A DNA stretch of 64,000 nucleotides from Heteronotia binoei. Lineage: Eukaryota. The translations under genes and the position numbers were made by a program. The notes under the pieces are model-generated. The model ran no database searches, was not told where the DNA came from, and worked only from the letters and a program-made list of their open reading frames with translations. Positions 1-64,000 of the stretch are shown piece by piece (within the stretch, counting starts at the first letter, position 1; the number at the start of each line of letters is the position of its first letter). The stretch lies in NCBI RefSeq assembly GCF_032191835.1, contig NC_083235.1, forward strand, positions 62,620,001 through 62,684,000. The letters are read 5' to 3'.

Positions 1-840
1 CAGATCACAAAGGTGGTTAAGCTGGCATTTTGCCACCTTCAACAGGTTAAATACATGTTGTCTTCTGACCTAGCCATGGTGATCCATGCAGTGGTCACCT
101 CCAGACAAGATTACTGTAACTCGCTCTACATAGGGCTTCCCTTGAGAACGATCCAGAAAATGCAGCTGGTCCAGAATGCAGCTGCGAGAGTGTTGACAGT
201 AACATTCTTTAGAGTGCGTATCCAACCAGTGTTCTGTCAGCTGCAGTGGCTCTAGATTGAGGACCGGATCAAGTTCAAGGTTTTGGCGCTGACCTTCAAA
301 GCCCTTAAGTGTCAGGGACGAGCACGCCTTCAGGACCACATATCCTGGTACGTCCCCCGTAGAGTGTTACGCTCAAGTGACCAAAATCTGCTGGTGGTCC
401 CCAGCCCAAAGAGCGTCCTTCTTAGCCCTGGCTGCAGCATGGTGAAACACTCTTCCAGGAGAGATGAGGCCCCTGTGGGATCTGGTACAATTTGGCAGAA
501 CCTGCAAAACAGAGTTGTTCTGCTGGGCCTATGATTGAGGGCAGTACCAGGCCCCTGGCCAATAGGCTATGGCTAGTTTTTGGCCTCCATCATCCTTCCC
601 TTTCCCTCTTGTTTCCCCCCTTCTTACCTTCTCAGATATTTGCTTACCGCCCCCTGTGCAAGTTTTTAATGCCATCTTGACTTTTTATAAAAATTGTTTT
701 ATTGGTTTGATTGTATTTATTGATTAGTTGTATGTTCTCTTTCAGTATTTTAAATTGTGTATGTAAATTGTGTATTTATAAGCGTCACCCATCCCAGGCT
801 CAGGGAGAGTGGGATACAAATTTAATAAATAATAATATTT
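1..840 (+). mobile_element. L2-clade LINE 3' fragment (5' partial)
   Basis: ORF2 C-terminal motifs VTSRQDYCNSL, QLVQNAAARVLT, LQWL.I..RIKFK; AT-rich tail ending aataaataataat. Confidence 0.85.
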
Positions 841-1113
841 TGACAGGAAGTGAATGTGTAGATGCAAAAGTGGAGCTGTCTGTGAACAACAGATGGAGAC
901 TTTGTAGCACAAAAGCACCAAGGAACAGTTCCTAAATACCTTTAGTGAGTCATATGTCTCTCGAGATGGTTGCAGAATCCTAATACAGAGTTGTAGCATC
1001 GCAAGCATATTTTCTGTAACTTGTCAAAATCTGTGAAAATATTTATAACGTTAGAGTCCGTGAAACCCTGAAGAAAAGTGTTCTTTCCCTATAGCTTGTG
1101 GTTTGGCACCTAG

Positions 1114-1425
<312 letters not shown>

Positions 1426-1660
1426 TAACCCATTAAAAAATCTCCCCTTTTCTTTCCCCTGTGCTCTTCGAAATATACCGACTGTTAACCCCTTCCTAGC
1501 CTTTGGTAATTGCTGGCTTGGGCTGCCCCCCCCCCCCCGAAGCCTTCCTGTTCACAGCTATACATGTTACAGGAACACAGAATGACCACTAACTGGTAAC
1601 CTTTGTTCTTACCGTAAGTCCTCTTGCAGTATTGTAGTATTTCTGCTTGTTTCCTTGCAG

Positions 1661-1738
1661 GTCAGTGTTTACCTTCAGAATTGGTCCCATGTCCTGAGCT
1701 ATGTGAGCAAGGCAGAGTCTACGCCAGAAATTGCAGAG
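1661..1738 (+). CDS. GPS1: CSN1 exon ([26 protein letters not shown])
   Basis: ttgcag| ... |gtagtt; 78 bp, phase 0-0; continues CSN1. Confidence 0.97.
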
Positions 1739-2237
1739 GTAGTTTGCTTTTTTCAACATGAATATAACCAGAAATCCCATTTGACACTTCAGGCCCATGC
1801 TGTTATTTCATATGATACCCTAGCTTATTATGCTGAGGCTCTCACAGTCTCCTTGGTCTCTGCGGTCTAGCTCTGGATAAGTCTGTTTAGGTTGCCTTAA
1901 ATAGCTCTGTTCTTCCTTGGATTGCGAGGAAGAGAGTATCAAGATAAATTAGTGATTGAATTTTGAGGTAGTGATCAGGTTCAGGAATATCCCTTGTGAA
2001 GTAGGACAGAGTCCCAATTTTCTTTTTGTCATGCTTGGCAATGTGTTCCGTATGTGTTCTCTATGTGAGCCCTGGGTGTATCCAGCTGCCTTTCCAGATA
2101 CACTGCTTGGACTTTGCTGAAGGTCAAGGTGGTTGCAAAACAAAAGAGCCTCTTCAGTCAGGTTTAATGGAAATAATCAACTAAAATCCTTTTGCTTATT
2201 TGATGATTCTCTACCACTTCCTCTCTTTCCCCAAAAG

Positions 2238-2298
2238 CAACGAGGAGAACGTGACAGCCAGACACAGGCAATCCTCACAAAATTGAAGTGTGCTGCAG
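2238..2298 (+). CDS. GPS1: CSN1 exon (QRGERDSQTQAILTKLKCAA-G)
   Basis: ccaaaag| ... |gtgagt; 61 bp. Confidence 0.97.
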
Positions 2299-2657
2299 GT
2301 GAGTGAGATGTGTATTTTTGGATAGGGTGTTTGCCCTCCCCTGCAGTGTTGACTTGTTTCCCCCCCCTGCTGAAGATGAGAAGAGCATTTGACTGATTTG
2401 TGGGTGCCTGGCTTTGATTTCCTTGAAGTCTGTATTAGGCAGACTTGCTGTGTACACGTGTGCTACTTGCAGGGACAATAACACTCATTTCCTGCCCAAA
2501 CAATTTCCTATAGAAAGAGATCCAAGAACAGCCTTTTGTATTTTAATTTCTTCTTCTGTAGAACTGAAAATATGTAATGGAAGGGGCTGCATAGTATAAT
2601 GCAACTCATGTCCCTTAGTCCTCATGAACAAAAGATTTAACTTGGTTTGCTTTCTAG

Positions 2658-2743
2658 GCTTGGCTGAGCTAGCTGCTCGGAAATACAAGCAGGCAGCAAA
2701 GTGCTTCCTCTTAGCTTCGTTTGATCACTGTGACTTCCCTGAG
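2658..2743 (+). CDS. GPS1: CSN1 exon ([28 protein letters not shown])
   Basis: tttctag| ... |gtaagg; 86 bp; phase fits the previous exon. Confidence 0.97.
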
Positions 2744-2973
2744 GTAAGGACTAGGAGGAATTGTGAACAGGGGTTTGTTTGAAGGGAGATTCTAGTTGTG
2801 GCCTATTTCAAGTTGAGTGTGACGTAAAACAAATATATTCTCTCGTGAGGACTAGAACTTCCTCAGGTTTAGAATCTCAAAGTAAGGGGGTCAAGCTGTC
2901 TAGTTATGCCTTGCTTACAGCTGAAGCTCTTTATCAAAATATTATTCCTCAGAATTCTTCTCCCTTTCTCTAG

Positions 2974-3069
<96 letters not shown>

Positions 3070-3329
3070 TGAGTGGTTCACCCACAAACCAGTTGAAGCA
3101 GAGTCCTTTGAAGTTTGAGCTGCTCTTAACCTTTTGCAGGCATTGGGCTCCCTGGAAGTCACAGATTGAAATGAGACCAAAATTTAGTGATAGAGTCATC
3201 AGCGAGTTGCTACATGTGGACCTTAATTTTCCTGACAGCTACGGGCCAACCCAGTGATATTGCCTGAAGATGAACAAAAATAGTATGATAATATCTTTTA
3301 AAATTAAAATAAGGGGAAATAGGGTCATT

Positions 3330-4190
3330 GTATTTTATTTATTTATTGAATTGAATTGAATTTTGGACCGCCCTTTCTGAAACCGGGCTCAGGACGGTTC
3401 ACAACAACTATAATGACAATTTCAACAGAGTAAAATTAAATAGTAAAAATATTACAGTTCTCTAAAAAAAAGTGAGCTGGCGTCAAATCAGAGTGATGCC
3501 ACCATCTGGCAGAAGTGGGGACAGCAGAGGTGGAAGTGGGAGTGCGAAGATGAAACCGTCACAGCCCTCAACTGAATACCTGGCGGAACATCTCTGCCTT
3601 ACAGGCTCTGCGGAACAGTAATAAGTACTGCAGGGCCCGGATGGCATTTGGCAGAGAGGCTGGGGGCAGGGCAGAGAAAGCTCTGTTCCTAGTCAAGGAC
3701 AACTGAATGCCCCTCAGGCCAGGGACCACCAGCAGATTTTGATTACCAGAGCACAAGGCTCTTTTTGAGATAAACTAGGAGAGGAGGTCCTGAAGGTGTA
3801 TGGTCCCTGGCCATTAAGGGTCTTAAAGGTCAATACCAGGACCGTGAACCTGGTCCAGTACTCCACTGGAAGGCAGTGTAGCTCCCTTAGCACAGGGCAG
3901 ATGTGAGCAATGTGTGGGGTCCCTGTAAAGACCCAGGCTGCCACATTCTGCACCAGCTGGAGTTTCTAGATCAGCCTCAAGGGCAGGCCAGTGTGGAGCG
4001 AATTGCAGTCTAGAGGTGACTGTTGCATGGTTTACAGTGGCAAGATCAGATAGATAGAAGGCCAGTTGCCTGACTTGGCAGAGTTGATAAAATCCCAACC
4101 TGGCAATATTGGAAATCTGGGCCTCCATTGTCAGAGAGGCATCCAGGATCATCCAGGATCACCCAGACTCCAGGCGGAAAGTACCAGTTT
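3330..4190 (-). mobile_element. L2-clade LINE 3' fragment
   Basis: Frameshifted ATVTSRL / QNVAAWVFTG / ELHCLPVEYW / RAFSAL motifs; (TTTA)/(TTGAA) tail at 3330-3360. Confidence 0.85.
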
Positions 4191-4218
4191 CAGTGGCCCA
4201 CCATCCAGAGCTGTTTTG

Positions 4219-4720
4219 TGTAAGTAAGTGAGTAAAATTTTATTTGTATCCCGCCCTCCCCCGCTGAAGCAGGCTCAGGGCGGCTAACAGTATCCATAAA
4301 TAAACAATACAATAAATAAAACATTAAAATTAACATTTTAAAAACAATCAATACTTAGTTAAACATTACTAAATTACTAAATCTGACAGTAACGTTATTG
4401 TTTGATGCTATCCCTGTCAGTTGAGATAATAATAGCAAGATCCCTAAGCTGGACCATTTTGGCGTTTTCCTTTGTTACACATTTATATGTCAGCAGTTCC
4501 CAGACGCCCGTTTGAAGAGGGTGGTGTTACAGGCCCTGTGGAACTGATCAAGGCTCCGCAGGGCCCGTACCTCCTCTGGGAGCTGATTCCAAAGGTATGG
4601 GGCCGCGGTAGAAAAGGCCCGTGCTCGGGTATTCTGAAGTTTAACTTCTTTTGGCCCAGGGATAGTCAATCTGTTTTTCCCTACTGACCTCAGTGCTCTC
4701 TGGGGCTCGTACGTGTCTGT
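4219..4720 (-). mobile_element. Young L2-clade LINE 3' end
   Basis: YEPQRALRS...RARAFSTAAPYLWNQLPEEVRAL; tail tatcccgccctccc...gctcagggcggct followed by (GTAA)n; same family as 12294-12811. Confidence 0.85.
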
Positions 4721-5190
4721 TCCCTTTCTCTCTTGTCCCTTGTGTGTCACCTTCAAAAATGCCCTTTAGCTGTTTTCATTGTGACTGTAGCTTGTTCAGC
4801 AGCTGTGGAAGGGCAAGTGTGATACTGAGCATACAGGCAGGAAGGGAGAGATTAAAGCAGTTCCTCCCCTGTCCTGTACTCCTGATTTTAACCTGATCAA
4901 GGGCGGGGAATCCATGGTGGAGAGGGGCTGCTTTGCACGCAGAAGGCCCCAGATTCAGTGCCAGCCCACCTGCTACTTAAAGGCTCCTGAGTAGCAAATG
5001 TTCAAAAAGTCCCTTCTTGCAACATACTGAGCTAAAAGCCTTCCCTCAACAAGGAGCACATAGCTAGGATTCAGCCGGGTCTACTGGCTCTTGTGTCCAT
5101 TCCCCATGGAGAGTGCCCATCTTCTTGCAACTCTCAGAGTAGGGGATAGTCTAGAGACTAGAAGAGGGTATGTAGGACAGGTGATTCTAG

Positions 5191-5391
<201 letters not shown>

Positions 5392-6518
5392 TAGTTTAAC
5401 CCTGCCATGCAAACGTAACATTTGTCAAAGGGACAGAAATGTATGGCTGAATGAGGAGGGCGTTCATGTATTTTGAAATCGCGGTGATTTTTGGTAGATG
5501 GCGGTAGCTCGTGGAAAGCTGCTGCATACATAAAGAGGCAAAAAACACTGTTGTGTGTTAAATGTTTAAAGGCACTGAGTGCCACAAGGATGGGAGTTGG
5601 ACAGTTTTGTGCTGTTTTCTACTGGAAGGAAAGGGGACTCTGTTTGTATACGTGGCTTTCCTTGCGGGTTAAAATTGTATTTTCAGTCCTGTGAATGGGT
5701 TTCTCCTCTGCCTGTTTGCCTTCATCAAAAATTCCCTTTAGCCATTTCAGAAATTATGAGAATTTGAGGGAGGGAGAAACAGCCCCTCCCCCTTAATACT
5801 AGCATGCCTTAGCTCCCCATATTACTAAGTGCTCTACATGTTCTAAGCAAGCCTGAGCAGATGGTTTGGAAGGTTTAGCTGCTTCAAAATGTAGCACCAC
5901 AGTTGCTTGGTGGCACAGAAATCCACGTTATGCTGATTTTAAAAGATCTTCATTGGCTAACAGTTTGCTTCAAAGCGCTGGTGAAAGCCCAACGTGGTCT
6001 TAGACCAGTACACCCCAAATTCCATCTGTCAGTTAAGATCTTCTTCATCAGCCTTGCTCTATGTAACCCCACTGGCAGGAGCAAGGAAGGTTTCTCTTTT
6101 GTGGTGCCAAGACTATGAAACTTCCTCCCCACAAAGACTTGCCCAGTGTTTTTTTTATTATTATTACTCTATAGAGTTTTAGCAGGTTGCACTTGTGCCC
6201 TAGTCCGAACGGATTGCTTGCAGTTTGGTTGGTCTGGTGTTCCGTCTGTGTGAGGGTTTTGTTTTTACCTGCTGTCTGCTAGATTTTTTTTAATGGCTGC
6301 TGTTTCATAATTGAAGACATTTTTATGCTTTGGTCTCTTAATTGGTTTACTGTTTTAGACTGCTGGTTTGTTGCTATACGCATTTGCAGGCATATGAAAA
6401 ATTACATGTATTCTGTACAATTACATGGATTACACTCTCGTTCACTATAACATGTACGGGACTACTGTGTCACAAGGTATTGCTGGTGGGTTTGGGAGAG
6501 CATTCTGGGCGAGAGGGG

Positions 6519-6735
6519 AGGGGTATGGCTCAGTTGGTAGAGCATCTTCTTGGCATGTGGGAAGGTCCAGGGGTCAACCCCTGGCATCTCCAGTTAAAAG
6601 GACCAGGCAGTAGGTGATGTGGAAGACTTCAGCCTGAGACCCTGCTGAGACCAGTGCTGGGTCACTGTTAGTCTGAGTAGACAGTACTTGATGGACCAAC
6701 AGTCTGAGGCAGTATAAGGCAGCTTCATGTGTTCA
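6519..6735 (+). mobile_element. tRNA-headed SINE, Squam3/Ther1-like
   Basis: A-box tggctcagttggtagagc, B-box-like ggtcaacccctgg; tail ggcagcttcatgtgttca; related copy at 50927-51143. Confidence 0.75.
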
Positions 6736-6782
6736 AGTCTTCTGAAGTAGCATTTTTTCAGTACTGTTCTCATTTCATTCAG

Positions 6783-6863
6783 GATAACCTGCTACTGGAT
6801 ATGTACCTGGCACCTCACGTGAGAACACTTTACACACAGATCCGAAACCGGGCCCTCATCCAG
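6783..6863 (+). CDS. GPS1: CSN1 exon, PCI domain ([27 protein letters not shown])
   Basis: ttcag| ... |gtaact; 81 bp. Confidence 0.97.
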
Positions 6864-6967
6864 GTAACTTCTCAATAAGTTCAAGAGAAGGCATTCTCTG
6901 GACTTTCACTGAGTGCAGTGCAAAGAATAACTGATGGATGCTTCTTCCCCCCCCCCTACTTTCCTAG

Positions 6968-7105
6968 TATTTCAGCCCCTATGTGTCAGCAGACATGCAC
7001 AAGATGGCAACTGCATTCAACACCACAGTGGCAGCTCTGGAAGATGAACTCACTCAGCTGATCCTGGAAGGACTGATTAACGCCAGAATAGACTCTCACA
7101 GCAAG
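6968..7105 (+). CDS. GPS1: CSN1 exon, PCI domain ([46 protein letters not shown])
   Basis: ttcctag| ... |gtgagt; 138 bp. Confidence 0.97.
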
Positions 7106-7559
7106 GTGAGTGCCTGTATCTCCTGCTGAAAATTTATGGCTCGAGGGCTGACTGCTTGACCTGCCTTTTCTCCATGATGCTGTATGCTGCATTGAATATA
7201 CACTGTGCTATATAAAAATAAAGGCTGCATCAGATGCCCAAGAAGCCTTGAGACTTAGATCTGCTGGAGCATTTCCACGGAGTGAAGGATTTCGGCTTTT
7301 GGAGGTTAATTGTATCACCTTCTCCCTTTTGCTGCTGTCCAAAACATTCCTTCAAAGTCATGCAGAGACACTTTGGTGAATTCATCCCAGACGTTTGAAA
7401 ATCCAGTTATTGCACAGAAATATACATGGGAACTGGTCAGGAGTTTGGAAGTATGGCTCAGTTCTTTGCTCTGCATGGACAAGCATGTGTTTTTGGTGAC
7501 AAAGACTGTTTTACCATCTACACCAGGCCCACCAGCTGTCTGCCTTGGGAGGACCTTGC

Positions 7560-7830
7560 CATTGTAATTCACTCAACAGTCACCTTGAGATTGGTTTACA
7601 GTAATGTGCTTCGTGCAGGTCTGCCCTTGAAGATGCTTCAGAAGTTGCAAGTGGTCCAGAATGCAGCTGCCAGTTGGCTGACAAAGTGTCCTGGTCAGCA
7701 CATATAACACCTATCCTATGGCAGCTGCAATGGCTCCCAATTAGTTTCTGGTGCCAATTCAAAGTGTTGGCACTTACCTTTAAAGCCCTAAATGGCCTGG
7801 GGCCCTCAGACCTTTGGGACTGGGACTTAA
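7560..7830 (+). mobile_element. Degenerate L2 fragment
   Basis: LQKLQVVQNAAASWLT motif. Confidence 0.7.
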
Positions 7831-7930
7831 CTCTTCCAGCATAATCTTCTCCAGTTGTCTTCTCAATTTATTGACAGTCCCTTGTCTATAAACTGCCTGT
7901 CTTGTGTCTACATGTTAAGGGCCTTCTTAA

Positions 7931-8181
7931 GAGCCAGTTTGGTGCAGTGGTTAAATGTGCAGACTCTTATCTGGGAGAACCAGGTTTGATTCCCCACTCT
8001 TCCACTTGCAGCAGCTGGAATGGCCTTAGGTCAGCCATAGCTCTCATAGGAGTTATCCTTGAAAGGGCAGTTCTCTCAGCCCCATCTGCCTCACTGGGTG
8101 TCTCATGTAAGGGGGAGGTAAAGGAGATTGTGACCACTCAGATTCAGAGTATAGGGCAGGATATAAATCCAATATCATCAT
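7931..8181 (+). mobile_element. tRNA-headed SINE (family A), diverged copy
   Basis: gagccagtttggtgcagtggttaa head; ggatataaatccaatatcatc tail. Confidence 0.8.
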
Positions 8182-8938
8182 CTCCTCCTCCCCCTCCTCT
8201 TCCCCCTCCATCCTGTGGGATCAACTGCACAAAGAGATGCATGCCTTGTAGGACCTCCCTAGGTTCCACAGGGCTTGCAAGACTGCTCTTTTTCAGGTGG
8301 CCTTTGGGTGATTGTGATACACTAGGCAGCTGGCACACTTCAGCTGTGTCTTCTCCATCCGGGCATCCTACCCTACTTGATAGTGGAGAGATTTTAATGG
8401 GGATAGATTTTTAGCTATTTTATATTTCAAAGATAATTTATTCTTTTTTTATTTTTATTGGTGTAATTTTAATGCTGCCACCCTGAGTCCCATTTGGGAG
8501 AGGAAGCAGTATATAAATTTGATAAATAAAAAATAAATAAATTTTGATAGGAATCGGTGTAGTGCAAGAGAGGCTAGTGAGTGTGGCATTTTTAAGCAAC
8601 GGGAAAGTAAAGGAAATTATGCAGGAAGCATAAGCTGTACTGGTTACTGAAGTAGCATTTTTCAGTGCTGCTGAAGTATTTTTGGTTTCTGAACTTTCAG
8701 CTGCCACTAGCCCTACTATTCCATTCCCTACTATTCCACTGGAAACATGTTTTCTCTTGTCCAAAGGGCCTCCACAGTGGTTCTTTCTTCCCTTTGTGAC
8801 CTGTCTTCTAGCAAGCTCTTGGTACGTGAGCATCAGCTGATATGTGGCTGCTTTTCCAAATGACACTAAGAGTGCATTGAGAAGGTCAGCCTCTGGAGGT
8901 CTCCAGCAACTCTTTATTTTAATTTTTTTTTGGGGTAG

Positions 8939-9100
<162 letters not shown>

Positions 9101-9243
9101 TGAGAACATGAGCTAGCTGCTTTTTAGATAAGCTGATAAAGAATTATTGCTAAGGGAAGTTGGCTTGTAGTGAATGTAAATAAGAGCATTATGGGCAAGT
9201 CAGTAGATGCCATGAGACTAAGCCACCCCCTACCCCTCCATGA

Positions 9244-9525
9244 GAGCCAGTTTGGTGTAGTGGTTAAGTGTGCGGACTCTTATCTGGGAGAACCGGGTTT
9301 GATTCCCCACTCCTCCACTTGCACCTGCTAGCGTGGCCTTGGGTCAGCCATAGCTCTGGCAGAGGTTGTCCTTGAAAGGGCAGCTGCAGTGAGAGCCCTC
9401 TCCAGCCCCACCCACCTCACAGGGTGGCTGTTGTGGGGGAGGAAGGTAAAGGAGATTGTGAGCCGCTCTGAGACTCTTCGGAGTGGAGGGCGGGATATAA
9501 ATCCAATATCTTCTTCTTCTTCTTC
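9244..9525 (+). mobile_element. tRNA-headed SINE (family A), full-length, (TTC)n tail
   Basis: A-box tggtgtagtggtta, B-box-like ggtttgattccc; near-identical to the copies at 15463 and 31941. Confidence 0.88.
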
Positions 9526-9651
9526 ATGTTGTGAATTGCATTACCTAATAGATAATTAAACAAGGTTAGGTTACTGCTTCTTTAAAAAAATAAATAAATC
9601 CATAGTCACTTCCATACAGCTTTATTTCAAACCACTTTGAGGGAGTCTTTT

Positions 9652-9900
9652 TGGAGAGCCGATGTGGTACAGTGCTTCAGAAGTTGAAATGTGACCGAGG
9701 AGACCTGGGTTCAAATCTGCACTCAGGCATACAGCTTACTGAGTGGTCCTGGGCCAGCAACTCAGCCTCCCCTACTTCAGAGGATGGTTGTAAAGACAAT
9801 CTTGAAGACGGAGAGCCATGTACGCATTCCTGAGCCCCCTGGTGTACTGATAGTGTGATGTATGATAGTTTAAAAGGCAGCGTTACTAATATTGTAAACA
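9652..9900 (+). mobile_element. Old MIR-like tRNA-derived SINE
   Basis: gtggtacagtg...ctgggttcaaatct head with MIR-like core; similar relics near 20690 and 54390. Confidence 0.5.
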
Positions 9901-10202
9901 ACTGAATATCACATAAATAAAACAGTAGCCCCACAACAGCTGCAAGACAAGAGCTGGCAGTCTGCTAAAGAAGGAGTTACCTGTGCCTCTTTTGGACTGA
10001 AAGATATTTTGGGTTACAGTAGTTTACCGATTCCTTGAGTGATGTGTCAGCAGTGTTTTTCAGAGGATAAAATGAAGTCAAAATTCTTCTGATCTCTAAT
10101 TCCTGCAGCTCATTGCTAGGAAATGTTAATCTCATCTCTGATTACTTTGGTGGGGTTGGGTAAACGTGGTTGCCCATCTGCTCCTCTAGCCTGGCTCTCT
10201 AG

Positions 10203-10382
<180 letters not shown>

Positions 10383-11288
10383 AGCTCTAGGAATCATCAA
10401 AAGACTCTCCCCTCCCCCACTGCACCTGGGAACATGCGCATCCAGCATCCGAGCCACCAATGATCCCCGGGTGCCTTTTCTGTCTCTCTGGGTATGGGAG
10501 GGCAGGACTGGGGCAAGGGGCATGTCTTAGGAGTCCGGTAATTCCTTTTAGAATTGAAACTTCCATTAGATGCCGCACTGCAAGAGTACATGAGCATGTG
10601 AATGTGCATCTCGTCCTTCCCCAGGGTATTTCACAAACAGAGGCTTATCTTGGGTTCTTGCACTTGCTAACATCTCTGTAGTTTCCATTCAGTAAACCAC
10701 AGTGAGAATATGGAAGGTGTGTTCCTGAAGAACTTATTCACACCACGGTTGTCTCCTACCCTTATTCCAGCCCAAATAGAGTGCCTCTCAGGTAGCACCC
10801 ACAGGAAATCTGATATCCTTTCCATCCAAGGCTTGTGTTTGCATTTACCCTGGGTCAGCTCCATTTCAGTCTGTTCTTCCCTTGGAAAAAAAGGAAAGCC
10901 TATGTTCTGGCTTGTTCTTGCATCCCTAGCCCTGTTCTGGCTATAGTTTTAATGTTTCTTTATTCAGATTTACTGCTGTAGTGTGTGGTGGCTTTCTAGC
11001 CTCTCTGGACAACATGACAGGGGTAAATGGCACAAAAGTACTCCACCTTTATCCATGCAAGATCCTCCACCTGTTTGCACTCCCAGTACAACTTCTTGTT
11101 TACAGAAGAGGGTTGTGGTTACAGGTCAGACATGGATTGTGTTATGTTAATGAAAGTAGTTAAAATGTTGAATATTCTGCAGTTTATTCATTAGTCCCAG
11201 GGACAAAAGTTACAGATTTGGATCTGTCCCTTGACAAACAGAACACTGTCAGTGATGTTTAGTTTACAAACAAAGTTCTCTTTTGTGC

Positions 11289-11294
11289 ATTAAA
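11289..11294 (+). promoter_or_regulatory. Candidate GPS1 polyadenylation signal (ATTAAA)
   Basis: Variant hexamer about 0.9 kb after the stop at the end of unique UTR-like sequence; position only, no transcript data. Confidence 0.35.
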
Positions 11295-12293
11295 AAGCAT
11301 AATTGCAAAAATAACTGCAGCAATGAATAGCTCTGTTGGCTTCCTCTCTCCCCCCCCAACCCCCCCCCCCAAACAGGCAACAAAATTCTAGCACAGGAAA
11401 CTGAGGGAACCAACTGCTGTATGAAATGCCCAATTTCAGAAATGGTTATAAAAGAAGGAATGGTTGCATTGCAGCCCTTTCAAATGGCCATGGCCTTATT
11501 GGGTTGGAGCCAGAAGCAGATACTTCAGTCCTTTCGGGCAGTCTTTGAGCAGCAGACAGCATAAAGGACTGGCATACTGGTAAAAAGTGTCACTTTTCTA
11601 AAAATAATAATAAGAGAACCAAAGCCACAGAACTGCTTCACTCAGGTTTTTGAGATGTTAGTACTGTTGGATACAAGAGGGGAAAGGAAGCATTGGGCCT
11701 TCCTCCCCTGCCCCCCCCCCCCAATAAATAATCCCTTGGGTTGTTCGTTTGCTTAAATGAAAACTGAGTTTATCAGAATCCAAGTGCTCCTTAACACAGA
11801 GAGCCCTGAATGAAGGCTGTCCAAGGTTCAGAGAAATAGGCTGCCTCAATCAAATAGCTGTAAACCAAACCAACCTTGCTGTTCACTGAAGTTCTGAACT
11901 CGAAAGCCCTGTTGCGTTTGGCAGAGCGCTGCCTTATTAGTAACTTATTCTCCGGAATCCACATGAAGGCAAGGAGACAAAAATACTTGCATCTTTGTGG
12001 AGTCACTTGCTTCCCTCTCTTTATCATATGAGCTTGGAGCAGATATTTTCTGATTTGCGTGCGAGAAGGAGCATGATCGTGCTCGGTATATAAACTTGTG
12101 GAGTACCACAGATCTAGAGTGGGGAGTGTTTGAGTGACCCATGATGCGTTTGTGCGGCTTACCTTGCAATCCTCCCTCTAAGCCGGTGGACTTCAGTGGA
12201 TTTAGAAAGGCATAGCTGCTTAGGAGTGCACTGCGAGTGCATCATCCCTTCAACTGCTTAGGCTCATGAGGGAACAGCACATGTGGAGAGTGA

Positions 12294-12811
12294 AAGTAGG
12301 TAGGTAGGTAGTTTTATTTATATCCCGCCCTCCCCGCCGAAGCAGGCTCAGGGCGGCTGACAACATCATTCAATTATACAAAAACAACAAAACAACAAAG
12401 TTACATTTAACGTTAAAATTCTAATAAGTTTAAAATTGATTAATTAATTAGTAATAAAAGTGCTAGTGCTGTTTGTTCTTTATATGATGGCGGTAATCCT
12501 TAGCAATCACTTCCTTCATCAGCAATCACTTCCTTCATCAGCGAAAGCCAGTCGAAAGAGGAAAGTTTTGCAGGCCCTGCGGAATTGTTCAAGGTTCCGC
12601 AGGGCCCGCATTTCCTCTGGAAGTTGGTTCCATAGGTTCGGGGCTACAGAGGAGAAGGCCCGATTACGGGTGCATTGCAGCTTCACCTCTCTTGGTCCGG
12701 GGGTGGTCAGCAAGTTTTTTCCAGCTGACCTCAGTGCTCTCTGGGGTTCGTATGGGGAAAGACGGTCCCTAAGGTAGACAGGTCCTCGACCATATAGGGC
12801 TTTAAGTACCA
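12294..12811 (-). mobile_element. Young L2-clade LINE 3' end, 5'-truncated
   Basis: Intact C-terminal frame LKALYGRGPVYLRDRLSPYEPQRALRS...RACKTFLFRLAF; (GTAG)n tail. Confidence 0.88.
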
Positions 12812-15462
12812 TGAAGCCCTCCATACAACTGAGTACCTTTTTTAATAGCATGCAGCCTGTTTGGAAAGTGTTTATGGAAACCGAGGGTTACAGCAAGCAG
12901 TATTAACTTTCAGAAACAGGAAGAGGTAAATGGGTTCAGGAACTATCCTTAATTTCTGTAAGATGCTGTATTGTGGTTGACAGCGCTTTAGATATGTATC
13001 CTTGTCATCCCAAGTGGACCCTTTTAGCAACAAATTTGTTAGCTTGCTTGGAAGGAAATGCACATTCTCTTGTATACGATAAGATAAAACTTGGTCTTCT
13101 GCAGGCTTCAGCCTAAGAGAAGAGGCTGCTTATCAGGAACAGACTAGATGTGACCACATTCTCACGGTTGCCGTGAGGACAAGGCTGTTATTTTAAAAGT
13201 CATTTTAAAGTGTCGTGAGGGTCTGATCAAGACTAGGCCTGTAACACACTGCCTCTTGTCCCCGCCCCCCAGTGCCCATCAAGGGGGGAGGATGCAACTG
13301 TTATCACTTTATAAAGCATATACAGGGCAGCAAGAGTGCCTCAGCCCACCACGTTGCGAGCCTGATCAAAATCAGGCCCTCACAGCATTTTAAAATTATT
13401 TTTACATGGCAGCATCTTTGCGGCAGGCACCAGGATCCCATCACATCTAGTTTGGCCCTCGGTTGAAGAAAACAGTGGGGAGAAGGTTTGCTGCCAATAA
13501 TACAATGCTAGCTTTTGCGACCTCAGCAAAAAGCGACCTTTTTTATTGGATTCCTCAGCATCTCTCAGGCACTCGGCACTTTCTCCAGTTGACTTTGGAG
13601 ATAGTTATTTCTTTCTAAATGTTTTGTCCCCTGTGTATGCAAACATCTCTGTAATTTTTCAAGTAGAGGCATTTTGACCTTGGTCATCTGGCTGTGGGAT
13701 TTCTGCTTATAGGACTTTTGTTTATAAAAGCTCAGTCTGTACAAAGGCACCGAACCAGCTAGTCAGGGCCAACAGGTCTCCATTGACAGTGAATTTAAGA
13801 GAATAATAAGGAAGCTCTTAGAGCTAGTTCCAGGAACCTGGAACTCTTATTGTATGAGGAGGCACATAGAAGCAACAGCTATCAGAGAAAAGCTTTTGGT
13901 AGACCTTGGACAAAGAAGGTGCTTGTCAAACTGAACCAACCCAGAGCTTTCAGAACTGAATCTCATGTTGAAAATATTTTTTTAATTAGGGGGACACAGC
14001 TATTCTGCCTACTTGAATTGTATTAGCTTATTAGTTAGGAGCATGCCAAATGTCAGGTTCATTGGTGGCTGTGTTGAATTTCTTCTACTGTATTCTGAAA
14101 TCATTGCCATCAATTAAGGAATTGAATCCTTTATTTGGGAAAAGAAATCTTGATAGATTATCACACCGTATGCTGAAAAAGGAAATGAGCGCGAGCTACT
14201 TCTTGTTGACCCATAAGCGTTTTTTGTCCTCTCCCTAAGTTCCTGCAATTATCATAGCTAAAGAAAAGCCTCTGTATTGTGTTTCAAATCAGAGCCAGGT
14301 TCCTTTGAAAGAGCACTAATAGCATGTTAGAGCCTGCACATTTCCTGCCTGTATTCTAAAAAAATTTGGTCTGTAGCACCACTTGAAATATGAGAATTCT
14401 TGCCCAGCTTATTTTCTACTGCCCACTAATGGGCAATAACCATTTAGAGGGATACAAATGTTCCTTTGAGTGACTGTTTCCATAGCTCTTTTTGGAAAGG
14501 ACAAATGAGAATTAGGTAACTGGACCCAGCCATGTGGGTAGAAAGTTCCTATGCTTCTGACACCACGCTCATGCCTGCATTTGAAAGTTTTGAGCTTATA
14601 GGACAACTACAGTTTCTTGTGTGATACCTTAACCTCCCAGCTCAACACAACCTCAAAAGAAGTGTAATTTGAACATTTACAAGTGTTTAGGGTTAAGATG
14701 TCAGATCTTCCTGAAATTGTCATGTTTTTGACTTATTTGCTCCCCTGGCATTCAACCCACTCAACCCTCTTGCCCAAGCAGCTTACAATAAAATTATAAA
14801 GCAACAATAAATGTCCAGCTCCACCATTGTATTGAGATAAGGGAAAGTGCAGTTGGGCTGTGTATTACATTGGTATCGTGCTGATGGCATAAATGTGTAC
14901 ATTTGTGAATTTATATTGTTTCTTACACCACCAGTTTTCCTTTTCCTAAATGATTGAGAAGAAAAAAAAATCAGGCTGTTTACTGGGCTTTTGACCTGTG
15001 AACACAGTGGGACTTAATCCCAAATGAGTGTGCATTAGACTGTAGCCTGAAACAAATAACTGCATCCAATATCTTTTCTTGGTGTTCCGGGGAATAATGA
15101 GCCATTGTAATACAAGTTGTGTCACCTAGCTGATTTGTAAGGGGGCTGTGACATCTGTGTGGTAAATGACCACACAATTGTTGCTGTAACATAAAAGCAT
15201 CTGTGAATAAATTGATAACATCACTGAAACTACCCCAGGATTGCCTGCCAGTGTTCTCACAAAACTCTGTACTTGAAAGCCACCTAAAGTAGTAGTTGTG
15301 GAACTCCTTCCCCAGCTACCACAATGGCTGGGCTGCTGCCTAAGTTTTTTGATGGCAGAAAATAATTCCACCAGCGCTGGGGGTGGGGAGCTGTTCTTTT
15401 GCTTATTCCCCCCCACACACACCTTTTCAGTCTGCCTTGAAATTGTGCTGTCAGAGGGCCAT

Positions 15463-16044
15463 GAAACCAGTTTGGTGTAGTGGTTAAGTGTGCGGACTCT
15501 TATCTGGGAGAACCTGGTTTGATTCCCCACTCCTCCACTTGCACCTGCTAGCATGGCCTTGTGTCAGCCATAGCTCTGGCAGAGGTTATCCTTGAAAGGG
15601 CAGCTACTGTGAGAGCCCTCTCCAGCCCCACCCACCTCACAGGGTGTCTGTTGTGGGGGAGGGAGGTAAAGGAGATTGTGAGCCGCTCTGAGACTCTTCA
15701 GAGTGGAGGGCGGGATATAAATCCAATATCTTCATCTACCTTACAGGGTGTCTGTTGTGGGGGAGGAAGGTAAAGGAGATTGTGAGCCGCTCTGAGACTC
15801 TTCGGAGTGGAGGGCGGGATATAAATCCAATATCTTCATCTACCTCACAGGGTGTCTGTTGTGGGGGAGGAAGGTAAAGGAAATTGTGAGCCGCTCTGAG
15901 ACTCTTCGGAGTGGAGGGCGGGATATAAATCCAATATCTTCATCTACCTCACAGGGTGTCTGTGGTGAGGGAGGAAGGTAAAGGAGATTGTGAGCCGCTC
16001 TGAGACTCTTCGGAGTGGAGGGCGGGATATAAATCCAAATCCAA
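15463..16044 (+). mobile_element. tRNA-headed SINE (family A) with a fourfold 104-bp tail concatemer
   Basis: Tail units start at 15632, 15736, 15840 and 15944. Confidence 0.9.
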
Positions 16045-16261
16045 TGAAGCTTCAGGAACAGTGTGGGGTGAAAGGGGAGTCTGCGCTGTGTGGAGGAACC
16101 GAACATGGTGCACACACTCCCCACACTTCAATGGAAAAAGGTGAGAGTCAAGTCTGTTTCTTTATACATGGAGCATACTTCATTACAGCAAAGCTGATCC
16201 TCAATTTTTCCTGTTCAAATCATCAACAGCTGGGCCAAATGTAATAATAACAATAAGACTG

Positions 16262-16440
16262 CAGATTTATACCCTGCCCTTCTCTCTGAATCAGAGACTC
16301 AAGAGTGGCTTACAGTCTCCTATATCTTCTCCCCCCCCCCCACAACAGACACCCTGTGAGATGTGAGGACTCTCACAGCAGCTGCCCCCTCAAGGACAAC
16401 GCCTGCGAGAGCTGTGGCTAACCCAAAGCCATTCCATGGC
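16262..16440 (-). mobile_element. SINE family A-related 3' fragment, reverse orientation
   Basis: gatttataccctgccc...cacaacagacaccctgtgag is the reverse complement of the family tail. Confidence 0.7.
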
Positions 16441-16879
16441 GAATGGATTCATTAATTGAGAAAAGTCCCCCGATGAGGACATACAACAGGGTCATTCTAC
16501 TTCAATAATGTTTGTGCGTTTTTAAAGTTTGATAGAATGGAAGAGACCTGGGCAATTTTGGTGAAGATTTAGTCCGTTCTGTTCAAAATTCTATTATACA
16601 CTATGCTGTAAAATGATGATGATGGGATTTGTACTTAAGCTGTAATGGTCTCTACTTAACATTTTAAAACAAGGCAACTGTATTATACAGATTTAATTTT
16701 CTGCACAGACAGCTCAAACCTGACATTGGCAGGATCCACCCGACATGACTCCAAACAGAAGGGGTGTAGGCAACTTGTTACTTTGGCTGAATGCCTGGCA
16801 AGTGGTAGATGGGGAGAAGCAAAGGTCCACGTAGCAAAAGGGTGAGCATTATCCTCAACTAGCCCAGAGGACATCGGGT

Positions 16880-19262
16880 ATGATAATCAAGATGTACAGG
16901 GGTAGCTGAAGAAGGGAGGAAAACACCTGACCAATGTACCAAGAGGAGAAGGTGTGGATTCAGAGATTGCTGGAAGTTCTGGTGAGGATTTTTGCTCAAG
17001 CTAACTGGTCAGCAGCAACCCATGTGCTACGTTTGCTAAATTGGTGCTTAGGACTCAGGCAGGGAAAAGCCTGTCAGGGTGCTATGAAAGAAGTGAGATT
17101 CCTATGAGAAGAAAAAATGGGAGAAGCCTTAAGAAGCCAAGGTAGCTCCATAAAGAGCTTTCTAAAGACCTGATAAATAAAAAAGACTCATTTAGGAAAT
17201 GGAAGAAGGGCCTTATAACCAAGGATGACTATAAACCAATCACCAGTGCTTGTACTGAAAGAGTTTGGAAAGCTAAAGCTCAGTATGAACTTAGGCTAGC
17301 CAGAGATGTTAAAAACAAGAAAAGTTATTTTCTTATGTTCAAAGTAAGGAGAAGCAAGGACATGGTAGGCCTGTTGCGAGGACTGGAACGTGAAATTGTA
17401 ACAGGTGATGAGAGGGTCAAACTGCTCAATTCCTATTTTTCCTCAGTCTTCTCTTCTGAGGGAAACAGTACTCAACATGGCAAAAACAACATATAATGAG
17501 GGTATGGAGTTCCAACCTAGGATCAGCATAGGGGTAGCACATAAGCACCTAGTTTCTTTAAATGAAACAAAGTCCTCAGGGCCAAATTAACTGCATCTAA
17601 GGGTACTAAAAGAGCTTGTGGATGTAATTTCCAAGCCTGTGACCATTATTTTTTAGAATTTTTGGAGAACAGGTGAGGTGCCGGAAGACTGGAGGCAGGC
17701 AAATGTCCCCCATCTTCGAGAAGGGGGAAAAGGAGGATCCAGGTAACTACCAATCCGTCAGTTTGACATCTATATCTGGAAAAGTTTTAGAACAAATCAG
17801 TCAGCCAGTCCTGGCACATTTAGAAAGGATGGTTGTGATTACTAAGAGCCAGCATGGGTTTCTCAAGAACAAGTCTTGTCAGACTTATCTCTCTCTTTTT
17901 TTTTAGAAAGTTACTACCTTGCTGGATCAGGGGAATGCTGTAGACATAGACCAGTTTCGCACTAGAGTTTTAATCCTGGTTTAGCCCTGTCCCCAAACTG
18001 ACATTCTACACTAGAATTGGAGAATCAGAGAAACCAACTCTGTGATTCTATGGTTCTATTATTTTAGTGTAGAATGTTAGCTTGAGGACAGAGCTAAACC
18101 AGGATTAAAGGTCTAATGTGAAATTGGTCATAGTTTATCTTGATTTCAGTAAGGCTTTTGATAAGGTTCCACATACATCCTTATTGACAAGTTGGTAAAA
18201 TGTGGTTTGGATCCTGTTACCATTAGGTGGATCTATAACTGGTTGGCAGATTGCATCAAAAGAGTGTGAATGGTTCCTCATCCTCTTGGAGAAGAGTGAC
18301 AAGTGGAGTGCCTCAAGGATCTGTCCTGGGACTTGTTTTGTTCAACATCTTTATAAATGATTTGGATGAAGGAATAGAGGGAATGCTTATTAAATTTGTA
18401 GATGATACTAAATTGGGAGGGGTAGCAAATACAGTAGAAGACAGAACCAGGATACAGGATGATCTTGACAGGCTGGAAAACTGGACTGAAACTAATAAAA
18501 TGAATTTTAACAGGAATAAATATAAAGTTCTGCATTTAGGTAGGAAAAATCCAATACATGGGATGGGATGGGAGAGAGATGTCTTGGCAGTAGTATGTGC
18601 AAAAAGGATCTAGGTGTCTTAGTGGACCATACGCTGAACATGAGTCAACAACGTGATGCGGTGGCTAAAAGGCAAATGCAATTTTGGGCTGTATTAACAA
18701 AAGTATAGCGTCCAGATCACATGAGGTGATGGTATCATTTCACTCTGGTAAGACCTCACCTGGAGTATTGTGTTCAGTTTTGGACACCGCATTTTAAGGA
18801 TGTAGACAAGCTGGAAGGGATCCAGAGTAGGGTGACAAAAATGGTGAGTCTGGAGACCAAGTCCTATGAAGAAAAGTTGAAGGGCATGTTTAGTCTGGAG
18901 ACGAAGCAGCTGAGAGGTGAGGAATGCTTGAAGGGCTGTCATGTTGAGGATGGTGTGGAATTGTTTTCTGTGGCCCCAGAAGGTAGGACCAGAACCAACG
19001 GGTTGAAATTGAATCAGAAGTGTTTCTGGCTTAACATTAGGAAGAACTTCCTGACAGAGCAATTCCTCAGTGGAACAGGCTTCCTCGGGAGATGGTGGGC
19101 TCTCCTTCCTTGGAGGTTTTTAAACAGGTGTTAGATGGCCATCTGACAGCAATGCAGATCCTGTGAATTTAGGGGAAAGTATTTGTGAATTTCCTGTATT
19201 GTGCAGGGGGCTGGACTAGATGACCCTGAGAGTCCCTTCCAACTCTATTATTCTATGATTCT
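16880..19262 (+). mobile_element. CR1 LINE, 5'-truncated and degenerate
   Basis: RT motifs [28 protein letters not shown]; (ATTCTATG)n CR1 terminus at 19245-19262; 5' boundary approximate. Confidence 0.92.
17949..18129. mobile_element. Palindromic MITE inserted in the CR1
   Basis: TIRs gaccagtttc / gaaattggtc with long inner inverted arms; interrupts CR1 gtagacata|gtttatc; TSD ATA (or CATAG if the ends are shifted). Confidence 0.8.
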
Positions 19263-19438
19263 AGGTGACTGGTCAGTAAAATGAGTACCCAGCTTGCTGG
19301 GGGGAAAGTGTAGATGACTGGGGAAGGCAATGGCAAACCACCACGTAAAACGTCTGCCGTGAAAACGTTGTGAAAGCAACGTCACCCCAGAGTTGAAAAC
19401 AACTGGTGCTTGCACAGGGGACTACCTTTGCCTTTTTA
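19263..19438 (+). mobile_element. Sauria-SINE-like 3' half
   Basis: gtaaaatgagtacccagcttgctgggggg...ggggaaggcaatggcaaaccac...ggggactacctttgccttt tail. Confidence 0.75.
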
Positions 19439-19559
19439 CAGACTAAGGCCTAATCTATTGTCTTCCTGTACAAAACCAATTATAAATAGGATTTTTAAAA
19501 ATTATCCTGCTCTTTTTGTATTAGAAGAACTCAAAGTAACCCAGGATCAAAATTAATTA

Positions 19560-19995
19560 TCGTATTTTTGGACCATAAGACGCACTCCCCCCCAAAAAAA
19601 AAAGTGGGGGGGAAAGTGTGTGCGTCTTTTGGAGCGAAGGTACCTTCCTCCGGGGGGGGGCGATCCGTTGCCTCCGCCTCCGATCCTGGCGCGTCCCCCG
19701 CGCCTGCCTGCCTGGCTCCAGCCCTCCGATCCCAGCGCTTGCTTTAAGCATCAGAGCTGGAGCCAGGCAGACAGGCACGGAGAAAGCACGCCGCCCCCTC
19801 CACAGCCGGCGCTCGCAAAGCGCTGGGTTTGCAGTGGGGGCAGCGTGGAGCGATCCCAGCGCTTGCTGGAAGAAGCTGGAGCCAGGCAGGCAGGCGCGGG
19901 GGAAGCGCCGGGATCGGAGGCGGAGGCAGCGGATCACCCCCCAGGAGGAAGGTGCGTCCTATGGTCCGGAGCGCCTTATGGTCCGAAAAATACGG
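19560..19995. mobile_element. Tc1/mariner (Tigger/pogo-like) MITE, GC-rich
   Basis: TIRs (t)cgtatttttggaccataagacgcac / ccttatggtccgaaaaatacgg; TA on both flanks. Confidence 0.85.
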
Positions 19996-20814
19996 TATTT
20001 AAGAAATCTGTACAACAAATCCAGCAATAAAACCATACATAATTGTAATAAGTGGCTACTTTGCGACTTAAAAGCATTGGCAAAAAGGTTCAGTTGGCAC
20101 CAAAAGGATGTTAATGTTCATACCAAATCTGCATGAGTAAGGAGGGAAGTTCTGCTATTGGGCCACCACTACAGATATGTCCTTCCATAACTTCTAAAGA
20201 TTGCAGTACCTAGAGATGTGCCCCTGGCATAGATATCAACAGGCAAGTTCATATGGGAGTTAACTATCCTAAAGATAAGCAGGTTCCAGCCACGTAGGGT
20301 CATTCAGATCAATTCCAGCCCTTTGAATGATGCTCTAAAGCAAACCGGAAGCTAGCAAGGGAGTTTTGTTTTTTTCATCATTGGATTGTGAAAGAAGCGC
20401 TGGATGATTAGGTGATTATTAGATGGTGACTCGTCTCAAGATGACGGGGCAACAGCGATCCCATATGTAAGGTTTTCACAATCTATCAGATGGCAATATA
20501 TAATGTTTATGTAAGGACATCCTGACATAAGGAAAATAAATTATTACTAGGACTCTATTGAACAAAGGCTTGTGCTCCAATAAAAGCTTGTTGTCATACA
20601 TACACACACGTCTGCAGTAGACAGCTACCCTGTGGAAGTGTAATATGCTATTTCAGTATAATATCACCTGGTAGTCCTGAGTTTTACACATGAATCAGCC
20701 AGTACTAGTTAAGAGTGTCAGACTAGTATCTGAGAGATTCAAATCCTCACTTGTGCCATGGAGGTCTGCTAGGTGACCTTGGGCCAGTCATGTTCTCTTA
20801 GGCTTCACAACCCT

Positions 20815-21495
20815 CCTGCCCTGGCGGGGGACCCCAGGATTTCCAGCCTCTTCCCCTGCTCCCCAAATAAACGGAAGCGGGGGGAGGGGGGAAACGGCGC
20901 CAAGGAGCGTGGCGAGCCGCCCCATCTCGGAGCGCGCGACGCCGCTGCGTTGCTGCCGCCTCTTCTCTGCTTCACCATGGCTGCTCCTCCAAGATGGGCT
21001 CAGGCTGGGCCTATCTTGGAGGAGCAGCTGGGATGGGGCGGGGAGGGGGTGGCAGCGGCATCGCCCGCTCCGCCTTTGAGGTGGAGTCGGGGGGGGGGGC
21101 AGGCCAGGAGCGTGGCGGGCCCCGAGTCTGGGTCCTTCTAGGACCCGGGCTCGCGGCTCGCCGTGCTCCTGGCCTGCCTCCACCCTCCCCTCCCCTTCTC
21201 TGGTTTCGCCTTGGCTGCTCCGTGGCTGCTCCTCCGAGATGGGCTCAGGCTGGGCCCATCTTGGAGGAGCGGCTGCGGTGGGGCGGGGAAGAGGCAGCAG
21301 CAGCGCGGTGGTGTCACCCGCTCCGCCTCTGGGGTGGAATTGGAGAAGGGGAGGGTGGAGGGAAGGAGTTCAATTGTGTTTGTCACACCCTTGCTCCTAG
21401 CTCCACCCCAGTGTCTCCTGGCTCCACCCCCAAAGTCTCCTGGCTCCACCCCCAAAGTCCCCAGATATTTCTGGAATTGAACTTGGCAATCCTAT
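20815..21495. mobile_element. GC-rich non-autonomous element with ...ttggcaaccct-type end (probably hAT-derived); relatives at 22430-22612, 22720-22850, 23545-23660, 23757-24254 and 25100-25290
   Basis: Shared terminal block tggctccacccccaaagtc...gaattgaacttggcaa(t/c)cct. Confidence 0.65.
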
Positions 21496-23344
21496 GTTCT
21501 CTCAACCTAATGGACCTCACAGACCTGTTACGAGGACAAAATGGTGGAGAGGAGAACAATGTAAAGCACTTTGGGTCCCCACTGAGAAGAAAGGGGGACA
21601 CAAATCAATAATATTTTAAAAATCTGTCCCTGGCACACTATCTCTAGGTTTGAGTCTTTTGTGGCATCCCTTGGCACAGCACTAGCTGAAGCAATCTTTC
21701 TGACCTCTCTCTCCCTTCCTGTTGGAGATTTCTGCCTGTGCTATCTAAGTTTGTGTTTCAGGTGGTGATGGGCTCCTGGGGATAGCATGAGAGATGAAGC
21801 AGGAGGGGAAAATCAATGAGAACTTGCTCTCCCCTTTTCTGCTGGCAGAAGTACTTTCTGCTGGAGGAAAACATTGCATAAGGATCCATACTGCAAATGA
21901 CCTATAACAACTTACTAGTGCAACACCCCACAGTGAGACCAACCCTGGCCTTGGATGAGATAGTGTTTCAGCATGTAAAGGTATGAGAAATAGAATAATA
22001 AACCATCATCCCTAAGGTTGGAAGCAAATCTCAAAATGAATGTAGGTGCGGGTGTGTCTAGCATTTGCCAGCAGGTAGCTGAGCTTGTTTCATTGACACA
22101 GAAAGCATTTACTCATTCTTAATCATCCGTCATCTTTTTCTTGGGACATAACTCGTTGCTCTGATGAAAGCTCTGACTGCAAAATAGGTCTTGGGAATTC
22201 AGCAGTAAATGATGACTTGGATGCCTTGAGGATTTAGCAAATATTTAAAACATCACAACCCTACCAGGAAAAAGGCCCATTGTGAAGAAAAATACAATGG
22301 GCTCTAGAAAGAGACTCTGGGCAAGTGCCCCCCCCCACCTTGCTGTCTTCCCACTCACCCATTCACTCTCCCCGACTCAAGATGAGCTGATTTCTAACAT
22401 CTGGAGAGCTACTGTAATTCTGAGTGATCTCCAGCCCTCACCTGGAGATTGGCAACAGTTGTTCCACAGGAGGAAATGGCTGATTTGGAGGGCGGAGTCT
22501 ATGGCATTGTGTCTGTCTGAGGTCCCACCCTTCCACAAACTGTACCCTCTTCAGGCTCCACCCCTCAAATCTCCAGGAATTTCCCAACCTGGAGTTGGCA
22601 ACTGCTGACACACTGGCTGCCATTGGGGGAGGGGGCTGCTACTGAACAGGAGCGAGTAGTCAGGCCTAGTTAAGTCATGTCAGTCAGGTGGCATCAAGTC
22701 ACCCAAAGGTGCTGCCAGGTCTAGAGTAGGCAACCTCCAGGTGGAGCCTGAAGATCTGGAATCACAACTGAACTCCGGACAAAAGATCTCTCTCCCCCGT
22801 GAAAACAACTGCTTTGGCAGGTGGACTGGCATTATATTCAGCTGAGGGCAACATTGGTCACTTAGCAACAGCCTCTGGCTAGCAGCTTCCCCAGTGGGGA
22901 GGAGGAAGGGAGGGAATTACAGGAAAGAGGCAGCCATCATGGCCTTTAAGGAAATTCTTCATGAGGCTACAGCAGAGCGGCAGCCCTTTCTGAGGTGGGT
23001 TGATGGAAGGGACACAGAGAAGCATGTGATATGTGTCTGTCTCTGAGGTAAGACTGTTTTGGTGATTTGTTCAGTGTTGCCGGGCCTGCAGTAGGCAGGG
23101 TTATATACATATTTCCAACTGCAGTTCAAAGGATAAAGGTTGCTGGGAAAGGTTGCCAGCCCTCCCCGCCTTGGCCACTTGTGGGGGAAGTGGGGCTGGG
23201 CAGAAGGGAAAACAAGGTGTAGTTGAGACGGCAGCTGTAGGAAGTTACTTTTTTTTGCGCTACTCTCTCTGGGTTGAGCAGCAGATGGGATACGGTTGCC
23301 AACTAGAGTGGAAAAAACCCTTCAATAGAGTCTTGCTGTGTGGA

Positions 23345-23545
23345 ACTAGCAGCAGAAGGCTTTCATGATATGGAGGTAAAGATCGTCGGGTAAATAATCG
23401 TCTATTAAACTGCAATTAAAGGGATAGAACATTTGTCTCCAGGCCTTGTGTCTTCCTAGATAAGATTGCCTGTGGGTTAGGAGTTCCTGGATGTTGGAGG
23501 CTATAGCTTGGGCAGGGTGGAGTTTGAGAAGAGGAAGGCCCTCTG
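23345..23545 (-). mobile_element. Degenerate non-LTR retrotransposon 3' fragment
   Basis: Similar in character to the LINE C-terminus at 57620-58090; weak. Confidence 0.35.
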
Positions 23546-25329
23546 TGATAATTCCATACAGCCTACCCACCAGAGCAGCCGTTTTCTTCAGTGGAACTGA
23601 TCTCTTGTAGTCTGGAGATCAGTTGTAATTCCAACAGATCTCTAGGCTCTGGCTGGCAACTTGATATTTTAGCTTAGGTTAACAACCAAAGATTGAATCT
23701 TGGACCTCTTTCATCCAAAGTCTACTACTGTTCCACTGAGCTATGTATATCCACACAGGGTAGGCTTCCCAATCCCCAGGTCCCAGAGGGGGATCCCCCA
23801 GTTTTACAGGCTTCCCCCCTCCCCCAGCCAGCTGGCCGGCGGGGGAAGCCCCGCCCCCAGAGCCATCATCCACCTCCATGAACGATTCCCATTAGGAATG
23901 ATGAGGAATTGATCTGTGGATATGGGGGCTCTGGGGGGCCTGTTTTTTGAGATAGAGACACCAAATTTCAGTATAGCATCTAGTGCCTCTCCCCAAAATA
24001 CCTCCCAAGTTTCAAAAAGATTGGACCAGGGGGTCCAATTCTATGAGCCCCAAAAGAAGGTGCCCCTATCCTTCATTATTTCCTTTGGAAGGAAGGCATT
24101 TAAAAAGATGTGCAGTCCCTTTAAATGTGATGGCCAGAACTCCCTTGAAGTTCAATTATGCTTGTCGCACCCTTGCTCTTGGCTCCACCCCCAAAGTCTC
24201 CTGGCTCCACCCCCAAAGTCCCCAGATATTTCTTGAATTGGACTTGGCAACCCTCTCACAATTATATGTCCAATATAACATTGTGCACATATTGTTACTG
24301 TGGTCAATGTGAAACCATTAGTCTCATAACAGGCCACAAATCCTCCTTCTTAGAGTCCTGGGGCCTCTACATACAGGTTTTGTCTTAATTGCTGACTGGC
24401 TGGCTGTTCAGCTCCGTGTGGCCCTGACAAAACTGTGTGACAATTGACAAATTGTTGAGAGAAGACAAAAAACCCTTTCTTTTAGGAGGAACTGCTGGCA
24501 TTAAGTTGCTGCTTTCTTTGCCTCTAAACTATGGTAATAGCTATGTTGAAGGAGGTGGGATGAGCTCTTGTGAATTTAAAGTGCAACATTGGTTCTTGGT
24601 GCTGATAAGCACCTTTCATAGATAAATGGCTGACATGGAGGTGGTGATGAGATTAATGAGAAGTAACAGTTGCAGCATATATTCCCTTGAACCTAGATGG
24701 GTCTCTGGCTACTCGTTCAAATAAACTGCCTAACTGGTTTCTAGGTAGAAGACTACTGGGCAACATTTTACTGCTTTGTAACTTGCTTCTGTTACTCTTG
24801 CTAATTTGTTCCCTGCAGCAGAGCAAAGTAGAGTTGCCAGCTCAGGAAGTTGTGCTGTATGTAAACTATTGAGAAATGTATGTGCCATGACTTCATTCAG
24901 TTTTGTCCTGGGGCAGCATTCCTCCCCACCCCTGACCATCACACGTTTATAGGCAGTGGCCCCACATAGAACACACAAACTTAAATTATTCCAAGAGAAT
25001 ATCTTGTCATTAGACTTCTGATGGTTGAAAACCTGTATTAATCGAGGCTCTACGTTAACTGCCATCTATATTCAGATGGCACCTGGAGATTTCCTGTGCT
25101 GTTACAACTGATCTCCAGACAACAGAGATGTTTCTCTTAGTGAAGCCAGCCTCCAGGTGGGACCTAGGGATCCTCTGGAATTACAGCTCATCTCCAAACT
25201 ACATTCCCCGGGATAAAATGGATTATTTGGAGAGTGGCGTCTATGGCATTCTACCTCACTCAGGTTCCTGTCCTTCCCAGGCTCCATTCCCAAAACTTCA
25301 GGAGCCCTCTACTCTGACTTTAGGATGGG

Positions 25330-25990
25330 TAAGCAAAACCCAGGAAAAACTAAACCTTCAATGACTTTTCAGTCTATGGCAACCTATCTCTTCCCCTCCA
25401 GAAAACAACGGCGCAAACCCTCCAAGAGCAATGACTCAACCACCAAGATGATGGACAGTAGGCCCCTTGATCCCAAGGGGGGGGGGTGTCTCTCTCAAGT
25501 CAGGATTTTTTTTGCTTCTATTTCCCATCTTGAAGAAAACATAGGAGACTGTATTGCTAAGGCTGTAAGCCCTATTAAAGACGAACTAAAGAAAATGAAT
25601 GAGACCCTATCCTTTGTTACTCAGACCGCAGACTCTTCATTTGAAATGGCCACCTCTGCTCACAAAAAAAAAAAAAAAAAATCCCTCCAGCAAGCTGAAG
25701 TTTGGTTGCGATACACACACACACACACACCTTGAAAGTAAACTGAGAGAATGGAACCTTAAATTCCATGGGATAAATGAACGAGCAGAGCAAAATCAAG
25801 AGGTTTGTTCCTTTTTGACGTTGTGGCTGGCTTCATCATTAGCCTTGGAAGATGGGGTTGCTCCTCTTATTGAGAACGCCTACCGTTTGGGAGCCCTGAC
25901 TCCAAGATCAAAAGACTTTCCCAGCAACATTATTTCAACTTCCTGCTTCATGAGATGCAGGAATATATAGCAAAATCATTCTGGAAAGCT
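25330..25990 (+). pseudogene. Decayed L1-clade ORF1 (coiled coil + RRM-like) fragment
   Basis: ESKLREWNLKFHGINE...FLTLWL...IENAYRLG resembles the L1 ORF1p motif R.NNLRI.G.PE...IERAHR; broken by A-run and (CA)n. Confidence 0.65.
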
Positions 25991-26429
25991 CATTCAATAA
26001 ACTCTTAAAGGTGTGCCTGGATTCAATTTCTAATACCCTTAAAAAGTGTTCTGTAATCCTGTGTGGGTGCTATAAAACAAGAGCTTTGGTTAGGAAATGC
26101 TGCATGAAGCAAGAAGCACTAGACTACAACGATCTGCCTTGGACAAGTATGACAATCTCTTGACACACACACACAAAATCCTTGGGCAAGCTACAGTGTT
26201 CTTCCATGGCTGTCTCAAATGCAGGAAACAGAGGAGCTATTGCAAAGTAGGTGTGGGTGTGTCACATTGAACAACACACAATGTTGTTCCAGCTGGTCTT
26301 TCCCCCCAGCTTGGGAGCAAGAAACCAACATCTGTTTGTTCAAGTGTCCTATGTAGATGTCACATCAGACTTTGTTTGGACTGTCGCACAAGCATGGCTT
26401 CGATCTGAATAGTGCATGAAAGCCCAAGG

Positions 26430-27921
26430 AATTGAAGCTCACTGACATCATAAACAAATTGTGGTTTCTTCCTGTTTCTGAATACAACCAACCTCAGGCA
26501 GAAAGTAAGAGTCATCTGGTTAGCTCTCTCTTGGAAATGTTATCAGACACAGTGTACATGTTTGTGTTACTAGATCTAACAGTTTATGTTACTAGATCTG
26601 ACATGGTTGATTTTGACCTTATGGCCCACCACCTTGCTGAGGTGAGGCTAAGAGGAGCTCCTTTGTAGTGACTTACCTCGTTTCCCCATGGATGGGAGCA
26701 GAGGATGGCGATTGAGGGGAGGCTTTCACCAAGCTACCCTCTGACGTGCAGCATTCCATAGGGGACATTCCTCTTCCCTATATTGTTTAACATCTATACG
26801 CACCCCCTCGCTCAACTGATCTGGAGGTTTGGGCTAGGTTGTTGCCAGTATGCTAATACCCAACTGTATCTGTTGATGGATGAGTGACTGGATACTGCCC
26901 CAGAGGTTCTGGCCAGGACATTAGAAGCTGTGGCTGGGTGATTGCAGCAGAGCTGCCTGAAACTGAATCGATCAAAGATGGAGGTCCTGTGCCTGAGTTG
27001 CGGAGAGGTGCATTTAGGGATCCAGGTCCCAATGCTCGATAGGGTATCACTGACTCCAACAGCGAGGAGTTTGGATGCCTCACTTGCTATGGAGGCCAAG
27101 GTCATGGCCATTGCCAGAACAGCTTTTTACCATCTTCGGCTGGTCAGGCAATTGGTTCCCTCTCTTTCTCCCTGTGACCTAGCCACAGCCAACCTTTCAA
27201 TGGTCACCTCCAGGCTGGATTACTGCAACTTGCTCTATGCTGGGCTGCCCTTGTGGTGGTCTTGGGAACTCCAACAGGATCAAAACGCAGCAGTGCATGT
27301 CCTTACAGGGGCACCTCTAAGAGTGCATACCCGACCAATGCTCTGCCATTTGCATTGACTCCCGGTGAAGTACTGAATCCAGTTCAAGGTTATGGTATTG
27401 TCCTACAAAGTTCTGAGAGGTTGGGGACCTATATATCTACAGAACCGCTTCTCCTGCTATGTCCCTTGAAGAGCATTACACTCATCCAAACAACAGCTGC
27501 AAGTGGTCCCTTCTGAAGAACATCCATTTAGCCTCAACCAGAGCCTTTTCAGCTCTGGCCCCAGCCTGGTGGAACACTCTCCTGAGTGAGACCAGAACCC
27601 TGTGTGATCACCTTCTGTTCCACAGGACCTGTAAAATGGAGATGTTCCACCAGGCCTTTGGCTGAGGCAACAGGTGTCTCATTTATTCTGGCCTCCTCTG
27701 CTCTACCCCCTGACCTGGTATGTTTAGCGACTACTGGAGGTGATTCCCCACTGCTCTGTTTAATCTTGAGCAGTTTTATAGACTTATAGGAGAGCACTCC
27801 TAGGTTTGTGAGCCATCTTGCCGTATCTAATGCCTAAAAATTTCTAGAACTATGAAATATTGTTATTGTATTATCTGTGTTTTTAATTGCTGTGAGCTGC
27901 CCTGAACCCAGTGTGCGGGGA
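26430..27921 (+). mobile_element. Degenerate L2 LINE 3' part; its tail is split by the Copia and resumes at 31641-31685
   Basis: LLDL...DMVDF RT relic; MVTSRLDYCNLLYAGLP; tail tgtgagctgccctgaaccc...gggga|gggga aaggcggg...aaataaataaa. Confidence 0.85.
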
Positions 27922-28319
27922 TGTCGGAGCGGGAGTAGCAGAGTGAGGGAGATGACTTGCCCGACACAGGGCTTCAGGAAAGAAAATCAGGCAGACACGT
28001 GCAACTAGTGCCAAAAGGTGTATTAACATATATACACAACAAGTGCTCTCTTGTGCAGTCTATACAATATCACCTCCACGGACAAAGTGCTTCGCCTAAC
28101 CACCATCTCACAGGGAGATACCTGTGTGATGCACACACAGATCATATATAGTCCAAGCAGCCAATCCTGGCCGTGCTGACTCAGCAGATTGCATCACTTG
28201 GCTTCTGCCGGCTCAAGCCGGTCTGCTGATCAGGTCACTGTGACCTAGCCTGGCAGCTAGATCACCAGCTGTCATACTGTAGCTGTCAGACTGGGTTTAT
28301 GTAGATTCTTGCTCCAACA
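27922..28319 (-). repeat. Copia 3' LTR (398 bp)
   Basis: No mismatch to 31243-31640 found by eye; preceded on minus by the PPT agattaggaggtg (28332-28320). Confidence 0.97.
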
Positions 28320-28404
28320 CACCTCCTAATCTATTTAAACCCAGTGCACCAAAACACTTTACACAGTTTACATACATGTCCACCTGCAACATTACAGTTC
28401 ATAT

Positions 28405-31065
28405 TTACGTAGCTCGGAACCCTTTCCGGAATTCGTTCAGGAACTCATCATGATTGTAAAACACATCATCGTGTTCCTGTTCAGCCAGCTCTTTCAGACG
28501 CTTGGCTTCAGCCTCCTTCTCCCTTGCCTCGCACTCTGCCACCCAGGCTTTCCATTTCTTAGCCTTTTCTTTTAACATTTCCTCAAATCCGGGTGGGTCT
28601 GGATTGACAGTCAGAGTGACATAGGGACACTTGTACCTAGCGGGACGTTGGCCTTTGGTGGACCTGGCAGACACCCGTGGCCCTGTGCTTGGACCAGCTT
28701 TGTCTTCTTCGGGTTGCTCTGTTCCCACCTCCTGGGCTGGTTGCTCTGCCCCTGTAATTGGGTGTTGAACCTCCTGACTCTCACACTTTACCTCCAGTTC
28801 CTGCATTTGAGGCTCTGCCTCCTGACTCTGCTCGTCAGGCTCTGTGCCAGCATTCGGCTCACCTTCTCCAGCCCCACTGGGTGCCACCTCCTGGGCTGGA
28901 GTTCTGGGCTGCGCTCCAACATCGTTATCGCTACTTGGCAGCAGGACAAATTGTTTCTGCAAGGAGTGCAACCTTGGCCAGCTGCTTTCTTCATTGAACT
29001 GGGCACTCTTGCTAAGTGTTATCTTGCATTTGCTATTGCAGAAACGATAACACCTGGCCCTTGGCTTGTAGCCCAGAAAAATTAGGCTCTCTGCCCGGAC
29101 ATCCCCCTCCCCGCTACTCGTGGAGTGGATGCCAACCCGAGCCCGTGACCCAAAGACTTTTAAAGAACTCAAATCTGGGGTCTTGTTCAACAGTAACCTG
29201 TAAGGCACATTTTTCACAGTATTACACCAAACCCTATTTTGCAAAAAAACAGCTGCATGTATGGTTTCTGCCCAATAGGTCATTGGCAGTTGTGCATCCT
29301 CTAACATGCAATACATCACATTCTGCAATACAGCCCCATGCCCATTTTCTCGGGGCGTTGCCGGGTTCGTCAGACGGTGGGCGATGCCCTTGTTCTCCAG
29401 CCAACGTTTCATCTGGTTAGATAAGAATTCCCCCCCTCTGTCGGTTTGTACAGCTAGGAGATTAACCCCTAATTGTCTCTCCACTGCTTTGACCCACTTG
29501 GTGAATGTCTTATGCACCTCAGACTTATGCACCATGGTGAAAACCCACGCGTACCTCGTGTGGTCGTCGGTGGCCACCAAGCAGTATCTCCTCCCCGACA
29601 GACTCTTTGGCAATGGGCCAATAACGTCTAAATGGACTAGTTCCAGGGCTCGTGTGCTTTCCCTTGAGCTTTCTTTAGCAACAGCACACGCCTTGCTTTT
29701 GGTCTTCTTGCAGACCTGGCAATCCAAGTAACATTTGCAAGGATTTACTTTCAAACTAGGCACAAGCTCCAGGGTTTTCTTTAACGCCCTAAATCCGCAG
29801 TGCCCAAGTCTCCTATGGAGCAAATGTATACAATTATTGTGCACAGGCTCATTCGACACCTGAGCCACCTGGGCACAATCACTCTGGACCACATACAGTT
29901 TACCTTCCCTCTTTCCTGTCACAAGCAACTTTCCCCCACCTCCCAGGATTTTGCAGCAGGTTTTCTCAAATCTCACCTGGTATCCCTGGTCAAACAGTGT
30001 ACTAACACTCAACAGGTTAGACTGCAGTGAGGGTACATACAACACATTTTGCAACATACAGTTCAGTGCAGGAAATTCCACATTGCCTGAGCAAACAGAA
30101 TTGGCAGTGGTCCCATCAGCCAATCTCACATACTTATGCTCAGGACTGTCAATGTTTTTCAACAACTCCTTCTCGCAGCAGAGATGGCTCGTTGCCCCGG
30201 AGTCTAAAATCCAAGCAGACCCTGTGCTCTCTACTGCAGACGTGACCAGCCGGGTTGCTTCCTCACACGGGCTGGCGGTCCTCCGCTCTCGCCGCACACG
30301 CCCCCGCCTCTTCTCCCTCTCAGGGCAAGCTCGGAGCAGGTGCTGCGACGACCCGCATCCATAGCAGCGACGGACTGCAAACGCAGTCGGCTCCACTTCC
30401 TCCACCTTCGGACGCCTGCCAGCAGCAAAAGCTGGCTCGTTCTTGGCTGTCTTCCCGGACACACCGATAACAGCACGCTGCCCGGCCGACACCCCCGGAC
30501 AGCTCACGGCCGCAATTCTCTCTTGGAAGTCAAGCAGGTGGGCACAGACGTATTCCATGGTCAGGGTCGCTACGTCCACCGTCTCCAGAGAAGTTATCAG
30601 GGGAGTGTACTCAGGTGGCAACGACGACAGCAAAATGTACACTCTGTCGTCTGGAGCTACAGTCTTGCCTCTTGCCTCCAGCTCAACGAAACAGTCCGTT
30701 AGCCGTTTGATGTGATCTTTCACACACCCTCCAGCCGGCATAACGGTGCGGAACATCCTCCTTGTCAAGGCCATGAGGGAACCAGCAGTGGTGCTAACAT
30801 GCACCGCACTCAACGCGTCCCAGGCAGCCTTGGGAGTGTCCTTCCCTCGCACATAAACCAGCTGGTCATCTCCTATAGATAGCACTATGTTGGCCAGTGC
30901 CTTATCCGATAACACAGTCTCGGCAGGAGATAAGTCAGCAGGGGGGTTACTCTCGAACAGCCATTGCCCTTCACGCTTGAGGTAGTGTTGCATTCTCAGG
31001 CTCCACACCGCGTAGTTGGCTGAGGTGAGCTTCTCAACGGCTACTCCAAGCTGTTGCTGAGCCAT
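28405..31065 (-). CDS. Copia Gag-protease-integrase polyprotein, 886 aa, no RT/RNase H
   Basis: Copia Gag (NYAVWSLRM, ILLSSLPPEY); zinc knuckle CYGCGSSQHLLRAC; protease WILDSGATSH; HHCC (LHRRLGH...CQVC); integrase core HLDVIGP and QTDRGGEF; stop shortly after the pre-RT linker. Confidence 0.93.
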   Translation of the reverse strand: MAQQQLGVAVEKLTSANYAVWSLRMQHYLKREGQWLFESNPPADLSPAETVLSDKALANIVLSIGDDQLVYVRGKDTPKAAWDALSAVHVSTTAGSLMALTRRMFRTVMPAGGCVKDHIKRLTDCFVELEARGKTVAPDDRVYILLSSLPPEYTPLITSLETVDVATLTMEYVCAHLLDFQERIAAVSCPGVSAGQRAVIGVSGKTAKNEPAFAAGRRPKVEEVEPTAFAVRRCYGCGSSQHLLRACPEREKRRGRVRRERRTASPCEEATRLVTSAVESTGSAWILDSGATSHLCCEKELLKNIDSPEHKYVRLADGTTANSVCSGNVEFPALNCMLQNVLYVPSLQSNLLSVSTLFDQGYQVRFEKTCCKILGGGGKLLVTGKREGKLYVVQSDCAQVAQVSNEPVHNNCIHLLHRRLGHCGFRALKKTLELVPSLKVNPCKCYLDCQVCKKTKSKACAVAKESSRESTRALELVHLDVIGPLPKSLSGRRYCLVATDDHTRYAWVFTMVHKSEVHKTFTKWVKAVERQLGVNLLAVQTDRGGEFLSNQMKRWLENKGIAHRLTNPATPRENGHGAVLQNVMYCMLEDAQLPMTYWAETIHAAVFLQNRVWCNTVKNVPYRLLLNKTPDLSSLKVFGSRARVGIHSTSSGEGDVRAESLIFLGYKPRARCYRFCNSKCKITLSKSAQFNEESSWPRLHSLQKQFVLLPSSDNDVGAQPRTPAQEVAPSGAGEGEPNAGTEPDEQSQEAEPQMQELEVKCESQEVQHPITGAEQPAQEVGTEQPEEDKAGPSTGPRVSARSTKGQRPARYKCPYVTLTVNPDPPGFEEMLKEKAKKWKAWVAECEAREKEAEAKRLKELAEQEHDDVFYNHDEFLNEFRKGFRAT

Positions 31066-31211
31066 CGTGCCGACTCCTCCTCACGGCTGGCTGCCGACGT
31101 CCCTCTGGCTCTCAAACAGAGAACGGTGGTGCTTCTGTGTCCTTCACCGGCGTTCCTCGCCTCCGGCTCTTTCCAAACTCACAGTCAGCTCAACTCTCAA
31201 CTCTCTCCTCC

Positions 31212-31242
31212 GCGCAGCGGAAGCGTCCTGGGCCCATAACCC
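31212..31242 (-). other. Copia primer-binding site complementary to the 5' half of initiator tRNA-Met
   Basis: Plus strand GCGCAGCGGAAGCGTcCTGGGCCCATAACCC matches tRNAiMet nt 10-40 at 30/31; minus strand contains the copia PBS core GGTTATGGGCCCAG. Confidence 0.93.
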
Positions 31243-31640
31243 TGTCGGAGCGGGAGTAGCAGAGTGAGGGAGATGACTTGCCCGACACAGGGCTTCAGGA
31301 AAGAAAATCAGGCAGACACGTGCAACTAGTGCCAAAAGGTGTATTAACATATATACACAACAAGTGCTCTCTTGTGCAGTCTATACAATATCACCTCCAC
31401 GGACAAAGTGCTTCGCCTAACCACCATCTCACAGGGAGATACCTGTGTGATGCACACACAGATCATATATAGTCCAAGCAGCCAATCCTGGCCGTGCTGA
31501 CTCAGCAGATTGCATCACTTGGCTTCTGCCGGCTCAAGCCGGTCTGCTGATCAGGTCACTGTGACCTAGCCTGGCAGCTAGATCACCAGCTGTCATACTG
31601 TAGCTGTCAGACTGGGTTTATGTAGATTCTTGCTCCAACA
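31243..31640 (-). repeat. Copia 5' LTR (398 bp)
   Basis: No mismatch to 27922-28319 found by eye; followed on minus by the PBS. Confidence 0.97.
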
Positions 31641-31940
31641 GGGGAAAGGCGGGAAAAACATCTAACTATTAAATAAATAAATTTATAAAACACTAGAACA
31701 AAGTCGGAGTCAAGTATCACCTTTAAGACCAAAAAGGTTTTAAAGGTGCTACTTGTCTCCTGCTTTGTTCTACTGCTTCAGACCCAACACGGCTGCCCAC
31801 CTGGATTTATAAAACACTGATAGTCAGAGGCTCAAAAAGAGTGAATAAATTCTTTGGCTCAAGCACAAATGGTTCAAGGAGTTTTGTCACACCAAATAAG
31901 GTACAATTTTACCCTCTTCTCCCAATGTCTGAACACCACA

Positions 31941-32302
31941 ACAGTTTGGTGTAGTGGTTAAGTGTGCGGACTCTTATCTGGGAGAACCGGGTTTGATTCC
32001 CCACTCCTCCACTTGCACCTGCTGGAATGGCCTTGGGTCAGCCATAGCTCTGGCAGAGGTCTTTAAAAGGGCAGCTGCTGTGAGAGCCCTCTCCAGCCCC
32101 ACCCACCTCACAGGGTGTCTGTTGTGGGGGAGGAAGGGAAAGGAGATTGTGAGCCGCTCTGAGACTCTTCGGAGTGGAGGGCGGGATATAAATCCAATAT
32201 CATCATCTACCTCACAGGGTGTCTGTTGTGGGGGAGGAAGGGAAAGGAGATTGTGAGCCGCTCTGAGACTCTTCGGAGTGGAGGGCGGGATATAAATCCA
32301 AT

Positions 32303-32380
<78 letters not shown>
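31941..32380 (+). mobile_element. tRNA-headed SINE (family A) with a twofold 104-bp tail and (CAT)n microsatellite
   Basis: Tail units start at 32103 and 32207; about 26 ATC units at 32303-32380. Confidence 0.9.
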
Positions 32381-32381
<1 letters not shown>

Positions 32382-34928
32382 CAACATAGGTTCAAAGAAA
32401 ATCTCTTGTTTTTTTAAGCCAGCAATCCACACCTGACTCATCAAATTATAGTGCTTATTTCCTTAATTTATACCTCACTTTTCTCCTCAGTGGGGACCCA
32501 AATAACCTTACAGCAATTTATACTATCAGTAATAGACTTTTTTCTCCACTGGTGGGAGAGCCCTGAAGGAGTTAATTAAATCTATCCCAATAGCAAAATA
32601 TTGTGAATATACATGTTATTAAATATCAAACTCTAACACTACCATAATTTTAAAGGTCAACTTCTGTATACTAGAGCAACTAAAGCTACCATTTCATACT
32701 GAAATTCCAAATAATTGGAAAAGCCACTAGGGAAAAGGAGTTTTAAACTGCAGGCATCGGTATTACTAGATAGAATTTAATTTTGAATTCAAGGATATGA
32801 CAGCATGTTTGTAATTAAAACAGATACATGTATTAAAGGTACAAACAATTCATCGCATTTCATAGACTTCTAATATCTAATACTGTTAGGATCAAAGTAA
32901 AATAATTCTGTTATGATGGAAAATTGTTTGCCTATATTTTCCACAAATATTATTTTTATGTTTTCATGCTGGGGGCAGGGGGGAACCTTAGCTAGGGCCT
33001 GACAAGCCTCCTTTCTGAAGCAGTTTTCCTTTTAACAGCTTTGTGCCCCCTCAAATGCATGAAATGGTTTAAAAACAGGGGTTACTAAGTCTCCCCATCC
33101 CTGCATAGCGCCTATGCTTTAACAGCCACAGGACAAGCAGAAATAATATTTTTAACAGGCAACCACAAGCACTATTGGAAAAAGCTTCACCAGATGAATT
33201 TCTGCTCACAAAGCAGTTCCAGAAACAAAACATGGCAACCTTATTGCCGTTAATGTGTGAATATTAGTCACTAGTTGGATGAACTATGGTTATTGACCCT
33301 TTCCTGTCTGCACGATTACTGTCATATTTCTGTATTCCTGCAGGCCCCTAATAAATAGGAAATAATTAAGAATGAACCTCCAGACTCGTTTGGGACTCTT
33401 CTGTCACTAAGCAATAACCAAGTTATAAAGTAGTAAGAACAAATAGGGGAAAGATACTCTGTAATCTTCAGGACTGGTTCCAGGTTATTTTTGTGTGTGT
33501 GGGGGGGAAACAGGTAGAGAATTCTGGTGCCCCCCTTTCCTGCTGGCCTCTCCCTCTTCCCCACCACTTCCCCATCTCTCCTACATCAGTTTCCTCACAC
33601 GCCATCCCAGTTGCATGCATATACTTCTCCCTGATAGTTTTAAACAATACATCCCGAAGGATGGATGGATGGCAGGAGAGCTCACAAACAGGAGTGTGTG
33701 TGTGTGATTGAATACATGCCCGCAGCTGGTCCCATTGGCCACCCTAGGTCACAGCAGCTGCTACCCCACAGGGTATATGTATAATAATGGGAGGCAGCAT
33801 TTCATACAGTCCAAAGCATACTTATTGGGAAATCCTGCATTACTGGTGAATGACCGAAGCCTGTAATCTTTCTCTACTGCTGTTTTACACACAGAAGTGT
33901 CAAGCCAAGACTAGCGTCCAAACCTGCTCCAATCTAGGGCTGATGTCCAGATCTAATACATATGACCCAAAGTCTGTGGACATCAGTCTGATTAGCCGCC
34001 CTGAGCCTGCCTAGGCGGGGAGGGCGGGATACAAATAAAATTTAATAATAATAATTTAATAATAATTTCAGGAGTGGTGGGGGGTGGGGCTCACCACATG
34101 CTTTTGTCTTACTGAAATCTATGGCGTCTAGAAGCACTGAGCGAGCATATTTCAGACATTATTCTTCGTTACACTTAAGAACAGCAATTATAATATCCAG
34201 ATACAGAACTTCCAGTTAATACAAGTTTCCTGCCATTAATTTCAGCATCTGCATTTGCAGAACATATAGTGGCAGACTGACACATTTGAAAGAGGTTGCA
34301 TAATCCCAAATTTGCTTTGTAGTTTGTGTGTATGCGCACACATTATGGAAATCTGATCAGACTGGAGTATTACCCCCTCATATCAGGTGTTGTTTTTTTG
34401 TTTTGCTTTTTAATGTGGGTGTAGCTGCCTTTTTGGTCTGCCTGTACCAAAAGTTAACAGTTGACTGACATACAGTACATCAATTCTAAATCAAATGCTT
34501 TTCAAAGGGTAAGCAAAAAACCCCACACACATCCCTTCCTCTTAGTGCCTATTTAGTAGAAACTAGCTGAATGCTTTCGATCTAGAAAGTTTTTCTCCTG
34601 TGTGGGGTTTCATACCGTTTTAAAACTCCTCTTTTTTCAAAGGTCGATAGAAAGATTTTAAAACTGAGTTAAAATTTCAAAAGAAATTTGCATCTGATAT
34701 ATCGAGTCTTGCTTTTGGAGGAAATATATTACTGTATTTTCTTTAAGTATCACTCATTGTTCAATCTTATTACTAAAATTATTTGTCGATCTTTTCTACT
34801 TTCTCACTTTCAGCATTATTATAATCTAAATCACTGCAGTGAATATACAGTTCCTTATCTCAGCATTCAAATTTGCTATTCTGGAAACCTCAAACTAACA
34901 TAAGGAAAATAGTGATAGTAGTACCTAC

Positions 34929-35615
34929 TAGGGAAGGGCATGGATTGCGAAAATGGTGGTTCTGTTCGGTTTGCTGAGTTGCTTGAATTGGTGGTTCATT
35001 TCACGTTTTTTTCAACTTCCTGAACAATCTGTGGTTTCTTGGTTCGTGAAGGCACAGGATGGCCCCCAGTGGGCTAGAGATGCCAAACTTGTGGCAAATT
35101 CTTCAGTGGACTCTACAAGTTCTCCAAGTTTAGTGCAAATTGAATTTTGGGGAGCCGAGCTACAGCCCCCCCAAAGCAGGCACTCCCAGTAAACTGTTGT
35201 CCTATGATATGTCAAGATTGGGAAAGAAAGGGAAGCTGCCTGGCAGCTTTCAGTCAGTTTCACCCCCAGGAAGTTTGGAAACGGACTAGATGCTGCAGCT
35301 CTGCTCTCCCAGCCCCTGCGCTTCTGTTCAGTTTCCAGTGAAACTGAGTAGAAGCCACAGGGGCAGGGAGAGCAGAGCTGCAGTCTCTAGTCAGTTTCAC
35401 TGGAAATTGACTAGAAGCACAGGAGCTGGGGAATCATGCTGGTGCCAGGCTGTCTGGAAAAACAAAGCAAACACAAACCAAACAACATGCCCCCCCCAAA
35501 AAAAAGTTGGTTCATTTCATGCTTGGGTGCGGCAGGATCAGATGAACCAGTTCAGAACAAACCATGAATCAGCCATTTTTACCATGAATCGTGGTTAGGT
35601 TCATGCCAATCCCCA
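34929..35615. mobile_element. hAT-type MITE with TAGGG-like ends
   Basis: Imperfect TIRs tagggaagggcatg / catgccaatcccca; 8-bp TSD gtacctac / gtaccaac. Confidence 0.7.
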
Positions 35616-36107
35616 GTACCAACCTCTGAAGAATTACCTCCACTGTTGGAATCTGAGACAGTCCCCCCCCCCCCGCCCAATTATTTTCATTCTAAAGCAA
35701 GGCAAAGAAAAGGATACAATTCAGCTATGATCAAGGAAGCTCAAACTGTTTTAGTGAGAGATCTACTGTAATCAGTGGGACCAAAAATGGTTGACAGATG
35801 GGAGTGTACATAGATTCTCTCCAATTTTATTTTGAAGTGTCTTTCAGCTTTCACACATCAACATAGCATCTACACAGCACTTTCCCTCTGCTGCTGCCAT
35901 TTCCCTTGAATTTCCTCCCACGCTCTTACCAAAGGGCTTTTTTGGGTTTAAAAAATTCCTGTTGTGGTATAGGGTTAGCATTACAAAGATCTATTGCCAC
36001 AATCTACTATTTTCTCCGAATTTCCAGTTTTCATTTTAAACAAGTCTCTAATGGATAGAGACATTTTCTTTGTAAATGAAAGCTCAGAATTCAGGGAAAA
36101 AATAGAT

Positions 36108-36498
36108 CAGGGATTCCCAATCTTGTTGAGCTTGTGGGCACCTTTGGAGTTGTAACACTGGATAGTGTGTGCACAACCACAATGTAGCTGCTGCAACCAC
36201 AAAATATCAAAGAGTGTGGTCATGTGTGATAGTAAATCTTCAATAAGTTGGGTGCCTTTTAAAAGGAACTTATTGCTTAAATATATTTTCTTGCATACAC
36301 ACAACTCACTTTCAGTCATACAGTGAAGATCCTTGTGCTGCAGTGGTGGCTGCTGCTGAAGCGACTTCTTAAAAATCGACCTAGCCGATCAGATCTCCAA
36401 TGGCCAATCAGAAGAGTCCTGCAGGTCAGAAGGCCCACCTTGTTCTGCCCACTTTTTGGGTGCCATGGCACCCATGGGCACCATGTTGGAGAACCCTT
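36108..36498. mobile_element. hAT-like MITE
   Basis: cagggattcccaa ... ttggagaaccctt termini; TSD not resolved. Confidence 0.55.
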
Positions 36499-37213
36499 AA
36501 GTAGATCACGGCAATAGATTGTTAGAATGCAATTTAGCAATTATGGCATTTTTAAACCCCCCCCAAAAGCCCTCCAGCGGCAGGGATGAAATGATGCCTG
36601 AGGCAAGGAAAACAGCACTGGTGTCAGCAGGACTGTAAAAAATGCACACATTCTTATCCACCTGGTGTGGAAATACGCTTTGACGATGATGTTTCAGAAC
36701 AAAGCTTATCAAGTTTGAGAAAGATCAAAGCAAAAGCAGGGTATGCCAAGCTGGAGCAAAACTTTCATGTGGAAGCATCCAAAATCTTTTAGAACTTTTA
36801 TGCGTACATGACACAAAAACCGCCATTAAGCACACTGTGCAACTCTTTAAAATCAGGACTTGAAACGCATTTCAAAATCAGTGTGTGATGCGTGCGTATT
36901 ATGAGCTTTTTTGCTACAACACTTGCGTAGCAATCTACCGTTTCCCAACACACACAAAACTTCAGTTGCTAAATTATAATCCTGATAAATTACGATCCAA
37001 GCACAGCTTTCACATTAATTCATATGCCGAAGTGCCCTTTATACAAAGATTCACTAAGCAGTTTTCAGTCATTAAGTTTTATAAAACCATTCAGTACGGA
37101 TTTTCTTGGCCATTTTAACAACAATTAAATACCTTCCAATTCTTCCCTGCGTCACCATATGTTCCATTTTTTTTCCTTTCCAATATTCCAGAAAACTGCT
37201 CTTATATAAATCA

Positions 37214-37219
37214 TTTATT
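37214..37219 (-). promoter_or_regulatory. Candidate proximal DUS1L polyadenylation signal (AATAAA)
   Basis: tttatt on plus, about 340 nt after the stop; the UTR could be longer. Confidence 0.3.
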
Positions 37220-37556
37220 TGCCAATTTTAAAATTGCACGTAACATTTAAAACAGGCAGGTCAAGGTTTTAATAGGTGTCTCCAATGGAGCATTTCAGGC
37301 CAGCACTTCTGACCTGGTCCTTCAAAGTCTTTCAAACACAGCATGAAAAGCTTTCATTGCATCTTTTTCTTTCCATTGCAGGATATTTCCCTGAGTTAGA
37401 AACTTTTCCTTAAATAAGACTTGTCTGCCAGTTAAGAATAGGTCCATGCAATCATTTAGACAACTGCTGTATTCTGGAAGAAGAAGAGATTACTTTGGCC
37501 CAGGGGAGGGAGTCAGAGGCCTAGGAGCAGATCCAGGAGAAGAAATTTCCAAGGCC

Positions 37557-37705
37557 TCATGCCACACCATCAATAGGTTCTTTGAGTAATCTAGTCTCCT
37601 TCATTTCTCCTTTCTGTGCTCTCATTTCAATATTTGGCAGATTAGACTGACTGCTTTTCCATAAAAGGGATTTTTCATATTTGGTTTTAAAAAGCAGACC
37701 ATGTC
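37557..37705 (-). CDS. DUS1L: DUS1L last coding exon (HGLLFKTKYEKSLLWK...PIDGVA*)
   Basis: tttcag| acceptor; TGA at 37559-37557; HGLLFKTK motif. Confidence 0.95.
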
Positions 37706-38088
37706 CTGAAAGAGAAAAAAATGGGAAACAGATCTTGGTTAAAAATACCAGCCAAAACATGGCCATTTGAAAAAGGCATACTCCCCAGAGCAATTGAGGC
37801 ATAAACTTCTTGGCATACGTGTGATGTAATTAGCATTAGAAAAAGAGCTGGAAAGGATACTGAAGTATCATTCTCCAAAATTCATATGTTTGCAGCTCTA
37901 CTGAGTTCACAAGAAGGCTATTTCAGAAGAAATTGGGGCTTGATGGAAGAATTTATAATATATAACATTCTCCCTATTGTTTCAGGACCCAAGATATAAC
38001 AGCAACGTAAACACAATTTGATAAAATAATAAAGAAATCTGCGTTGTCACCAATATGTGCCTGTAGGCAGTTTTGGGATTGTTTAGGG

Positions 38089-38949
38089 CAGGGGTGTCGA
38101 ACTCATTTGTTATGAGGGCTGGATCCGACATAAATGTGACCTTGTCTGGCCAGGCCATGAGCGTCATAAAGTATAATGCCAGGTACCAGAGATACAAACT
38201 TTATAAAGGACACAAACAGACACAAATTATTTTTTAAATCAAACATGTTTAAAGCATTAGCACTCATTGGTCTGGCTTTCTTTCGGTCTCTCTTGTTCGA
38301 TCCAGAGAACTGGGCAAGGGAAGCTCTGGCTGTTTCCTTCCTTCCCCAGGGGACCAGGAGGGGGGAGCCTCAGCCAACAGAAGGAAGAGAGGCTTGGCTT
38401 AGTAGCTCTGTTGTGCAATTGAGAGAGCCTGGCAAAGCAAGCTCTCCCTCCCCCCAAGGGAGGAGCCTCAGCCAATGGAGAAAATAGAGACTTTGCTCTG
38501 TAGCTCCTGTGCAATTGAGCAAGCCTATCAGGCTCCTGAGCAACTGGCTGTCATTCACTTCCTTCTCCCTCTCTCTCGCTTCCTTCTGCATCATAGCTTG
38601 CTTCGCCAAGCTCGCTCAATTGCACAACAGAGCTACTAAGCCAAGCCTCTCTTCCTTCTGTTGGCTGAGGCTCCCCCCTCCCGGTCCCCTGGGGAAGGAA
38701 GGAAACAGCCAGAGCTTTCCTTGCCCAGTTCTCTGGATCGAACAAGAGAGACAGAAAGAAAGCAAGGCCAACGAGTGCTAATGCTTTAAACATGTTTGAT
38801 TTAAAAAATAATTTGTGTCTGTCTGTGTCCTTTATAAAGTTTATATCTCTGGAACCTGGCATTACATTTTATGACGCTCATGGCCTGGCCCGACAAGGTC
38901 ACATTTATGTTGGATCCGGCCCTCATAACAAATGAGTTCGACACCCCTA
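38089..38949. mobile_element. hAT(Charlie)-like non-autonomous element forming a long palindrome
   Basis: TIR caggggtgtcgaactc; 355-bp inverted arms (38089-38443 and 38595-38949); degenerate 8-bp TSD gtttaggg / ggttaggt; family fragments at 41248-41440, 42345-42616, 48925-49100 and 59160-59590. Confidence 0.88.
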
Positions 38950-38999
38950 GGTTAGGTGCTCAAAAAACCTAAGCATGGAACTTTGCAAGCAGGGTACTG

Positions 39000-39400
39000 A
39001 CAACAGAACTTGCTGGGAAGAATAAAACTGTGGGAAGATGAAGGGAGAGACAGCACTTCAAGTATGTGGGTCATGAAGAGCTTTACAAGTGAGCACCAAC
39101 CCCTTGAACTGGACCCAGAAACTAACTGGCAGCCAATGAAGAGACCTCAGAATAGGAGTCAGTCTTGATAGCTAGCCCCTGATAACAAACAGCCTGCAGC
39201 AATTTGTACCAGCTGCAACTTCCAGATCATTTTCAAGAGCAACCCCAGGCTAACCATGTTACAGTAATTTAGTCTTTATAGGTTACTGAAGTATGGATCA
39301 GCATGGCTAGATTAAACGGGAAGGCAGCTTCCTAACTAGATGTAGCTGGAGAAAAAAACCTGTTCTAATGAACAACCAAGTTTGGGGGAATGATATTCCA
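39000..39400 (-). mobile_element. Degenerate L2 fragment
   Basis: Reverse-strand relics of the VTSRLDYCN / LQLVQNAAA region. Confidence 0.6.
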
Positions 39401-39709
39401 TAAATAAATGCTTTGAAGCATGAAAGATGTGTGTTGCACTCATGAACTTCTAAGCTATCAAAAGAATGTGTACAATTTTTCAGTCGCAATACAAATTTGA
39501 ATTAATAAATGAATATTAAGAGGCTGGCAACAGAAGAAACCCCTTTCCCTCAAAAAATCTTCTGCTAACCCAAAGACGTCAATACACCAACAGGTAACGT
39601 ATTAGACTTATGCTAAAGCAGTCGGAATTTGAAACCTATACTTTTTATTTCTTGAATGACTGACGTTTTAAAATATGAAAGTACAAGTCTAATCAACTAT
39701 GCCATATAT

Positions 39710-40290
39710 GACATAAGAACATAACAGAAGTCATGTTGGATCAGGCCAATGGTCCACCCAGTCCAACACTGTCACATGGTGGCAAAAAAACAACGCCATC
39801 AGGAGGTCCATGAGTGGGGCCAGGACACTAGAAGCCCTCCCACAGTTGCCCCCCCACAACCACCAAGAATACAAAGCACCACTTGCCCCAGACAGTTCCA
39901 TCTATACCTTGTGGCTAATAGCCACTAATGGACCTCTGCTCCATATGTTTATCTAATCCCCTCTTGAAGCCGTCTATGCCTGTAGCTGCCGCCATCTCCT
40001 GTGGCAGTGAATTCCATGTGTTAATCACTCTTTGGGTGAAGAAGTACCTCCTTTTATCCATTCCAACCTGACAGCTCAGCAATTTCATTGACTGCCCACG
40101 AGTTCTTGTATGTTGAGAAAAGGAGAAAAGTACTTCTTCTCTGCCTTCCCATGCATAATCTTGTAAACCTTTCTCCAAGCTAAAGAGCCCCAAGCGTTTT
40201 AACCTTTCTTCATAGGGAAATTTTCCAACCCTTTAATCATTTGAATTGCCCTTTTCAGCACTTTTTCCAGTGCTATAATGTCTTTTTGTA
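39710..40290 (-). mobile_element. CR1 LINE 3' end
   Basis: LFSLEK...RTRGQSMKL...KRRYFFTQRVINTWNSLP; acataagaacata tail. Confidence 0.88.
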
Positions 40291-40359
40291 GTGTGGTCAC
40301 CAGACATAATAAGGCCTTTCCTTGAAAAGTGTCCTACCACTAAGCTGAGCTACACTTAC

Positions 40360-40435
40360 CTGGACAATCTGCAGTCTCTCTAAAAGCGTTTTTCTTACAG
40401 CATCCTCGGCACAGGTTAAATACACATTTATTGCC
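40360..40435 (-). CDS. DUS1L: DUS1L exon ([26 protein letters not shown]), zinc finger
   Basis: cctag| ... |gtaagt; 76 bp; Cys pattern conserved. Confidence 0.95.
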
Positions 40436-41442
40436 CTAGGAACAAAAATAACAAACTAATTAGCTAATTGTACATATTAATCCCACATTGCCAGTAAATG
40501 TATAGATAAGCTGATAAAGTCCTTTCTAGGTAAAAACTGATGAACTGGAATTGGAAACAAATCACAAATACTAGAGGTCTGCAGACAATTTTTTGAACAT
40601 TTTTACCTCTTCCACAGGGTGTGTGTGTGTGTGGAGAATCACTCAAGATTCCACTTACTAGGGCTATGGCACCTCAGAGTTCCAACGGGAATTCACAGTA
40701 ATTCCACCAACAGAAGGGCCCATGTCAACCGACATCATGTGGGATGACCAAAAGTTTCAGGAGTTTAAAAAAGTGACAGAAGCCTCGTTCAAGACAAGAT
40801 TTGCAAATTTATTAAAGTGTGCAAAGTAAGCTTTGGGATATTTTAATGGGATGCTAGTACCATGTGGGTAATCCCTGTAAACCATGCTCAGGCCCCACTG
40901 AGACATTTAGAATCGGGATTGGTCATATAAGTCTAGAGGGTTACATAGTATTGTACTTTTCAGGCAATTCACTTCTCTGTCCCTTTCTAACGCCCCTCCA
41001 GACCTCTGTAATGATAATGAACGGTATTCAACTTTTAAACTTCCCATGTGCCATGCCAAATTGGTTATGTATTTCACTATTGTACGTAATGCATCAGTAT
41101 ACACATGAAAGAATTCTCTGAGCTGAACATGAAAATGTACAAAGAAATATGTGGAGTGTATTGCTGAAAGAGAAATTAGAGAAACAAAGTAAGAGTATAT
41201 GCATGCATTCAGTATTAGTTTTATAAATAAGTATAGAGGGTCTAGCTCACGGATGCCAAACACGTGGCCCGGGGGGCTGAATCAGGCCCCCGGAGGGCTC
41301 CTATCAGGCCTGCAAGCTACTGGCTGTTGTCTGCTTCCTTCTCCCTCTCTTGCTTCCTTCCGCATAACAGCTTGCTTTGCAAGGCTTGCTCAATTGCACA
41401 GGAGCTACAGAGCAAAACCTCTATTTTCTCCATTGGCTGAGG

Positions 41443-42215
41443 CTTTACCATTCCAAAGTCTTTGAACAGACTGCAATAAAATACTCAAGAGTGCATGCAG
41501 GCACTTTAACATAACCTCTTTCCCCAAACAGTCTGCAGTAGAATAAATCAGAGTGCACAGAGGCAATTTCAGAGTGCGCACAGGCACACTCAGTCCTCTA
41601 TTGTTTCAATGAGGTGTTAGGATCAAGAATAAGTTCATCCACATCACGCCAGTCCCCGTTAGCCGGTGTCAAATGTTAGGATCAAGAATAAGTTCATCCA
41701 CATCACGCCAGTCCCCGTTAGCCGGTGTCAAATGTTATCAAGACTGATGGCTTTTAAGTGGAACCCAAAAATCCTGTTACTTCCTCACAAGGCTCTAGCT
41801 CCAGCATTATGATGAACTTATTCTTTATCCTAACACCTCACTGAAACAATAGAGGACTGAGTGTGCATGACTGTGAAGTGGAATAATTTGTTTGATGTGA
41901 GGATTTCATGTGGAGCCCCTTAAAAAGTGCCTGTGTGCACTCTTGGTGAAAGAATTCATTATAGACTATTCTCTAATGCTTTGGTTTACGAGTCACATGC
42001 AGACTCTTAACCTTTAAAAAGTGCCTGTTTGCATTCTGAAAGTGCCTCTGTGCACTCTGATTTATTCTACTGCAGACTGTTTGGATTCATTTAATTGCAG
42101 ACTATTTGGAAAAAGAGGTTATGTTAAAGTGCCTGTGTGCACTCTTGTGTATTTTATTGCAGTCTGTTCAAAGGTAGAAGCTTTGGAATGGTAAAGTGCC
42201 TATGTGCACACTTGT
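41443..42215. mobile_element. Unclassified foldback element with modular inverted arms, nested in a hAT MITE
   Basis: Outer inverted repeat tttaccattccaaag / ctttggaatggtaaa; inner inverted repeat about 41583-41640 / 41810-41866; repeated module aaagtgcctgtgtgcactct. Confidence 0.6.
41615..41732. repeat. Perfect 59-bp tandem duplication
   Basis: tgttaggatcaagaataagttcatccacatcacgccagtccccgttagccggtgtcaaa x2. Confidence 0.92.
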
Positions 42216-42684
42216 ATTTCTTTAGACTGTTTAGAAGCAGAAGCTACTTAGAAGTAGAGGCTACAGAGTTTTTCATTACCCCATTATTTTCTTGTAATAA
42301 ATGTTTTGATATAATAGTGTTTATAGTTTCACTCTGACATTTTTTCTATTACAGCTTCTTTCAATTGTACAGCAGAGCTACTGAGCCAAACCTCTCTTCT
42401 TTCTACTGGCTGAGGCGCCTCCCCCTCCTGGTTCCCTGGGGCCCAGCTCCCTGGATCCCACGGGAGAGATACAAAGAAAGCACCTTTAAGACAAACAAGT
42501 GCTAATATTTTAAGCATGTTTTATTTTAGTTAAAAAAAAATCTTTGTGTTTATGGTCTGGTCTGACAAGGTCTCATTTATGTCAGATCCGGCCCTCATAA
42601 CAAATGAATTCGACACATGAAGCGAGGACTATGCAAAAATGGAAGACAAGGGAGATCTCAAAGAAGTGTTAATCTGCAATGGAA

Positions 42685-42844
42685 CACAACAGCTTAGAAG
42701 CCAAGCCCACGTGCCTCCAGTAGTGTCATTGTAGGTTATCCCTTGTTATTGCCAATGAGCTTTCCACAACAGCTTAGAAGCCAAGCACACATGCCTCTAG
42801 TAGTGTCATTGTAGATTATCCCTTGTTATTGCCAATGAGTTTTC
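42685..42844. repeat. Imperfect 80-bp tandem duplication
   Basis: cacaacagcttagaagccaagc...gttattgccaatgag units at 42685 and 42765. Confidence 0.88.
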
Positions 42845-43765
42845 ATGACACCAGTGCAGTCCTTAAAGAGTTTGGGTGTGATCCTGGATACCTCCTTAAA
42901 TAAGGTGGCCCAGGTCATGCACGTTGCCAAGCTGGCGTTCTTCCATCCATGTTAGGCTTGGCAACTGGCCCCTTTCTTGTCACACCCCAATCTAGCCATG
43001 GCTATCCATGCAATGGTTACCCCCAGGCTAGACTACTGTAACTTGTCTATGCTGGCCTGCCTTTAAAACTGACCCAGAAGCTCCAACTGGTCTGGAATGT
43101 GGCAGTACCAATCCTGACAAGGAACATCGTGGACAACACGTATACAACCTGTACTGCGCCAGCTACACTGGCATCCAGCGGAGTACTGGATCAAGTTCAA
43201 GGTTTTGATATTAACCTTTAAGGCTTTTGAGTGGTCAGACACTAATTTATCTGCAGGACCACCTCCTCTGGTATGTCCCCAGGAGAGCATTACACTCCCT
43301 GGAAAACAATCTGCTGGCAATTCCCGGCCCCAAGTATGTCTGGCTGTCCTCAACCAGGGCCAGGGCCTTTTCAGTCCTGGGCCTGACCTGGTGCAACTCT
43401 CTGCCGGACACCATCAGGGTCCTGCGGGACCTTATGCGATTCCGCAGGTCCTGCAAGGCAGAGGTGTTCCGCCAGGCCCTTGTTGAGGGCAGCAATGGTA
43501 TCCATTCTGGCTGGCACCTCTCCCCCTCCCTGTGTTCTCCTTTCCCCTGGACTGTTTCTCCCCCCTCTCTACACCCATGAAGCGGTCACAGTCTGGAACT
43601 AAGGGATAATGCTGTTACCTCCAGGCTGCTTTGCCACTTGATTGCTGCAGAAACTTTGATGTACCTGTTTTTTAGTTTGCAATGTTTTTATTGGGTATAT
43701 ATTGCCCACAGCCCTGCAATATCAGGGATTGGGCGATTCAGAAGCTTAATGTGATAAATAAATTC
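42845..43765 (+). mobile_element. L2 LINE 3' part (the Gypsy element is inserted just after its tail)
   Basis: ggttacccccaggctagactactgtaac; WYVPRRALHS...STRARAFSVL; L2-type tail. Confidence 0.82.
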
Positions 43766-43773
43766 ATGGAGCT

Positions 43774-44596
43774 TGTGACGGAACCGGCCCGATTGTGCCT
43801 TCAGACCCGGTCCCGTCTGCTCCCTATTGAGTCGCCAACTCCTGGAGGGAGCTATTTCTCCTCCTGCCCCTTGGGCGCGCTGCCACCACCTGCTCAGTCC
43901 CGGGGTTCAGATTGAGAGGAACAGGACTCCCAATCCCCCTCTCCCGCTATGAGGCCCGGCCTCAAGGTCCTCTGCCACCCTGTACTTGGGTTTCACAGAG
44001 ACCTCAGCACTTCTTTGGGGCACCCCTGGAGGATTGGCACCTTATCCAACTGCATGCCTTCCCCCTTCCCTGGGGCCCCCTTCTTAAAAACAGCGTGGTC
44101 TAAAGCGGTTTGGGGATCTATGTGGTACAGAGATTTACTGCCAGTATTTAAAACAGAAAAACATTTATTTAAAAGAGAAAAAGATAGGGAAAGAAAAACA
44201 AAACAAAAACAGTTGCCTTTAAAAAAGTAGCACAGCACAGCAAACAGCATGACAAAGGAAAGGTATTTATAAACGCTTTCTACTGTCCCTGGTCTACACT
44301 TGTCCTGTCTTGTGAATTACTTACTTGGTCTGCCTGCCTGGGGCCTCCCAGGCAGGAGCCTCCATGCTCACCACATGCTCGCTCGAGCCCCAGTTCCAAT
44401 CTGGCCTCTCTTCCTGCCTAACACATGCAAAGAACACAAGCACTTCCTGCCTCTCTAGGAGACTTTCCCCCTAGAGTTGTTGGTTTGGCTCTGGAAGGGA
44501 GGGGGGGAGTGAGGGGAAGGCTACAAAGCCTGCTGAGGAATTTACTGATCCCTGCCAATGAAGCACCACCACTGACTAAAATGGCGTTTCTCCACA
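43774..44596 (-). repeat. Gypsy 3' LTR (823 bp)
   Basis: Shares its terminal 120 bp and 19 bp with 47267-47405; TATA-like tataaata at 44271-44264 and AATAAA at 44169-44164 on minus. Confidence 0.92.
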
Positions 44597-44790
44597 CTTC
44601 CCCCTCCTTAAATTCTGAGCCGGAGGGGTTGCCTCCTACAGAGGTGACCCCGTAGCAGAATCCAAACAAACAAGGAGAAACCCGTTAACCGAAATATTAC
44701 ACAAACATTCAGGTATTTCTCCAATAATACACAAAGTCCAGCACCCTAGGTGCCCATGTCCCTTCTGGACAACAAGTCGCATTGCTGCAT

Positions 44791-46068
44791 TCAGAAGGAA
44801 TGTCCAGTCTTTAAGATGTACTCCTCCATCTCCCAGGACCACCTCTGGAGGTTGGTGCTCTCCCTTCGTTGCTGCTGTTGCTGGGGTGAGTGGTCCATCA
44901 AAGGAGGAAATTCCTGGCCCCACATCTGAGGTTGGAAACTGCCCAGTTCCCACAAAGTTGCTTCTTTATCCCTCATTGGTGGAATGTCCCCTCTGTCCAC
45001 TCTGACCTCCCAGAAAACCACCTCTGGAGCTCCAAACAATTGCTGTCCCAGCTTCTTTTTGTCTCCTTCCTTCCTACCTATATGCAACACCATGGACCTC
45101 GCTGAGAATGGCTGTGGTATATTCACCTGCACCACTTTAACTGCCTTTCCCGTCTTCTCCATAGCCACCACATAAGTAGCCTCGTCTAGGTCATCCACAA
45201 TCACATGGGGTCCCTCCCATTCCACTTTCCGTTCACCAGTATGAAGGGGCAGGAAAACCATCACCCTATCCCCTGTCTCAGCTTCTGAGAACTCCACTTT
45301 CTGGTCCCTTGCCACCTCACACAGTGGATCCAGCCTAGGGTCACTTTGAACCTCAGACAGGAACATTTCTGGCTCCCCCAGACCTCCTATCATCTGTTCC
45401 TTCAAGCCACCCCTAGTCCCACTGTTTCCAGAACACCCAGTCAACGTTTGATCTGGGTTCTCCGCCCCCTCAGTTGGTTTTTCAGTGTCAGCCAACTGAG
45501 CTCCTTCCTGCCTGGAAGGCTCCACAGCATCCTGCTGCCCTTGCAGAAATTGGCACCCCTCTTCCCATTGGGCACACCCTCCTGCAGGGCTTGAGACAGG
45601 CTGGTCCTCCCCCTCCCTGGTTGGTGGTGAGGTGGCTTCTCTAAAGTTGCCTTCCTCCCCCCACCTTCCCCTGAGGGTTTGGCTTGGGTTCTCAGTCCCC
45701 TCGGTTGGTTTTTCAGCACTACCCAACTGACCCCCTTCCTGCCTGGAAGGTCCCACAGCTTCCCAGGATTCCTGTCTGCCCTGCTTCAAGACGACCTGTT
45801 TTGAGAGCGTCTCGGACGATCCCACTTCCTGATCCACAGCTACTTGGTGAACCGGTTCCAACCTAAGGCCGCTCAGGACCCCCTTCTGGAACCGCTCCCG
45901 TTCCCCCAAGCCTTCAGCTATGTGCTCCTCTGAGCCCACATTAGCCTTGCTGCTCTCAGAACCTTCTGTGAAATCTCCACTCTCCACCTCGGTCTCTTCA
46001 GCATGCACATCCTTTATGCTAGACAGGTTCCTTTCCTTGCTAGGAACATCGACAGCCTCTTGCTGCAC
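44791..46068 (-). pseudogene. Degenerate pol remnant, 425-aa open frame: repeated acidic linker, integrase C-terminal domain, RNase H C-terminal remnant
   Basis: GDRVMVFLP...WEGPHVIV...TYVV...VQVN (integrase SH3-like); QPQMWGQEF..MDHSP...LQRWSWEMEEY (Gypsy RNase H end). Confidence 0.75.
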
Positions 46069-46078
46069 TTGGGGAAAG

Positions 46079-47116
46079 CTACACCCCCCCTTCCCCTTGG
46101 GAACACCCTACTCCAGGGCTTGAGATAGGCTGGTCCTCCCCCTCCTGGGTGACTGCCCTCTCTTCGTCCTCAGTAACCTGGGCTATTTCCCCCTCCCTGG
46201 TTGGTGGTGAGGTGGCTTCCCTAACATTGCCTTCCTCCTCCCACTTCCCCCTGAGGGTTTGGCTGCGGGTTACAGCATTGATAGAGTACTGGCCAACCAA
46301 CAAATCCCGGCCCAATAACACTGGAACTGTTTGTTCCTTCATTACCCCACATTCAGAATAGGATTTACCTTCTTGTGGAGCCAAACCCCTGAACTGCTTT
46401 CGGGAGTGGTCTGGCCCCAGTTTAAATCTTTTAAATACAGTGGCTTTATAGCCTGCAAAAGTTATCCCCCCATCTTCCATAGGCATGCTGTGATAGATGG
46501 CTGAGAGTTCTCCAGTCAGGAGGCTACAGAGGTGAGACATATAGTCCTCCTCTGCAATCCCCCACTGTTTGGCTGCCCTCTCAAAGTTGGAGAGGTATGT
46601 GGAGGGGTCTTCTCCCTCTTGGTACACTGCAAAGTCCTTGGGGGTGACTTGGATCTCTTTGCTTAGTTCAGCTTCCATACGTAGCACCTCAAGCTCATGG
46701 CGACGTTGCTCTTCCTGCTCCCGTCGGTGGATCTCAGCTCTCTCTCTTTCCTCCTGTCTGCGGATCTCAGCTCTCTCTTTTTCCTCCTGTCTGCGGATCT
46801 CAGCTTGTCTCAGCTCCCTCTCAGCTTGTCTTTCCTCTCTCTCTCGTTCCTGGTGTCTGCGGATCTTGTCCCTCTCTGCTTGTCGTTCCTCTCTCTCAAT
46901 ACGCATTCTCTCCAGTTCCAACTGTAGCCGCAAGATTGCTTCTGACTGGGTGGGGGGCACTTTTGCAGGTGCCCCTGCATGCTGATAATGCTCCAACAGG
47001 AGGACTTGCATATCTACTACAGTCAGGTTGTCACACTCCAGCTCTTGCTTTGCGCACTCTTCCTGGAGCTGTGGCTTTGTCATCTTCAGGATTTCCAGTT
47101 TCTTAGCACGCTCCAT
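46079..47116 (-). CDS. Gmr1-like Gag (coiled coil + SCAN-related capsid region) fused to the protease tail, 345 aa
   Basis: E/R/Q coiled coil; EDPSTYLSNFERAAKQW...LLTGE...FKRFKLGPDHSRKQFR; VPVLLGRDLL protease end. Confidence 0.82.
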   Translation of the reverse strand: MERAKKLEILKMTKPQLQEECAKQELECDNLTVVDMQVLLLEHYQHAGAPAKVPPTQSEAILRLQLELERMRIEREERQAERDKIRRHQEREREERQAERELRQAEIRRQEEKERAEIRRQEERERAEIHRREQEEQRRHELEVLRMEAELSKEIQVTPKDFAVYQEGEDPSTYLSNFERAAKQWGIAEEDYMSHLCSLLTGELSAIYHSMPMEDGGITFAGYKATVFKRFKLGPDHSRKQFRGLAPQEGKSYSECGVMKEQTVPVLLGRDLLVGQYSINAVTRSQTLRGKWEEEGNVREATSPPTREGEIAQVTEDEERAVTQEGEDQPISSPGVGCSQGEGGV

Positions 47117-47246
47117 CCTAACTAAACTGAACTTTCCCTACTCCAGTTGACCCGAAAAGAAAACAAAACCTCTGTTGCTTCCTCTGGGTGTTTGCACGTA
47201 TCAAAAACCAAAAATGCCTGGCCAATCAAGTTCTCTGTTTGTTCTC

Positions 47247-47264
47247 ATCCCACCGCTGCCGCCA
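47247..47264 (-). other. Gypsy primer-binding site, tRNA-Leu type
   Basis: TGGCGGCAGCGGTGGGAT on minus, 17/18 complementary to the tRNA-Leu(AAG/TAG) 3' end ATCCCACCGCTGCCACCA; 2 nt from the LTR. Confidence 0.88.
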
Positions 47265-47266
47265 AG

Positions 47267-47405
47267 TGTGACGGAACCGGCCCGATTGTGCCTTCAGACC
47301 CGGTCCCGTCTGCTCCCTATTGAGTCGCCAACTCCTGGAGGGAGCTATTTCTCCTCCTGCCCCTTGGGCGCGCTGCCACCACCTGCAAAATGGCGTTTCT
47401 CCACA
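47267..47405 (-). repeat. Gypsy 5' LTR, internally deleted (139 bp)
   Basis: 120 bp + 19 bp identical to the two ends of the 823-bp LTR; 684 bp missing. Confidence 0.92.
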
Positions 47406-47494
47406 GAGCTGTTTGCCAGAAAGGTGATTAATTTCTCGTACGAGTAAAATGATCATCAAAATCTTACAACGAAGACTCTTCTCTTATAAGGAAT

Positions 47495-47600
47495 GAGAAA
47501 TGTTCAAGCTGGATTCAATAAAGGAAGCCACGGCATTCAGTTTGCAAGACCTGAGCAAGCTGTTCATGACAGGACTTTTTGGAGGTCCATTCTTAAAAGC
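47495..47600 (+). mobile_element. RTE/BovB-like LINE 3' fragment
   Basis: ggattcaataaaggaagccacggcattcagtttgcaagacctgagcaagc resembles the squamate RTE 3' end as recalled. Confidence 0.55.
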
Positions 47601-48372
47601 CATCAATTCCCCAGAAACAGCTTCTTGACAACCAAAATGATTGGGTTTTTTTTTAAAGGTGGAATGCACCCAGCTGCCCATGTTGTTCTGCCAAAGTTAT
47701 TTTAGCAGCTCTCAACAAACCATTTTTGCCCCAACATCCTTCCAATAAAAGTATTTGGTAAAAACAAAACTTCCTTCTCAAGCTGACCAGTTTGCCTTTA
47801 AAACTGTTGTGTGATTAGTTCACTCCAGAAACACAGTCTCAGGAGTGGAACATTTATTAGACTTTAATACATGTTTTTACCAATGTTACTATTTGATATT
47901 GCTGGCCGCTGTCAGCTGATCTAAACTTAGGAGAAGGCCAGAAATAAATGCTGGCATAAATAAATTATCGTGTGCCTGAACCACTCTCTGATTTGGACTA
48001 CAAACTCAGGAATGTTATGACTTTCTATGGACTTAGTTAGAGTCTTGTATATGAAGAAAAGGTATTGATTTAAGAATTCCCTACTTGGTTATAATCAACC
48101 AAAATCTACCCAGAATAGGAAAAATAATCTGATGACAAAAAAGTCAAATGGAGTAGGGGCTCTTCTCCCCATTGCCCCCTGCAAAAACACTCACTTAGGC
48201 CTCTTGCCCCAAAGCAAAAAGTAATAATTAAACCAGAAAGTCACTAAACTCAAGTGTCAAGTTCAAGTACAGAAAAACCCCAACACAATCAGTGCAGATA
48301 CTGAAGTCTTCAAACTATTCTTATTTCCCAGCATTCTGGACAACAGATCAACAAAGTCCACACTAACAATGT

Positions 48373-48387
48373 CCAGCAGATGGCAGC
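48373..48387 (+). promoter_or_regulatory. CTCF-like motif CCAGCAGATGGCAGC
   Basis: Matches the core consensus CCASYAGRKGGCRS; binding untested. Confidence 0.5.
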
Positions 48388-48679
48388 TCACCATTACATT
48401 TGCCACTGCAAGTCATTATTAAAGATGCTTACGGATACAAATCTGAGACCTACGGAACAGTTCTACCACGGAACAAAAAGAGAAAAGGCTGAGTATCCAT
48501 TTGGTCCAAACAGCAAACGTGTAAAGCGACGTTTGTAGTATTTAGCATTACATGTCGTTTCCTCGGTAGTGCACCAGAATACTGCAAAACAGTAAAAGGC
48601 ATTTGACTAAAGGAGCTTTGACTTTTGAAACTTTAAATAATGTTGGTCTTCAACGAGCTGCTAGACTCAGATCCAGCTC

Positions 48680-48888
48680 CTATGTTCCCTCTAAGCTGAG
48701 TTAGCGTGAGCTAGCGCACAGATTCTTAGCCTCCAGCTCACACCTTTTTGTCTTCGCTCAGGGAAAAGGGCCCCAGAGCAAGCTAATTTATGCAGTAGCT
48801 TTAATGCCAGGAGCTCACAACTTTAATTCCAGCAGCTCACCAAGTAGAATTTTTGCTCACAAGACACTGCAGCTTAGAGGGAACACTG
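48680..48888. mobile_element. hAT MITE (cagtgttccctctaag family)
   Basis: TIRs ctatgttccctctaag / cttagagggaacactg; 8-bp TSD tccagctc / tccaactc. Confidence 0.85.
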
Positions 48889-50346
48889 TCCAACTCTTAT
48901 AAAAGAGTAAATTATTTAAGACAGGGGTACTGAACTCATTCGTTACGAGGGCCAGATCTAACATAATGGGACTTGTGAGGCTGGGTCATGCGTGTCATAA
49001 AATGTAGAGCCAGGTAGCGGAGATATAAACTTTATAAAGGACAAAAACAATTAAAGATATTATTTTTACTTAAAATACTAACATGCTTAAAACTCTTGCA
49101 ATATTTTGCTTAAAATTGAAAGGTAGGGGAATAGTGGGATTTGGTAATACAATTTTAAAAATAAAACATCACCAAAAAACCCCAAGGATCACAGCAGAAA
49201 CTTAAAATGTAAAATGCTTTGAGCTTATGACAACATAAAATGACTGGGCATTGCACGCTTCTCTCCACCCCCGGGTCTACTCAGATTGGCAATGGCCTTT
49301 CAGTGTAATATCCCTCTTTGGCTGTGGATTCCCAGGTTAGAGTACTCACTAGGCACCAGTTCTCAGGTCCATTCAGCAGAGACAAGCTGGGTTAAAGTAT
49401 CAACCCTTTGTTTGCAAGGACACACAACTCCAGCAAGCAACAGCTCCTAACTGGCCACATAAACACTGAAAAGTGAAACTGAGCTCCATTCCATTAAAAT
49501 ATATTGCAGCACAGACAAAGCTGCAAGGAAAACACAGAATGGATCATCCATTAAGTTCTCTGTACCCAGCTAGGCTATTCCCAGAGTAGCCTATCTGGGC
49601 ACAGAGACTGTAATGGAAAATCTATTCTGCATTTTCTCTGCAGCTTTGCAAGCCCAGAATAGCTTCCTGCTGAAGCTGGCAAAGACAAGACTGAAGGAGC
49701 TGGGAACTTTGGCAGCCTCAGAGCTTCAAATAGTGAGGACATTGGGGGGGGGGGGAAGAGCTGCAGGCCTGATTACAGCCTTGGGTAGGCCAGTCTTGGT
49801 CTATGGGGTCATACATTTGACACCCCTGACTTAAGGAGTTTCCAGCTGATGGCAGTACACTGACATTTAACAAATGGACATTAAGCGTTACCTTGCAGAG
49901 ATGATGGAGGTGGGGAGAGAAGCATATCTCTAAAAGGAAAGGGGCTAGAGGCTTTTTTTTTTAACGGAAGCTGGTGATTCACAGAACATGATAGACAGAT
50001 CATTAATATACTGTAAGGTTGTAATGATATGCCAACTGCCATTCTTAAATAAGAGCCCTCCAGTGGCTACTACCAGGGTACTGGGTAGGGAAAATGATGC
50101 CAATGATGGCAGGACCAGAAAGCTCTAGATTTTCCCATCCACATGGGTACCATCCCATCTCTGCTGTGATATTTCCCAAAACATTGTAGCCAAGTACGTT
50201 TGGGAAAGTTTGAAGGAAAAATGGGGAAATCCCTGGAAGTGAACAGAAGTACTGTGATGTTGTGGAGGAGAGGATAAAAGCCCATTTCCCAACAGCTCCC
50301 AAGCCAATGAAACAAACTGCTTGTAAATGACCAAAGAGACCCTTAC

Positions 50347-50384
50347 CTTTGGATTTCCACACTGATCACATTTTGCATATTTAG
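50347..50384 (-). CDS. DUS1L: DUS1L exon (KYAKCDQCGNPK), start of the C-terminal zinc finger
   Basis: ttccag| ... |gtaagg; 38 bp. Confidence 0.95.
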
Positions 50385-50926
50385 CTGGAAAAGAGGGGAG
50401 GGGAGGAGATTTAGTTCCAGGGTATTATAGATTGCCCCTGATGCATGAATAGGAAAAGCGTTTTCTGTATCCTGGGACTTGGAAAACATTTTCTCCATCT
50501 TAAATTTCAGGAGCTCACTAATTTTCTTGAATTTTGTTTTAAACTTTTAAAGAAACAATCCTTCAATGTAAGTGACCCTTTCTCAGCAGAGGATCCATTT
50601 AAGGAAGAAGACTTCAAACTTTGCTAGTGGAGTGGTTGTCTTACGCCACTGCTACAACCTAATAAAAATAATGTAGTAATTTTCATGTAAAACTGTACAG
50701 AACAGGGTGTGCTGAAGGAAGGAGAGAGACATCCAAAGGCATATTACAAGTCAGCTTTCACTACAATTAATGTGAATGATACCTCGTCAAAAATCTCCAG
50801 TTTGGAAGACACAAAACTTCCCTCTCTTATAATCCCTACTCTGTGACTACTGTTTCTATACTACTTCTTAATTATTTAGTTCTACTTATTAGAATTTATG
50901 TTTCTCTTTATGTTGAATTTATGTTG

Positions 50927-51143
50927 AGGGGAGGGACGGTGGCTCAGTGGTAGAGCATCTGCTTGGGAAGCAGAAGGTCCCAGGTTCAATCCCTGGCATC
51001 TCCAAAAAAGGGTCCAGGCAAATAGGTGTGAAAATCCTCAGCTTGAGACCCTGGAGAGCCGCTGCCAATCTGAGAAGACAATACTGACTTTGATGGACCA
51101 AGGGTCTGATTCAGTATAAGGCAGCTTCATATGTTCATATGTT
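50927..51143 (+). mobile_element. tRNA-headed SINE, Squam3-like, young
   Basis: A-box tggctcagtggtagagc, B-box ggttcaatccc; (TTCATATG)-type tail. Confidence 0.82.
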
Positions 51144-51784
51144 CTTTCCTCACAATGAATTGTACATTTCCTCCCACCCAGTCATCTGAAAGGAGCTCTG
51201 AGGCAGATAAGTGGCGAGAAAGCAACTGGTCCAAAGGAACCTAGTGAGCTTCATGGCTGAGAGTGACTGTGAACCTATGTCTCCTCAGTTATGGTTCACC
51301 TGTCTAGCCACTTGCACCACATTGGTTCAGGTCAATTCCACACTGGCTTTGTGGGAAATCATGATTTAATTAAACTATGGTTAGCGTGACTGTCTGAATG
51401 CAGGCAACTAATATCTAACCAGGATCTGAAGACAGAATCCAAAGTTGGTTTGCTAAACAGTCTTCACTATAGTTTTGCGTGACGTACAAACAGAACTTGT
51501 TCTCCTGCGATGCTCTTCCATACTACAGAGAGAAAGCAATGAAACAAACCAGAATCTTGAGTTACTGTCCATGAACTTATTCCTGATTTCACATATTTAG
51601 TGTTTAGATGACACACTCCTGCTTGTGAGAGAAGAGAGAATGCCTGTTCTGAGACAGCATCACCTGAAATGTTATTGATTTAAAAAACTTAAACTGTTGC
51701 CTGATTAGTTTTGGAGCCCCTAACTATTTCATCAAAAAGATCCCAGCAAACTAAACTATTTACTGGATCAATGTTGCATCTTAC

Positions 51785-51951
51785 GTTTTAAGGACGGGTC
51801 AAAGGTTTTATTGGGATTTCTCAGTTTTTTCTTCTGCTTGTTCTTCGAGAGAGAATCTGAATTCCCATCGTCCTCATCCTCCAAGGCTCGCTTTCCCCGG
51901 TTGCTTCTTTCCATTCCATTTGTGCCATTTTCTTTGCATGTCTCCTTCGGC
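51785..51951 (-). CDS. DUS1L: DUS1L exon (PKETCKENG...[37 protein letters not shown])
   Basis: tcacag| ... |gtaaga; 167 bp; [20 protein letters not shown] motif. Confidence 0.95.
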
Positions 51952-53021
51952 CTGTGAAGGTTGAACACATTTTTAAAAAACATATGAGACAACATTCTCT
52001 TTACCAACCCCATATAGACTCCTGCAGACTGAATAAGCACCATAGAAACAATAAAATAAAAAGTAGTCATACAAATACGCTTTTCACCTGTCTAGCCACT
52101 TGTATCACACTGGGTCCCACAGAATGTTCCCACAGAATGGCTAGCAGTTGGAGGCTCCCTGAAATGTGACAAGTCAGATGAGGGTTCAAGGACATTCTCA
52201 CAAGGGATTAAGAAAAAAGTTAAGGACGGCCTCTCCCTATACAAGCCCAGGAGGGCCCTAAGAGCCTTCTCGCTAGGGCCTGCTTTCAATTCTCCCTCAA
52301 AGAGGAGATGAAGACAGTCTCTGCTTAGGCAACTATGTTTGGGGGAACAGCTCCATCCCTTTGGAAAGGGCTGCTGAATTATGTGAGGGCTGCTCCGTCC
52401 CTTTTGTGGTTTAGGAAAAATATATCTGACTGAATGTTAGTTTTATACTGCTCGCTTCTAGTACGGAGTGATTTTTAAAAAATTATATACTGTAAAGTGC
52501 ACCGGTACATCAGAAAGTTTCCTTCCACAACCGAAATCTCGTCAGGAAGGAGGTTAAACTGAAAGTTTTGAGAGATTCTCTTCAATTCCCACCTGCATCC
52601 CATCATAAAGAAGTGTATTCAGCAACATTATTTGGTGCTCTAGTAAATACATATGGAGTGGACAATAAACCCTTTTCTTCATCTCTTAAGCACATCGTCA
52701 AGGTTACAAAGACACCAGGACTTCTGAAACATCATCACGGCTTGCAAGTAGAAATGTTCTTGCCTCTTGTGTCTCAGCTTGGAGCTCAACAATGCAATGG
52801 GATAGGAATGACCCTACAGGGTAGAACATGCACATGTCTCTTAGCCAAGAGGAGCAAATTGCTGGCAATGGGTGCCTACTGAAAGGGCAGGGAATCAAAG
52901 ATTCCTTTCCCTTACAATTACCCCCACTCACTGCAATGTAAGGTGGATCGGGAAGGGTGCATCTCCGGCCTCCAGACACCCACCTGCTTGCTAAGCTGTT
53001 AGTCAGAGAAGGTGAATAAGC

Positions 53022-53160
53022 CAGGGGAGGCCAACGGTAGCTCTTCAGATGTTTTTTTGCCTACAACTCCAATCAGCCCCAGCCAACATGGCCAATGGCT
53101 GGGGCTGATGGGAGTTGTAGGCAAAAAAAACATCTGGAGAGCTACCGTTGGCCACCCCTG
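53022..53160. mobile_element. 139-bp palindromic hAT MITE
   Basis: TIRs caggggaggccaacggtagctc / gagctaccgttggccacccctg; perfect 8-bp TSD gaataagc. Confidence 0.92.
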
Positions 53161-53239
53161 GAATAAGCAGTTTAATTCTCAGGGTGAAGACTCTAGACCA
53201 CATACATTGCACAAGCTATCTTAAGGTTTAACAGCTCAC

Positions 53240-53328
53240 CCGGGTCTCACATACGGCTGACAAATCCAGTGGGAGAAAGGCAGTCCTCCCTTGGCTATTT
53301 CTTCCTCCTTCAAATTGGCAATTTCTTC
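53240..53328 (-). CDS. DUS1L: DUS1L exon (EEIANLKEEEIAKGGLPFSHWICQPYVRP-G)
   Basis: tcacag| ... |gtgagc; 89 bp; HWICQPY motif. Confidence 0.95.
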
Positions 53329-53631
53329 CTGTGAGGCCAATTGTAAACAATGAAGAATTCAGCTTTCCCAGAAACCATACACTACTACCTTAGCTAAAAT
53401 GGCAATTAACACAATTCAACACATTTGAAACTACGTTAACGTGTTTAATGAACTAGCACATCTGAAACTAAAATAATCTGTTGAACAGATCTGTGAATAT
53501 GGCATGTTCTGCCTTCAAGAAAGACATCCTCCTCCTGGGAATGGGACAGAAATACAGAAACAACATAAGCTGTAAACCTATCTAGATGGCAAAGTAATAG
53601 GCTCGCCCTGCCATCCCCAGTTGGCCTGTAC

Positions 53632-53728
53632 CTGGCAATGCAACTTCAGCTCTTTGTTGACAGCCACAAGACCTTCCAGTGTCTTTACTTTTGCCAGCTC
53701 GTCACGCAGCTGCTGGTGAATTTGCAAC
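53632..53728 (-). CDS. DUS1L: DUS1L exon ([32 protein letters not shown])
   Basis: cttcag| ... |gtacag; 97 bp. Confidence 0.95.
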
Positions 53729-54016
53729 CTGAAGGAAACCAACACAACGCATCTTATTCTACTCCACTTAAGAACACTCAAGATGCAGAGCAATACTAAG
53801 GAATTTACAGTTAGCTCATGGAACTTAATATCCTGCAAGTGGGGCAGAGATTTCCAGTTCTCCATGTGCTATAAAAAGCCCCAGTATCAAGGATAACTAA
53901 CCATCTATGGCCAGGCTCATTGTTCCCTGTTCCCAGATCTCTCAACAACCTACAGGAGGGGGACAGGGTCACAAACCTTGGGGGGCGGGGCGCTCATAAA
54001 CAGTAGAGTCACTCAC

Positions 54017-54161
54017 GTGTGATGCCACAGCTTGAAGAGATGAGCCCTGACATAGGACAGTGGACAAGGATATTGTTGTACTATCTCCAGGTATTCCTCA
54101 GCCATCTCCCAGACTACAGGGTTTCTTCCCTCAAACAGAGCTGGATTGTGAAGATTGCCCT
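54017..54161 (-). CDS. DUS1L: DUS1L exon ([48 protein letters not shown])
   Basis: ctccag| ... |gtgagt; 145 bp. Confidence 0.96.
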
Positions 54162-55554
54162 CTGGAGGGAAAAAAAAGAGAATATTTTCAGGTATGGGGC
54201 TTGACTGATAAAGTACATGAGATTCTAGTGCCATGTTTGTCTCATAATGGGACTGGAAAACAGAAATCTGCAGAGGAGAAATGGCAGGTAAGAAGGTGGT
54301 ATTTATCCTCATACCTGTTCACCACCTCTCCTTCACAATTGTTCCCTGACCATTTTTAGCTCAGGGATTTGAAGCTAGCTGGTTGGGGGCAAGCCAGTAG
54401 AATAAGAGAATTTGACTAGGCCTATAGAGACCTGGGTTCAAACCCTCATTCAGCCATTAAGAACAACAGATAACCATGGACCAGTCACTCTCTATCAGCC
54501 TAACCTATCTCATAGGATTATTAGGGGGAAAAATGGAAGATGGAAGAACCATGTTTGCCCCCACCCCAGCAAAAACACATTGCTTTTCCTGCTATATCCA
54601 TATCCTACTGTCCCTCAAAAGAACTCACAGCTACATTTTACCCTCATGATACCACACTGATATTAGTTAGGTCTATGGTCAGCTTCACACCTGAGCAGGA
54701 AATGTGTCCATTCTGAATGTCAGGTCTAAACAATATTTATATTATCTTCTTTGTTGATTCTGCAAAGCCATCAACTCTTGAACCAAGATAGCTTCCAGAA
54801 CTGAGGTTTAAATTCCTACTACTAATACAAACGTACAGTTAAATTTCAAGTGCTTTCCTTCCTTCACTTTGAACTACAGCAGCAGTATACAGCAGCCTCG
54901 GTGGGGTAGGGCGGGATATAAATCGAATAAAATAAAAAATAAATAAAAAAATATACCTATAGACTGTTTTCTCAACTAGCAGTTCTATTTATAAAGGTTA
55001 AGACATAAAACAAAACATGTTATATCTATTCATTGTGCTATATCTGCAGCTCACTTCTGCTGGCCATCTCATTGGATTAACAGCAATTTCTTTCAATTAT
55101 GCAGTCATACACATTGAACAGAATTAACAGAGAAATTTATGAACCTTCTGGTCTTCCAAAGAATCTGCTCAAGTCTACAGAGGCTGCCTGATAGGGTCTA
55201 CTCTTTGTAACTTGTGAGGAAGACCAAGGAGTCAGTTCTGCAGGTAATCAGTAGGTATTTAGTGGGCTAGGTAAGAATCCAAGGGAATCCAATGTGAAGA
55301 TCCAGGAAAAAAAAAACAACAGGGAAAGTTAAGGATTTCCCCCCTTGCGTTGTTACCCCCCGAGGACTTTTTATCAGTTTTTCCTACAGAGAAATTGGAA
55401 ATTTTGAGGAATACTGATAAAAACTCCTGTGAAATATTTTATTTTTAGAATGAATGGTCTTAAACCATACATTTCTACACTTAGAAGGATCTTCGTGAGG
55501 GAAGCATGCTAAGGTTTCACCACTTTTCAGCTGTGTAGTGGTTTCACCACTTTT

Positions 55555-55842
55555 CAGCTGAGCAGACAGGTTAAAACGGATAAAAGGAAGTACTTCTTCA
55601 CCCAAAGGGTGATTAACATGTGGAATTCACTGCCACAGGAGGTGGTGGCAGCCACAAGTATAGCCACCTTCAAGAAGGGTTTAGATAAAAATATGGAGCA
55701 CAGGTCCATCAGTGGCTATTAGCCACAGTGTATGTGTGTATATAAAATTTTTTGCCACTGTGTGACACAGAGTGTTGGACTTGATGGGCCGTTGGCCTGA
55801 TCCAACATGGCTTCTCTTATGTTCTTATGTTATGTTCTTATG
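55555..55842 (+). mobile_element. CR1 LINE 3' end, 5'-truncated
   Basis: cggataaaaggaagtacttcttcacccaaagggtg...; (TTATG/TTCTTATG)n tail. Confidence 0.88.
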
Positions 55843-56219
55843 TGTATACCTTCTATTGTTCTTTTGGTCTGGCTTGCGCTTGACCTTTTCACCTCTCCCA
55901 CAAACCACTGCACATACATACCCAGAGATAGTTATAATTTTGTCTTGTCTTTATTACTTTGTTTCTTTCCCCTTTTAAAAAAAATCTTACTCAATTGCGG
56001 GATTTTAAGCCCTCCCCTCATTTTTTGCTGTTTTTAAATAAATATTAAAATGCGGTTATAAAAAAATGCATATATTTCAATTTCCCCCCAATTTTTTTTC
56101 CTGGGGGTGGGGGTGGGGAAGGGGGAACACCTTTCTCCCATCACTTCAAAATTTCTTGGAATTTTCCATCTCTAATTCCAAGCACATGTAAAAAAAAAAA
56201 CAAATGACAGTACAACCAG

Positions 56220-56908
56220 TGTGACAGAACAGATTCAGGAGTCAGCCACCTGGAATGCACAGTGCAACAGACAGGAGGGTGTCCACCTCATGAAGGGAAA
56301 AACCCCTAGACAGCCATTTCATTTGCGCCTATGAGGGTGTTGCTCGAGCACCAGAACAATAGGGGCCGTTCAGATATGCCTCAGGGAGAGGTACCGGTAG
56401 TTCCAATCTGCCTCAGCGATACCACTGTGATGTCAATAAAAGAGCAGACAATCTGAAGGGTACTCTGCTTGGAAGGATGGTAGAGTCATTTAGCTCTAAC
56501 TTTTGGAGAGGACAGTGTACCTGGCTGTTATGTCTGTCTCTGGTGATGAGCAGACCTTGTACCATTTAGCCTGACCTCTTGGGAAGGGGCAGGCTGGTGT
56601 GGGTAGAATCCTGTGGTGCGAAAGGATCCAACCTAGTGGTTTGTCAGTGAAAGCCTACTTGTACCTGCAAGCCTTTAACAGAATTCAAACCACACTCTGA
56701 ACCCATAAGCAGCTTAAGTTTATGTGCCTCAGCCAGGTTTCTCCTGTGACTATCTGGAGATCTGTGCTATTGATCTGCTCCTTAAAGTTAACCTGTAAAT
56801 AAATGTCTTCGTTGTTATACACATACAAACTCCTGCCTCAGTGATCACTGTGTTCATCTTGCTCAGTACAAAACTTACCTCAGGACAGCAAACCCAAAGC
56901 CTTTACAC
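56220..56908 (+). repeat. Possible solo LTR
   Basis: TGTGACA...TTTACA termini, two AATAAA, U5-like end; no matching TSD found. Confidence 0.35.
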
Positions 56909-57290
56909 TTGCTGCTCTAAGAACATCTTGTAACTGAAGGGAAGGGTTACAATTCTAAACAAACTCGGTTTCCCAAAATCATAAGAGGCTGGGTGGGTCA
57001 CCTCAGTTCTGAGAAAGGACCTGTCCTACAGGCTTAAAAGCAAGGAGGCTGTCAGTGCTGTGTTTCTTAATGCAACCAAGACATGCTTCCGGAGCAAATC
57101 CCATTTCCCTGGGTACCTGACTGCCACCTCTCTAGAGAAGTCAAGTCATATTCCCAGAACTATAGGTCTCCTTTTGCAAGTTGGGTGATACCATATTTGA
57201 AACAAGGCCACTTGTCAACTTTGAAACTTGGATTTTATCATGGATTCACTAAGATTCATAAATAGCATATTGGAAAAGGTCTCTTTCTAC

Positions 57291-57394
57291 CTGCACTCAT
57301 GACACCATGAGCTCCGGTCTTCTGAATACACCGTTCCACGTCACTTAGGTACTGGATGTTTCCATTTGCAAACACAGGAATATTTACAGCCTTT
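57291..57394 (-). CDS. DUS1L: DUS1L exon ([35 protein letters not shown])
   Basis: tgatag| ... |gtagaa; 104 bp; IPVFANGNI motif. Confidence 0.96.
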
Positions 57395-57619
57395 CTATCA
57401 CAGAAAAAAGAATAGCAGAACTAATAAACACATAAATCAAAAACAGATCCAGAGCTTTTTTGGGGGGAGAAGGGGGGAACCTTTTATTTTTGCCATAAAA
57501 GGCCTGTTATGAACCCATTCACATGTTCCATGATGAAACAGGCCTGGAGTGTCTTGAGTTTGCAAGAAGGCACCAGACTGCATTTCCCTGAGATGGAGAT
57601 CCCATGACAGTGAGTGAAA

Positions 57620-58960
57620 CAGAAAATCTTTTCTTTTGTACACTTAGAAGCTCACTGATTCATAAATCAATTCACAAATCAATTCACAAAGCAGCAGAAG
57701 ACCCTTATTTCTTATTTTTTTGATGCAAGGGCTAAAAGTACTGAGATAAATTTTGCGATTGCTAAGTGTGATCTTAGGATCCTTATCCCTGAGCAAAAGA
57801 GCCAGGATTTCCAGAGTATGGAGGGATGTTTGGTTGAATAAAGGCTTAATATAGCCATCCCTCATAATCTCAAAAAGTCTGCATTCTAGCAGAGCATGAA
57901 AGGATGTATCAATCCTGTTAAGGCCATAAGGGCAGATTCTATCAGTGTAGGGTCTATTCAAAAATCTCCCTTGCAAAACCACTGTAGGTATAATGTTCAG
58001 TCTTGCAAACAACAAAAGCTCTGCAATAACGTGGGATGGTAAGATAGTACATATAGGAGGATAAAGATTTTGGGTAAGAAAGACCAAAAAATAGGGATGT
58101 GCATACTCTGCAGGCTCTCAGGTTCAAACTAGCATGGTCAGTTTTGAGGATCACTTTTTGATCAGAGGAAACGCTTTGGTTTTGCCCATCCCAAAAATCT
58201 AATCAATCGGCATTCTAACTTTCATCAGTTTCTCATCCAGGGCTTTCATTCAGGTTGATCTGTAGGTATCCTGATTTAGATCAGCTAACAAACCATCTTC
58301 AGCAAAAAGCTGTTTTAATCTCAGTTTGAAGGCAAAAAGCCATTCTCTTGCTTCTAAAGATATCTGTCCAAATTCTGCTCATAATACAGTGTCTGACACA
58401 CAGCAGGGAATATTCAATATTTTCCTTAAGAACTGGACTAGTCTAGTGGTTGGTCAATATTATCAGAGATAGCTTTAATCCCAATAGCTGAACCATAAAA
58501 AAGGATGGGAACCACTTTCAAATTAAAGGCTTGTTCTGCTCCAGGAATATAATCCCCCCCCTTATTGTGGAAAAATCTATTTATGGCACTTGCGCAAGGT
58601 TTTGCTCTATTAAGCACTGTTCTAAATTGAGGGGAACAGGAAATCAGCCTACCAAACTAGCATCTGGGTCATCAGTCAGTCTCCTGTCAACCTGGGGGAA
58701 AACCCTAATCTCTTCCCACCTTACACACAGCATGCTGTTTGTGCTCTGTGCTGCTGAGAACAAAGACACCTCAAAATCCTTCTTTGATAGGGAGTTTTAA
58801 ACTCGCATCCCACCTTATTGGTCCAAAAAAAGGAGCTCCCTGATCCTAAGAAAAGCCCAGATATAGCAGTCCAAAAAGGCACAGACTTATGTCTCATTTT
58901 GCCATGTCCAGATGCCAAGCTAGATGGCAATCCTGATACATCTTTCGACTGGAGAGATAT
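57620..58960 (-). mobile_element. Degenerate non-LTR retrotransposon ORF2 3' part with a C-terminal zinc-knuckle relic (clade not assigned)
   Basis: FARLNIIPTVVLQGRF..RPYTDRICP...IDTSFHALLECRLF..MR pattern. Confidence 0.6.
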
Positions 58961-59745
58961 CTGCAGTTATATTGGACTTATTTATATATCCTTTTTTTTG
59001 TTTGATGTTCTTAACATGTCATACATCACCAAGAGTCCACACAAGTTTAAGTAATAATGATGATGGTGATTATGATGATATTGTTGTTGTTGTTGTTACC
59101 ACCATCACCAACAGACCTGGAAAAAGTGTATTCTCTTTCTTTAATAAAAGCTTAATGCTTGGGTGTCAAAGTCATTTGATATGAGGGCCAGATCCGACAA
59201 AAATGAGACCTTGTTGGGCTGGGCCATGTCAGGCCAGGCTGCGTGTGTTCCTATTTAAGATTAGGTAGCAGAGATAGAAACCTTATAAAGGACACAGACA
59301 AACACAATTAATTAAAAAAAAAAACCTTAAACTTAAACATGCTTAAAACAGCACTTGTTGGTCTTAAAGGTGGTTTCTTTGTATTTCTCCCATGGGATCC
59401 AGGGAACTGAGCAAAGGAAGCTCTGGCTCTTTCCTTCCTTCCTCAAGGGACCAGGAGGGAGAGACACCTCAGCCAATAGAAGGAAGAAAGGCTTGGTTCA
59501 GTAGCTCTGCTGAGCAATGGAGAGATCCGCCCCCTCCTTTCCAAGAGAGGAGCCTCAGCCAATGGAGAAAATAGAGGTTTTGCTCTGGTTACTTGGGGTA
59601 CAGTATGCCAACATAATAATAATGTATGACAAGATCAAAATCATGTTTTAGTGCAACAAATAGAACACTGACACACAAATTCCGCTGTTTACCCTAAATC
59701 TTCGGCTTTGGAGAAAGGACTCACCACCAAGCTCCAGCAGCTTAC

Positions 59746-59828
59746 CTCACAGCCTGTATGTGCTCCCAGGAGGCCACGCCGGCTAGAGGTCCCTTCTGTT
59801 CTTTAGTGCGACCATGGACAGTCAGGAG
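59746..59828 (-). CDS. DUS1L: DUS1L exon ([28 protein letters not shown])
   Basis: cctag| ... |gtaagc; 83 bp; conserved TVHGRT motif. Confidence 0.96.
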
Positions 59829-60304
59829 CTAGGAGAAAGTTGTATTTGCTTTTCAATTGATGTGGGTCAAATATATCTAGGAAAACACTGTTTCTTTCCT
59901 TTGTATCTGTTACAATATGCGGCAAGATTCCTTGTAACAAATGTTTCCCCTCTCCTATGGATTCTGAATCAAGAGAAATTAAACTTCAGCTGCTGTGGCA
60001 GGGACATGAAATCTTTTGAATGTATGCTCTGTGCTTCCAGCACAGATTTGTCTAGATTAATCAAAAAAAATCATACACAGAACATAAGCAAGCAGCTTAA
60101 TAAATAATAAAACATAGGTACAGAACTATAACTCCCTCTAACTGTACAAACAGAACAACAAAACTGTGCAGGCTTTATCCTGCACGCTTCCAATATATGT
60201 ATGGTGGAGTCAAATCCAGGAATATTCTATAGGTCCATCAGTAGCTATTGGCCAAGATTACTAAAGGGAACTTCCAGAGGCAGTAAACCTCTGAGTACAA
60301 ACCG

Positions 60305-60790
60305 AAGAGCCAGTTTGGTGTAGTGGTTAAGTGCGCGGACTCTTATCTGGGAGAACTGGGTTTGATTCCCCATTCTTCCACATACACCTGCTGATGCGAC
60401 CTTGGGTCAGCCACAAGTTCTCTCAATGCTGTTCTGCTCAAGAGCAATTCTGGGAGAGCTCTCTCAGCCCTGCCTACCTCATAGGCAGTGTTCCCTCTAA
60501 GCTGAGTTAGTGTGAGCTAGCTCACAGATTTTTAGCCTCCAGCTCACACATTTTTGTCTTAGCTCAGGAAGGATGACCTCAGAGCACACTAATTTGTGCA
60601 GTAGCTCACAACTTTAATGCCAGTAGCTCACAAAGTAGAATTGTTGCTCACAAGACACTGTGACTTAGAGGGAACATTTCTCATAGGGTGTCTGTTGTGG
60701 GGAGGGGAAGAGAAAGGAGACTGTAAGCGACTCTGAGACGCCTTTCGCTAGTGAAGGGAGCAGTATAAATCCTTCTCTTCTTCTTCTACT
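60305..60790 (+). mobile_element. tRNA-headed SINE (family A-related) interrupted by a hAT MITE
   Basis: gagccagtttggtgtagtgg head; body resumes after the MITE at 60680. Confidence 0.8.
60486..60679. mobile_element. hAT MITE (cagtgttccctctaag family)
   Basis: TIRs cagtgttccctctaag / cttagagggaacattt; perfect 8-bp TSD ctcatagg (60478-60485 and 60680-60687). Confidence 0.9.
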
Positions 60791-61195
60791 AGTGCTAGGA
60801 GGCAGTATGTGGGGGCGGGGGGAGGCTTGGCTTCCATGTCTTCTTGGGTCACAAGGACAACTGGTGTGAAACAGGATACTGAAGTAGGTGGACCACTGTG
60901 TCCAGTGTTGCAGGGCACCTCTTGTGTTTTTCTTTGTCAAAAGTTACCGGCTTTTAAAATATTTTAATAGGGGAATACATTTTGTTTCCAGCTTATTTAA
61001 AGATGATGACAACTTAAGTCAAGAGCCTTAGTTTCTGATTCAACCTCTGCCAAAACACTGGGACAGGAAATGCTTATTTCTTTCTTTTCCCCGTACACAA
61101 GTTATTAAAACATCCTGTCTCACTGTGCCATTAAATTTAAGATTATTAAAACCCTGCATGTAATATAACAAAACAGAGAACAGCTGACTCCTTAC

Positions 61196-61308
61196 TTGGC
61201 AACCAGCCCTCTCCAGCAACTGAGCATATTTCACAGTTTTGGCAATTTCGGGGAAAACACGGATTTTGCATGTGACAGGAACAGAGAGCTTTTCATTAGC
61301 CAACATAA
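61196..61308 (-). CDS. DUS1L: DUS1L internal coding exon ([38 protein letters not shown])
   Basis: ttccag| ... |gtaagg on the minus strand; 113 bp; DUS TIM-barrel motif VPVTCKIR; upstream exons lie beyond 64000. Confidence 0.96.
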
Positions 61309-61825
61309 CTGGAAAACAAGAAAAAAGAAAATAACTGTGAAACTGGCTTCAGTCCAAAAATCATCTAAGAAAGCTTCAAATGATTAAAAGGATAGCACTC
61401 TTGTCTAGAGATGCATTACCTATACACCACACTCTCTACTATGCAGCAGGATAGTAAAGCAAAAACAGAAAATCTAAATAATCTTTCTTCAAGTAAAGAA
61501 AGCCATAGTCCTCAGTTTGCAAGAGCTGAGCAAGACTAATAATAGGCCATTTGGAGGTCATCTCACAGTCTGCCAGCTTCACCGTACTTGAAATACAGAC
61601 TCATTGAAAACAGGAACACCTTCCCTGAATGGACCTCTAAACATCACTATAATCTTTTCAAGGGAAAAATGAAACCAACATACACAGCAGCTTTCAGCAT
61701 GGGTGTTTGTGTGTGTCTGTGTGTACATATTTTACATCTATGTCCTGCTCCTGAACCAAGGAGCTCAGAATGATGTTTAAAACTCACACCCACCTTTGCC
61801 AAAGGTCCCCCAATAAGCATCATAA

Positions 61826-62207
61826 AAACAGGTTACTCACCTGTAATTGATGATCTTCGAGTGGTCATCTGTGCAGTCACACACATGGGGTTTTCCTATC
61901 AGGACGAACCCTACCTCGGAGATTTTAAAAAGCTAGCCTAGGCGTTATTTTTGGCGCGCACTCCCTCTCGCTCTGGGGAGCAGGCATCCACTGCGCATGC
62001 CTGTAGCGCGAGGGAGGCGCCCAACCCACTCAGTTTCTTTCCCCGCCGCTGACATAATAGGAGCGCGGATATATAAGACAAGTAGCCAGCAGCGGGGACG
62101 GCTGGGCGGGCGTGTGTGACTGCACAGATGACCACTCGAAGATCATCAATTACAGGTGAGTAACCTGTTTATCTTCTTCGTGGTCTCTGTGCAGTCCCAC
62201 ACATGGG
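61826..62207. repeat. DIRS right terminal repeat and internal complementary region (ICR)
   Basis: 61826-61884 is the exact reverse complement of 62112-62170; 62171-62207 is a variant copy of the terminal repeat. Confidence 0.88.
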
Positions 62208-62346
62208 TGACTGATAAGCTGACCTGCAAGGCGGTGGGTGCTGGCACTAGAGTTGGAGGAAGAAATAGTGCAAAGGTTAGTGCAACATAGTCAGCACATT
62301 ATAGGCTATAAGGTAAGTAACTACTCACCAAGCCCGGACCAGCTTC

Positions 62347-63912
62347 TTAGTCAAAGATGGAGCGAAGAACTGCCTGTCCGAAGGATGCATCCCGCCTAGC
62401 ACGAACGTCCAAAGCGTAGTGCATGGCGAAGGTCGAGGAGGAAGACCAAGCGGCAGCAGCGCAAATGTCCTCCATGGATACACCCCTGGCAAGGGCAGAT
62501 GACGTTGACAAAGCTCTTGTAGAATGAGCTCTTATGGCAGATGGGACTGGTTGCTTCGCGAGTTTGTAGCACAGCTCTATAGCAGCAACCAACCATTTTG
62601 ATAGTCTCTGTGTAGATATCTTTTTTCCCTTATGACGGCGGCCGTAGGCCACAAAAAGTCCGGAGTCTGTGCGGAACGATGCAGTTCTATCTATATAAAA
62701 GGCGAGTGCTCTTCTCACGTCTAGACAGTGTAGAGCTTCTTGGCCCTTATCCGTAGGCCGTTGGAAAAAAGCAGGTAAGGTAGTGGTTCTATGCAGATGG
62801 AATGCGGAGACCACCTTCGGTAAGAAAGCGGGATCTGGCCGTAACACCACCTTATCATGGTGAAACATGGTGTAAGGCGAGTCCGCTCTGAACGCGCAGA
62901 GATCACTTGCTCTTTTAGCAGAGGTGAGTGCAACTAAAAGTGCCGTTTTCCATGAGAGGAGGTGAAGTGGTATCGTAGCCATAGGTTCGAAAGGCGGTTT
63001 TACTAGTTGGCTAAGCACTAGTGACAAACTCCAGCTAGGATACATTTGCCGCAGTGGTGGGTGCAAATGTAAGATTCCCTTTAAGAAGGATTTCGCAGCA
63101 GGGTGTGAGAAAACAGTTCGACCCTGAACATGCGGGTGAAAAGCTGAGATTGCTGCCAGGTGCACCTTCAGAGAGGAGTACGTAAGGCCCTTTTCTGACA
63201 AATGCAGTGTATACGCTAAGATTTGAGGCATGGAAGCCGAGGAGGGGCTGAAATTATGCTTGGTAGCGTAGATGGAAAACCTTTTCCATTTCATGGAATA
63301 TGACTTCCTTGTTGACGGTTTCCTTGCATTAAGGAGAACGTGTCTTACTCCTTCAGGAAAGTCTGAGAACATATCCTCCAGGCCGTTAGGCGAAGCCTGT
63401 TCGGGTCGTGGTGCAGAACCCTGCCGTTCTGCTGGGACAGGAGGTTGTGTGCCAGAGGGAAGTGATGGTAAGTGTTTTCTGACAGGAGGAGAAGGGTTGT
63501 GAACCATGGCTGGCGTGGCCACCATGGCGTCACTAGAATGCAATCTGTGTTGTCCAGTTGAATTTTCTGTATGCACCGTGTTATTAGCGGAAAGGGAGGG
63601 AAGAGGAAGTGTAGTGGACCGGTCCACGTTTGTATGAAGGCATCCCCTGCAGACTGTTGTGAGGGCGGACCTCTCATAAAAAAGATCGCACACTGTGCAT
63701 TGTCTGGTGCAGCAAACGCATCTATTGACGGAGTTCCGAATTTCCGGAATACTGGCAGAAGGTATGACCGGTGGAGTGACCACTCGTGGTCGTTGATGGA
63801 ATATCTGCTCAGTCTGTCCGCTTGAATATTCTGTACGCCAGGAAGATGTACCGCAGTGAGGTGGATCTGATGGGCAATACTCCAATGCCACAGGTGCATT
63901 GCTCTTTTGCAA
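62347..63912 (-). CDS. DIRS tyrosine recombinase ORF, 521 aa
   Basis: ARKPSTRKSY..KWKRF N-domain; SAKRASDL; HSTRA; AAAWSS; TFAMHY catalytic residues intact. Confidence 0.92.
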   Translation of the reverse strand: MQKSNAPVALEYCPSDPPHCGTSSWRTEYSSGQTEQIFHQRPRVVTPPVIPSASIPEIRNSVNRCVCCTRQCTVCDLFYERSALTTVCRGCLHTNVDRSTTLPLPSLSANNTVHTENSTGQHRLHSSDAMVATPAMVHNPSPPVRKHLPSLPSGTQPPVPAERQGSAPRPEQASPNGLEDMFSDFPEGVRHVLLNARKPSTRKSYSMKWKRFSIYATKHNFSPSSASMPQILAYTLHLSEKGLTYSSLKVHLAAISAFHPHVQGRTVFSHPAAKSFLKGILHLHPPLRQMYPSWSLSLVLSQLVKPPFEPMATIPLHLLSWKTALLVALTSAKRASDLCAFRADSPYTMFHHDKVVLRPDPAFLPKVVSAFHLHRTTTLPAFFQRPTDKGQEALHCLDVRRALAFYIDRTASFRTDSGLFVAYGRRHKGKKISTQRLSKWLVAAIELCYKLAKQPVPSAIRAHSTRALSTSSALARGVSMEDICAAAAWSSSSTFAMHYALDVRARRDASFGQAVLRSIFD

Positions 63913-64000
63913 AGGCGGGTGGATGCTGTCCCTCCTTGCCTGTTTATATAAAAAACCGTCGCCACATTGTCTGAGGCGATTTGTACGTGTAGGCCTTGAA
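63345..64000 (-). CDS. DIRS pol ORF C-terminal part: RNase H end + DNA N6-adenine methyltransferase-like domain (5' partial)
   Basis: SDNVATVFYINRQGG; HLPGVQNIQADRLSR; IDAFA; LFPPFPLI; LVTPWWPRQPWF; LRLTAW; frame open to the window edge. Confidence 0.9.
   Translation of the reverse strand, partial: QGLHVQIASDNVATVFYINRQGGTASTRLCKRAMHLWHWSIAHQIHLTAVHLPGVQNIQADRLSRYSINDHEWSLHRSYLLPVFRKFGTPSIDAFAAPDNAQCAIFFMRGPPSQQSAGDAFIQTWTGPLHFLFPPFPLITRCIQKIQLDNTDCILVTPWWPRQPWFTTLLLLSENTYHHFPLAHNLLSQQNGRVLHHDPNRLRLTAWRICSQTFLKE

What the first reader, a model, noticed from the sequence alone, without database searches (positions are those of the whole stretch)
31212..31242. Exceptionally long 31-nt half-tRNA PBS whose limits coincide with tRNA modification sites
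Seen: 30/31 match to vertebrate tRNAiMet nt 10-40, directly abutting the LTR. The match stops exactly at G9, and the single mismatch is at conventional position G26. Established: Drosophila copia primes with a 5' fragment of tRNAiMet using a PBS of only about 15 nt. Mammalian tRNAiMet carries m1G9 (blocks pairing and RT) and m2G26. Inference: plus-strand synthesis reads through G26 with misincorporation and stops at m1G9, so the PBS is a DNA imprint of the host tRNA modification map. It also implies anticodon-arm cleavage products of tRNAiMet in this lizard germline. The gecko modification state is assumed, not seen.
Basis: partly seen in the sequence, partly recalled or inferred. Interest (0 to 1): 0.78.

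Follow-up and report, generated by a model that had tools for sequence, protein, structure and literature searches.

The report
Extra-long half-tRNA primer site in Copia
A very young, reverse-transcriptase-less Copia retrotransposon in this lizard has a primer-binding site that pairs with 31 bases of the front half of initiator tRNA instead of the usual 14; it is a real and unusual variant of known "half-tRNA" priming, but the idea that it records the tRNA's chemical modifications is only partly supported.

Summary
Window 31212-31242 (+) equals human initiator tRNA-Met nt 10-40 at 30 of 31 positions. The one difference is at 31227, opposite conventional G26. The stretch abuts the inner end of the 5' LTR of a minus-strand Ty1/Copia element (27922-31640). 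That element has identical 398-nt LTRs, a GGGGA target duplication and a gag-PR-IN ORF without RT.

It is the primer-binding site (PBS) of a copia/Ty5-type half-tRNA-primed element. It has the usual core plus a 16-nt block that pairs with the whole D arm. Six distant relatives with a half-tRNA site all stop after 14 nt, just before G26, so 31 nt is exceptional.

The "modification imprint" reading is partly supported.
- For: m1G9 is a documented RT stop. In one related RNA run the contigs break exactly at 31227, the signature of a polymorphic site.
- Against: m2G26 leaves no RT signature and is barely present in human tRNAiMet.
- Against: the same non-complementary G follows the 14-nt core in two distant relatives.
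- Against: positions 9 and 26 are also the tRNA's domain junctions.
- Against: a 9-nt U5 motif pairs with nt 1-9, G9 included.

The scan had already noted this site type on other DNA of this genome. Some of those unverified notes describe perfect 32-nt matches.

The parts
31212..31242 (-). Primer-binding site, 31 nt, complementary to tRNAiMet linear nt 10-40 (conventional G10-C41) with one mismatch
   Evidence: Predicted duplex energy with the 40-nt tRNA half is -68 kcal/mol, against -31 for the 15-nt core alone.
31228..31242 (-). Core block (anticodon stem-loop, tRNA linear 26-40). It matches the 14-nt PBS of copia-type relatives plus one extra G at the LTR side.
   Evidence: relatives L001, L002, L003, L057, L060 and L061 carry GGTTATGGGCCCAG directly after the LTR end.
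31227..31227 (-). Single non-complementary base opposite conventional G26 (element sense G, window + strand C)
   Evidence: In run X1 the long contigs end at 31226 and restart at 31228, and the bin depth is accounted for by two 61-nt bubble arms. This indicates a polymorphic site.
31212..31226 (-). Extension block, 15 nt perfectly complementary to the D arm (tRNA linear 10-24); absent from all relatives found
   Evidence: No relative has a second block of 8 nt or more within 300 nt of its PBS.
31258..31266 (-). U5 motif CACTCTGCT (element sense), complementary to tRNA nt 1-9. With the next two bases it also resembles the tRNA 3' acceptor strand CTCTGCTAC. A second copy lies at 27937-27945 in the 3' LTR.
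   Evidence: The chance of a 9-mer match within 60 nt upstream is about 2e-4. Duplex energy is -15 kcal/mol.
31243..31640 (-). 5' LTR (398 nt, TG..CA)
   Evidence: 100% identical to 27922-28319.
27922..28319 (-). 3' LTR
28405..31065 (-). 886-aa ORF with gag, protease-type beta-barrel, pre-integrase, integrase core and SH3-like domains; no RVT_2 or RNase H
28320..28332 (-). Putative short polypurine tract (AGATTAGGAGGTG in element sense) next to the 3' LTR
   Evidence: by position and composition only.
27917..27921 (.). Target-site duplication GGGGA (second copy at 31641-31645)

Best explanation
The stretch is the minus-strand primer-binding site of a very young, non-autonomous (RT-less) Ty1/Copia element that uses the copia/Ty5 mode of priming. 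A 5' fragment of initiator tRNA-Met, ending at linear C40 (conventional C41), anneals next to U5, and its 3'-OH starts minus-strand DNA.

This family differs from ordinary half-tRNA elements because the usual anticodon-arm core (15 nt) is followed by a contiguous block that pairs with the entire D arm. A 9-nt U5 motif can also pair with nt 1-9. Together these cover 39 of the 40 bases of the tRNA half.

The block limits (9|10 and 26) are the hinges between the acceptor strand, D arm and anticodon arm. These are also where the methylated guanines sit. The extension more than doubles the predicted primer-binding energy. It most likely serves primer capture, and possibly plus-strand transfer, in an element that must borrow its RT.

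The base opposite G26 is a tolerated, heritable and polymorphic mismatch at the hinge. It need not be a fresh misincorporation.

Shown: the sequence identity, the position, the length, the absence of the extra blocks in relatives, and the variability of the G26-opposite base in a related run. Inferred: the cleaved primer, the function of the extra blocks, and the cause of the limits.
For: - 30/31 match to the published tRNAiMet sequence, abutting an LTR with TG..CA ends and a 5-bp duplication.
- Copia-type gag-PR-IN ORF.
- Six distant relatives carry the half-tRNA core GGTTATGGGCCCAG directly after their LTR and nothing further.
- Duplex energies are -68 kcal/mol for the 31-nt site and -31 for the core alone; the U5 motif gives -15.
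- The U5 motif is unlikely by chance, about 2e-4.
- A G after the core is shared with L001 and L002 and is stable between two copies of each family.
- With identical LTRs, a post-insertion change at that one site has a probability of roughly 0.1%. The mismatch was therefore carried in at integration.
- Bipartite or extended primer sites are known in Ty1 and Ty3, and half-tRNA priming in copia and Ty5 (PMC5371799).
Against: - No primer, cDNA end or tRNA modification was observed.
- The species' own tRNAiMet was not seen.
- If G26 is unmodified or m2G it pairs normally with C, so annealing alone gives no reason for a mismatch there.
- A polymorphism exactly at 31227 in run X1 is more easily explained if the tRNA is copied through position 26 at each cycle. 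That is part of the rival model.
- Simultaneous pairing of the U5 motif and the 31-nt site is sterically demanding: a 15-nt linker must span a folded-back pair of helices. This was not modelled.
Confidence: 0.6

Rival explanations
1. At every cycle, plus-strand strong-stop synthesis copies the attached tRNA half from C40 back to G10 and halts at m1G9. It occasionally writes a wrong base opposite modified G26. The PBS is therefore continually rewritten and is a DNA record of the host tRNA's modification map.
For: - Human tRNAiMet carries m1G9, m2G10 and m2G26 (PMC7293042).
- m1G causes high RT arrest (PMC7144921).
- For HIV-1, m1A58 is required for the plus-strand strong stop, and genome-tRNA complementarity tracks a second stop site (PMC8599865).
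- In run X1 the only clean single-base break of the contig path falls exactly at 31227. It is one of only two breaks in about 3.3 kb of internal sequence, and the bin depth fits two bubble arms.
- The mismatch is not a post-insertion mutation.
- A 15-nt perfect tRNA-derived block is hard to obtain other than by copying the tRNA.
Against: - m2G gives no appreciable RT signature.
- G26 is little modified in human placental tRNAiMet, with no evidence of m2,2G.
- m2,2G would cause arrest as well as errors, and known RTs then write A/T rather than C.
- G follows the core in distant relatives and is constant between copies.
- Unverified scan notes report copies with a perfect 32-nt match that includes the base opposite G9.
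- The U5 motif places a C opposite G9.
Confidence: 0.25
2. The extension is a neutral relic. A single aberrant read-through or template switch once inserted tRNA-derived letters after the core PBS in the ancestor of this non-autonomous lineage. The letters persist only because the lineage is young.
For: The extension is absent from every relative found. The family in hand is RT-less and very young.
Against: - The block is perfect over 15 nt.
- It co-occurs with an independent 9-nt U5 motif complementary to the remaining tRNA bases.
- Relatives 3-5% diverged in RNA runs lay across this region, so the arrangement has persisted through divergence.
Confidence: 0.1
3. The mismatch is only apparent. 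The lizard has a tRNAiMet gene variant with C at position 26, so this PBS is a perfect 31-nt match to its own primer.
For: The species' tRNAiMet was not seen here.
Against: The other 39 positions of the human sequence are reproduced by the PBS plus the U5 motif. Unverified notes describe perfect matches to the standard sequence elsewhere in this genome. From general knowledge, vertebrate tRNAiMet is invariant and position 26 is normally a purine.
Confidence: 0.05

Closest known systems
Drosophila copia and yeast Ty5 (genus Hemivirus, Pseudoviridae): half-tRNA priming
   Same: The PBS lies directly after the 5' LTR and is complementary to the anticodon stem-loop of initiator tRNA-Met rather than to its 3' end (PMC5371799; ICTV profile PMC8515867). 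It has the same core letters as six relatives found here.
   Different: The complementarity is 31 nt rather than about 14 and runs through the whole D arm to G10. It starts one base later in the tRNA (linear 40, not 39). A further U5 motif matches nt 1-9. The element has no RT or RNase H.
Bipartite or extended primer sites of Ty1 (boxes near the PBS) and Ty3 (5' PBS plus U3)
   Same: Several separate blocks of genomic RNA pair with different arms of tRNAiMet, in addition to the block that positions the 3'-OH (PMC5371799).
   Different: Ty1 and Ty3 use the intact tRNA primed from its CCA end, and their extra blocks pair with the T and D arms. Here the blocks pair with the 5' half only, and two of them are contiguous.
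Retroviral 18-nt PBS bounded by m1A58 (HIV-1 / tRNALys3)
   Same: The end of the complementarity lies next to a Watson-Crick-blocking methylated purine of the primer. The logic is that plus-strand strong-stop DNA must match the genome (PMC8599865).
   Different: The stop site would be m1G9 of a tRNA 5' half. No stop was mapped here, and the same position is a tRNA domain junction.

Membership tests
Ty1/Copia (Pseudoviridae) LTR retrotransposon | Two LTRs with TG..CA ends and a 5-bp target duplication | tested here: met
   398-nt identical LTRs and a GGGGA duplication.
Ty1/Copia (Pseudoviridae) LTR retrotransposon | Copia-type gag, protease and integrase domains, with integrase ahead of RT | tested here: met
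   Pfam hits: Retrotran_gag_2, Pol_BBD, gag_pre-integrs, rve and SH3_retrovirus, in that order.
Ty1/Copia (Pseudoviridae) LTR retrotransposon | Reverse transcriptase (RVT_2) and RNase H | tested here: not met
   No RVT_2 hit. The ORF ends 85 nt before the 3' LTR. The element is a non-autonomous derivative.
Half-tRNA-primed Copia (Hemivirus type) | PBS complementary to the anticodon stem-loop region of tRNAiMet, adjacent to U5 | tested here: met
Half-tRNA-primed Copia (Hemivirus type) | [quoted passage not shown] | tested here: not met
   31 nt here, against 14 nt in L001, L002, L003, L057, L060 and L061.
Half-tRNA-primed Copia (Hemivirus type) | The primer is a cleaved 5' tRNA fragment of about 39-40 nt found in particles | not testable with these tools
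   Needs small-RNA or VLP data.
Half-tRNA-primed Copia (Hemivirus type) | Phylogenetic placement by RT | not testable with these tools
   RT is absent. The nearest proteins in the databases are only about 30% identical, though most of them carry the half-tRNA core.
PBS bounded by an RT-stop modification (retroviral m1A58 rule) | A Watson-Crick-blocking modification in the primer just beyond the last paired base | tested here: inconclusive
   m1G9 is documented for human tRNAiMet. The gecko state is unknown.
PBS bounded by an RT-stop modification (retroviral m1A58 rule) | Plus-strand strong-stop DNA ends at that base, and the tRNA copy is inherited | tested here: inconclusive
   The only evidence is the indirect polymorphism signature at 31227 in run X1. 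Ty1 is reported not to inherit the primer sequence (reference title).
Bipartite/extended PBS (Ty1, Ty3) | Extra blocks of complementarity to the primer outside the priming block | tested here: met
   D-arm block 31212-31226 and U5 motif 31258-31266.

The most novel reading that the evidence does not exclude
In this lizard lineage the PBS is rewritten from the primer at every retrotransposition. Its far end marks the m1G9 stop, and the variable base at 31227 marks a modified G26. Genomic copies would then form a natural record of germline tRNAiMet modification. The long PBS would be an adaptation of half-tRNA Copia to hosts whose initiator tRNA lacks a hard stop at position 26.
Probability: 0.2. 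Interest if true: 0.75.

Novelty: new variant of a known kind. Interest (0 to 1): 0.55.

Why it matters
Half-tRNA priming is a poorly understood corner of reverse transcription. How the primer is cut, and what sets the PBS length, are unknown even for copia and Ty5. This family's primer site covers almost the entire 5' half in three blocks, inside an element that must be mobilised in trans. That gives a clear handle on both questions. It predicts a defined 40-nt tRNAiMet fragment. It also predicts a plus-strand stop either at position 27 or at position 10. If the stop is at G10, the retroviral m1A58 rule would extend to a second modification, m1G9, and to a second family of retroelements. PBS length could then be read as a proxy for the modification state of a host's initiator tRNA.

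Tried and rejected
- **Close relatives by protein.** The full ORF found nothing above about 32% identity. The gag part alone found one 30% hit. The family is not in the protein collection.
- **Exact look-ups of two short ORFs** from the LTR/PBS region, meant to reach other copies: nothing on record.
- **Scan of viral contigs for the core motif:** only bacterial or phage initiator tRNA genes and chance hits.
- **Scan of metagenome contigs for CA plus the 15-nt core:** 30 loci, none with a long site. L028 and L054 appear to be tRNAiMet genes, and a few loci look like short Copia sites.
- **Rfam:** no tRNA match, so the stretch is not a tRNA pseudogene.
- **Read laying.** The alleles at 31227 and 31211 were therefore not seen.
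- **Host organisms of the relatives** could not be identified. The prediction 'vertebrate = long, invertebrate = short' is untested.
- **Papers not held:** Lauermann & Boeke 1994 and 1997, and the pCal paper. Only the title of the 1994 paper is used.
- **Post-insertion mutation** as the cause of the mismatch is rejected, at about 0.1%.

Full report
**What is there.** Window 31212-31242 on the + strand reads as the sense sequence of initiator tRNA-Met. PMC8216282 prints the human initiator tRNA-Met. The window matches its linear nt 10-40 at 30 of 31 positions. The one difference is at 31227, where the window has C and the tRNA has G. This tRNA has no nucleotide 17, so linear 25 is conventional G26 and linear 40 is conventional C41. 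The neighbouring bases do not match on either side: CC against U8-G9, and T against the base after C41. No shuffle of the window gives such a match.

**The element.** The tRNA-sense letters are on the + strand, so the element lies on the minus strand.
- The LTRs are 27922-28319 and 31243-31640. They are 398 nt, identical and TG..CA-bounded, and are flanked by a GGGGA duplication.
- The PBS abuts U5 with no spacer.
- The only long ORF (31065 to 28405, 886 aa) has Copia-type gag, protease barrel, pre-integrase, integrase core and SH3-like domains, but no RT or RNase H. The element is therefore non-autonomous.
- With no difference in 796 nt of LTR, the insertion is at most a few million years old. 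A post-insertion change at one given base has a probability of about 0.1%. The mismatch was therefore present when the copy integrated.
- Rfam finds no tRNA here, so this is not a tRNA pseudogene.

**How unusual it is.** No close relative exists in the protein collections, so I fetched the DNA of distant relatives of about 30% identity.
- L001, L061, L002, L062, L003, L057 and L060 each carry GGTTATGGGCCCAG directly after the LTR end. L056 carries the same motif with one mismatch.
- In all of them complementarity to the tRNA stops there, immediately before G26.
- The next base is G, G, A, T, T or T, and never the complementary C.
- L058 uses the ordinary 3'-end site.
- None of the relatives has a second block of 8 nt or more complementary to the tRNA half within 300 nt.
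- A metagenome scan for the core preceded by CA found only short sites and apparent tRNA genes.

The gecko element keeps the core, starting one tRNA base later, and keeps a non-complementary G opposite G26. It then adds 15 perfect bases that pair with the whole D arm. It also has CACTCTGCT in U5, 15 nt upstream of the PBS. That motif is complementary to tRNA nt 1-9, with a chance of about 2e-4. Predicted duplex energy rises from -31 kcal/mol for the core to -68 for the full site. The U5 motif alone gives -15.

**How it most likely works.** By position and sequence this is a copia/Ty5-type site: a 5' fragment of tRNAiMet anneals and primes from an internal 3' end (PMC5371799; PMC8515867). Here the primer would end at conventional C41. 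The three blocks correspond to the three structural parts of the tRNA half:
- acceptor strand plus nt 8-9;
- D arm, nt 10-25;
- anticodon arm from nt 27.

My preferred reading is an extended, multi-block primer site of the kind known from Ty1 and Ty3, adapted to a half tRNA. It holds the primer much more tightly in an element that depends on a borrowed RT. These functional statements are inferences. No primer or cDNA end was observed.

**The modification-imprint idea: evidence for.**
- Human tRNAiMet carries m1G9, m2G10 and m2G26 (PMC7293042).
- m1G causes strong RT arrest (PMC7144921).
- For HIV-1, m1A58 is needed for the plus-strand strong stop, and genome-tRNA complementarity tracks a second stop site (PMC8599865).
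- A perfect 15-nt tRNA-derived block is most easily made by copying the tRNA, and a copy that ends at G10 is what an m1G9 stop would give.
- In RNA run X1, which holds relatives about 97% alike, three long contigs tile the element. Two of them end at 31226 and begin at 31228. This one-base gap is the signature of a single-nucleotide bubble in a k=31 graph.
- The depth of that bin in X1 (172.7) equals the two flanking contigs plus about 113 depth units over 61 nt, as expected for the two bubble arms. In X3 the bin depth is explained by two contigs with no bubble.
- This is one of only two breaks in about 3.3 kb of internal sequence, so the base opposite G26 is very probably polymorphic among otherwise identical copies. 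I could not see the alleles because the table was truncated.

**The modification-imprint idea: evidence against.**
- m2G gives no appreciable RT signature.
- G26 of human placental tRNAiMet was only little modified, with no evidence for m2,2G.
- A modification strong enough to cause errors (m2,2G) also causes arrest, and known RTs then write A/T, not C.
- The same G follows the core in L001 and L002 and is unchanged in a second copy of each family.
- The best-studied Pseudoviridae member, Ty1, is reported not to inherit the primer sequence (reference title).
- The U5 motif places a C opposite G9, which an m1G could not pair with.
- Positions 8-9 and 26 are hinges of the tRNA fold whatever their methylation.
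- The polymorphism at 31227 is equally explained by a heteroduplex. One strand would be copied faithfully from the tRNA and the other from a genome that carries an inherited mismatch.

**Earlier notes of this scan.** The same type of site was already noted on other pieces of this genome. One follow-up reached the same 'unusual but recognisable variant' verdict. Two unverified notes describe perfect 32-nt matches to nt 9-40. If these are true, the G26 mismatch is copy- or subfamily-specific, and the far limit is not fixed at G10. I could not read those windows.

**Verdict.**
- The site is a new variant of a known kind.
The m1G9 limit is plausible but confounded with tRNA architecture. The G26 misincorporation is not supported by what is known of m2G.
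- The inference of a defined tRNAiMet 5' fragment rests on analogy with copia.

Noticed in passing
window 27922-31640: The RT-less architecture is not private to this copy. In RNA run X1 a single 1089-nt contig, about 95% alike, spans 28316-29404, from the LTR edge into the ORF with no RT in between. Contigs of three RNA runs tile the element. The non-autonomous form seems to be a propagating, transcribed lineage.
   Followed up: partly
window 31258-31266 and 27937-27945: The U5 motif CACTCTGCT is complementary to tRNAiMet nt 1-9. With the next two bases it also reads like the tRNA 3' acceptor strand plus discriminator (CTCTGCTAC). It is absent from all relatives examined.
   Followed up: partly
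L001, L002, L003, L056, L057, L060 (upstream of their gag): In six distant Copia lineages, the base after the 14-nt half-tRNA core (opposite G26) is G, G, A, T, T, T and never the complementary C. The sample is too small to test.
   Followed up: partly
window 31657-31760: The DNA just outside the insertion has very high contig depth in all runs (up to about 2000), with many loose ends at 31694-31742. It is an abundant interspersed repeat.
   Followed up: no
window 50932-51004: ARAGORN calls a tRNA-Pro with the unusual anticodon GGG. It may be a SINE head or a pseudogene.
   Followed up: no
window 32100-32307: Tandem duplication of a 104-nt unit at 98% identity.
   Followed up: no
window 28230-28309 and 31551-31630: An 80-nt hairpin inside the LTR gives a sub-threshold resemblance to a miRNA precursor model (20 bits against a threshold of 58, E 0.59). 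This is most likely chance.
   Followed up: no
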